From: a virus
Taxonomy: Duplodnaviria > Caudoviricetes
DNA length: 44,707 bases
Direction: 5' to 3' (one strand)
IMG/VR virus record: IMGVR_UViG_3300030332_001221
Span: 1 to 44,707 of that record
The translations under genes and the position numbers were made by a program. Below, in pieces: positions 1-44,707 of the stretch (position 1 is the stretch's first letter; every line of letters begins with the position of its first letter). The notes under the pieces were generated by a model that ran no database searches, had not been told where the DNA came from, and saw nothing but the letters and a program-made list of their open reading frames with translations.

Positions 1-28
1 TGACTTACGTATATCAGTTATATACAGT
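1..28 (+). promoter_or_regulatory. Putative sigma70 promoter of the early gene array (-35 clipped by window edge)
   Basis: [T]TGACT at 1-5, 17-nt spacer, TACAGT at 23-28; imperfect palindrome TGACT..GTATAT/ATATAC..AGTCA across 1-30. Confidence 0.45.
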
Positions 29-120
29 CATGGTTATCGAGGGGCTCTGGATAGCCAATAGGCCGCCACCCTAAAGCAAAGCAATCCTTTGGATGTGTCA
101 ATCCAAACCTGGAGAAAATT

Positions 121-345
121 ATGACTAAGTTTCACTATAGCATACAGGGACTTTTACCAAGTGGGTGTGCACATATTTACCCTATTTCTCGCAAACGATT
201 CCGCCGCCTCGCCAAAAAGACCAAGTTTAGCCGCGATTGGCTGTTTCCTAAAATCCGCATCGGCAGCATCAAACAAGCCTCGGCAAAAGAATTAGCGAAA
301 GGATACACCTATACGGCTATAGAGATTTCTATCCGTGCCATATAA
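121..345 (+). CDS. Early hypothetical protein, basic, 74 aa
   Basis: ATG preceded by GGAGAAAA SD; first gene of array. Confidence 0.7.
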   Translation: MTKFHYSIQGLLPSGCAHIYPISRKRFRRLAKKTKFSRDWLFPKIRIGSIKQASAKELAKGYTYTAIEISIRAI

Positions 346-350
346 CCACC

Positions 351-374
351 AGTGTCAAGCTTAGGCTTGGCACT
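351..374 (+). other. Intergenic hairpin
   Basis: AGTGTCAAGC-TTAG-GCTTGGCACT, 10-bp stem with one G-U, between gene 1 stop and next SD. Confidence 0.6.
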
Positions 375-412
375 TCCAAGGTATTGCAAACAACCTACAG
401 GGAGAAAACTTC

Positions 413-589
413 ATGAGAAACATCATCGGAACCTTAATCGGCCTAGCCCTGCGGAAAAGCTCTTTTCGCTTCTCCAAGAACTATCGCTGGGGCACGACAA
501 TCTATCATCGCGCCGTTTACGCAATGGTCGACACCATCGGCGCAAACATTACCGCCGGTCTGGACGACGGATATTACCGCCTCCCTTAA
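413..589 (+). CDS. Early hypothetical protein, 58 aa (MRNIIGTLIGLALRKSSFRF...DDGYYRLP), absent from ORF track
   Basis: Own translation; GGAGAAAA SD at 401-408; TAA stop is the start of repeat copy 1. Confidence 0.75.
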   Translation: MRNIIGTLIGLALRKSSFRFSKNYRWGTTIYHRAVYAMVDTIGANITAGLDDGYYRLP

Positions 590-640
590 ATCCCTTTCAA
601 CCCACGCCGGTCCCTGACCGGCGTCTTTTGAAGTAGATTT
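587..640 (+). repeat. Structured intergenic repeat, copy 1
   Basis: AATCCCTTTCAA-CCC-ACGCCGGTC-CCT-GACCGGCGT-CTT-TTGAAGTAGATT. Confidence 0.9.
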
Positions 641-669
641 ATAAAACAACCAAACCAGGAGAAACCGAC

Positions 670-1065
670 ATGCTCGACAAAAAAGAATACCAAGCAATGA
701 AAACAAATCTAACAATTTATGAGAACTGGTCAGAACAATTCAAACAACCCAATGGTTGGACCGTCATTCCCAAAGCCGCAATACCGCCCGTGAGACTATC
801 AAACGACGATAGAAGCGAAATTGAACACTATGAGTTCTTTCACAACCCTCCCGATAAATACCTATTATACGTGAACGAAAACACGTCACTCGGCACCACA
901 TGGACAGGCCAAAAACTTGGCCGCGTATATTTCGGAAACGCCTACCGGTCAAACTTTGGTGACAAACGCCAAACCATTAACTTTGTCGGCATCAACGGCA
1001 AACGGTATCACGGAACCTATTACAAAGACGCGGGAAACTACGCCCGGATCAAAGCCTACGTCTAA
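670..1065 (+). CDS. Early hypothetical protein, 131 aa
   Basis: AGGAGAAA SD; ORF fills space between repeats 1 and 2. Confidence 0.8.
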   Translation: MLDKKEYQAMKTNLTIYENWSEQFKQPNGWTVIPKAAIPPVRLSNDDRSEIEHYEFFHNPPDKYLLYVNENTSLGTTWTGQKLGRVYFGNAYRSNFGDKRQTINFVGINGKRYHGTYYKDAGNYARIKAYV

Positions 1066-1120
1066 ATCCCTTTCAGCTTGCCCCGGTCTTGCACTCACCG
1101 GGGCCTTTTGAAGTGGATTT
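1063..1120 (+). repeat. Structured intergenic repeat, copy 2
   Basis: AATCCCTTTCAG-CTT-GCCCCGGT-CTTGCACTC-ACCGGGGC-CTT-TTGAAGTGGATT. Confidence 0.9.
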
Positions 1121-1147
1121 CCAAAACCTAGCAAAAGGAGAAAAACC

Positions 1148-1456
1148 GTGGAAAAAATAACCATCAACGGCAAAAAACTTGAAGTCCCCGCCGCCGTGGA
1201 ACGAATCATACGCCGACTTGCCAGAAACAACTACATCGGCCTGGTCGACGATTTCCGAGAAGGTTACGGCCGCAACTGCGCAAATCCGGCCGCGAACTGG
1301 CGCGGAATCAACGCCAAGCATTTCGGTTTCGCGGTAAAATCCAAGGCCGGAACCCTTTCGATCAAAGAAAAAAACTGGCGCGCCAAACATCCACGCGCAT
1401 ACTGGGCGGTTGTCGGCAATCCACGCCGAATCAACGCCATCCTTGCTAAAATATAA
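1148..1456 (+). CDS. Early hypothetical protein, 102 aa
   Basis: AAGGAGAAAAA SD, GTG start. Confidence 0.8.
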   Translation: MEKITINGKKLEVPAAVERIIRRLARNNYIGLVDDFREGYGRNCANPAANWRGINAKHFGFAVKSKAGTLSIKEKNWRAKHPRAYWAVVGNPRRINAILAKI

Positions 1457-1485
1457 TCCTTTTCAACCCTCAGACAGAGGAGAAA
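1454..1485 (+). repeat. Truncated (5' half) copy of the intergenic repeat
   Basis: TAATCCTTTTCAACCC followed by short CCTC-AGACA-GAGG hairpin overlapping the next SD. Confidence 0.65.
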
Positions 1486-1488
1486 ACT

Positions 1489-1833
1489 ATGTCCAGACTC
1501 TCAAAATCCCAAACTTTATCGCATTGGCGCGAATTGCCAGACCAGCAAGACCTTAATCCCGACGCCATCCCGTATAAACATCGTGGAACTACTTTCGGTG
1601 CCGACGGCCTACGCATAGAAGGAACCAGAACCTTCGTTGATGCCATCCTGTCCAGGATCAAACCATTGCTCGATGGCGAAAACGGAACCACTAGACTCGG
1701 CCTAAATTATCAGCAGGTTGAATCCAAAGACGGCAAACCAAACGACTTTGCGGGCAATTGGGTTTGCTATGTCAAGATCCACGAACGCGGCCACGAAGCG
1801 CAAATAGCGAATAGCAGGTACGGCCAGATCTAA
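1489..1833 (+). CDS. Early hypothetical protein, 114 aa
   Basis: GAGGAGAAAA SD. Confidence 0.8.
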   Translation: MSRLSKSQTLSHWRELPDQQDLNPDAIPYKHRGTTFGADGLRIEGTRTFVDAILSRIKPLLDGENGTTRLGLNYQQVESKDGKPNDFAGNWVCYVKIHERGHEAQIANSRYGQI

Positions 1834-1882
1834 TCCCTTTCAACCCACGCCGGTCCCTGGCCGGCGTCTTTTGAAGTGGATT
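1831..1882 (+). repeat. Structured intergenic repeat, copy 3
   Basis: 49/51 identical to copy 1. Confidence 0.9.
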
Positions 1883-1909
1883 TTAACTTCATAACCAAAC
1901 CCGGAGAAA

Positions 1910-2368
1910 ATGGAGAAAATCATGAACCATCAAAGAGCCGCTCTCAGAAATTGGCTTAGAGAAAACGATTACCCCGAAACCGCCCACAGCGACATCGAAG
2001 CCTCAGCCTGGAACGATGACGAATTATTTGACGCAAACGGCCACGAATATCTGGTCCTAACCGACAAGCAAGCCGATCAACGCGCCGCCGACGATATCCG
2101 CGAATGCCTATGGGCTTTCAATTATGACTTCGTCGCCGGTCATTCAAAGGCTGCCGCCGCAATCGACGAAGACTCATACCAAAAAATGCAAAGCGTTCAA
2201 TGCGAAAATTTTAACGTCTTCGTGGAAGCCATAATCGACGATATGAAACACTTCATCGATGATGCCATTTCCGCCGACGGGCGGGGACATTTTCTGTCAA
2301 CCTATGACGGAGAAGAGCATGAAGCTAAAGCAAACGGCAAAACCTTCTTCATTTATCAAACAAATTAA
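1910..2368 (+). CDS. Acidic early protein (possible antirestriction/DNA-mimic type)
   Basis: D/E-rich 152 aa, C-terminal ISADGRGHFLSTYDGEE; two tandem GGAGAAAA SD/ATG starts. Confidence 0.7.
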   Translation: MEKIMNHQRAALRNWLRENDYPETAHSDIEASAWNDDELFDANGHEYLVLTDKQADQRAADDIRECLWAFNYDFVAGHSKAAAAIDEDSYQKMQSVQCENFNVFVEAIIDDMKHFIDDAISADGRGHFLSTYDGEEHEAKANGKTFFIYQTN

Positions 2369-2450
2369 AAAAGCCAGAACGCTAACCACGCCAACATTAA
2401 GGCATACGATCCCTATATCTTCCGGCAACCTTACTTGATCTTTTGGCTAC

Positions 2451-2498
2451 TAATCCCTTTCAACCCGCCCCGCTGCAACGGGGCTCTTTGAAGTGGAT
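2451..2498 (+). repeat. Structured intergenic repeat, copy 4
   Basis: AATCCCTTTCAA-CCC-GCCCCG-CTGCAA-CGGGGC-TCT-TTGAAGTGGAT. Confidence 0.9.
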
Positions 2499-2523
2499 CA
2501 ACCAACCAGGAAAGGCCAACAAC

Positions 2524-2652
2524 ATGGAATTAACCCTTTATTCGCTCTGGGCGGCAATTATCATGCTGCCACTCTTCCTCGGTTTCGTTTGCGCCATAAG
2601 TGGCTTAATTCAAACTATTTATTACATCATTCTTGATATGAAAGGAAACTAG
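2524..2652 (+). CDS. Small membrane protein (MELTLYSLW...)
   Basis: Hydrophobic helix; start reassigned downstream of repeat 4. Confidence 0.6.
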   Translation: MELTLYSLWAAIIMLPLFLGFVCAISGLIQTIYYIILDMKGN

Positions 2653-2654
2653 TC

Positions 2655-2849
2655 ATGCCCAGCAAAGTCACCCACATCTCCGGCCGCCGCTGGTTTCAAA
2701 AATCTTACGGCAACACCTGCCACACCACCACCTTGCATTTCGATGATGGCACCAGCAAATTATCACCAATTACCTGGGAATTTACCGACCACGCCAACAT
2801 TAAGGCAAACGATCTCGCCAAAAAACTCTTTGCCGCCCAAAGCGGCTGA
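2655..2849 (+). CDS. Hypothetical protein, possibly a chimeric remnant
   Basis: AAGGA SD; 3' part carries a 27-nt segment duplicated at 2385-2411. Confidence 0.55.
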   Translation: MPSKVTHISGRRWFQKSYGNTCHTTTLHFDDGTSKLSPITWEFTDHANIKANDLAKKLFAAQSG

Positions 2850-2865
2850 AACCATGAAGGAAACC

Positions 2866-3435
2866 ATGATTAAATTTAATGCAAAGACCCTCGCCGCCGT
2901 AGCCTTGGCACAATCAACCGACGCCGGCCGCTATTTCATTTGTGGCGTCCACTTTACCGGCACTCTCGCCGTTGCCACAAACGGCCACCTAATGACCGTC
3001 GGCCATGATCCCGACGCCGACAATCCAAGCGGAATCTTCCCTATTTCAAAAAAAGCCATAACCGCCATGAAAACAGCCGAAACGGTTATCATCGAAAACG
3101 ACATATTAAAAGTTTACCGCCTCGCCAAGACGGAACCTTTTTACCTTGAACCCTGCCAAAAAATCGAAGGTACTTTCCCTGACTGGCAGAGAATATTACC
3201 AACTAAGTTAAGCCAAGATTGCAAAGCCACTTTCGCGGCTCCGGTCATAACCACCCTAGCCGCAACAGCCAAATCGCTCGGTAAACTTGGCCTGCGTATT
3301 ACCGGCACCTCGGCAACCGAAACCCACTGGGTAAACTATCGCCACGACAATGTTTTCTCAATAGCGATGCCCATCGGACCAACTAACCCCGATTCCCTTC
3401 CGCCTTTCGCCCGGCCCGAATGGCTTAAAACCTAG
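2866..3435 (+). CDS. DNA polymerase III beta-clamp-like protein (shortened)
   Basis: RYFICGV..AVATNGHLM and IEGTFPDWQRILP resemble DnaN RYYLNG/VATDGHRL/IDGTFPDYxRVIP; AAGGA SD. Confidence 0.7.
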   Translation: MIKFNAKTLAAVALAQSTDAGRYFICGVHFTGTLAVATNGHLMTVGHDPDADNPSGIFPISKKAITAMKTAETVIIENDILKVYRLAKTEPFYLEPCQKIEGTFPDWQRILPTKLSQDCKATFAAPVITTLAATAKSLGKLGLRITGTSATETHWVNYRHDNVFSIAMPIGPTNPDSLPPFARPEWLKT

Positions 3436-3516
3436 CCCATTTCGGCCTGCCACGTAAAAGCTTTTTGGTTGTCACACTTAAAACGCTGATTGTCTCACCT
3501 AACGAAAGAAATCATC

Positions 3517-3714
3517 ATGACCGAAATCGACATCACAAAGATTGATGCTATTTTAGCGCCAGAAAGCGGCGGTGCGCTAGTAGCCCTGACAGGTCTCAAC
3601 AACACAACGCGCAAGGCTCTTACTGCCAATTTCGGGAAACCGGCCCCTAGCGGGCACCTCGTAACCATCAAAGAGGCGAAAGCCCTTCTCAAGGGAAGAG
3701 TGAATACATCATGA
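3517..3714 (+). CDS. Hypothetical protein
   Basis: ORF from MTEIDIT; ATGA overlap with next ORF. Confidence 0.55.
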   Translation: MTEIDITKIDAILAPESGGALVALTGLNNTTRKALTANFGKPAPSGHLVTIKEAKALLKGRVNTS

Positions 3715-3794
3715 AAATGCAAATTATCCTTGATTCCATCTTTATTATTCTTGCCTGTTTGTCGCCGTTTATTCTAGCGTATCTCTTTGGCTAG
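3711..3794 (+). CDS. Small hydrophobic peptide, 27 aa
   Basis: Own translation MKMQIILDSIFIILACLSPFILAYLFG; ATGA coupling. Confidence 0.4.
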   Translation: MKMQIILDSIFIILACLSPFILAYLFG

Positions 3795-4125
3795 AAAGCA
3801 ATTTCGTTGCCCGTCGTCGGCGAATTGAAAATGCCGACTTCGGCCACCCTAGGCGCTCGACTTCCAAAACTCTACGTCGCAAAAACCCTTGATCTAAATC
3901 AGCTAGCTGACAAATCTCACGCAATCCAGCATCCTCACCACATAGCCATTCCCGCGCCCGTAGCTGAACCAGTTTCTTATTGCGAGGATTATGTATATCA
4001 CCAGCGCCCGCCGTGGCATCAACAAAAGCACGGTAAATCACCGCAAGACATAGGCCAGCCAGACCGCCGGCCGCCAAATCTCCATTAAGCCCCATTAAAT
4101 CCCGATCACAAAAAATGCGCCGCAA
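3769..4125 (-). CDS. Conserved-type phage hypothetical protein
   Basis: AVIYRAFVDA..AREWL..LREICQLADLD pattern; start uncertain. Confidence 0.6.
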   Translation of the reverse strand: MRRIFCDRDLMGLNGDLAAGGLAGLCLAVIYRAFVDATAGAGDIHNPRNKKLVQLRAREWLCGEDAGLREICQLADLDQGFLRRRVLEVERLGWPKSAFSIRRRRATKLLSSQRDTLE

Positions 4126-4186
4126 GCCTTAAAGGCCGGGCGCAATTCATAAGCATGAAAATTATATGTCAAATCGCGTCCCCGTG

Positions 4187-4675
4187 TCAAATGCTTTTTC
4201 GCGCTATCATCGCATAGAGCCCGAGTGCATTCCTGACATACCCTAAAACACAACCATGTCGAAGCCCGAGCATTGTCTCGATTACGCGGAGAGAATAATT
4301 ATCAACGCAAAGCATTAGCACGATATCCAACAACGTTACTCCACCTACACGAATTCTCCCAACGTCATCCATCCATGGCCGATAGCGTAATCTCAACATC
4401 CTCTCCTCTGCCACTGTCATCCGGTCTAGGGGATCAAGAAACGTCCCGCCGCTCTCGTCAACGCGCCCGTCAAACCCCCTCCCGCTGGGATACAGGCCAC
4501 GACACAACGCCGCCCAAACAATCTGGATTTCCTCGGCAGCCGCATACTGCTCGGGAGTAATCCGCCGCCGCTCATAAAGCCGCAAAACCACATCATACCG
4601 CAGTTTTGATGCCGTCTCAGGCGTTGCCCCGCGATCCTCATGCTCGGCGCGGACAGTTTCTGCCCTTGCAGTCAT
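4187..4675 (-). CDS. Putative late transcription regulator (Q-like/DUF6456-like, C-terminal HTH)
   Basis: ITPEQYAAA motif, C-terminal SLRVIETMLGLRHG helix-turn-helix, position at end of replication arm. Confidence 0.55.
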   Translation of the reverse strand: MTARAETVRAEHEDRGATPETASKLRYDVVLRLYERRRITPEQYAAAEEIQIVWAALCRGLYPSGRGFDGRVDESGGTFLDPLDRMTVAEERMLRLRYRPWMDDVGRIRVGGVTLLDIVLMLCVDNYSLRVIETMLGLRHGCVLGYVRNALGLYAMIARKSI

Positions 4676-5487
4676 AACCCAAACTCCCTCAATATTTCCG
4701 CTGGCACACGACTACCTTCAGCGCCCGGCTGAGGAGATCCATACACATCCTCAAACCAGTGGCCGCTCTCAACAAACCCCTTCACCCGTGCTCGCCATTG
4801 ATCCGCCTCCTTCTCAAGTACGGTCTTGAAGTCACCGGCATTCGATGTCGGATCATCCAACCAACGTTCTTGGTTTAACCAAGTTCTTGCTTGAGCGACG
4901 AATTTTTCGGTTACCTTTTCTTGGTCTACAAAGAGGGAATAAGCTTTTGCTGCTTCAATCAAAGTTTTTGGGTCCACCCCTTTTTTGAGAGCAAGGAAAA
5001 ATTTCAATTTTGCTGGTTGCCGAGGATTCGGGAATTGACCTCTGTTGGGATATGCTTTCCAAAATTCATCGAAAAATTCGTTGTTTTTATTCTCTGTATT
5101 GTCTTGTCTTGTCTTGTCTTGTATGCCAGCTTTTGCTGAGCTATTGCCTGGATGTGATTGTTTTTGCTTGCGTTTCTGAGCAGCGGCTTTCGCAACGTCA
5201 GACATCTTTTTTGATCGTCTATCCTGCCTTTCAAGCTCAATATCGCACCTTTTGTGATGCAACCCGTCAGCGTCAGCAGACCAAAAGCAGAGCAATTGCT
5301 CGGCAATTGCTTGGAAGTCATTGACAGATATACCAATTATCCTTGCCAAAGCTGCATGATTATTGGGCAACGGCGCTCGTGTTTCCATATAATGGTCAAT
5401 CATGCGCCTGTAGGCCCCATCTTCCGCTAATGTCAAATGTAGGGTGTCGGCACGGTAGAGTGTCGGATACCAGGGATACCATTCCAT
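4672..5487 (-). CDS. Replication initiator, DUF1376/YdaU family
   Basis: WYPWYPTLYRADTLHLTLAEDGAYRRMID N-terminus; FDEFWKAYP and ARTWLNQERWLD C-terminal motifs. Confidence 0.8.
   Translation of the reverse strand: MEWYPWYPTLYRADTLHLTLAEDGAYRRMIDHYMETRAPLPNNHAALARIIGISVNDFQAIAEQLLCFWSADADGLHHKRCDIELERQDRRSKKMSDVAKAAAQKRKQKQSHPGNSSAKAGIQDKTRQDNTENKNNEFFDEFWKAYPNRGQFPNPRQPAKLKFFLALKKGVDPKTLIEAAKAYSLFVDQEKVTEKFVAQARTWLNQERWLDDPTSNAGDFKTVLEKEADQWRARVKGFVESGHWFEDVYGSPQPGAEGSRVPAEILREFGL
5099..5313. repeat. Candidate iterons / replication origin inside initiator gene
   Basis: (TTGTC)4 at 5099-5118; 11-bp-period pairs AGCTTTTGC/AGCTATTGC at 5128-5147 and GCAATTGC x2 at 5292-5310. Confidence 0.45.
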
Positions 5488-5533
5488 GCGGGTTGTCCCT
5501 CAAATCAGTTGGACCGCGCCACAAGAAAAGTGT

Positions 5534-5594
5534 GGCGGGAGGTTAACCACCAATGAGGACTGGCACGGGGCGTTACCGCTTGCCGCCTCCCGCC
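5534..5594 (-). ncRNA. c4-like (c4-2 type) antisense RNA
   Basis: GGCGGGAGG/CCTCCCGCC closing stem; internal GTCCTCAT and GGTTAA complementary to upstream ATGAGGAC and TTAACC; preceded by CGGCGTTTTTTTCATGCC. Confidence 0.6.
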
Positions 5595-5669
5595 GGTAAA
5601 AAGGCATGAAAAAAACGCCGTGTCGGGGGCGATGATCCGTCCTCATAGAGAGGTTAATCTCTAACATCA

Positions 5670-5698
5670 TGTATATTTCTTTTCGGTTATATGGTCAA
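5670..5698 (-). promoter_or_regulatory. Putative promoter for c4-like RNA and initiator
   Basis: TTGACC-N17-TATACA on minus strand. Confidence 0.55.
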
Positions 5699-5718
5699 GC
5701 ACAAAACATGTACGCTTA

Positions 5719-5862
5719 TTACCTATATGCCTTAATAATACCGCCAGCGACAGAGCCTTTCTTGAAGACAGCCTTAAAAAATTTCTTCCGTGCTTTCAGG
5801 AGGCGTTTCTGTTTTCTTTGCCGGCTCTTTCGCTTTTTCTTGCCTACGCTAGCTGTCCTCAT
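5719..5862 (-). CDS. Small Lys/Arg-rich protein
   Basis: MRTASVGKKKRKSRQRKQKR...; fills the gap in the operon. Confidence 0.4.
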   Translation of the reverse strand: MRTASVGKKKRKSRQRKQKRLLKARKKFFKAVFKKGSVAGGIIKAYR

Positions 5863-6271
5863 ATTTAAACGGTGCTGGATTTTTGTCAGCCCACCGCGCC
5901 CACCTCTCACAAATTCCGACTAATTTTTTTTTGGTAAGCTGCCCCCTGTATATCTTTGTCTTGGTCCCACTCGGCCAATGAATCTCACATTCAATAGGAT
6001 CTTTTTTACCCCACAAAAAAACTACCATGTGATACCCCTTCGCCCACAACTGTAGGAGAGCCTTCTTTTGTCCCTTGGGGATTAATACGCCCTCGCGCTT
6101 GGTTTCAATCACCATATGCTGCCCTCCAATTTCCACATGCGCATCAATGTCCATAAATCGAATATTTCGCCCAGTGCCCCGCTGGAATCCGACATTCAGA
6201 TAGTCCCAGAAAAACTGCCCATCGAATTTCGCTGGCTCATCTTCGAGGAATTTATCTTTGCTATGTAGCAT
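5849..6271 (-). CDS. Hypothetical protein, possible PD-(D/E)xK fold
   Basis: MDIDAHVE..MVIETK pattern. Confidence 0.55.
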   Translation of the reverse strand: MLHSKDKFLEDEPAKFDGQFFWDYLNVGFQRGTGRNIRFMDIDAHVEIGGQHMVIETKREGVLIPKGQKKALLQLWAKGYHMVVFLWGKKDPIECEIHWPSGTKTKIYRGQLTKKKLVGICERWARWADKNPAPFKYEDS

Positions 6272-7217
6272 CGCATTCCATCACAAGCCCAAAGGCTCCG
6301 AATAGATCAGCGAATGTCTGGATATCATCACCAAAATAAAAAAAGGTCTGCCCATTGGTTGGCTGTGATAATTGGCCATCAGCCTTGTAAAAATTAATGC
6401 GGCCGGCAGTGAAACATACAGCGGTCGCCATAGTCGCGGCACGATGCCACCATTTGGTGTCGGTGTTGTTGTTGGTCAGTAATATCGCCGCCGTCACGTC
6501 ACCAGCTTCAATTTCATTGCAAAGCTTGTCGATAAAATGAGCAATGGTTGGATGGGCATATGGCGGGTTGAGGAAGACCCTGCCTTTCCATTCTTGAAGA
6601 AGACCATCCTCTCCTTCGTCAAACCATTCGCTGGCTCCTACGGTCTTCTGAGCGATGGCATTTGATGCCGGGTCAAGATCGATACGGCCCATAACGTTAC
6701 GAGCCGCATCAATGTATTTCGCCGGAGTATACGATTCAGGGTCGCCGGTCCATTTGGTGGCGATAACATTATCGCCCTCTCGCAAGAGATTGGTTGTGAC
6801 ACGCTCCGTCTCCGCCGAAACGCGGTCCCGCCACTCGCCCAACATGCCCTCGAATTTGCCTTCCGGCACGGCGGCGAGCTTCTGTGCTCGGCTGGATAGT
6901 TTCTTGTCGATACCGGCTTCGGCAAGGGTTGGTGGTCTGGAAATTGGTTCCTCGTCGGAACCAATTTTTCTGGGACGCCCAGCCGGAGCCAAGCCCACTG
7001 TTTCCTTTTGCGCCGTGATAAGCTCGCCCAGCCGCCGCTCCGCCCGCATGCGAATTTCAGCCATGTCAATCTCGCCCTGGCGGTTTTTGGACTGCCGGGC
7101 ATATATTCGCATTGCATCTGCCCTGTCGTGTATATCCTTGGCTTCATCGGCAGACTTGGCTATGGCTATCGCCTTGCAGGCCGCATCATATTTAACAAGT
7201 ATATTCGCTGTTATCAT
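6261..7217 (-). CDS. DNA N6-adenine methyltransferase (phage Dam type) with helical N-terminal domain
   Basis: YTP..IDLDPAS..DGL..W.G.VFLNPPY motifs. Confidence 0.85.
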   Translation of the reverse strand: MITANILVKYDAACKAIAIAKSADEAKDIHDRADAMRIYARQSKNRQGEIDMAEIRMRAERRLGELITAQKETVGLAPAGRPRKIGSDEEPISRPPTLAEAGIDKKLSSRAQKLAAVPEGKFEGMLGEWRDRVSAETERVTTNLLREGDNVIATKWTGDPESYTPAKYIDAARNVMGRIDLDPASNAIAQKTVGASEWFDEGEDGLLQEWKGRVFLNPPYAHPTIAHFIDKLCNEIEAGDVTAAILLTNNNTDTKWWHRAATMATAVCFTAGRINFYKADGQLSQPTNGQTFFYFGDDIQTFADLFGAFGLVMECDAT

Positions 7218-7431
7218 ACGCACCCCCCGGCAAGTCTGGCAACAACATCCAATAGGTAGGATCAAAGGACGTTAACGAAACATACCTACTGTAAAGCTGG
7301 CACGCTGGTTCCCACTTCTCACCCTCGGTCCATCCTCCACCGATCCACGATGCAGCAGTTATGTGTTTACGGTCGGCGATCAGAATTATTGTCCCGTCGT
7401 GGGGTGCTGTATCAATTGGTTGCCAGTTCAT
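7192..7431 (-). CDS. DUF551-like protein
   Basis: WQPIDTAPHDGT..IL and PTYWMLLPDLP. Confidence 0.75.
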   Translation of the reverse strand: MNWQPIDTAPHDGTIILIADRKHITAASWIGGGWTEGEKWEPACQLYSRYVSLTSFDPTYWMLLPDLPGGAYDNSEYTC

Positions 7432-7643
7432 TATGCAGTCCCCGCTTTTTCTGAATTTACATCAACCCCAGCTGGCAAAAGCCTTAATTCAACAGTTCCA
7501 TTTTTCCAGTCAATGCAAGATGCCAGATTGAATGGGCCAATCGGCGGGTCGCTTCTTGTGAGCTTGACATAGCCGCCCTTCATGTGGACGAGCTTCGCCA
7601 AAGCTTCCAGCACTAGGTCCGGTCGGGCTGTAAATTGGCTCAT
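7431..7643 (-). CDS. Hypothetical protein
   Basis: Operon fit with stop/start coupling. Confidence 0.6.
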   Translation of the reverse strand: MSQFTARPDLVLEALAKLVHMKGGYVKLTRSDPPIGPFNLASCIDWKNGTVELRLLPAGVDVNSEKAGTA

Positions 7644-7646
7644 GCT

Positions 7647-9038
7647 TTACCTCGCTAAATTCCCAAACAACACGCGCTTGGCATTCCAGTGTAAATCAAT
7701 CTTGCCTGTCGCTCCCTGCCGATGCTTGGCAATAATAAGTGTAGCTTTGCCGGCCGCCGCGCTGATATCCGCTAACCACGTCTCATGTTTCTTGCTTCCT
7801 AGCGCCGGCTCGGATTGCTGCAAATAATATTCCTGGCGGAAGACGAAGATGACAATGTCAGCGTCCTGTTCAATTGAACCGCTGTCCCTCAAATCTGCCA
7901 ATCGTGGCCGGTGGTCGTCCCTGGCCTCGACAGCACGGGAAAGTTGCGAGAGCAACATCACCGGGACGTTCAAGTCCTTGGCCATCGCTTTCATGGCGCC
8001 GCTAATCTCAGCTATCTCGTTAACTCGCTGGCCTTGATACCGTTTCGGTGGTTCCATCAATTGCAGATAATCAACCACAATTAGACCAAGCCCATGCTCA
8101 CGTTGGATTTTCAAAGCCCGCGAGCGAATGGCGGAAGCAGTCAATGCAGCGGTATCGTCAATATGAAGGGGCAATGCAGCGAGTTGTTTGCCTGCAGTGT
8201 GTAGCCCCTGCCATTCGGCTGTCCCGATATCACCTCTGAGAAGGCGCTCCATCTCGATTCCGGTTGTCATGCTTAAAAGCCGCTTGTTTAACTGGTCGGC
8301 AGACATTTCAAGGGAAAAGAAGGCGACATCGTCACCGCCATGCGCCACGTTGCGCGCCGTCGCCATAGCCAGCGCAGTTTTTCCCATGCCAGGTCGCGCC
8401 GCGACTATCCACAGGTCAGGCGCTCTCAAGCCCCCTGTAAGCGCGTCAAGGTCCGCCAAGCCTGTTTTAAGCCCAATGGCTCCCTCGCCACGAGATGCCG
8501 CTTCTATGGCCTCCAGGGAGGCTGGCATCGTCACGGCAAGAGGTGTGGTGCTGACGGCGGGGGAATCAGCATTCAACTCAGAAAGCTGACTTTCGGCCCC
8601 CAATACTATCAGCCGAGCATCCCCGCCGTCAGCATAAGCATCGTCTATCATTTCCTCGCCGCAGGCAATCAAGTTGCGGCGCAAGGCAAGGTCGCAAATC
8701 GTTAATGCGTATTCGTAAGCCGTGGCAGGCGAAACCGCAGAAGCAACAAGCTTTTTAAGGTAGTCGGCACCGCCGATATCAGAAAACGTGGTATCGTTTT
8801 CAAACGAGTTTTTGAGTGTCACCAAATCAGCCAGGCGACCACTCCCGATCATCTCGACCAAGGCTCGATATACACGTTCATTGTCCTCTAGCGCGAAATG
8901 CTCAGGCTCAAGCACGAGCCTTTCAAGGACGGCGTTGTCTACAACGATAGCACCAAGGACAGCCATCTCCGCTGCAACATTGTGAGGCAGCGTCCTGCCG
9001 AAGCCATGCGCTTCAGAGAAGACGTTATCATCAACCAT
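7647..9038 (-). CDS. dnaB: Replicative DNA helicase
   Basis: LPHN..AE.AVLG, AARPGMGKT Walker A, FSLEMS, VVDYLQL, LSQLSR, DLRDSGSIEQDAD. Confidence 0.95.
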   Translation of the reverse strand: MVDDNVFSEAHGFGRTLPHNVAAEMAVLGAIVVDNAVLERLVLEPEHFALEDNERVYRALVEMIGSGRLADLVTLKNSFENDTTFSDIGGADYLKKLVASAVSPATAYEYALTICDLALRRNLIACGEEMIDDAYADGGDARLIVLGAESQLSELNADSPAVSTTPLAVTMPASLEAIEAASRGEGAIGLKTGLADLDALTGGLRAPDLWIVAARPGMGKTALAMATARNVAHGGDDVAFFSLEMSADQLNKRLLSMTTGIEMERLLRGDIGTAEWQGLHTAGKQLAALPLHIDDTAALTASAIRSRALKIQREHGLGLIVVDYLQLMEPPKRYQGQRVNEIAEISGAMKAMAKDLNVPVMLLSQLSRAVEARDDHRPRLADLRDSGSIEQDADIVIFVFRQEYYLQQSEPALGSKKHETWLADISAAAGKATLIIAKHRQGATGKIDLHWNAKRVLFGNLAR

Positions 9039-9190
9039 TATTCGTTATCGTTTGCTGCTGGTAGTATTAACTGCATTGGACTTTCCCGCAACAAGACCCA
9101 GTCGTCCGCTCTGGACATTGCCACAGCGAAGCCATACGGGTCTTCCTTCTGCCAACGCCGGATATCCAACGAAAAATCAATGTTGTCCAT
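9038..9190 (-). CDS. Hypothetical protein
   Basis: TGATG coupling upstream; start reassigned to MDNIDF. Confidence 0.5.
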   Translation of the reverse strand: MDNIDFSLDIRRWQKEDPYGFAVAMSRADDWVLLRESPMQLILPAANDNE

Positions 9191-9420
9191 CAAGATGTTC
9201 TCCAGACGCGGTAAATCTTCTCTCCTTTTTTCAGCATCGCACGACGCGCAGCGCCCCATCCAATTGCTCTAATAGCTTTGCCCAAACTTCTCGCCTCTTC
9301 CTCAGTTTCAACACTTACGGAATCGCCTGGCAACATATCCGCCGCCAGGATTTTCCATTTTCCATAATGGAGATAATGAGCAGATGGAGGTAACTCGCGA
9401 CCCCTCTCAAGTTTATACAT
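9190..9420 (-). CDS. Hypothetical small DNA-binding-type protein
   Basis: LERGRELP..MLPGDSV..RVWR pattern. Confidence 0.6.
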   Translation of the reverse strand: MYKLERGRELPPSAHYLHYGKWKILAADMLPGDSVSVETEEEARSLGKAIRAIGWGAARRAMLKKGEKIYRVWRTS

Positions 9421-9771
9421 CTAGGCTACCTCCTCTGCTGGCCAAATCCTCACCTCACAGCCTTTTTTCGCTCCCCAGCGCGCCCGCACCTCCTGGACCA
9501 GAGAATCGTCGGAGATAATGCCCTCCCTCACGAGCAAGTCTTCCGTGGCCTTAATCCTGTTGGCTATGTCTTGTTTCCTTTTGCTCCTGCGCTCAACAGT
9601 GAGGTCCAACACCACCCAGCCGCTAAGCTTCCGAGGCCTTTGTATTTGGATTTGCCATCCTGCCTCTTTAATCCACGCCTTGTAGGCCTTCGTCTTGTAT
9701 CGTCCCCCGCTGTGGGCGTTGCAATACAAATGATTCGTTGTTGGTGGCAGTGGCAGATAAAGCGGGTTCAT
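9421..9771 (-). CDS. rusA: RusA-family Holliday junction resolvase
   Basis: LPLPPTTN, QDIANRIKATEDLL, IISDDSLV. Confidence 0.85.
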   Translation of the reverse strand: MNPLYLPLPPTTNHLYCNAHSGGRYKTKAYKAWIKEAGWQIQIQRPRKLSGWVVLDLTVERRSKRKQDIANRIKATEDLLVREGIISDDSLVQEVRARWGAKKGCEVRIWPAEEVA

Positions 9772-9983
9772 TGGGCGTCTTTCTGCTCAAGGACAGGAAT
9801 CCACTCGCCTTCTTCAAGTTGACCGGCCTGTTTCTCGTCAACCCACACCTTGACAGGGTTTGGGACGGTGGATATTGCATGGAAAACCAACTGACATTGT
9901 GGGCAGCGCGTTTGATGCTTCGACACAGGGGGACCGACATCAAACCCCATTGTGCATGTCGGACAATGTTTTTTCATGTTCAT
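9768..9983 (-). CDS. Small zinc-ribbon protein
   Basis: CPTC and CPQC pairs; ATGA coupling. Confidence 0.5.
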   Translation of the reverse strand: MNMKKHCPTCTMGFDVGPPVSKHQTRCPQCQLVFHAISTVPNPVKVWVDEKQAGQLEEGEWIPVLEQKDAQ

Positions 9984-10293
9984 TCCTCTCTTTCCATATC
10001 CATGATAGCGTGGCCTATCATTTCGACAACTTGCGGGACGACGGCGTTGCCGAGGCACTTAAGGCGGTCCACCCGAGAGGGAACCCCATGAGCCACTCGG
10101 TCCACGTCGGGTTCAGATTTCCACCAACCTTTTCGTTTAACGGTCTCGCATTTCGAGCGTGGGTCGCTGGTGATGCCTTCCCCGAACGCCAATCTCGTGC
10201 TGTTGGCGTTGGCCACAATTTTACCTGCGCTGATAATTTGGGTTCTCCCCGGCTGTTGACCTTGCCTTTCCTCCGCTGTACTGCATCGTCCAT
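9980..10293 (-). pseudogene. C-terminal remnant of C5-cytosine methyltransferase, two overlapping frames
   Basis: 10018-10293 WPTP..LNPTWTEWLMGFP (motif IX-like); 9980-10216 RVDRLKCLGNAVVPQ (motif X). Confidence 0.75.
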
Positions 10294-11433
10294 CTAGGCA
10301 ATCTCCGTTTTGGAGAACATGCCGCCGTCAGCGTCGAGCCTCTGGCGCGCCATCTCGGCGTAGTCGGGGTTGAGTTCGATCAGGATTGAATCCCGGTCCA
10401 GGCGGTCGGCGACGAGGCCGACGGTGCCGGAGCCGGCGAAGAGATCGAGAACGACGGCCGGGACCGGAACGCCGCCGCACTCGCAGGACAGCGACCAGCC
10501 GAGGGTTTTTATTTCACGCCACGTCCGCCCGTTGGTTCTCAGAGCGCTTGATCCACTGACGCCCCTTTCGTCGGCAGCCGGCCGACCATGGGTATGAATT
10601 TTTGCCTCCCCAGATAATTCTCCGGTTTCCGTCTCCCGCACCCACGGCACTCCGCATTCCGGGCAGACGCCCTTCTCCGATGTCCCTGCCTTGATGCACG
10701 GCTCGACTAGGGCCGGGGGGAAGGTGGCGAAATGGGCACCCGGATAGGAGCGCGTGGCGATGTGCCAGACATTGCGGAGGTTGGCGCCGTCATGGCGGGG
10801 CGTCGAGCCGCGCCGTGTCTGCTTGTCTCTTTTCGGATTACGCTTTGTATTCCCTCCATCATTACGGCATGGGTTGGTAGTTACGCTATCGCTTTCATCA
10901 CGCCAATCTGGACGGGCGGCCGGCACCCTCACCGCCTCGCTGTCGTAGAAATACCGCGCCGACTTGGTCAGCAGAAACACCTTCTCGTGGCTTGACGTGG
11001 GCCTATCCGTGACACTCTCGGGCATCGGATTCGGCTTCGCCCAGATGATTTCCGAGCGAATCCACCAGCCGTCTTCCTGCAAGGCGATGGCCAGCCGCGC
11101 CGGCATCATGCACAAGTCTTTCTCCTTGAGTCCTTGATGTCTGGTTGCTCTGTTCGCGCCGCCCTGCATGTGAGTCCGAATGTTGTGATAGCAATCGCCA
11201 TAATTGAGCCAGACCGTCCCGTCCTTGCGGAGCACCCGGCGGACTTCGCGGAACACCCGAACCATGACCTCGATATGCTCGCCCACGGTCGGCTCCAGGC
11301 CGATCTGCCCCGCGACGGAATAATCCCTCAAGCCCCAGTAAGGCGGACTCGTCACCACGCAATGCACCGACTCGTCGGGCAGTTCGCGGAGCTTGTCGAA
11401 AACATCGCCAACGAGAATGCGCGCCGTCATCAC
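10294..11433 (-). CDS. N4-cytosine/N6-adenine DNA methyltransferase (beta class)
   Basis: [22 protein letters not shown]; CPEC/CEC insertion. Confidence 0.9.
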
Positions 11434-11654
11434 TCGTTCGCCGGCTCCGCCAACGCCAGCAGCCGCAACCGTTCTCCGGGGGTAGCGGCGCCGTGGGCTG
11501 CAAATTCATCCATCCGCTTCACGCCCGGCCAATGCTTCGCCAGTACCTTCTGGCAAAACGGGTCTATTTCCACTTGACCAACGCATTCCATCCCAGCGCG
11601 TTCGAGGCCCAAATCGAACCCGCCGATTCCGGCAAAGAGCGATAAAAAGTGCAT
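11430..11654 (-). pseudogene. N-terminal remnant of C5-cytosine methyltransferase fused to unrelated tail
   Basis: [13 protein letters not shown] (motif I), VEIDPFC..LAKHWP; no PCQ or ENV motifs. Confidence 0.8.
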
Positions 11655-11918
11655 TCATTTTTCCTCTCCATTTAGCGCCTTGATTATGGATGTAGTGACA
11701 GCACCCAAAGCTGTGAGCGCACTATCAAGAGTACCGTCATCCTTCCATTTGTGATTGAACCGGACCGCGACGGGGCGCTGGCCTACATAGTCCACATGGA
11801 CGAAGAGCGAGCCCCTCAGCCCGGTATCTTCGTGAGCCACCTTTTCTGTTATGGTCTCGTGGCGGTTGCGGCGACCTGCTTGCCAGGGACAAGACGGCGC
11901 TTGATTAGATCGTGTCAT
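11655..11918 (-). CDS. Hypothetical protein, weakly like stand-alone TSCPD/NrdJ C-terminal domain
   Basis: RRNRHET..FVHVDY..RP..K..GTLD pattern; family call weak. Confidence 0.45.
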   Translation of the reverse strand: MTRSNQAPSCPWQAGRRNRHETITEKVAHEDTGLRGSLFVHVDYVGQRPVAVRFNHKWKDDGTLDSALTALGAVTTSIIKALNGEEK

Positions 11919-11931
11919 GTCGCTTCCTCAC

Positions 11932-12405
11932 TTATCGCGCCGCTGAAAGCGTCTGATAGTAGAATGAGTGCAAAAATCCCAACGGGGACTTGCCGCCCAT
12001 CATCCACAGCCAAAGAACGCGACCTGATCGACCATTCCCATCGAGAAAAGGATGCAACCGCTCATAACGAATATGAGCTTCGTAAGGGGTTAGGCTTGAG
12101 CCGTCGATTCTGCCTAAAATAATCAACAATTCCGACTCAATCATTGCGCCCCCTCGTGGTTGAGTGAGTTGTCGCAAATTCAAAGGGGTATGTGGAATAT
12201 AATCACCAACGCCCACATCCATTCCAACTTCCCGCCGCAGCTTGGCTCCTGGCTGGATAACATCGACAAACGCTTCAAGGTCCGCAACAGTTATCTTGGC
12301 AAGCCCAAGGAATTCCTTATACGCCTCAATTTCCGTAGGTAGAGCTGGCCTGTCGATACCCTCGATCAGGTTACTCTCGATAACGAAATCAGTTAGATCT
12401 CTCAT
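11932..12405 (-). CDS. Minimal Fic-domain protein (AMPylase type)
   Basis: Canonical HPFLDGNGRSGR; N-terminal SNLIEG inhibitory motif. Confidence 0.9.
   Translation of the reverse strand: MRDLTDFVIESNLIEGIDRPALPTEIEAYKEFLGLAKITVADLEAFVDVIQPGAKLRREVGMDVGVGDYIPHTPLNLRQLTQPRGGAMIESELLIILGRIDGSSLTPYEAHIRYERLHPFLDGNGRSGRVLWLWMMGGKSPLGFLHSFYYQTLSAAR
12159..12192. repeat. 34-bp exact inverted repeat, copy A (partner 37527-37560)
   Basis: GTTGAGTGAGTTGTCGCAAATTCAAAGGGGTATG. Confidence 0.95.
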
Positions 12406-12406
12406 T

Positions 12407-12583
12407 TCAATCTCCCTGCCATGCCTTCTCGATTGTTGTTATACGTGCCTTGAAGTGAGCCGCCAGGAGTAAGCGCCATTTATACGGAAGATGCCGTTGC
12501 CTCCATTTGTGGACAGCGACTTGTGTCGCGCCCAATTCCTTGGCGGCCCTCTCAAGATCGGCCCGAGACAGTTTCCGTGACAT
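12407..12583 (-). CDS. Cro-like HTH regulator, 58 aa, absent from ORF track
   Basis: Own translation MSRKLSRADLERAAKELGATQVAVHKWRQRHLPYKWRLLLAAHFKARITTIEKAWQGD; first gene of leftward arm. Confidence 0.7.
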   Translation of the reverse strand: MSRKLSRADLERAAKELGATQVAVHKWRQRHLPYKWRLLLAAHFKARITTIEKAWQGD

Positions 12584-12680
12584 ACCTGCTTAGTAGCCTA
12601 ACACTGACTTATTGTCCAGTCATTAATTTGATGACCGGACTAAATGTCTTGACAGCATCCCATCTTTTTGTTTGAATACG
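12584..12680. promoter_or_regulatory. Divergent promoter region with operator-like palindrome
   Basis: GTCCAGTCATTAA-T-TTGATGACCGGAC at 12614-12640; TTGACA at 12649-12654 (+); TGGACA-N17-TACTAA (-) ending 6 nt before Cro-like ATG. Confidence 0.55.
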
Positions 12681-12829
12681 AATACGCACTCACACCACTC
12701 CTCCTGGCTCCCGCCGTCACATCGAACTCCTGGCGGCGGGGGTTAAAGCCGCCTAGAGAACAAGAGAGACAAGAGATGGACCCACCTGACCCCCATGGCA
12801 AGGCTTTAACGGATATGAAGGAGGAAAAA

Positions 12830-13132
12830 ATGGAAGATAACTTGCGTTCTCTCAACAAACCCCATGGCAAGTGTGCCGTCGCTAACGCTCGTTTTTCAGT
12901 CCGCAGATTCATTAAGGATTTGCGGATCATCCGCGCCCGCGTCGAGGCTGGTGTGACTGTGGACGCGACGGAAGAAGATTGGCAGAAATATTTCGACAAG
13001 CTGTGGAGCAGCTACCGGCGTGCTGTAGCCGATGCCCGTGTCCCCCCCCCTATCGATTATCAGATCGCGGCAGCGACCCGCTTATTCGGCATGCTTCAAC
13101 AAATAACAGATGGCGAGGTGGACCGACCATGA
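12830..13132 (+). CDS. Hypothetical protein
   Basis: AAGGAGG SD before MEDNLR; ATGA coupling to next gene. Confidence 0.65.
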   Translation: MEDNLRSLNKPHGKCAVANARFSVRRFIKDLRIIRARVEAGVTVDATEEDWQKYFDKLWSSYRRAVADARVPPPIDYQIAAATRLFGMLQQITDGEVDRP

Positions 13133-13839
13133 AGTTCGAGATCAAAAATCACTGGAACAACATAATTCTCTTTGAGGGCGAGTTCGGATCACTCAAATTA
13201 TGCATCGAAGCAGCAGTTAAGAAAAACGCGAACCTGCAAGACGCGGACCTGCAAGACGCGAACCTGCAAGACGCGTACCTGCGAGGCGCGAACCTGCAAG
13301 ACGCGGACCTGCGAGGAGCGGACCTGCAAAGAGCGGACCTGCAAAGAGCGGACCTGCAAAGAGCGGACCTGCGAGGCGCGGGCCTGCGAGGAGCGGACCT
13401 GCGAGGAGCGGACCTGCAAAGAGCGGACCTGCAAGACGCGAAAGGTATCCACCCGGCCCTCATCACTCCCTTGCTTATTTTGGCCGATCAGCCGGGGAAA
13501 ATACGAGCCTACAAACTCGTCAACGAAAAATGGGAAGGCCCTCATAATGGCGGCCTTCAATACCAAATCGGCACCACCTTTGAAGTCAATGATGCCGACA
13601 CTAATGCCGATATTCAGTGTGCCCAAGGCATCAACGTTGCCACCCTCAATTGGTGTTTGCGCCTGTGGGTTTCCAGAAATCAACCCATCGGCTGGCATAT
13701 CGTTATTGTCGAATTCACCAAGACGGACATCGCCGCCATTCCCACGGCGACGGATGGAAAGTTCAGACTACACCGCTGTACCGTTGTGGAGGAAATTCCA
13801 TTCCCTGACCTTGGTTTGGAAAAAAAGAACGCGTCATGA
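13129..13839 (+). CDS. Pentapeptide-repeat protein
   Basis: About 14 A(D/N)L(Q/R)x repeats (15-nt tandem, 13228-13440); start MKFEIK. Confidence 0.9.
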   Translation: MKFEIKNHWNNIILFEGEFGSLKLCIEAAVKKNANLQDADLQDANLQDAYLRGANLQDADLRGADLQRADLQRADLQRADLRGAGLRGADLRGADLQRADLQDAKGIHPALITPLLILADQPGKIRAYKLVNEKWEGPHNGGLQYQIGTTFEVNDADTNADIQCAQGINVATLNWCLRLWVSRNQPIGWHIVIVEFTKTDIAAIPTATDGKFRLHRCTVVEEIPFPDLGLEKKNAS

Positions 13840-13873
13840 ATAAAAAGAAGGCCGAGCGGAAAGGGAAAAGCTC

Positions 13874-13978
13874 ATGAAAGCCCTCGACATCTTCCTGAAC
13901 GCTATCGGTTATACTGTCCTAGTCACCGGGGTAGGCGTGATGGTGTACCTCATCTTCGTAGCGATGGCTTCGTCATGA
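13874..13978 (+). CDS. Small membrane peptide, 34 aa
   Basis: Own translation MKALDIFLNAIGYTVLVTGVGVMVYLIFVAMASS; ATGA coupling. Confidence 0.5.
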   Translation: MKALDIFLNAIGYTVLVTGVGVMVYLIFVAMASS

Positions 13979-14304
13979 AAAACTTGATCGAAAAACTTGA
14001 GGCAGCGCCAGAAGGCTCACGAGAGCTGGACCTTGATATATTTCTTGTCCTTAATACCCGTCTGAGGTTCACACGGAAAGAGCTTGCTGACGAGCACTCT
14101 AAGCTCCTTATGGGCGTGGAACACTGGACGACTTCCATTGACGCCAAGATTCCGTGGGAAAATATATGGCTGGTTGTCTGTGGTGATGACGGATTTTGGA
14201 GCGCGATGACAATAAATCCGTCAGGTCGAAACACGGAAGGCCATGGACATACGGAAGCCCTCGCCCGGCGTGTCACGGCACTCAAAGCACATGAAAGAGG
14301 ATAA
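13975..14304 (+). CDS. Conserved-type phage hypothetical protein
   Basis: LEAAPEGSRELD..WTTSIDA..TEALA pattern. Confidence 0.7.
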   Translation: MKNLIEKLEAAPEGSRELDLDIFLVLNTRLRFTRKELADEHSKLLMGVEHWTTSIDAKIPWENIWLVVCGDDGFWSAMTINPSGRNTEGHGHTEALARRVTALKAHERG

Positions 14305-14305
14305 A

Positions 14306-14914
14306 ATGACGATTAACGCAGCACAAGCCGAACCGCCCAACATTTACAAGCGCATCCTTGCTGTCATGGCCGAGGTATATTTTGTCCAGAAAGAAGATCG
14401 GAAGGTCAACAAACAATACACCTTTGTTTCCCACGATGCTGTGACGGCAAAACTACACCCACAGTTTGTCAAGCATGGCATCGTCGTCGTGCCATCGGTA
14501 ATGACTTGGTCCGTCAATGGAAACCGTACAGAGGTCTATATGAGTGTCGCATTCGTCAATGCCGACAACCCCGATGACCGTATTACCCTGGAGAGCCTCG
14601 GCTTTGGCATTGACCAGCAGGACAAAGGCCCTGGCAAGGCCATATCATATGCCTACAAATATGCGCTGTTGAAGCTGTTTGCCTTGGAGACTGGCGATGA
14701 CCCCGAGCGAGACGATATCGACCACCAAAAGAGCCTTATCACCGCCGAACAGAAAGACACCATCATAAGCTGGTTGCAGGAAACCAACTCCGACATACCG
14801 AAGTTTCTGGAATACATGGAGGTAGCATCGGTTGATGAAATCCCTGCTGGCCAGTACAACAATGCCATCATCGCACTCAAGAGTAAGAAGAAGCAGGATG
14901 GTGGCAGCACATGA
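14306..14914 (+). CDS. erf: ERF-family ssDNA annealing protein
   Basis: YTFVSHDAV, DKGPGKAISYAYKYALLKLF..TGDDP. Confidence 0.85.
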   Translation: MTINAAQAEPPNIYKRILAVMAEVYFVQKEDRKVNKQYTFVSHDAVTAKLHPQFVKHGIVVVPSVMTWSVNGNRTEVYMSVAFVNADNPDDRITLESLGFGIDQQDKGPGKAISYAYKYALLKLFALETGDDPERDDIDHQKSLITAEQKDTIISWLQETNSDIPKFLEYMEVASVDEIPAGQYNNAIIALKSKKKQDGGST

Positions 14915-15531
14915 CCACAGACCACATACAAGGCTCTCCTGCATGGCACCAGGCCCGCTGTGGCAAGGTTACCGCCTCTCGTGTTGCCGACGTTATCGCC
15001 AAGACGAAAACCGGCTGGGGCACCAGCCGCGCCAACTATCAGGCGCAGTTGATCGCGGAACGCCTCACCGGCAACCCGGCAGAGACTTACAGCAACGCCG
15101 CCATGCAATGGGGGACTGATACGGAGCCCAAAGCCGCGATTGCTTATGAGTTTTTCACCGACACTGTGACCTCGTTTATAGGCTTTATCGTACATCCAAC
15201 CATTGACCAATCGGGAGCATCGCCAGACCGTCTTGTCAAAAATGACGGACTTGTTGAGTTTAAATGTCCCAACACCAGCACCCACATCGCTACATTGTTA
15301 GGCAGCACCACTCCGAAAAAATACCTGACGCAAATCCAGTGGCAAATGGCTTGCACGGGCAGGAAATGGACCGACTATGTCTCGTTCGATCCCCGGCTGC
15401 CACCGGCCCTGCAATTGTTCGTACAGCGTATCGAGCGCGATGACGAGCGGATCGCAGAGCTTGAGGGCTTGGTTCGGGATTTCCTGGCCGAGATGGATGC
15501 GAAAATAGTGGAATTGGAGAAATTGGTATGA
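14911..15531 (+). CDS. YqaJ/lambda-exonuclease family protein
   Basis: [36 protein letters not shown]. Confidence 0.9.
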
Positions 15532-15959
15532 GCAGCGTCAACAAGGTCATCCTCATCGGCAACCTCGGCCGCGATCCCGAGGTCCGCTATTCTCAGGACG
15601 GCACCAAGATCGTCAACATCTCCCTCGCCACGTCGGAGTCTTGGAAGGACAAGCAGACCGGCGAGAAGCGCGAAAAGACCGAGTGGCACCGGGTCGTCAT
15701 CTTCAACGACCATTTGGGGGGTATCGCCGAACAGTACCTGCGCAAGGGCGCCAAGGTCTATGTCGAAGGCGCCTTGCAGACCCGCAAATGGACCGGCAAC
15801 GACGGCAACGAGCGCTATTCCACCGAGGTGGTCTTGCAGCGGTTTCGCGGCGCGTTGACCATGCTCGGCGGCGACAAGCCGAACAGCGGCACCCCACAAG
15901 CGGCTGTGACGGCACCCGACCCTGGCCCACAGTCTGCCGACGACGACATCCCGTTTTGA
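15528..15959 (+). CDS. ssb: Single-stranded DNA-binding protein
   Basis: [29 protein letters not shown] tail. Confidence 0.97.
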
Positions 15960-15972
15960 GTGAGGGCTTCGC

Positions 15973-16247
15973 ATGACCCTGCCGCGCCTGTACACGCTGC
16001 CAGATATACGCGGAAGGAATTTTCCGCGTTCGCTGGGTGTTCCTAATGCCTAGGTCGCATGGCAACATTGAGCCGAGAATTAGGGGCGCGGTTGGCAAGG
16101 GTGGATAATGAGCGGGTCTTTATTGACGAGGTTCCAGCAGAGCAATCAACCGCCGACCCGATAGCGCCTGAATGCGACATGCTTTGCGCCTTGGCAGAGC
16201 AAGAATTGGCCAATACAACGAGGCACAATGACCCCCAAACAGGATGA
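15973..16247 (+). pseudogene. Possible broken excisionase-like gene
   Basis: MTLPRLYTLPDI start then stop/frame change into TLSRELGARLARVDNERVFID; weak resemblance only. Confidence 0.25.
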
Positions 16248-16569
16248 ATGCCTTCAGTTTCTAGAGAAATGGTTTGCGGAGCACCGCCACGCGCCGTCCT
16301 TCAAAGAAATCGCCAGGGGTCTAAACGTCAACTCCGGGAGTCGAGTTTTCGCTCTGCTGGATGCTTTGCAAGCACAGGGTCTTGTCCATAGAGAGCCCCA
16401 CAAGTGGCGTTCCTTGCGTCTCACACGCGGCCCATTGCCTTGGCGGCGTGTTGGAAATGCTGCAAGGCGATTGGTTGGGAATGCCACTCTTGGCTCTTTG
16501 TCCGGCAAAGCCCTCGTCACCATCGACGACCTGAATGATCTCACCACTGCTCTCAAGGATGCCGAATGA
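16228..16569 (+). CDS. LexA-type winged-HTH protein without peptidase domain
   Basis: MTPKQ..L.FL....APSFKEIA.GL..S...V..LL.AL...G.V.R.P...RSL. Confidence 0.8.
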   Translation: MTPKQDECLQFLEKWFAEHRHAPSFKEIARGLNVNSGSRVFALLDALQAQGLVHREPHKWRSLRLTRGPLPWRRVGNAARRLVGNATLGSLSGKALVTIDDLNDLTTALKDAE

Positions 16570-16578
16570 AAGAATTAT

Positions 16579-16677
16579 GGCGCTCCTGACGTATGAAACA
16601 CCCCCGTCCCTAAGAGGGTCTTGGGATAGCGAGGATGATGCCGACCCGTAAGGCGGCATAGGTCGGGAGCGCCACCA
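16579..16677 (+). ncRNA. Candidate structured RNA ending in ACCA
   Basis: GGCGCTCCTGAC pairs with GTCGGGAGCGCC followed by ACCA; two internal hairpins; fills an ORF-free gap. Confidence 0.45.
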
Positions 16678-16693
16678 GATACCGGAAGGAAAG

Positions 16694-16882
16694 ATGATGG
16701 GATTACCAACAGATGAAATCATGCGCCAAATGACGAAAATGGCCATGGAGAAGGCCACTATATTCTTTGCTGAAATGGCGGACGATTTCTCCGAAAATCT
16801 TGACCCCGATATTAGCGGTCCCGATGCATTGAAGGCATTTGCGCAACGATCAGATCAACTAACCGCAAACTTTATCCGATAG
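16694..16882 (+). CDS. Hypothetical protein
   Basis: AAGGA SD. Confidence 0.5.
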   Translation: MMGLPTDEIMRQMTKMAMEKATIFFAEMADDFSENLDPDISGPDALKAFAQRSDQLTANFIR

Positions 16883-16895
16883 AGACAAAACATGG

Positions 16896-17273
16896 ATGAC
16901 ATCGCCCGTACGAAGGCGCTCCATGCCTAGCATCCCAAAGCGCGGCGATATCAGATCCAAAGCACACTTGGAATTCGTAGCGTGCCACCATTGCGTTGCT
17001 TGTCACGATGCTTGGTTGATCGATGCTGGCGAGACCGTGTCACAAGCGGCGCACCTTAGAGGAGGTCTAGCAGGCGGAATAAGCTACAAGCCCTGTGACT
17101 GCCTCACCGTCCCGCTATGTACCCTTGACAGGCGCGGGCACCATGAAGAACACGACCGGGCGCCGGGATTATTCACTCAGAAACATGGCATTAATCTCGC
17201 CCGAATTGCTCGCCAACTCGCACTAATCAGCCCTGACAAACGCATTCGAGACAAGGCGAAGGAGACAGCATGA
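16896..17273 (+). CDS. DUF968-like zinc-binding/HNH-like protein
   Basis: RSKAHL.FV...CVAC, AAHLR, KP.D...VPLC...HHEEH. Confidence 0.7.
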   Translation: MTSPVRRRSMPSIPKRGDIRSKAHLEFVACHHCVACHDAWLIDAGETVSQAAHLRGGLAGGISYKPCDCLTVPLCTLDRRGHHEEHDRAPGLFTQKHGINLARIARQLALISPDKRIRDKAKETA

Positions 17274-17551
17274 TGGATGAAGTGGAGCGAGTGGCACAGG
17301 CCATTCATACTGGAGTGGGGTTTTTTGGTACATGGGAGGAAGCGGGGGCCAGCAGGGAGCCATGTTTAAAGGCCGCACGCGATGCTATTGAAGCCTACAA
17401 GGAAGCCATGGAGGAAAAGGATTTCGGCTTCTTTCCACGGGAGCCGACAGTGGAAATGTTAAAAGCCGTGGCGAGATACAGCTGCATCAACCGTGAGCTA
17501 GCCAAACGAGATTGGCAAACCATGATTGCGACATGGGAAGACGATGCCTAA
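17270..17551 (+). CDS. Hypothetical protein
   Basis: VERVAQAI..ARDAIEA..PREPTVEML..WQTMI pattern. Confidence 0.7.
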   Translation: MMDEVERVAQAIHTGVGFFGTWEEAGASREPCLKAARDAIEAYKEAMEEKDFGFFPREPTVEMLKAVARYSCINRELAKRDWQTMIATWEDDA

Positions 17552-17978
17552 GGGCATCTTTCGCTTGCATTTCGGCAAGCTGGTCCCCGCCGACCCGAAG
17601 GCAGAGGCATCCATCGCCAAACTCAAGCATGGCGAATGCATCCAAGTTGATGTACGCCGGCCACGCAATCTAAAGCACCACATGCTTTTCTTCGCGATGC
17701 TCAATCTGGTCTTCGAGAACCAGGAATATTTCCGGTCCGTCGATGACTTGTTGGATGCCCTAAAAATCGCCATCGGGCATACCAAAACCGTTGTCCTGAA
17801 AAGTGGTGCTCACAAAGTGCCGCTGTCCATTTCATTCGCCTCAATGGGTCAAGTGGCGTTTGATGATTTTTTCGACAGGGCCGCCAACTTCCTTGTGACA
17901 GAAGTCATCCCCGGCATGGATAAGAAAGCCCTGCTCGATGAGGTCATGCTTATGGTCGGGCCGGTTGGAAAGGCCTAG
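17544..17978 (+). CDS. DUF1367-like protein
   Basis: RPRNLKHH..FFAML, PLSISFASM...F..FF. Confidence 0.75.
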   Translation: MPKGIFRLHFGKLVPADPKAEASIAKLKHGECIQVDVRRPRNLKHHMLFFAMLNLVFENQEYFRSVDDLLDALKIAIGHTKTVVLKSGAHKVPLSISFASMGQVAFDDFFDRAANFLVTEVIPGMDKKALLDEVMLMVGPVGKA

Positions 17979-18022
17979 TCATTAAGGAATCATTGGAAAG
18001 ATAGAAAGCAAGGGATTGTTAG

Positions 18023-18349
18023 ATGGCAGACGCAGAAATCCGAATGATCCATGAGAATGCTGTAAAACGCGCATCTGACGATGATCAAATTTGGTTCCGG
18101 GAGAATCCCGGTCGCAACTTTCGCATCCGGGATTTAATGCCCTACGAGTTTAATGGGAAGATCGACGATCCTCCAGACGGATATACGTGGAGAACGATCA
18201 TTGCCCAAATCAGTGAAGGCGCAAGAATACGACTACCAGCTACGCTGCCAAAAGAAACACCAAACGAAGGGGCTCAAGATGATGAACTTGTTCGCATATT
18301 CGGCCAGGTTGCTCCTAATCTTCTTTCGAGATTGCAACGGGAACCATAA
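18023..18349 (+). CDS. Hypothetical protein
   Basis: 108-aa ORF, last of rightward arm. Confidence 0.6.
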   Translation: MADAEIRMIHENAVKRASDDDQIWFRENPGRNFRIRDLMPYEFNGKIDDPPDGYTWRTIIAQISEGARIRLPATLPKETPNEGAQDDELVRIFGQVAPNLLSRLQREP

Positions 18350-18402
18350 ATAAACTTCACCTCGTCGCCTCCAGTTTGGATCGTTCAGATAACGGCATCA
18401 AA

Positions 18403-18771
18403 TTAGAGGGAGATCGATTTGTTAGCCATAATTATTGCCTGAGCATCCGACGTTCGTGGCATATATGAAGAACCCCCAAAATATTTGACAACGTTGTAGA
18501 GCGTCCGTGCGCGCCACTTCGCCATACCGTCGGCGATCATTCCTTGAAGAAAATACAGGTCCGCGTTTTCTTTCGTGATCGGGATGTAAGCTGTCCGGCA
18601 GATCCAATCGTGGGGTACGGCCGAACGTCGATGAACGAAGTTGGTAATGAAGCCCGCCGGCACACAAATCTCCTGATCATCGTCCGCGATGAAACGTAAA
18701 TCCGTAAGCAAGGTCCATCTTTTACCATCTCTGAGGCACCGAACTTCCAATGGAGAAAGAAATTTAGCCAT
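18403..18771 (-). CDS. DUF1353-family protein, apparently internally shortened
   Basis: VPAGFITNF..AVPHDW..ADLYF..GM..V..FG. Confidence 0.7.
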   Translation of the reverse strand: MAKFLSPLEVRCLRDGKRWTLLTDLRFIADDDQEICVPAGFITNFVHRRSAVPHDWICRTAYIPITKENADLYFLQGMIADGMAKWRARTLYNVVKYFGGSSYMPRTSDAQAIIMANKSISL

Positions 18772-18787
18772 GCTCACCACCCAAACA

Positions 18788-19219
18788 TCAAGGAGCTTCG
18801 AGGATCGGCTTTAGGTTCTTGGGATCGGCGGCGGAACCTGCAAACTTTTTTACTGCACGAACCCAGTACCATCGACGCCACCACCACATACCGTCCTCTT
18901 TGAGAACGCGACTCAGGAAGTCGTCGGCGGGGATGCGCCATCCCGACCCCAGCAACTCCATCCGGATCAGTTGATAAAAAGCATCATGGCCAAAGGCCCC
19001 GCGAATTGAAGATAGCGTGTCCAGTGTCGGGCCGCTGGGACCATCGGAGGCGTAGCCGCTTCTTAACGTCAATTTCCCTTCGGGCGTCAGGATGATAAAG
19101 GGGGTCTTGATCTCCTTGGCTGGTTGGATGCCGGTGTTCTCAAAGATCAGGTCATCGGCAAGCTGATATTTGTAATTGGCTTCGCGGTATCTGACCTTCG
19201 TGGTGAGAAACTTGGCCAT
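18788..19219 (-). CDS. DUF1353-family protein
   Basis: GYASDGPSGP, HDAFYQL, AD..L....EDGM. Confidence 0.75.
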   Translation of the reverse strand: MAKFLTTKVRYREANYKYQLADDLIFENTGIQPAKEIKTPFIILTPEGKLTLRSGYASDGPSGPTLDTLSSIRGAFGHDAFYQLIRMELLGSGWRIPADDFLSRVLKEDGMWWWRRWYWVRAVKKFAGSAADPKNLKPILEAP

Positions 19220-19221
19220 GC

Positions 19222-19548
19222 TCACCATCCAAAGGCTTGAAGGATTATGCTGAGGACGCCACTCTCCCCGACAAAGGTGCCTTCAGGCGCCGTGTACGTC
19301 GCTGTGAGCGCCGAGGCGAGGCCAGGGTAGCCGAAATACTTGGCCGCTTTTGGCCCGTAGCGGCGCGCTAGCCCGATGAGCTTGGATACGGAGCCCCCGT
19401 CACCGTTACCCAACGCGGCACGGCGCGCTACGATCTCTTCCCATTCAGCTTTTGAAGCTTGGAAATGTGCTTCAGCCACCCCCGCTGCCTCTTTTGCAAG
19501 CTCAAAGGCGCTCGCTGTTTCCGTAAAATTTATTAGTTTATCAGCCAT
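19222..19548 (-). CDS. Hypothetical protein in lysis module
   Basis: Operon fit. Confidence 0.6.
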   Translation of the reverse strand: MADKLINFTETASAFELAKEAAGVAEAHFQASKAEWEEIVARRAALGNGDGGSVSKLIGLARRYGPKAAKYFGYPGLASALTATYTAPEGTFVGESGVLSIILQAFGW

Positions 19549-19984
19549 AACCAAAGACCCCCGCCTCTAGCCCAGCATAATCGCGACGATCTAGGTGAAT
19601 GAAATGTTTTGCTACGCCTACCGACCACCCCCGACGAAGAGCGATATCGACGAGTTGCCGAGCGTATACGATATCGGGTGTACGGATGTCGATAGCCGCA
19701 CAACCACTAAAGTCATGATAACGACTATCATTGTAAACATGTTGTTCATCGTGAACATGCAATGAGCGCGGATGACCTTTTGGCATCATGGTGCGATTGT
19801 GCTCGGCAGAGCGGCAACATGAGTTGACCACCATTCGCCGATTGAAAGCGATGCGGAGTAACGCTAATTCATCAGCGAAGCCTTCAGCAAGAATGACCTC
19901 ACCGGTCTTTTTGCAAGCCAATTCATCATGGCTGAAGAAGATTACCTTCCGATGGCTAGGATGACGGATATTAACTTGCATCAA
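19541..19984 (-). CDS. Endolysin, peptidase M15 family
   Basis: FS..ELACK, NSCCR..HN, SLH, AIDI, FIHLD.R. Confidence 0.85.
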   Translation of the reverse strand: MMQVNIRHPSHRKVIFFSHDELACKKTGEVILAEGFADELALLRIAFNRRMVVNSCCRSAEHNRTMMPKGHPRSLHVHDEQHVYNDSRYHDFSGCAAIDIRTPDIVYARQLVDIALRRGWSVGVAKHFIHLDRRDYAGLEAGVFGYG

Positions 19985-20100
19985 AAAGTTATCTCCGTTT
20001 CCACAAACTCATGTTTTCGACCTTGCCAAAAACCAACAAGGAAGCCTACGAGGAACGCTAACAGAATTACAAGCGTCCAACCAAAATCACCCAAGATCAT
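19981..20100 (-). CDS. Small single-TM protein
   Basis: MILGDFGWTLVILLAFLVGFLVGFW; ATGA coupling. Confidence 0.5.
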   Translation of the reverse strand: MILGDFGWTLVILLAFLVGFLVGFWQGRKHEFVETEITF

Positions 20101-20324
20101 TTGTCCTTCCGTTTCCGCAAAGCCCGTGGGATATCCACCCATAAGCGTACCAGAAGCACCGCGATAGTTAACACCATGACGGTGATGCCCAACCAAGTTT
20201 CGAGAGAGTCCGCCAAAAGCGTAACGCCAGTTCCGGCAACAGCCGCGCCATAGGTTAAAGGGGCGCCAGGCTCCGTCGCCGCCACGTCGCCGACGGTCTT
20301 AGCTATTTGCGGAGAATCCGCCAT
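20097..20324 (-). CDS. Putative holin
   Basis: Hydrophobic segments with basic C-tail, upstream of endolysin. Confidence 0.55.
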   Translation of the reverse strand: MADSPQIAKTVGDVAATEPGAPLTYGAAVAGTGVTLLADSLETWLGITVMVLTIAVLLVRLWVDIPRALRKRKDK

Positions 20325-21586
20325 TACAGCCACGCTCTCACGACCCACCTCCAACTGCTGCCGGTTATGTTAGCCCGATTGAACGAGGTCTTATCATGTA
20401 TGGTGCGGACGGTACCCTGAACGAGGCTAACATTCGTTGCGTCAGCGTAAATCGTAACTCCCGCATCCGCCGCAGCACCATCCAGGTCGCCTGTCGCCTC
20501 TACCTCATCACCTATCGAGTAGTTCAGGTCGGCCGTGGTGCATTTCATTACAACGCGCACCAAGGAGGGAACAGCACCTAAGCCATGCGCCACCTCTAGC
20601 AGAGCATCCGCCGATATCGTTTGATTGGAGCTTGTGAAGTCTGGCGTGAATTTTACCTCTTTCCCGCTCACCGGGAAATATAGACACTTAAAGAGTGTCA
20701 CCGTTTCCGCGTAAACGAAACACATGTCATCCGCTACCGTGGTGATATTGGCTGCGCCGGGTAGGTTGAGGTTAGCCCCATCGGTAAGCGTCAACGCACC
20801 ATCAAAGATGACCTTACGCCAAGCGCCGACCCGAGGCGCGGTGCCAAATGACGTAATCGTGGTTGTGCCGGTAACATGCACCGTATTCCCGTCAGTAACC
20901 CAGATATTCGTTGTCGTAGCACTAGCTACAGCGGTGCCTTCACTTTCGTTAATGGCGTTATCGCTGGTATCAAGTGGGCCACCTAATTCAGGGGTCGGAT
21001 CGGCCGACACCTCTTTCGTTATGAGCGCAAACCATGTTGTGCCGTCGCATCGAAGAAAGCTTGTTTCGTATTGAGTGGCGAGGGTTACGGTTGTTGAACC
21101 GTCAATAGTCTCTGATCCATCTCCGTCGATGGTAACAACACCGGAAGACCCGATGTTTTTAATCATCACCTCGAAAGTACCCCCGGCAGTCGCCGCCGCC
21201 AGCAGGGTCACAGTGAAGGCTCCACCAGAGGCATCACAAGTTATCAGCTTACCGTTATCGGAAGTCGTGACCGTGTAGGCCCCTGTCTTCGCAATTACAG
21301 AACGGTCCGTGATGATCCCATGGATCGGATCAGACGTGAAAATTGTGTTTGCATCAGCGTCGGTGAAGACCACCTTGTAATCTTGACCCTGAAGGAAGAT
21401 GTCCCCAAACCTTCCGGCGGAATCAGCTACAACCGGGTTGGCGTTGGCCGTGGTCAGAGCGTTGTCCGAATAGGTGTCCAGGCGCGTGCTCGTGTCAGTC
21501 TCGTAGAAATTCAGCAGCCCGCCAGCGTAAGGGTCTCCGTTTGCGTCTAAATACTGGGCGCGAGTTATGTTGAAGCGCACCGCCAT
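20324..21586 (-). CDS. Tail fibre/spike with N-terminal virion-binding domain
   Basis: YLDANGDPYAGG.L.FY..T....TYSD..NANPVVADSAGR N-terminus; Thr/Gly-rich body. Confidence 0.75.
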   Translation of the reverse strand: MAVRFNITRAQYLDANGDPYAGGLLNFYETDTSTRLDTYSDNALTTANANPVVADSAGRFGDIFLQGQDYKVVFTDADANTIFTSDPIHGIITDRSVIAKTGAYTVTTSDNGKLITCDASGGAFTVTLLAAATAGGTFEVMIKNIGSSGVVTIDGDGSETIDGSTTVTLATQYETSFLRCDGTTWFALITKEVSADPTPELGGPLDTSDNAINESEGTAVASATTTNIWVTDGNTVHVTGTTTITSFGTAPRVGAWRKVIFDGALTLTDGANLNLPGAANITTVADDMCFVYAETVTLFKCLYFPVSGKEVKFTPDFTSSNQTISADALLEVAHGLGAVPSLVRVVMKCTTADLNYSIGDEVEATGDLDGAAADAGVTIYADATNVSLVQGTVRTIHDKTSFNRANITGSSWRWVVRAWL

Positions 21587-21610
21587 GGGTATTCTCCGTT
21601 AGGTTGGAAT

Positions 21611-23203
21611 TTACTGCTGCTCGCTCACCAGGGGGACACCGCCCCGCAATGCGCTTTTAGATAACCGCTGGGATGGTGAAAGAACGTCGGGGGATTTCGC
21701 CGCCTTGCCCCCACTAGCAGCCAAATCCCTAAGATAATCCGCACCGCGTTTGGTCAAACGCTCTGCACCCTTTTGGGCCGCATACCCCGCTGTGGGGATT
21801 GCAACAAACGCAACTCCAGCGCCAACGGGTCCAGCCATCGCTAAACCCGCGCCGCCGGCGCCACCAGCACCCAGCAAAGACATCAATGCGTTTGTTTGTT
21901 GCCCTCTTCCGGGAGATAGTTTACCGATACGTTTTAGCGCATTAGCTGCAACTGTACCTTCTACAATCTTTCGCATAGCGGTTTTTTCATCTTTGGTAAA
22001 ACCCCGCAGCCTTTTTTTATTCTTAAGAAGCTGGCGGAATCCAATCCGGATGCCGTTCTCAAAACCACTCGCCTGCAAATCAGCGTCTTCAATAATAGTC
22101 TCGATAGTCTCCGTTTTCCGAATCCGGCTCCAAAGACTACGGGCCTTTTTTAAGGATTTTCCGGCACCTTCAACGGTCCCGGCAATAACATCCTTGTCAC
22201 TCAGACCATCAACGTAATTGTCAAACTCGTCCAACATTCGATTGCCGATACGGGCTTCATCCGGTTCACTACTTCTAGCCGCAATACCAATTTGGCGTCG
22301 GGCTATCTGCAAATCCCGCATACTTTGATTTTTGTTCCCCCGTTTTGAAATGGCACTCATAACCCCAAAAACTTTAGCATGCAGCCCTTCCGCCACACCC
22401 TCGCGCTCGACCATATCAGCCATGTCGTATAACAAATTATTATAAGAATCCTTCTTAAGAAGCGCGCCGCCTTCTTCCGCGGCTTCAAATGAACGCTTAG
22501 ATTTTTTAGCGAGTTCTTTCGTGGATGGCGCGGTTTCCCTAAGAGCCTTTCTCGCTGCCCGGTCCGCCATAACCGTCGAGGCTTTTGTAGCCAGTTTTTC
22601 CGCAGCCGGGGTTACCAGCCCCCCGGTGACCGCGCCCGTCACCGCTCCAACTCCCGCGCCCTCCAGGCGCTCTTGTACACCACCTTCCGCGCTGCCCGCG
22701 CCGTATACCGCGCCTATCTTTCCACCGCCGAAAGCCCCACTCGCAGCTCTTCCGGCTACCGTTGCGCCTTTGATAGGAGCGAGAACTTTAGATGCCGGAG
22801 AAACCACGGAGCCGGCTGTTTGCAGAGCAATAGACCAACCCGGATGCTCTTCCTCGAACCGCTTGAGTATCTCGCGTTCCTCCGCAAGGAGTTCTTCATA
22901 CGGGCGTCCGGTCATCATCGACCTGACGCCGGCGGCGAACTCGTCGTACCAACCAAGAAGAGCACCTTGCGCGATTTGACGGGCGCCTTGTTCAAGAGCA
23001 CCACCCACAGACTCGATCATACCAGCACCCGGCGCTTCCGCGGGAGGTTCCGCCCCTTCGCCATGGAAGTCCGCTGCCGCCTGTAAGGTAGCATCGTCTA
23101 TGTCCTCAATCCCAACGGGCGGTTGGCTCCCCGGCATATCGAGGCCATGAAACTGAGCAGCCTCCCGCAAGGTCTTTTCGTCGATACCCTCTAATTCTGC
23201 CAT
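21611..23203 (-). CDS. Internal virion / DNA ejection protein
   Basis: Ala/Gly-rich helical protein, third of ejection trio. Confidence 0.65.
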   Translation of the reverse strand: MAELEGIDEKTLREAAQFHGLDMPGSQPPVGIEDIDDATLQAAADFHGEGAEPPAEAPGAGMIESVGGALEQGARQIAQGALLGWYDEFAAGVRSMMTGRPYEELLAEEREILKRFEEEHPGWSIALQTAGSVVSPASKVLAPIKGATVAGRAASGAFGGGKIGAVYGAGSAEGGVQERLEGAGVGAVTGAVTGGLVTPAAEKLATKASTVMADRAARKALRETAPSTKELAKKSKRSFEAAEEGGALLKKDSYNNLLYDMADMVEREGVAEGLHAKVFGVMSAISKRGNKNQSMRDLQIARRQIGIAARSSEPDEARIGNRMLDEFDNYVDGLSDKDVIAGTVEGAGKSLKKARSLWSRIRKTETIETIIEDADLQASGFENGIRIGFRQLLKNKKRLRGFTKDEKTAMRKIVEGTVAANALKRIGKLSPGRGQQTNALMSLLGAGGAGGAGLAMAGPVGAGVAFVAIPTAGYAAQKGAERLTKRGADYLRDLAASGGKAAKSPDVLSPSQRLSKSALRGGVPLVSEQQ

Positions 23204-24468
23204 TGTCTCAACCTTTTACGCCTTGCAATCTCGTTTTGAATTGCCCCGCGCGGCACGTCCGGCAAGGGATTGGTTTGTTCTGTACTCGCACCAGGCCCCC
23301 CATCCGGCGCATTTTTAAAATCGGGCATTTTTACACGGAGATCATAGGGCAGGCTCTTAGCATCAGGCTTTTTCATAACCTGCTCCGCGATCTCATTGTA
23401 ATTTTTGATGACACTTTTCATGCCCCGTTCGTTAATTCCTATCAATTTTATAATAGCCTTCTTATTTAAAGTTATTTTCCCTGCGACAATCTTCTCCGCG
23501 TATTCCCGGTCAGCATCCGATAGGCCGGTACCCGCGCCAAATTGTTTGATTATTCTACCGACTTGAACACCCATTGATGCAGCGTATGCCTGAGTGTTCG
23601 AGACGGGATCATCAAATGCCGTAAAGCCAAGGTGTTCACTCAGAAAGCTTCCCGTGGAAGTGAGCCACCCAGCTCCAGTACCCGTAATTATCCCAGAATT
23701 GAGAAGTTTCTTAGATTCTTGTAAATTGGTCAAAGCGATGACCGTACCAACGACATCAGTGCGCTGCGCTACAATATCCTTGCCCATTTCTTCGCCAAGC
23801 TTCGTCATTGCCTTGGCGCCAACACTGACTGCCAGATTGGTTGCCCCCGCTTTCTTTAAGGCTGCTTGCTGGTCTGCAACAGCCTTGGAGAAAGGGTAAT
23901 CCTTTCCAGCAACACTTGCTTTACCCGCCTGAAACAGCGAGCGCGCGCGATTTCTAGCGAGCTCGAAATCATCCTCAGGGAGATCCTGAACCTCCGACGG
24001 CAAGCCCGGATTTCCCGCTTTCTTCCCCTCCATTTGGCGGAAGAGGTTGCCCGCTTCTCGTGATTGTTTCGCGAACTCCTTTTCACCTACGTCAAGTCTA
24101 AGCTTTTCCAGTTCTTTCGCGTCTTTTAGGACTTCCCTTTCTCCAGCAGCCGCCTCCCGGGCCTCCTTTGTCCTCGCACGCCCCTCTTTCTGTTCAGCGA
24201 GCAGCCGCGCGGCTTGATTTTTTTCCAAGCTTATCGCGGAGGCAACATCAATCGAGTACATCCTTTGCCGAGCCGCCGCGCTTATCTTCGGGTCTGGCGA
24301 ACCTAAGTCCGGACCCAACGCACGAAGCGCGTCCTGCTTATCAAACTCCCGCTGCTGGGTCTCTTGGGCAAGCGCGTCCCTATCCAACTGGCTACGCATC
24401 ATGCGGCCACGACCAAAAGCACCAGGATCAGGAGGTCGAATTTGAAGTGCCATTAAAGGAGGTGCCAT
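23191..24468 (-). CDS. Internal virion / DNA ejection protein
   Basis: Helical; GAGTGLSDADRE motif; position. Confidence 0.65.
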   Translation of the reverse strand: MAPPLMALQIRPPDPGAFGRGRMMRSQLDRDALAQETQQREFDKQDALRALGPDLGSPDPKISAAARQRMYSIDVASAISLEKNQAARLLAEQKEGRARTKEAREAAAGEREVLKDAKELEKLRLDVGEKEFAKQSREAGNLFRQMEGKKAGNPGLPSEVQDLPEDDFELARNRARSLFQAGKASVAGKDYPFSKAVADQQAALKKAGATNLAVSVGAKAMTKLGEEMGKDIVAQRTDVVGTVIALTNLQESKKLLNSGIITGTGAGWLTSTGSFLSEHLGFTAFDDPVSNTQAYAASMGVQVGRIIKQFGAGTGLSDADREYAEKIVAGKITLNKKAIIKLIGINERGMKSVIKNYNEIAEQVMKKPDAKSLPYDLRVKMPDFKNAPDGGPGASTEQTNPLPDVPRGAIQNEIARRKRLRQWQN

Positions 24469-24478
24469 GATTAAGTCC

Positions 24479-25192
24479 TCAAACTCTTCCACTCAGTCTC
24501 TCAGGTCCACTCGGCGCCATACGGGTTGCGCCATACCAGGGCGAAGAATCCGGATCTTCCCACGGAGAACCGTAAATACTCCGCCGTCGTGGCATCAACA
24601 TCCCCGCCGTCTGCATTCCCATATCCATCAGACCGGTCACGGCATTGGCTTGCCCGGCGTAGATCGAGCCCCGGGCCGCTCCCGCGCCCGTAAATGCTCC
24701 GGCCTCGCCTCGTGCGCCTGACATGCTATAATCACCCATCCTGCTCGCCGCTTGCTGTCCACCTCCAGAGAGGCGCTCTAATTGACCGACGTAATTGCCA
24801 TATTCCTCGCTGGCAAGACCCTGGCCGTATCTTTGGAGGCCCTTTTGCGTTGCCCCTGACATCAAACGCCCCCTGGCGGACGCCGACCGCTCAAGAGCCT
24901 TCGTACCCTCGCCTAGACGGAACTCGTAGCCTGGTGACGCCTGAAACCGCTTCAGAGCGGCAGCACGGCGGTCCTCAATGCTTCCTTGTGCACCTCCGTA
25001 ATCGACTCCTGATAAATCGGCCAAGCTGTAGAGCGCGCCTTTCCCCGTCGTTCGCCAAGGCTCAATATCCGCACGGGCTTGCGTAGTCCCCCGTGCAATC
25101 GCGCCTCTTGCCCGATCAGCAGCCTGAGTCTGGGCTTGGCCGGCATCCTTGGCGGCTTTGTAGCCCGGAATTACATAATCCCAAAATGACAT
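24479..25192 (-). CDS. DNA transfer protein (P22 gp7-like)
   Basis: SPGYEFRL.EG..A...SASARG.L.SG...K.L..YGQ.LAS.EY. Confidence 0.75.
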   Translation of the reverse strand: MSFWDYVIPGYKAAKDAGQAQTQAADRARGAIARGTTQARADIEPWRTTGKGALYSLADLSGVDYGGAQGSIEDRRAAALKRFQASPGYEFRLGEGTKALERSASARGRLMSGATQKGLQRYGQGLASEEYGNYVGQLERLSGGGQQAASRMGDYSMSGARGEAGAFTGAGAARGSIYAGQANAVTGLMDMGMQTAGMLMPRRRSIYGSPWEDPDSSPWYGATRMAPSGPERLSGRV

Positions 25193-25575
25193 CAGTACAG
25201 CCTCCTCCACTCCGCGCTATTGTAAACAACGCCCAAGGTATCATTATCCACGCTCAAAACCAAGGTCGCACTACCCATAATGTTTTTACCATTGCCGTCC
25301 AAAGTCAGGTTGTCGGTATTCCAGTTGCCGTTAGGATCATGAAAATAAACGGTCTGCCCCAGTTTAGGTGAAAGCGGAAGCGTGATGGTAAAAGCTCCGC
25401 CATCAGTTTTTGCAAGAATTTGATCGCCATTAGTAGCGGTATAGGTAGCGGTGACTTCCGTCCACCGACGAATATTGACCAGAAAATCCTTCAAGGCTTG
25501 AAAGTATTTCAACCAGTTCTTGGCCAACCACTCTCCCTCAACAAGGGGAGTCCGTGGGATTTCGGGAACGGCCAT
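25192..25575 (-). CDS. Small tail-associated protein
   Basis: Position after gp10-like gene; GGAFTITLP repeat type shared with fibre. Confidence 0.6.
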   Translation of the reverse strand: MAVPEIPRTPLVEGEWLAKNWLKYFQALKDFLVNIRRWTEVTATYTATNGDQILAKTDGGAFTITLPLSPKLGQTVYFHDPNGNWNTDNLTLDGNGKNIMGSATLVLSVDNDTLGVVYNSAEWRRLY

Positions 25576-25576
25576 T

Positions 25577-26983
25577 TTAGTCGTTCAAGTTAGCGGCGAT
25601 TATCGCCGACTTGACAGGATCGGAAATGGTCAAACGGTAGACCCTCTGCCAAAACCAACCCATACGGCGCCAGATCAACCGTTTGCGGTATTTTCCCTTT
25701 GCTCCCATATTCGCCCAATGCTCATTCGACCATGTATGCCCGCCATCGTCTGACCAGTCTAGCATAGCTTGCGGGGCCACCCCTTGACCGGAAGTCAACC
25801 CGGTACCGCTCTCAATCTCTATCTGAAGGCGATTGGCGAATACCCTCTTGGTCCCGGCGTGGAGAGGCGGCGCTGTCGCGATCCGTCGGATCGGGTCTCC
25901 AAGATCAGTAAAGGTATTGATATCGAGTTCGTTGATCTTGCCACTGGCGAAATCGCCAACCAGGGTCTTACCATATATCTTCAAACTGTGCGCCGGTCGC
26001 CAACGAGGAAGGAACCTGTTGTTAGCCGTATCGTAGCCCTCTCTCTCGTGCCACAATTGAGTGGAAGCATCGTAAACGAAGGTCGCCTCGTCAAAACTTA
26101 GAACATAGAATTTATGCCCTTCCTGAGTGTGGAAAAAAGCTGTTGCTGTAGCAGGCGAGGCAAATCCCGCGATGGCCGACTCGATAGCATGGGTGGATAT
26201 CCGCTGGGGAACGTACCCGGCTGCCTTGTAGACAATCTTGTCATCACCAAGCCAAAATATCGTATTATCCTCAGCGACGATGGAATGCTTGGCAAGGCAA
26301 CCTCTTTGCACGACCGCCGTTGATATTCGGGTGAATGGAAAGTCGGAATCTCCTGAATTATACCAAACCTCCGTGGTAGTCTCTCCGAATAGCCACACTT
26401 CCCCATGATCAACAAAACACGCAACAAGGTTATCCGGGTCGCTCTCCGCCGTTGCGATATCCGTAGCGTCCCAGGCCGTAGCGTCATTCAAAGCAGAAAT
26501 AAAGAACGTATCAGCGGACGGCGTCGTAGCAATGATATAACCGCCCGTGAACGCTACCGAAGACGCGCCGTGAAAATCGGTATCGTTGGGGTTGATGGCA
26601 GTCAAAGCGAAAACCGCCGTCATAACGTATGTATCAGTAGCCCCCGTTTCAGCCTGAATAACTAATTGAGTGCCATTATCCGCCATGAAGACATCAGCAG
26701 AGCCTCCTACGGTACCTCGGTTAGTTCCTGTTCCAGCGGAATCGACGGTAAAAATATCTGCTCCACTGACAACACAGAGCGTCCCCGCGAAATCGTGCAT
26801 CCCTCGAATTGGCCCGGTTCCGATATCGGCGAACGTCTTTTGACCGGGCGTACCGATAACGGGGATTTGCGCCTTCGCATCGGGCGGTGACGCCTCGGCG
26901 AAATAGTTCACAAGCCGTTGCGCCGATAGGTGCTCTACGCCTTCACGCTTGTAAGAATTGCGGGCAAAAGGGACTCTCACCAA
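25577..26983 (-). CDS. Packaged-DNA stabilization / tail nozzle protein (P22 gp10-like)
   Basis: AESDPD, LFGETTTEVW, RISTHAIE, GHKFYVLSF, WSDDGGHTW, WRRMG. Confidence 0.85.
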   Translation of the reverse strand: MVRVPFARNSYKREGVEHLSAQRLVNYFAEASPPDAKAQIPVIGTPGQKTFADIGTGPIRGMHDFAGTLCVVSGADIFTVDSAGTGTNRGTVGGSADVFMADNGTQLVIQAETGATDTYVMTAVFALTAINPNDTDFHGASSVAFTGGYIIATTPSADTFFISALNDATAWDATDIATAESDPDNLVACFVDHGEVWLFGETTTEVWYNSGDSDFPFTRISTAVVQRGCLAKHSIVAEDNTIFWLGDDKIVYKAAGYVPQRISTHAIESAIAGFASPATATAFFHTQEGHKFYVLSFDEATFVYDASTQLWHEREGYDTANNRFLPRWRPAHSLKIYGKTLVGDFASGKINELDINTFTDLGDPIRRIATAPPLHAGTKRVFANRLQIEIESGTGLTSGQGVAPQAMLDWSDDGGHTWSNEHWANMGAKGKYRKRLIWRRMGWFWQRVYRLTISDPVKSAIIAANLND

Positions 26984-27915
26984 TCGTACTCCGGTTCAAA
27001 ACTGACCGTTGTTTCGGTATCGAAGCCTAAAACCCTGTCCAAACTGACTTGGGCCATCCGCTGCAAATTGACTTGCTTATCAAGTGCAACGCCGTATTCA
27101 GGAGCAAGTTCTACAGCTAAATTTTTCTTCAGCGCGGCCAACCATTCTTGCGGAAAATCCGGGTTATTCGCGGCGGCGTCAAAATCTTCAAAAGGCCGGG
27201 AAAAGGTGAAGTTGATGATATCGTCAATGGTGTCCGGAGTCTGCCACAGATACCAAATCCCATCGGTCAATTGCGGGTCGTAGTAACCTTGGTGAGGCTT
27301 GCCTAAACTGGTCTTGTTGGGGAGGTCAAAATATTCATCCCGCGTCAGAATGTCAGAAAATGGGATCTCCTGGCCGCTAGCGTCTTCTCTCCGGGCGCTG
27401 AATATCCGCAACGGACGGTCGATCTTAGAGGTATAAGTGTAGAGCGTGTTCCCACTAGCGGCGTCGCCATCAATCGCGCTTGCCAGCGTCACTGTCGATC
27501 CCGATGGAGACCCGCTAATCGTCGTCCAGTGGAACGTCCCATCATCCTTGACGATCCCGATATTATCGGAAGCCGTCATGCCGGTGATCGACGCCACGGT
27601 CAAAGTGGTGTCAGTATTCTCGGCAGCGGCGGAAAGAGTGGTCTCGGCATATGAAGAAGTCGCGTGATCGCCATTAGGGCCGAGGGTGTACTTCGCCGTT
27701 CCCTTGGTGAGAAACAAAGTCGCCTCGGCGGTCGCCCATAAATGGAGGCCCTGCGCGCGCCACTCCTTGACCATCATATTTAGGGCCTCGGTGGCGTCCG
27801 TAACTTCTTCAGCGGATGGCGTTTCCCCAGCAGCGATTGCCTCGATAAGGCGCAAGGCTCCCGCGATGATCTGATCTCTTGTACGATTAAAATCAACTGA
27901 GCCGGAAGTAGCCAT
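26977..27915 (-). CDS. Head-tail adaptor (P22 gp4-like) with inserted domain
   Basis: IIAGALRLI..GETPS....D...LNMM...W; FPQEW..AL..NLAVELAPEYG. Confidence 0.75.
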   Translation of the reverse strand: MATSGSVDFNRTRDQIIAGALRLIEAIAAGETPSAEEVTDATEALNMMVKEWRAQGLHLWATAEATLFLTKGTAKYTLGPNGDHATSSYAETTLSAAAENTDTTLTVASITGMTASDNIGIVKDDGTFHWTTISGSPSGSTVTLASAIDGDAASGNTLYTYTSKIDRPLRIFSARREDASGQEIPFSDILTRDEYFDLPNKTSLGKPHQGYYDPQLTDGIWYLWQTPDTIDDIINFTFSRPFEDFDAAANNPDFPQEWLAALKKNLAVELAPEYGVALDKQVNLQRMAQVSLDRVLGFDTETTVSFEPEYDW

Positions 27916-27941
27916 ACTATACCTCGATCATTCGTTTAGCG

Positions 27942-28235
27942 TCAGTCACGGCTTCGCTCGCGCCAATCAACCCCACGCACCAACGTCTTAGCCTCTGAAT
28001 GATCAACGAGAGTGAACACCCGAATTACAAACGGAGCGTTAAGCCATCCAGGGGTCCATCCCGCCGCACCGGACACTTTTACCAATGCTTCAGTACCTGC
28101 AAGATTCTCCGCAACGGATAATGCAGCTCCTGGCGTTTTGGTGTTATGCCTGATTGCACAAGCGGATTTCATGGAATTATACGATCCGTGGGTCATGTCC
28201 ACATGAAACCAGCATTCTGATCCTTCATAGGCCAT
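27942..28235 (-). CDS. Hypothetical protein
   Basis: Operon fit; start MAYEGS. Confidence 0.55.
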   Translation of the reverse strand: MAYEGSECWFHVDMTHGSYNSMKSACAIRHNTKTPGAALSVAENLAGTEALVKVSGAAGWTPGWLNAPFVIRVFTLVDHSEAKTLVRGVDWRERSRD

Positions 28236-28236
28236 A

Positions 28237-29004
28237 TCAATCGCTCGGGCTTGTTGATGCTGTAGTAAGAGCACCTACTACTGTGAAGTCTCCACCAGTG
28301 CCGGCGTTCAGCTTAAAATTATCTGCTGCTTCTCCATTGTCGATATGCTGATAAATAATGGGCTGGACAGCATTAGGTGTTGAACCATCAGCCCCAAGAT
28401 CAACTGGTTTATTATCACCATCACGGAACAGTGCTACCTTGTCCGAATCACTGAAATCTATATATGTTGTCTCGTCAAAATACAGCTCCGCCATATCGGC
28501 ATCGAGAAGCGTCCCAGCAGAAATATCCGAGCCTGCAAATGCATTGCCAGAGTCCGTCCAGTTGATCGTAGCATCGGTTAAGTTATTAACCGCTCCTTTA
28601 TCATCCGTTCCATTGATGACAAGGCGAGAAATCGGAACAGAAAGATCGGCGCCAGCCGCGATATGTATCCAGCCATCCGTTGAATCCCAAGCAGAACTAG
28701 ACAACATTTCCATAATCTCAGCACCCGCCGTGCTCGTTAATTTGAACACCAATTTATCATCCGCGCCTCTCCGTAATGTAAAAGCCTCATCTCCAGATGA
28801 GCCAACATTAAAGATATGTTGTCCTGCGCCATCGCCACCAGCCTCAAACTTCAACCAACAAGAAAAAACCATTACCTTGCTATTGGCCACACCAGTCAAG
28901 CCCGCACCACCATGATTCATGGAATCGTTGCTACCATCAAACGTCACAGCATCAACCGCAAGCCCTGCAGCCGTATACCGGAATGGATTGATTATGAAGC
29001 TCAT
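28237..29004 (-). CDS. LamG/concanavalin-like virion protein
   Basis: INPFRY N-terminus, FDGSND, FSCWLK, WIHI. Confidence 0.65.
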   Translation of the reverse strand: MSFIINPFRYTAAGLAVDAVTFDGSNDSMNHGGAGLTGVANSKVMVFSCWLKFEAGGDGAGQHIFNVGSSGDEAFTLRRGADDKLVFKLTSTAGAEIMEMLSSSAWDSTDGWIHIAAGADLSVPISRLVINGTDDKGAVNNLTDATINWTDSGNAFAGSDISAGTLLDADMAELYFDETTYIDFSDSDKVALFRDGDNKPVDLGADGSTPNAVQPIIYQHIDNGEAADNFKLNAGTGGDFTVVGALTTASTSPSD

Positions 29005-30548
29005 GTTTGACGCCCTATCAGGTAGGCTTTGAGACCCGCGCCGGCGACACTCGACCCGACCTGATCAAGATCGATTTCAATTAACGCCCCTGCTGCAAGC
29101 GCAGTATCAGATATAACCGGAGGCGTTGCCGCTGTTTGTGAAGTCTTCTCTGTCGCATCAATGGTGATTAAAGTCGATAGGATCGTTGATCCGGCTTCGT
29201 TAATGTCAACAATGATCGACGCACCTGTCGGCGCTGCGGTAACTCCAGCTTGAACCTCCGTGAGGGTAAAACCATAGGGCATATGAAACGTAACCTTAGC
29301 ACTACCCGTTGTAAGTGCCGTAGTTTCATCAGATACCGCGATGGCGATACACTCTAATGCCGCTGTTGCTCCTGATACGCCAGCCTGAGAAACTCCCTCA
29401 ACCGCTAAAACCCCGGCGCTCGCCCGTGTGAGCGAGGTGTCGGTGGCATGACCAAGTTCAACACCGGTAAACTGCGGACTATCACCAGTACCAACACCCA
29501 ACGCGGTTGCTCCGCCCGCTGCGGTTGACGCGCCCGTTCCACCATCAGTTACTGGAACATCAGTACCCCCAGCACGATAAGCTATATTTCCCTCAATGTT
29601 CATATCACCAGCACTCGCCCGCGCGAGCGTGGTGTCGGACGCATGCCCAAGCTCGATGGTGGTCAACTGCTTATTGGTGAGCGTCTGAGCGGTGGCAAGC
29701 CCAACAAGCTGTTCCGTGATACCAGCAGCGTCATAAACCGCCGCCGCCATATCCCCGGCACCGGCTGCGGCCCAAGACAACTGCCCAGACCCGTTGGTCT
29801 GAAGGACGTTGGTGTTAGCTCCGTCGGCTTGTGGCCACTTCTGGCCATCAAGAACGATGTCCCCCGTGGTATGGGGGGTCAAGTTGATATCGCCGGCCGC
29901 GTCCGTCGAAGTAATCGTATTACCGTTGAATTGGAGGTTATCAACAGTGATATCACCAGTTACACCAAGCGTCCCGGTCATCGTCAACGAAGCAACGCCA
30001 GTTATATTATCGCTGTTATCAATAATTACGCCGCTGCCCTGGATGATCTTCCCAGAAGTGGAATCAAACCTTGGAACAGCGTTATCAGTTGACGAGCCTG
30101 GGCCGCTTACATCTCCCGTACCAGATACAGACGTATACCAATTGGTCGTATCAGTGGCGACGTAGCGCCGAGACGCCCCAGCGGCGAGCGTGTTGCCGTC
30201 AACGGCATCCGCAGAACCACCGTCAATCGCGTCGCTCGTATTCGGCCATACCTGAATAGTCTGAGCGGCGTCGTCGTTGATGATCAGGATTTCAAGACCG
30301 GCAGCCGCCGTTGGCAACTTCACCCCGTCCCCGTTGGTCCCGGATACCGTGACCCTATTGGTGGCGGTTGTAAGAGCCGTCGCGCCCGCTTGACTTTGAG
30401 TTGTCCCCGCCGTGATGCTATCAGTGATCGTCGTCGTGCCGTCCTGAAGCGCCCCAATTTCAGATGCCGCAGCGGCGAAGTTCGTGCGCACCGATGCCGT
30501 AGTAGGAATCTCCGCTACCGGTTTGCTGGAATCAATACTGGATGCCAT
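29001..30548 (-). CDS. Fibre-like structural protein
   Basis: Thr/Gly/Ala rich; repeated ELGHA.DT.L.RASAG modules; GDVSGPGSSTDNA motif. Confidence 0.7.
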   Translation of the reverse strand: MASSIDSSKPVAEIPTTASVRTNFAAAASEIGALQDGTTTITDSITAGTTQSQAGATALTTATNRVTVSGTNGDGVKLPTAAAGLEILIINDDAAQTIQVWPNTSDAIDGGSADAVDGNTLAAGASRRYVATDTTNWYTSVSGTGDVSGPGSSTDNAVPRFDSTSGKIIQGSGVIIDNSDNITGVASLTMTGTLGVTGDITVDNLQFNGNTITSTDAAGDINLTPHTTGDIVLDGQKWPQADGANTNVLQTNGSGQLSWAAAGAGDMAAAVYDAAGITEQLVGLATAQTLTNKQLTTIELGHASDTTLARASAGDMNIEGNIAYRAGGTDVPVTDGGTGASTAAGGATALGVGTGDSPQFTGVELGHATDTSLTRASAGVLAVEGVSQAGVSGATAALECIAIAVSDETTALTTGSAKVTFHMPYGFTLTEVQAGVTAAPTGASIIVDINEAGSTILSTLITIDATEKTSQTAATPPVISDTALAAGALIEIDLDQVGSSVAGAGLKAYLIGRQT

Positions 30549-30551
30549 GTT

Positions 30552-30890
30552 CTAATCCCAAAGTGATGCGCCGATGTCCCATACCGAATGTCCACCGTCC
30601 CAAATCGCCTGCCCAACATCGGTGGAGTCGGGCGTTCCTGAACCCGTCAGATCAGAAGCAGTGACTTCCGTTGGGCTGAGAAACCGCTGTGTTGACCACG
30701 GACGGGGATCTGGAACGGATTGCCTGTCGGGCCGACCTCGGATTTTATCCTGGGGGTGGCGAGGCTCCCAAGACTCTTTCCTGACTAGCAACCCGTTCCA
30801 TTCTTTGCGAGCCTGGGACCGCTTGATCTTGTGGCCGGTCCTATCACAAATTACATTGTGGTCACCCGGCTCGTAATATGCGTCAGACAT
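30552..30890 (-). CDS. Conserved-type virion-module protein
   Basis: ICDRTG.K......KEWNGL.V....WEPRHPQD. Confidence 0.7.
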   Translation of the reverse strand: MSDAYYEPGDHNVICDRTGHKIKRSQARKEWNGLLVRKESWEPRHPQDKIRGRPDRQSVPDPRPWSTQRFLSPTEVTASDLTGSGTPDSTDVGQAIWDGGHSVWDIGASLWD

Positions 30891-31276
30891 CACGCTTTCT
30901 TCTTCATCTCTAAAATGATGGTGCCTTCATCTCCGCTGCCAAGGCCCGTGGTTGTAAAGAGAATATCCCCCGTCACACCCACGCCGGCATTGTTGTAAAA
31001 CCCACCGTAAGAGTTGAAGTCCATATGCTGCTCTCCAACCGGGAGGTCAATTATATCAACATTGGTATCGGCATCCCAGAGCAATTTGACCGTAAACCCG
31101 ATGAGCATGGTTTTGATCCTCAGAATGCTCACCGATCCAGGAGGTACGCCAAACTCGGAAACGTTGACGAGGATGGTAGCGGATTCATCGCCTGAACCAT
31201 CCCCGGTTATTTTGACCTTGGAGACAATGTTTCGTGGCCCCTCGGTCAAAGTTTGCTGTGTAATTGTGTTGACCAT
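30890..31276 (-). CDS. Putative structural protein
   Basis: GVTGDILFTT motif; position. Confidence 0.65.
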   Translation of the reverse strand: MVNTITQQTLTEGPRNIVSKVKITGDGSGDESATILVNVSEFGVPPGSVSILRIKTMLIGFTVKLLWDADTNVDIIDLPVGEQHMDFNSYGGFYNNAGVGVTGDILFTTTGLGSGDEGTIILEMKKKA

Positions 31277-31282
31277 GGCTTT

Positions 31283-32020
31283 CTACCTCTCGGCGGCTAC
31301 AAGAAAATAGTCCAAGCTGAGAACACTGGCCTTCGCCTCGCCACCCTTCACAAAAAACATCGGGGTCAACACGGACGTGGCGATATTCGAGGTAAGCGTC
31401 GCCTTCAAGGTATTATCCACATAAAATTTTGTGGTGCCACTCCCATCAGTATACCATGTGAAAAGCGTAAAGGCGCCATCGACCAGAGTGAAAGCATCCG
31501 TTTCAGTCGAGAAAACGTCCGCTTCACCTTGTATACAATCCATCGTCGCCTTGCCATCAAACTTGGCGAAACCAATGGCGTCATCCATGGTCCGCGTCAG
31601 TCCATCAGCCGCGAAGAAGTTAGCGCCGGTTTGTACGCTCGACATGCCAACAAACATTTCGCTGGCCGTCAAAACACCGCCCGACCCCTTATCGAGTTTA
31701 GCGCGACACTCGAAAAGCATCTTTTTGGAATTTGTCTGCCACGCCGCGTCAGTATGATATAGCTGGCCAAGGTCGTTATCAGCACCAGCATTAGTGAGAG
31801 CCACTACTCCTGTAGGACCGACGATGGTGTCAACGTTGTTGGTTACAGTTAAGGTCCAGGCCGCATTCCCCTGGGACTTGTCGTATTCCAGAAAGTCGTC
31901 AAAATGAACCGCCCATTTGGTAGGATCAACGTAAGGCATCGCTGCCATGGGATCGTCCGCCTTAACGGTCGAAATGCCACTGGCAAAGCGATGCAACACA
32001 TTATGAAGTACTTCAGACAT
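31283..32020 (-). CDS. Putative structural protein (beta-sandwich)
   Basis: FDDF..FYVD..LDY...A.ER pattern; position after capsid. Confidence 0.65.
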   Translation of the reverse strand: MSEVLHNVLHRFASGISTVKADDPMAAMPYVDPTKWAVHFDDFLEYDKSQGNAAWTLTVTNNVDTIVGPTGVVALTNAGADNDLGQLYHTDAAWQTNSKKMLFECRAKLDKGSGGVLTASEMFVGMSSVQTGANFFAADGLTRTMDDAIGFAKFDGKATMDCIQGEADVFSTETDAFTLVDGAFTLFTWYTDGSGTTKFYVDNTLKATLTSNIATSVLTPMFFVKGGEAKASVLSLDYFLVAAER

Positions 32021-32059
32021 CTTGTAGCTCCTTGTGTGTTGCCGCTGGTATGCAGCTGG

Positions 32060-32683
32060 TTAAAGAACTTTGCGAAGCTCGTCAGCGCCGTCTTCGCATA
32101 CAGTTTCGTCAGTTTGGGGCCTCGCTAGGGTGCTAGCAGTGGTCGCCATGATCCTTTCCGCGACCCCCCTATCTTTTAGGGTGTGGCCGTAAAATCTAGG
32201 CTCCCATGGATAATGCTCCAACAGCAAGCTACCGTCGCTTTTCTCCACCTCAATACCCCGGCCCATGGCCAACTGAAGCCATGAATCCAAACATGGCTTT
32301 TGAGTGTAATATTCGATGGAGAGGTTCTTCATGAGAATCTTATGACATATGATCTTCTCGAATCCCTCTCGTATCGCGTCAGCAATCATATAAGCTATAG
32401 TACATGTAAAATATGATCCGGGGAAATCTTCCACCGTTTCCTTGAGAGGGAATGGCCTACTTCGCGGAATCTCCTGATAATGGCATTGAGCCACGACAGG
32501 AATAGACAATGCCGCGACTCGCTTACCATAATCAGAACCATTCGTGGATTCCAAATGCTGTAAGGAATCCATGAAATACAGCCGAGTAGCATTCGGCTGG
32601 TGGGTGAAGGCCATATTACAGACCCACACCTCATCAGCTTCTTCCTCGTATGGTTGACCGCCAACCAAAACAACCGTTTTCAT
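32060..32683 (-). CDS. Putative glycosyltransferase-like (GT29/Maf/DUF115-like) protein
   Basis: VVLVG..EVWVCN, YFTCTIAYMIA.AI.EG, EY..QKPC...W...A.GRGIEV. Confidence 0.45.
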   Translation of the reverse strand: MKTVVLVGGQPYEEEADEVWVCNMAFTHQPNATRLYFMDSLQHLESTNGSDYGKRVAALSIPVVAQCHYQEIPRSRPFPLKETVEDFPGSYFTCTIAYMIADAIREGFEKIICHKILMKNLSIEYYTQKPCLDSWLQLAMGRGIEVEKSDGSLLLEHYPWEPRFYGHTLKDRGVAERIMATTASTLARPQTDETVCEDGADELRKVL

Positions 32684-33621
32684 TAGGAGTCAGCGCCAGC
32701 TGCCGGGTTCAGATAACCAGACTCATCAGCAACACCAGTGACGTAATTCTCGAACTGCATAATGCGGGTCGTGGTTTGGATTAGCACGACGGCCGCGACA
32801 TCCAAGCAAGCAACCAAGTTGTTAGCAAGAACGCCGGTATTTGCCGTGCCCGTGTCCACGTTAATCAACAACTCACCTTGGGTATTCAACCGATAGAAGT
32901 TGTTGCGCTGAATACGACAAGACCGTAAATCCTTGCCAGTCAAAACCTCGATCATCGCGTCATCATTAAGGACACCCAACTCAATATAATTATCCTCCAT
33001 CACCAGATTGGTGACATCGGCGGCAATCTTGATGATGTTCTCGTTTGCCGTATCCGCCCCGATGACCACATTGTTGGTAAACGTGAAACCAGAGATTTCC
33101 TCGTCGGTAGTCCCGTCGGCATCAAGGACCAGAACCCAATTCTCGGTAGCCACCTGCTCACGGAACTCACAAGAGTCGATGGTAAAATTGGCCGCTGTGA
33201 GGTGGATCATCTTTTCGATGTCGGCAAAACCGGCCTCAAACTGAAAATTGTGAATACCGCAATTCGCAGCCGAAACGTCGATGTCGGCCGAAACAATGGT
33301 ATCGAGAATGATCTTCGGGCGATCCGTGCCGGTACCAAGACCAACAAAGTTCACACCAGCCACGTCAAGAACCCACCCGGCGGCAGCCGAGAAAGTCTCT
33401 GAGTGACCCGCCTTGACCATGACGAGGTCGCCGTTATTGGCGGTACACCGACCTACGGCATAATCAACCGTGGCCCAAGGACGATCAAAAGTGCCCTTAT
33501 TACCATTCGACCCCGTGCCAGAATCCACCCAGAACACATTGCCGGGGTAGGTGTTTAGCATAGGCATCCCACGAACGTTGATACCGTCCGCGAAACCTTT
33601 TGGATAATTTGAAATAGGCAT
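32683..33621 (-). CDS. Putative structural protein with beta-helix
   Basis: GTFDRPWATVDYAV..C.ANNGD..VKAGH.E; Asn-rich repeats. Confidence 0.65.
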   Translation of the reverse strand: MPISNYPKGFADGINVRGMPMLNTYPGNVFWVDSGTGSNGNKGTFDRPWATVDYAVGRCTANNGDLVMVKAGHSETFSAAAGWVLDVAGVNFVGLGTGTDRPKIILDTIVSADIDVSAANCGIHNFQFEAGFADIEKMIHLTAANFTIDSCEFREQVATENWVLVLDADGTTDEEISGFTFTNNVVIGADTANENIIKIAADVTNLVMEDNYIELGVLNDDAMIEVLTGKDLRSCRIQRNNFYRLNTQGELLINVDTGTANTGVLANNLVACLDVAAVVLIQTTTRIMQFENYVTGVADESGYLNPAAGADS

Positions 33622-33634
33622 AACACTATCTCCT

Positions 33635-33668
33635 AAAAGAGGAAGAGAGGCCGAAGCCCCTCTTTCCT
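33635..33668 (-). terminator. Intrinsic terminator after major capsid gene
   Basis: AGGAAAGAGGGG-CTTCGG-CCTCTCTTCCT then CTTTT. Confidence 0.65.
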
Positions 33669-33719
33669 ATTCGCCGGATCGCGCCGACACTTCAGGTTTA
33701 TATGGACTGAGCACAGTGT

Positions 33720-34631
33720 CTATGCGCCCGCGCTTCCCCACACATCGCGAAAATCTGTCCAGCCGAATGAATACCGTTCATAAGAAGCTGCTTTCGCGTT
33801 CTTGGTGTCAAAGTCATTGTCCTTCTCAAACGAGATGGCTTCACGAGTGAAGTTCATCGCACCATTCGGACAATTCGTTCTCATGAACCAAGCATCGGAA
33901 TCGGTGAAGTAATGATTGACCTTGATCCCCTTCGGCAGGGCGTTGGTCGCCTTCAACACGTTGATAGCGTTGTTGGCTGTATCATTCTGTAACACTGACT
34001 TCAGAATGCGGTTGGCCTCAAACCAGTCGCTCGGATGAACGTGCAGGCTCTGAGGAATAAGAGAGATTTTCAAGCCCCTGTTATTCTTCGCTTGCATGAT
34101 CTGAATCTGAAGGTCTTCGATGGACGATTCCGAAAGGTCGGCGTTCACCGTCAACCTGTTCGACTGATCACCCGATAGGGTAGGATGATCGGTGGCGATC
34201 ATCTCCTTACCGTCACCGCCGACGAAGTTGGAGTTGAACGCCCTATTGTAGACATTCGCACCAACGTTCTCTTTGGTTTGACGGAAGGAGAAGGCCAACG
34301 CACCCGCCCGACGTTTCGAGAGCTTCTCATAGAGATTGTCCCGCAACTCCTCATAGGTGACGACATACCCAAGGCCATACGCAACATGCGTATACCGCTT
34401 GGTTACACCTTGAGTCTCCGAATCGTAAACAGTCGAAGTCCCCTCACCCTTAACCGGGGCAAGTCCGAAACCCGTCGCCTCGACATCTTCCTCATAAGAC
34501 TGAGAAGAAGATGCTCGGGTAAACAAGTCAACGCACTCTTCAGGATGCTCGTTGTACTTCAGGCCCCACCACTCGTGGATTCCAGGCCAAAGGGCTTTTG
34601 GGTGTGTACCCGTAGTGATTACTGCTGACAT
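33720..34631 (-). CDS. Major capsid protein
   Basis: KALWPG, YEE....GFG.AP.K.EG, DFDT.N.K....ERYSFGW.D.R; follows scaffold. Confidence 0.85.
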   Translation of the reverse strand: MSAVITTGTHPKALWPGIHEWWGLKYNEHPEECVDLFTRASSSQSYEEDVEATGFGLAPVKGEGTSTVYDSETQGVTKRYTHVAYGLGYVVTYEELRDNLYEKLSKRRAGALAFSFRQTKENVGANVYNRAFNSNFVGGDGKEMIATDHPTLSGDQSNRLTVNADLSESSIEDLQIQIMQAKNNRGLKISLIPQSLHVHPSDWFEANRILKSVLQNDTANNAINVLKATNALPKGIKVNHYFTDSDAWFMRTNCPNGAMNFTREAISFEKDNDFDTKNAKAASYERYSFGWTDFRDVWGSAGA

Positions 34632-34640
34632 GATGCCCTC

Positions 34641-35285
34641 CTATATGCCCACAGTACCGACGGTACCCTGGTTCTCAGTGTGTTGATTGATCATCACCTC
34701 AAAATTCGCGTTGGCGAGATCAATGTCGTTGTCCTCACGGTTAACGGCCCGCATGATCAAAAGCTGATTTGAAGCATCAGCCGCCGGTGGATCACCCCCG
34801 ACCAATGCGTTCATCTCCGCGCCAGACCTTCCAGTCGTGGTGCTGCCCGCATGGGTAAGAATAAAGTTGGCATTCAGCCCAATCGATGTGGCGCCAAGAC
34901 CAGCATCGATATTATCGGCTTGAAGCTCAAAAATGACATCCGGGTCGTCGCAGACCAGAGCAACACGCTCCGTGCTTGCCGGATTGTGAACATTCTCAAG
35001 TCCGGTAGCGAGAGCCGAAAAACCGACGATTATGCCGGTAATACGATTGCCGTCGCCGGCCGTTGCCCGGTTGATCTCAGCAAGAGTGCCGATATTAAAC
35101 GAGCCATAACTCGGAACATCGACTTTTGCGGTGTTGGCGGTTCCGGTCTTGATGACAGGATCGCCAATGAAAAGCGCGGTCGCATACGTAGACGGAATGT
35201 AGTACATATTTCCCGACCCGTTATACGGCGCACCGTTCCTATGCCGAATAGGGCTGAACCCCATCGGCGCGTCAGTGTTGGCCAT
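34641..35285 (-). CDS. Capsid-associated (decoration/cement-like) protein
   Basis: MAN.DAP.GF.P, IFIGDPV-like, V.DDPD.IFE.Q; directly upstream of capsid. Confidence 0.65.
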   Translation of the reverse strand: MANTDAPMGFSPIRHRNGAPYNGSGNMYYIPSTYATALFIGDPVIKTGTANTAKVDVPSYGSFNIGTLAEINRATAGDGNRITGIIVGFSALATGLENVHNPASTERVALVCDDPDVIFELQADNIDAGLGATSIGLNANFILTHAGSTTTGRSGAEMNALVGGDPPAADASNQLLIMRAVNREDNDIDLANANFEVMINQHTENQGTVGTVGI

Positions 35286-35337
35286 GATGGCCTCCTACAG
35301 TTAAAAGTTTTTGAAAACAGAACGGGCGCCGGGCTTT

Positions 35338-35784
35338 TTAACCCCTTTGGATCGAAATACCCCTACCTTCGGGAATATATCGACGCTCCTGTTCCGACTG
35401 ACCCGGAGTTGAGCCACGTCTCATGGCAGCCTCCGTTTCGTCAATTGCCGCCGCTTTCGTCCCCTGATCCGCTTTGTAAAATTCTTCTTTTGTCTCCATC
35501 AGGTAGGCGTGCATCGGGTGACCATTCGGTAGCACCCCGACAACCTTATGGATGCGCGTCTTGGGCTCATCCATTTCTTCTTGGGTCGTCCCGTCGTGGA
35601 CAAACTCGTAACCAGCATTCATGGCATCCATGATGCGATTACCGTTATCGTTGAACCAACGACGCTCAAAACCCGCTCTTTGAGGTGCCGATAATTTCAG
35701 CTTCATGCCTCCAAGAGGGATGCGTTCCTTTCTCATCTTCTTCGGCGGCCGACCGGGGCCACGTTTCTCTGTCTTCTCTTCCAT
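35338..35784 (-). CDS. Head-module hypothetical protein
   Basis: GF.RRWFND...RI......GYEFV, AYLM pattern. Confidence 0.65.
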   Translation of the reverse strand: MEEKTEKRGPGRPPKKMRKERIPLGGMKLKLSAPQRAGFERRWFNDNGNRIMDAMNAGYEFVHDGTTQEEMDEPKTRIHKVVGVLPNGHPMHAYLMETKEEFYKADQGTKAAAIDETEAAMRRGSTPGQSEQERRYIPEGRGISIQRG

Positions 35785-35789
35785 AACCC

Positions 35790-36590
35790 TTAATCCCACT
35801 CATATTGTTTAAGATAATTCTCTCTTTTCCCGCCAAAGAGCCCTTCCGCGATAAACCTATCGGCCGCTTTTTGAGCGTCCGAGGGAAGGTCATTCCATGT
35901 TTTCCCACCCTTTTTGCGCCCGGCGTTAGACGCACCTTCTACAGCGGCGGGGCGACCTCTTCGACTATTCGGTGTTTTTCCGAATTTCTCGGGGAAGCGG
36001 TCTCTTACGTCCTTGGACACCTCCTCAAGAATCTCTTCAAAAGTCAGACCCGGAAATTCCGTGACTAACTGGTCTTTGCGCGCAATAGCGTAGTTCGCCA
36101 TGGCCTCGTCTTTTTGAAACCACGGATTTTTCTTCTCCCAAGCCACCACTTCCGGCGGCAACTCAGGCGCAGCAACTTTCGCTGCTTCCTCCGGCGCATC
36201 CTTTGCAAGTTCAGTCCGCTCTTTTTCAAGGCGGTCGAACTCATCCATGTCCTCGGCGGTAGCGGCGGCCCTTTGTTTTGCCTTGAGAGCATCCATCTCC
36301 CGCGCGTGGTTCTTTTTCTGGCGCGCCGACATCTTCTCATGATGAGCGTTTAGGTCTTTCATCGTCCTGGATTGCGCCTCCAGTCGAACGGTCAGATTGT
36401 CCACCTTCTTCTTCAAAGCACCGTGGATCTGCTTACCGTCCTTGTTAAAGGTCTCGGCGTCTTTCCATTGCTCGGGATCGCCCCTCCAGTCTTCTTTCGG
36501 GGTCCACCCCATACTGGCCGCTTCTTCCTCCTCCGTGTTTTTTTCGGGTTCGTTTTCTTCTTCAGCTTCTTTTTCGGTCTCGCCCGTCAT
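35790..36590 (-). CDS. Scaffolding protein
   Basis: Acidic N-terminus, MGW.PKE.W.GDP..W.DA..F, coiled coil, W...NPWF. Confidence 0.75.
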   Translation of the reverse strand: MTGETEKEAEEENEPEKNTEEEEAASMGWTPKEDWRGDPEQWKDAETFNKDGKQIHGALKKKVDNLTVRLEAQSRTMKDLNAHHEKMSARQKKNHAREMDALKAKQRAAATAEDMDEFDRLEKERTELAKDAPEEAAKVAAPELPPEVVAWEKKNPWFQKDEAMANYAIARKDQLVTEFPGLTFEEILEEVSKDVRDRFPEKFGKTPNSRRGRPAAVEGASNAGRKKGGKTWNDLPSDAQKAADRFIAEGLFGGKRENYLKQYEWD

Positions 36591-36604
36591 GACTTCCTCT
36601 CAAT

Positions 36605-36623
36605 AAAAACCGCCCGAAGGCGG
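36605..36623 (-). terminator. Intrinsic terminator after GroES
   Basis: CCGCC-TTCG-GGCGG-TTTTT. Confidence 0.65.
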
Positions 36624-36652
36624 CTGGTTTCATTCTTTTTCTGGCTTAACTT

Positions 36653-36964
36653 CTAGTTGATAATCGCCAAAATCTCGTCGTCCTGGATAAGACGATGGCG
36701 ATCTTCTAATTTCCCCGCTCTTAGGGAGACGCCGCAATATTTATCCACGACAACTCGATCACCTGGCCGTGGTCGCGGGCCTTTCGCCCATTCCGAAAAA
36801 GCGCCGTCGCCCGCCTCTACAAACGTGGCGTAAGTAGTAGCCATCTGCTGACGCTCAATATATCCCGCCGGCAACTCAATCCCGCCTTCCGTCTTCTCTT
36901 CTACCGGGTCCAGCAACACCAAGCATTTGGTATCAACTGGCTGTATCCCCGTTTCGTTCTTCAT
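36653..36964 (-). CDS. groES: GroES-like co-chaperonin
   Basis: IQPV...LV......EKT.GGI.LP, G.V..GDG-like, PGDRV...KY.G, LI.DDEILAII. Confidence 0.8.
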   Translation of the reverse strand: MKNETGIQPVDTKCLVLLDPVEEKTEGGIELPAGYIERQQMATTYATFVEAGDGAFSEWAKGPRPRPGDRVVVDKYCGVSLRAGKLEDRHRLIQDDEILAIIN

Positions 36965-37193
36965 CTTTGTCTTCCTCCTTATAAAATGACAAAATATCGC
37001 GCTCCCATTCAAGATCGAGCAGATCCCCAAGGGTTTGCGCTCGGCTTTGATCAGCCTCCGCCATGGGCTGGCCTAACGCCCAGAGTGTCTTCAAGCCCTC
37101 CACCTGATCGTGAAGGAAAATCATAAACGGTCCGTTTTGCGGATCATTCTTCCACGCTTGAAACGTTTCCTCTGAATCCCACGGATTCCTCAT
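36933..37193 (-). CDS. Hypothetical protein
   Basis: F..WK..P motif typical of portal-adjacent ORFs. Confidence 0.65.
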   Translation of the reverse strand: MRNPWDSEETFQAWKNDPQNGPFMIFLHDQVEGLKTLWALGQPMAEADQSRAQTLGDLLDLEWERDILSFYKEEDKDEERNGDTAS

Positions 37194-37194
37194 A

Positions 37195-37456
37195 TCAACA
37201 TCCCGCCATTATCAACAAAAACACCAACGCTTCCTCGTCATCGCTCAACTCCAAATCCTCAAGCCCCGCTAAATCTGCGGCTTTCGGGTCTTTCAGATCA
37301 TGGATTATCTCTACCTTTTCAGATGGTACGGCTTCCGGCTTCCGCCGAAGCCTCTTCAGACGAAAAACCTACCGACTCAACTCGGGCTAATCCAGTTCCC
37401 CGAAACAGCCATGTCGTGATACCGCCTTTTGAAGTATGTCCAGAAATTTCAGCCAT
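37195..37456 (-). pseudogene. Frameshifted small gene ending DDEEALVFLLIMAGC
   Basis: GGAGG SD, ATG 37456; frame stops at 37319; +1 frame continues to TGA 37195. Confidence 0.55.
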
Positions 37457-37781
37457 CTAATGTACCTCCACCGCTACTGTCTTGACTAGAAAGATCATCC
37501 TCAAAGGCGGCTTCCAACAACCTCAGCATACCCCTTTGAATTTGCGACAACTCACTCAACTGCGCTCTTATCCTTGCAATTTCACGATCTTGAACACTAA
37601 CCGCGAAATCCTCGATCTGATCGAGAGCACGGACATTCGCTCTTGCGTCTCAATCCACGGCATCCGTGATAACTACCGCTTCCCGATGAGCCTCTGTACC
37701 ATCGGCCTGAGTAACGACAGTGGTATCAAGATTCTCACCCGTATCGCCTACAGGAAGAGTGCCCTCTACAAGATCAGCCAT
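37449..37781 (-). pseudogene. 110-codon gene with in-frame TGA at codon 44
   Basis: MADLVEGTLPVGDTGENLDTT..TDAVD*DARANVRAL..LSELSQIQRGMLRLLE..; ATGGCTGA coupling at both ends. Confidence 0.6.
37527..37560. repeat. 34-bp exact inverted repeat, copy B (partner 12159-12192)
   Basis: CATACCCCTTTGAATTTGCGACAACTCACTCAAC. Confidence 0.95.
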
Positions 37782-37897
37782 CCCCTGTTACCTTCGCGCC
37801 CGTTATCTTACCGTCGCCGTCGCGCTCGATATCAGTAGTCTTAAAGACATCCCCTTGTGTGGCGTCCACGTTGACCGTGATGGCCTGTGGCGCTGCC

Positions 37898-40045
37898 TTA
37901 GAAGCGTCTTGGCTTGTTTTGCGGGGCTTGAGCCTTGGTGGCCTCATTTTGGGCCCTGAAAGAGGCATCGGCAGTCTGCTGTTTGAGAGTAGCTTCGGCT
38001 GTTTTGGCGGATTGCTTGATCTTCTCTCTTTCAATCTCTGCCTTGACCTCCATCTCACGCTCCTTGAGTTCCGCCTCACGGGCAGCGATTTGCTCATCAA
38101 GCCGAAGTTTTGCCTCGGCGAGTTGCCGCTCGTTCTCCAGTTTCAAAATATCAATGCCCTTTTGATCCTGAAGACGCTCTTTCTCGACCTCAAGTCGGTT
38201 TACTTCGCCTTCGGGGTCTTCCCCCATGTTAATCTTATCTGTTTCAGCACTGAGCTTCTCGGCTTCAGCCATCATTTTGCTGATCCGAGCCTCGGTTTCC
38301 TTGGACTGGATTTCGATCTTGGCCTGTTCCAATTCCTGCTTGGAGATTTCCAGAGCAATCGTGGGGTCATCCGCCGGGTCCGGCTGCTGCTCAACAATGA
38401 GATTAGCGGGGTCTTCGATAGAAGCCGCGTCAAGGAGCCTCCGCCTTATCTCCAACTGGTTAAACATGGAGTCGTTGATGAAATCCATGAGGAACTGCGC
38501 GCGCGCCATTTTCTGCATGTCAGTAACAACAGCAGGATCAGAAACCGGCACGACGTCCATATCTTGAGCCGCGTAATCTTCCCGCGCAACAGCGCGTTCC
38601 TCGTCAAGGACCGTGTAATACTCCTGTTCGTTCAGATATAAGCCGTTCAAGCGGTAGAGCTTCTTCAGTTCCTTTTTCAGCGCCCGATGGAGCCGCTTGT
38701 AAATCGCCGTAAAGACCTTCATCCCCTGCTCGATCATCGCAAGAGTAGTGGTAGCCGGGATGTTGGCCTGAGTTTCCCCCGTCAAAACGTCCTTGATAGA
38801 AGCGATCTCCCTACAAGCGTCAATGAGCAACCCGAGAAGCTGAAACAATACCGGGCTAGGGCCAGGATGGTTAACAGGCACGACATTTCGCGCTATTCCA
38901 TCACCCGGCGTCTGAACAACCGTCCATTCCCCGAGCTTCTGACGAATTTTCCCGCCCTTGACCCGCAATCCCGAGCCGATGAACCCTCCACCCATGTTCT
39001 GAAGAGTGGCGGCGTCGATCATCTGGTTGAGGATGGTGTCAACCGAGTCGCCCAGCGGACCTAAAAGGACTCCAAAGCCAATATCATGCCATGCGCCGTC
39101 CGGCGAGGGGATAAACGGGTACTTCGTATAATAGTGAATCGGGTCGATCTTAGCGATCTGGCCCTTTTCGTTCATATGAACCCCCTCCGCCTCAAAACGG
39201 GCGAAAATCCGCATAACCTTCTTCGTATCTCGGTGAAACGTGACGATATACGGCTCCGGGTAGCCGTCATCGTCCAAATCAAGATATCGATGTTGTTCAA
39301 GAAAGACGTGAGGCGCGTCCTCATCATCCCCCTCCCCCTGGGGAAGTCCCAAGTCTTCCTCCCGCCAAACGCCCGACCGCACTCTTTCAACGATCTCATG
39401 GGGGTAAAATCGAAGTTCTTGGGTGATCCGTGGAGTCGTCTCCAAGCTCTTGGCGCCATCATTCACGATCAACTTGTCCGGCAGCACCAACTCAGAAACG
39501 TTATGTCCCCGCATGGGATCATAATACGTCTTGCGATAGGCTAACCCGAGAACCGGGACGACGTGCAAAAGTCGATCAGTCTCTTCCTCCCATTCCTCCA
39601 TTTGCTCGATAAGCTGCCAACTCATATGCCCGCCAATACGCTTGGCGCGGTCACGCTTAGTATCTTGCCGGTCCATCGGCTCACCCATCGGTGCGCCTGG
39701 CGGACCTTGCTCCGCCGGTTGACGATCACTCCCGATGACCTTCCCCTTCACGACGCCGACGCCGGGCACCATCGCTGGGTAAGCGCGCGCCGCGAACTGA
39801 ATAGCCGCCGTCGTCATCAGAGGATATTTGACGTTGGACGCGTTAGGCCATGGGGTATTCTTCGCCTCTTGGACCTGCAAAGCCATCTTCATGGCCTTGT
39901 CCATTTTGGCCTTCCACTCCGCCCGCGAGTCCTCGTCAATCGTATAACCTCGATGGACAAGAGAACCGATCTCCGCCAGTTTATCGGCGTCCAGATCCTC
40001 GGCGATGTTGGCGGAGTCCACGTATTCCAGAAGAATTTCGGTCAT
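37898..40045 (-). CDS. Portal protein (probable true end at 37774 through a +1 frameshift)
   Basis: PWPNASNVKYPL..AA.QF.ARAY, DLDDDGYPEPYIVT, C-terminal coiled coil; follows TerL. Confidence 0.88.
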   Translation of the reverse strand: MTEILLEYVDSANIAEDLDADKLAEIGSLVHRGYTIDEDSRAEWKAKMDKAMKMALQVQEAKNTPWPNASNVKYPLMTTAAIQFAARAYPAMVPGVGVVKGKVIGSDRQPAEQGPPGAPMGEPMDRQDTKRDRAKRIGGHMSWQLIEQMEEWEEETDRLLHVVPVLGLAYRKTYYDPMRGHNVSELVLPDKLIVNDGAKSLETTPRITQELRFYPHEIVERVRSGVWREEDLGLPQGEGDDEDAPHVFLEQHRYLDLDDDGYPEPYIVTFHRDTKKVMRIFARFEAEGVHMNEKGQIAKIDPIHYYTKYPFIPSPDGAWHDIGFGVLLGPLGDSVDTILNQMIDAATLQNMGGGFIGSGLRVKGGKIRQKLGEWTVVQTPGDGIARNVVPVNHPGPSPVLFQLLGLLIDACREIASIKDVLTGETQANIPATTTLAMIEQGMKVFTAIYKRLHRALKKELKKLYRLNGLYLNEQEYYTVLDEERAVAREDYAAQDMDVVPVSDPAVVTDMQKMARAQFLMDFINDSMFNQLEIRRRLLDAASIEDPANLIVEQQPDPADDPTIALEISKQELEQAKIEIQSKETEARISKMMAEAEKLSAETDKINMGEDPEGEVNRLEVEKERLQDQKGIDILKLENERQLAEAKLRLDEQIAAREAELKEREMEVKAEIEREKIKQSAKTAEATLKQQTADASFRAQNEATKAQAPQNKPRRF

Positions 40046-40048
40046 TTA

Positions 40049-42469
40049 TCAATACCCTGTCGTGCCATTTCGTCCCTCATCTTCTCCCCAATCGTCATAC
40101 TCTTCAGCCTCGTTCTCTGGAATATAACCTTTAGCAAAGGTCAAACACACCGCGTCGGCGATATCCGGGCTACGTTTAACCATCGGGTTCTTCTTCATCT
40201 CGGCTTTGGACTCAACCACCCGCTTGCCCGTTGAAGTGATGTTGTAAGTCACCCCGCTCAATTCCGCGACCATCCGCTCGTCTTTAGGCATCCAACAATG
40301 CCGTTGCGCGAACCAATCCCGCGCTTCAAACCACAATTCATCGCGTTGGCGCATGAAATCCGCCTTCACGGAAGCGTTCTCGGCGACGTTCACCCCGCAG
40401 ACCGGTAAACCTATTTCCGCGAGCCGATCCACCACGCCAGCACCGTAACCGATCACGTCCACAAGAATCACCTCGGGCCTAAGCTCCAGAGCTTCGTCTC
40501 GATAAGCCTGAGCAATCAACCCGGCCACCTGCATGGTGTCCTTGTTGTTCCAGACCTCCGCCGGCCGAAGAATGGCGTTGTAAGACCGTCGGACGAGCGC
40601 CGTTCTGTCATCGCCAAAACGCGCCACGTCCACACCCCAGCGAATGTTTGTGTGGACGATATCCACTTCCCGCTCCTGAGCGGACTCCAAAAGCTCCAAC
40701 GGGATAATTACATCCTTGTCCGATATCGGAAACTCCCCGAGATACCGATATCGGAACATATTAGAGTCTTCGCCATACTCGTCGATCAACTCCTTCCGAA
40801 ACGTATCGGCGACACGGTTTGGAACCTCTTCACACGACACCCGGCGTGTCCACCACAAATCACGATGCAAGTGGAACGCATTGAAAAAATACCCCGACGC
40901 CCGTGTCGGGTTGCCCGTCATGATCGTCTTCGCGCCGTGTGACGACATCACCCCGCGAGTCGCCTCGAAGACCGACTCGTCAATCCCTGGAGCCTCGTCA
41001 TACACAAAAAGCATATGTTTGGAATTGCCAGACAAAAACGCGCACCCATTTCGACGAGTGAAAAAAGTTTCTAAAGGAGTCGATACACACCAGACTCTCC
41101 CAGAATACGGCTCCCGACGAATGTTTTTTGTTTTTACAATGTGATCCCGTTTATTTGTCCAAGAAATCACGTAGCAGATACGCGATTTTTGGATCGCTAC
41201 CCCCCGAACCGTTTTTGCTACACCGGCCCCGCGATTAATACCCAGCTTTGCCGCCCTTCCTAACTTCAGAAGAATTTCTTGAACTTGGTCTACAAGAAAT
41301 TTATTCGTATTATAAAATTGTCGTCTCTTCCCTCCTTCAAAAGACCCCTCCGCTTGCCACAACCCCTCACACAGCGCATCCAACACGCTTTCAGGACCAT
41401 TCATAAGAAAAACGGGAATTACACGGTCAGCGCCATAGCGCCCGACATTATCAATCAACCATTCAGCAAGATTTCTATCCGAAATCGCAAAATAATCCTG
41501 CGCCTGCGTATGACGAAACTTTTTAAGAACCCGGCGAAGAAACGGCGAGTCTTTAGCTTGATAAAGCAGGGTTTCATAAAAGACCCCAGAACTGTGTCGC
41601 CTTACTCCACCATCTCCTATCCAAAATCCTATAAACTCCGCGACTTCTTCCTGAGAAAGCTTATATTTTTTAAATACCTGCGGTACTTCAAATTCATCCC
41701 CACCCCACCCAAGCGACCGTCGGATCATAAATTGTCCAGCCATCTCTGACAGGCTTTTCATTTTCCAATTTTTAATCCGCTCAAGATATTTTGTAGGGAA
41801 CCGATGCTCATCCGTTACAGAAAAACTAACCCCTTGAGCCTCGTAGACATTCATTTTCCCCACAAACGGGTATACATGAATCTGATTTACCGGCTGCCAT
41901 GAAACCGTATCCCCGTTTACCGGGGCCGACAAAACACAATCGTCAAGCGTTATCTCATCTAACCCAAGCCAACCTCTCCGGGTCAAAATCTCGTGATCTT
42001 CAGAAAGACAATGAAGACCCTGCAGCGCATCGGGGTTTTCCTTCCGCGCCGTACTCGCCACCGCGAAATTTTCTACCTTATCAACGGCTTTGGTGGAATC
42101 TTCAGCAAAAATTACTCTATCGGTCTGAATTTCCAGTACATTCCGCAAAAACGCGGGGAGCTTGTTATGCCAAAGACGAATTTCCGCCCATAAAACATTC
42201 CGCAGCTGCTCCTTTGAGTTCGCCGTGCAGCCTACCTTCACCGGCCGGCGGGTCAGCATCCACCACAAGATCACCCACGACAGGAAAGTTGTCTTCCCCA
42301 CCCCATGGCCTGAACGAACGGCAACCCAGTTATTGTCAACAACAGCTTGAAGAGCTTCGGCCTGCCACGGCTCAGGCTCCGCCCCGAAGCACTCCCGCAC
42401 AAACAACACAGGATCGAGACGCCATGCCATTATCTTCGCAAGTTGCTTCTCGTTGTCGTCCTTGCTCAT
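40049..42469 (-). CDS. terL: Terminase large subunit containing an intein
   Basis: SGHGVGKT Walker A, VYDEA Walker B, TGNP, GVDVARFGDD, SPDIADA. Confidence 0.93.
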   Translation of the reverse strand: MSKDDNEKQLAKIMAWRLDPVLFVRECFGAEPEPWQAEALQAVVDNNWVAVRSGHGVGKTTFLSWVILWWMLTRRPVKVGCTANSKEQLRNVLWAEIRLWHNKLPAFLRNVLEIQTDRVIFAEDSTKAVDKVENFAVASTARKENPDALQGLHCLSEDHEILTRRGWLGLDEITLDDCVLSAPVNGDTVSWQPVNQIHVYPFVGKMNVYEAQGVSFSVTDEHRFPTKYLERIKNWKMKSLSEMAGQFMIRRSLGWGGDEFEVPQVFKKYKLSQEEVAEFIGFWIGDGGVRRHSSGVFYETLLYQAKDSPFLRRVLKKFRHTQAQDYFAISDRNLAEWLIDNVGRYGADRVIPVFLMNGPESVLDALCEGLWQAEGSFEGGKRRQFYNTNKFLVDQVQEILLKLGRAAKLGINRGAGVAKTVRGVAIQKSRICYVISWTNKRDHIVKTKNIRREPYSGRVWCVSTPLETFFTRRNGCAFLSGNSKHMLFVYDEAPGIDESVFEATRGVMSSHGAKTIMTGNPTRASGYFFNAFHLHRDLWWTRRVSCEEVPNRVADTFRKELIDEYGEDSNMFRYRYLGEFPISDKDVIIPLELLESAQEREVDIVHTNIRWGVDVARFGDDRTALVRRSYNAILRPAEVWNNKDTMQVAGLIAQAYRDEALELRPEVILVDVIGYGAGVVDRLAEIGLPVCGVNVAENASVKADFMRQRDELWFEARDWFAQRHCWMPKDERMVAELSGVTYNITSTGKRVVESKAEMKKNPMVKRSPDIADAVCLTFAKGYIPENEAEEYDDWGEDEGRNGTTGY
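41024..42010 (-). mobile_element. Intein (329 aa) with LAGLIDADG-type endonuclease
   Basis: LQGLH|CLSEDHEILTRRGW ... VWCVST...FFTRRNG...SGN|S; FIGFWIGDGG and LCEGLWQAEGS. Confidence 0.9.
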
Positions 42470-42562
42470 AAAATTCCCATAGAAAAAGACGAACGCCAGT
42501 AAAAGAAGCCAACCAAAGCCCCAAACTACCCATAAGCCCCAACCCAAACGCTCGGCGGCTAA

Positions 42563-42643
42563 TCACAACGCAGCGGCGTCGTTCTTCCGGGGGTTCCTGG
42601 CATACGGCACGACCTGGCCGACCGGCGTAAGAGCTACCTTCAT
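42563..42643 (-). pseudogene. 26-codon relic of a ParB-like N-terminal domain
   Basis: MKVALTPVGQVVPYARNPRKNDAAAL* matches the PYARNPR.ND.A start of phage ParB-like proteins. Confidence 0.55.
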
Positions 42644-42948
42644 TCCGCCCTGCCGTTGCCTAATCCCTTTGACCTTTTCCCAGGATCACCGCCGGGGGTT
42701 ATAAACCTGCCCGTTTCTGGGTCTTTGCCACCATGCGGGCACCGTTGCCCTATAACAGGGACTATTGAGCTTGACATAGCCGCCCTTCGCTCGGCGACGG
42801 GCCATGACATCAAAAGGCTATACGTCGAATGATGGCTCCCAAAGTCGTCCAAGCGTCCGTTCAGCGCCTTCAAGCAAGCGAAGAACGCCGGACATTCAAT
42901 GATCTCCTTCGGGACATAGGAGTACATTCGGTCCATCAATCTAGACAA
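42640..42948 (-). CDS. Hypothetical protein, C-terminus resembles a TerS N-terminal motif
   Basis: KDPETGRF.....PG.R.KG at the end; upstream of TerL. Confidence 0.45.
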   Translation of the reverse strand: MSRLMDRMYSYVPKEIIECPAFFACLKALNGRLDDFGSHHSTYSLLMSWPVAERRAAMSSSIVPVIGQRCPHGGKDPETGRFITPGGDPGKRSKGLGNGRAE

Positions 42949-44707
42949 CTCCCGTTTCGGAGAATAGCGGCGTGTCGGCGCCCTGGATGTGAGCGAACCG
43001 CGCCTTGATGTCCTCGAAATATTCCTCTTCGCGTTCGATCAGGACGGGCTTGAAGCCTTCTCTGATCGCCGCCATGCCGGTCGTCCCAGAACCCGCAAAG
43101 GGATCAAGAACGGTGCCGCCCGGCGGCGTTATCAGGCGAATGAGATAAGCGATTAGATCGACCGGCTTGACCGTGGGATGCTTGGAATTGAGGCGGTCGG
43201 CTTTGTCCGCCTTGGCTGTGTAGAAGAACCGGGCGACGGTGCCGGTATCGCCTAGCCCGCCGAAGTTTGCCCCGCCGTGACGCATTCTTTTTGTATCCTC
43301 ACGTAGATTTTGAAAGTTTGGGCCGGCGGATTTGATTGAGGCTTTACCACTACCCCCTGAAGATTTGCTTACCCCATATTTCGCAAACGCCTCCATCACA
43401 TCGCCCGAACCATCATGGATGACGTTGGCGGGCCAACGGCCTTTGTTTGACCCTGTTATATATGGCTCTTGGAGCGGCTGAACCTCCCCGATTTTTCCAG
43501 TCATATAGGACGATGAAGAACGGGCATGCCTTGTTGTCGTATCTTCTGTTTCAACCCGGCTTGCGTCGATATTCAACGCCCCCGTCCCATGCTCCAACAC
43601 GTTCGCCGCCACGGTGCCGATTAGAGGTTTGCGGGCAAGGATGATGGGCTCACAACCCGGTGCGATCTTCCCGGTTTCGTCCTGGGAGAAGATGGCATCC
43701 TCGCTTAAAGCATTCTCTGCCGCAGAAAGTTCTAGGATGATTCTTAACTTCGATACGGCGGCGTTGAAATATCTTGCCACATGTGATGCATCGGCATTCG
43801 ACCAAGCTCCCAAGCTGTGGGCCTGGATGATGCATCCTGGCGTGATCTTTGACAGACACAACTTCAAGGTTTTCAAGTCGGTTGTCGTCTCTAATGCCGT
43901 TTCGGTGGTGGACGTGTTTGAATCGGTCCAACTTGAAGCCAAGGTGGTGTTCCATGATGACACGGTGCTCAAGCTTGAAATCAGCGCCAACACGAATTGC
44001 GACATATCCATCCGAGCGCACAAAGCGTCCCGTGTATTGGATGCGTCGTCGGCAGTCCATTGAGCAGAAGCGGACACGTCCACGCCGTAACCGCTTGGGC
44101 TTAACGCTGAATATTTTTCCGCAGCATTCGCAGGTAACATCAACCATAACCGGCTCCATAGCTTCCAAAGCGTTGAACCAATTATGGTCATTTCGTCGCA
44201 GGTTTCAAGGGGTTTCTGCGCCCAGATTAGGGGCTCATGTGAGGGTTTAAGAGCGGTCCCCCAGCCGGCCCATTGCTTGGCGGCGTCGGTGGCGGGGCGG
44301 TAGCGGGGGCGGTAATGGTGGCTTCGCCAATGACTAAATGTTCCTTTTGCGGGCGCGGCTGGTGCGGGATGCTTGCCAATAACTTCCCGTTCCGCGCCAG
44401 CCGCCTTGTCGATCCCCTTGCTCACATCATGACTTTTCGGAAACCCCGAGCCGTACAGCCACATGATCGTGTCGCGGATTTCAAAGCCCGCATCCTCGAC
44501 GGCGCAAGCGACACGGTGAAACGTCCGGCTCCCCCCGAAGATCAGCGCATGACCGCCGGGCTTGAGCACGCCGAACACAGCCCGCCAGGTCTCGGGCCGG
44601 AAAGCGATGTCGCCGCCGTCCCACTTTTTGCCCATGAAGCCAGCGGAAAGACTCGCATACCTGGCGTTGCCGGACCGCTTGACGATGCTGGTCAGATGAT
44701 ACGGCGG
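42941..44707 (-). CDS. N4-C/N6-A DNA methyltransferase (beta class), 5' end outside window, with 195-codon insertion
   Basis: Frame open to window edge (PPYHLTSIVKR); FMGKKWD, WLYGSGFPKS, GRWPANVIHDGS, HPTVKP, VLDPFAGSGTT. Confidence 0.9.
   Translation of the reverse strand, partial: PPYHLTSIVKRSGNARYASLSAGFMGKKWDGGDIAFRPETWRAVFGVLKPGGHALIFGGSRTFHRVACAVEDAGFEIRDTIMWLYGSGFPKSHDVSKGIDKAAGAEREVIGKHPAPAAPAKGTFSHWRSHHYRPRYRPATDAAKQWAGWGTALKPSHEPLIWAQKPLETCDEMTIIGSTLWKLWSRLWLMLPANAAEKYSALSPSGYGVDVSASAQWTADDASNTRDALCARMDMSQFVLALISSLSTVSSWNTTLASSWTDSNTSTTETALETTTDLKTLKLCLSKITPGCIIQAHSLGAWSNADASHVARYFNAAVSKLRIILELSAAENALSEDAIFSQDETGKIAPGCEPIILARKPLIGTVAANVLEHGTGALNIDASRVETEDTTTRHARSSSSYMTGKIGEVQPLQEPYITGSNKGRWPANVIHDGSGDVMEAFAKYGVSKSSGGSGKASIKSAGPNFQNLREDTKRMRHGGANFGGLGDTGTVARFFYTAKADKADRLNSKHPTVKPVDLIAYLIRLITPPGGTVLDPFAGSGTTGMAAIREGFKPVLIEREEEYFEDIKARFAHIQGADTPLFSETGVV
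43650..44147 (-). CDS. HNH endonuclease with two zinc-finger domains, nested in alternative frame of the MTase
   Basis: EHRVIME.HLG..L....HVHHRNG.RDDNRLENL....H...H; CECC..FCSMDC and CITC..FCGREC; GGAG SD 6 nt before ATG 44147. Confidence 0.88.
   Translation of the reverse strand: MVDVTCECCGKIFSVKPKRLRRGRVRFCSMDCRRRIQYTGRFVRSDGYVAIRVGADFKLEHRVIMEHHLGFKLDRFKHVHHRNGIRDDNRLENLEVVSVKDHARMHHPGPQLGSLVECRCITCGKIFQRRRIEVKNHPRTFCGRECFKRGCHLLPGRNREDRTGL

Follow-up and report, generated by a model that had tools for sequence, protein, structure and literature searches.

A likely splicing-avoiding homing endonuclease cassette carrying an out-of-frame HNH gene within an unbroken phage DNA methylase gene

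Results

Genes and features of the locus

The window, i.e. the whole 44,707-nt stretch of DNA that was analysed, corresponds to an entire assembly made up of a single, phage-like contig. On its minus strand, the open reading frame of a DNA methylase runs from 44707 to 42941 (588 aa) and is still open at the window end at 44707, the 5′ end of the gene lying beyond it; a complete and near-identical copy of this methylase is protein P0001 (637 aa). As proposed in the initial annotation, the methylase frame is free of stops across an insert of 585 nt (195 codons), and an alternative frame on the same strand of this insert, from 44147 to 43650, encodes a complete zinc finger/HNH/zinc finger protein that takes up around 85% of the insert length. 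Its match to HNH_3 (E = 1.2e-10) is above the Pfam cutoff, and CxxC motifs lie on either flank. The finer details of that annotation also held: a GGAG is found at 44157-44154, 6 nt ahead of the HNH ATG; two versions of one methylase motif bracket the insert, at 44251-44207 and 43666-43622, 195 codons (585 nt) apart; and the HNH stop codon is the TGA of the second TGAGCCC copy. The features are listed below in the direction of transcription, starting with the host gene.

42941..44707, minus strand: host gene, beta-class N6/N4 DNA methyltransferase (Pfam N6_N4_Mtase, E = 3e-27)
44207..44251, minus strand: upstream motif copy, LKPSHEPLIWAQKPL, first half host-derived and second half insert-borne
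43646..44230, minus strand: putatively mobile insert, 585 nt; a contig of run X16 skips exactly this stretch and the motif profiles switch at the same codons
44181..44208, minus strand: predicted sigma70 promoter, TTGAAA, 16 nt, CATAAT; the sole such site in 43500-44400, conserved in homologues
44154..44157, minus strand: Shine-Dalgarno (SD)-like GGAG, 6 nt before the HNH ATG; an SD is present in 55/80 homologues
43650..44147, minus strand: out-of-frame HNH endonuclease gene, zinc finger/HNH_3/zinc finger, 165 aa (HNH_3, E = 1.2e-10)
43622..43666, minus strand: downstream motif copy, IAPGCEPIILARKPL, first half insert-borne with the HNH stop and second half host-derived

By fold search and by profile search of insert-free alleles, the structures nearest to the methylase were CcrM and M.BceJIV, and the fold search with the methylase model matched beta-class methylases, with CcrM ranking first. 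An assembly chimera, which the initial annotation had named as a danger to its reading, was rejected, as single contigs from runs X2 and X8, which belong to two other studies, cover 42900-44582 and hence the insert and both flanks; they differ from the window by two differences and one 27-nt indel outside the insert. A 27-nt in-frame methylase segment (43273-43299) is present in the window and missing from runs X2, X8 and X12 and from P0001.

Two other genes of the window were also noted. A second N6/N4 methylase (10297-11505, minus strand) has a CxxC ... CxC stretch ahead of the SAM-binding motif and no long insert. A terminase-like gene (40049-42547, minus strand; weak Terminase_6N match) carries between CLSED and GNS a LAGLIDADG_3 domain that is apparently an intein, a second selfish element near the methylase.

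Limits of the insert and the two motif copies

One DNA contig of run X16 skips exactly 43646-44230, with 7 letters shared at the joint, and the insert boundary can slide by up to 7 nt (to 43653-44237), a stretch that corresponds to the Glu-Pro codons. The motif profiles of the filled alleles were compared with those of 61 non-redundant empty alleles. Among the 80 filled representatives described below, the upstream copy keeps K (79), P (79) and E (80) as in the empty alleles and then loses P (15) and R (17), while A (70), K (76) and P (75) are found in the rest of it. Up to the Glu, the downstream copy has K in 11 and E in 48, followed by P in 65, I in 60, R in 66, K in 74 and P in 78. Both copies therefore switch between host-like and element-like at the Glu, the upstream one matching the empty alleles through this residue and the downstream one matching them after it. 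Together, the X16 contig and the motif profiles place the insertion point at the Glu-Pro codons. A puzzle described for the homologous ShiLan insertion, that filled alleles have Thr or Ser where empty alleles have Pro (PMC11855218), is explained by this placement, because the residue belongs to the insert.

The X16 joint has a depth of 63 vs 14.9 for the insert contig of the same run; the shorter side of the joint contig is 51 letters long at 85% likeness, and nearby contigs carry further differences. At this likeness the joint contig may come from a related phage, and its greater depth and the differences of nearby contigs fit the empty allele of a co-occurring relative. Runs X17-X20 yielded fragments only, in which the joint was not seen.

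The TGAGCCC repeat to which the initial annotation had drawn attention is present in the window, at 44237-44231 and 43652-43646, but does not stand as a general feature: an in-register nucleotide repeat at the motif copies is absent in 51/80 homologues and reaches 7 nt in only one. The median nucleotide sharing between the two copies is 51%, and identical residues share their codon in 184 of 579 cases, which is chance level. As judged from these comparisons, the two copies are kept as amino acids, not as a nucleotide repeat. The insert-borne half-motif likewise has wobble-biased, protein-like conservation, with 80 synonymous to 79 non-synonymous changes.

In the AlphaFold model of an empty allele, the motif forms one strand (residues 205-212) with high confidence. 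When filled P0001 was modelled, the methylase core stayed confident and the downstream, host-derived half appeared as a confident core strand (413-417, block pLDDT 85), whereas the insert was of low confidence (40-65) and the insert-borne half-motif (residues 218-226) had a pLDDT below 50.

Selection on the two reading frames

Homologous loci were collected by alignment in the HNH frame, keeping all 35 genome matches and the best 80 each of 568 viral and 280 metagenome matches, and were therefore not selected for an open methylase frame. Among the matches kept, 214 loci had an HNH match, and in 141 of them a methylase flank was present, its frame always standing in the same relation to that of the HNH; the 127 loci with both methylase flanks were grouped at 90% identity into 80 clusters, whose median pairwise identity is 57%. 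Flanks were assigned by motif pattern plus alignment, 15 loci being gained via the alignment, and the representatives include L070, with a different HNH at the same site, and the short variants L053 and L063. An earlier, HNH-only scan had found one real relative (L001) among 9 loci. The catalytic motifs are conserved, with EHR in 79/80 and HHxN..DNRxxNL in 78/80 representatives, and the HNH stop falls -2 to +10 codons from the downstream motif copy in all 80.

In these 80 representatives, which share a common ancestry and are not independent draws, the methylase frame of the insert contains a single stop in 12,269 codons, compared with 396 expected by synonymous recoding or 161 by codon shuffling. 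It is open in 79/80, compared with 0.9 or 11.3 expected, respectively. In contrast, the third frame has 813 stops vs 624 expected, i.e. no depletion. Therefore, read-through of the insert is selected, and the stop avoidance that the initial annotation had suggested testing in both frames is seen in the methylase frame and not in the third frame; inserts with stops, which would have spoken against that annotation, are far from common. For the window alone, the open frame over the HNH gene has P values of 0.0026 (synonymous recoding) and 0.009 (codon shuffling). In 73 HNH relatives outside methylases, the corresponding frame has 263 stops in 7,312 codons, and only 6 of the 73 are stop-free.

The exceptions were three of the 141 loci: L020 and L144, with one stop each, and L057, with 12. 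In L057 (1285-1992), the element is present, the methylase frame stops just after the upstream copy and the downstream methylase half was not found; this locus is read here as a broken or truncated allele.

When 35 close pairs were compared, the overlap was seen to change most often at the HNH wobble position, and the host flanks were wobble-biased in their own frame. The methylase-frame residues of the insert change mostly non-synonymously (1,465 to 381 synonymous), whereas the host codons beside the insert in filled alleles give 152:62 and 288:180 synonymous to non-synonymous changes. By these patterns, the protein constraint is borne by the nuclease frame, and the host frame mainly needs to stay open. 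As a protein query, the methylase-frame insert found 34 proteins, 33 of them annotated as the same methylase family.

Predicted expression signals of the HNH gene

The last letters of the upstream motif copy are also part of the predicted -35 box. By the rules used, a -10 box is present in 70/80 homologues and absent from 10, compared with 387 of 1,747 control windows (22%) that have one; -35 matches of at least 4/6 were found in 34 of the 70 at a spacing of 16-18 nt vs 11 of the 70 at 9-11 nt. The -10 box coincides with a conserved 'Ile-Ile' of the methylase frame, the first Ile codon of which is ATA in 36/36 cases, compared with 185/1,157 in the host flanks. The SD follows the -10 box, most often 21 nt later, and by the rules used is missing from 25/80 homologues. 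The promoter and the SD are predicted from consensus matches that are backed by conservation. In many elements, the stretch from promoter to SD holds a moderately conserved AG....AACCTA, 6-18 nt downstream of the -10 box.

According to the description of the ShiLan gene (PMC11855218), the HNH starts there at a leaderless GTG 18 nt into the insert, without a ribosome-binding site, and has 195 aa. This GTG lies upstream of the ShiLan -10 box, and in the ShiLan DNA another GTG, 26 codons downstream of it and giving 169 aa, is preceded by TATTCT and GGAGG. In the window, no start at 18 nt is available, as an HNH-frame stop (44207-44205) lies downstream of that position, and the start is an SD-led ATG. 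The conserved -10 box and SD ahead of the HNH contradict the leaderless proposal, and the leaderless GTG is treated here as an annotation choice of that paper, probably not a family feature. In a search of literature that included few subscription journals, no report of an internal promoter, an SD or the Glu-Pro boundary was found.

Filled and empty alleles and other nested genes

When empty alleles were sampled by the N-terminal part of the host gene, 74/80 nearest host genes proved to be empty, reading KPAxEPIxLARKPL once, the insert-free form for which the initial annotation had proposed to look. On trees of the host N- and C-terminal halves, filled alleles are intermingled with empty ones, requiring 25 and 26 changes, of which at least 4 and at least 7 are forced by strong branches; these FastTree trees have weak support (about 15 starred branches of around 100), and gain is not separable from loss on them. 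Homing of the element would be consistent with this distribution, and the same conclusion on mobility is drawn for actinophages in the 2023 ShiLan paper (PMC9957025).

Further nested open reading frames were scanned in the same methylase family, 32 in total, which were picked for lying in open methylase frames and so provide no test of stop avoidance. Of these, 21 reach the HNH Pfam cutoff (two being the ShiLan-type element itself), one falls below it and 10 have no match. They occupy seven further sites: before KAIDK, after ARKPL, after GxRV, after RWPAN, at RFFY, before HPTVKP and after TPP. The ARKPL- and RFFY-site types are HNH-like by motif only, and the RFFY type also appears to duplicate a host motif, another predicted strand. 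The search for other alternative-frame HNH inserts at the original site, also suggested by the initial annotation, was productive and included a second HNH type: L230 (2127-2783) and L070 (537-1121) carry a different HNH subtype at the same site with the duplicated motif on the flanks.

Several other arrangements were observed. L230 has a second nested open reading frame at the RFFY site. In L053, L057, L157, L172 and L186, out-of-frame HNH genes are found within intein-like inserts in the same methylase family. The methylase gene of L234 has a remnant of about 40 residues, a mini-element in which both motif copies and the frame are kept and the HNH is lost. In L074 (1489-2022) and L110 (1354-2016), HNH relatives lie antisense in non-methylase genes, within open frames longer than 1,100 codons.

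Discussion

The 585-nt insert, which carries a complete out-of-frame HNH gene inside an unbroken methylase gene, is likely a splicing-free homing endonuclease cassette. Splicing would not be needed, as the methylase is likely translated through the whole insert, carried as a passenger loop of around 195 residues. The HNH would be made from its own internal transcript and, during co-infection, would nick or cut empty alleles near the KPAxEPIxLARKP codons, whereupon the cassette would be copied into the empty allele by repair. Insertion would split a beta-strand at Glu-Pro, and the ends of the cassette would re-encode the missing motif halves, giving the apparent duplication. We infer homing, expression and methylase activity. 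The overprinting of a tolerated loop, one of the two possibilities raised by the initial annotation, is supported by the purging of stops in 79/80 inserts and by the lack of an intron or intein signature.

HNH genes are often carried by group I introns, so an unrecognised self-splicing intron had to be considered. It is extremely unlikely, given that an Rfam search of 42500-44707 returned only three weak matches, far below gathering scores, and that of 20 homologous loci returned none, so that the group I covariance match named by the initial annotation as a threat to its reading was not seen in these searches. In addition, no consensus RNA structure was found in an alignment of 30 of the 80 representatives (conservation index ≤0.03), the usual group I boundary residues (U before the first junction, G before the second) occur in at most 9/80 at any register, and the HNH alone fills most of the insert. 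The other possibility raised initially, that ribosomes hop or DNA recombines between the motif copies to restore an empty methylase, could appeal to the 7-nt in-register repeat of the window and to the X16 contig, joined exactly there. Bypass of the T4 gene 60 type has matched take-off and landing codons, a stop after take-off and a conserved RNA structure; here, there is no stop after take-off, codon matches are at chance level and no RNA structure was detected. As the repeat is not conserved, the copies are kept as amino acids, the X16 joint fits the empty allele of a co-occurring relative, and skipping has no need for an open frame, this possibility is not supported and appears very unlikely. 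The lack of intron, intein and nucleotide-repeat signals argues against splicing or skipping in general, and the purging of stops is left unexplained by splicing, hopping or deletion.

An open frame would also be needed, and the conservation of both motif copies as amino acids would fit, if the methylase were read through and the insert then removed or cut as protein, by an unknown kind of splicing or by proteolysis, with the half-motifs letting the fragments reassemble. Inteins have C, S or A at the first junction and N or Q followed by C, S or T at the second, and such residues are found in no more than 2/80 at any duplication register; a Pfam scan of the whole methylase gave methylase-type matches only and the methylase-frame insert had no PHROGs match, so the initial statement that no Hint or intein ends are visible was borne out. 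Although split phage enzymes that reassemble after insertion of a homing endonuclease are known, as in Aeh1 nrdA (PMC2988022), removal as protein is unlikely in view of these results and of the mostly non-synonymous change of the insert residues. Finally, the filled methylase might be inactive or weak, its frame staying open only because stops would have polar effects on downstream genes: the methylase is non-essential according to the ShiLan paper (PMC11855218), and a strand modelled with confidence in the empty allele is interrupted by the 195 inserted residues. This is quite unlikely, however, as the flank codons are still wobble-biased in filled alleles, and DPPY and D-x-F-x-G-x-G are invariant in 66/66 filled methylases, 37 of which had been pre-selected for those motifs.

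Within the preferred reading, that of a cassette translated straight through, the insert-borne half-motif may help folding, or may serve as an imitation of the homing site next to the -35 box, comparable to the I-TevI operator. More specifically, it is conceivable, though doubtful, that the half-copy is a cleavage-resistant look-alike of the homing site, still readable as methylase, through which the HNH would repress its own promoter: it abuts the -35 box, loses the near-invariant Pro and Arg codons of the host and keeps Ala-x-Lys-Pro. If so, ShiLan-type elements would be self-regulating, splicing-free homing cassettes occupying at least eight sites in one methylase family.

The novelty implied by the initial annotation did not survive: the same element, at the same site and with the duplicated motif, had already been described as the ShiLan domain (Gosselin et al. 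2023, PMC9957025; Arsenault, Gosselin and Gogarten 2025, PMC11855218). The arrangement itself is not new, a homologue having been described; it is real and strongly selected. The published description is based on about 10 actinophage copies that are nearly identical, and two questions are left open in it, namely splicing of the insert and the way in which the nuclease is made. The 80 divergent copies now place read-through under selection and suggest a specific candidate for the promoter, the ribosome-binding site, the start codon and the insertion point, making the published questions directly testable. Moreover, many phage methylases annotated with long Ser/Thr-rich regions likely hide nuclease genes missed by gene callers.

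The methylase of mycobacteriophage ShiLan is described as carrying a 202-aa stop-free insertion that hides a zinc finger/HNH/zinc finger gene out of frame, the first 11 residues of which insertion resemble the host sequence after the site, with no intron or intein signature reported (PMC11855218). The same set of features is found here: a stop-free in-frame insertion into an N6/N4 methylase of this family, located at the same site, with an insert start resembling the downstream host motif; a homologous zinc finger/HNH/zinc finger open reading frame on the same strand, ending at the 3′ boundary; and a patchy spread among homologous methylases. The window HNH is 43.5% identical to the hidden HNH of ShiLan (gp65) over 96% of its length (E = 4e-32), and a closer copy, in cyanophage Cr-LKS3, is 62.5% identical. 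As the HNH is homologous and the methylase site is the same, the element is the one already described: alignment to gp65 gives a homologous host gene with the site GWGTALKPS.EP..A.KP ... EPIxxARKPL, and the relative frame, the open host frame, the duplicated motif and the lack of an intron or intein signature are shared. The two differ in that the window comes from a marine phage, not an actinophage, and that its HNH is about 10 residues shorter. The interpretations also differ, as the ShiLan paper puts the boundary after Leu-Lys and the start at the leaderless GTG, whereas the boundary is placed here at Glu-Pro and the start is taken to be SD-led, with an internal -10 box ahead of it.

Out-of-frame nucleases of inteins, from actinophages and a cyanobacterial dnaX intein (bioRxiv 10.1101/2025.01.02.630785 and 10.64898/2026.09.14.751524), share a second frame over an open host frame and selection on the nuclease frame; there, however, the host-frame passenger is spliced out, whereas no intein signature was found here. 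Insertion of a nuclease gene into a conserved part of a host gene is likewise known from Aeh1 mobE in nrdA, T4 mobA and I-TevI, and T4 intron endonucleases such as I-TevI possess internal promoters of their own as well as an operator similar to the homing site (PMC2988022). In those cases, the host gene product is divided into two polypeptides (mobE and mobA) or RNA splicing is needed (I-TevI), whereas in the methylase described here the host frame is continuous.
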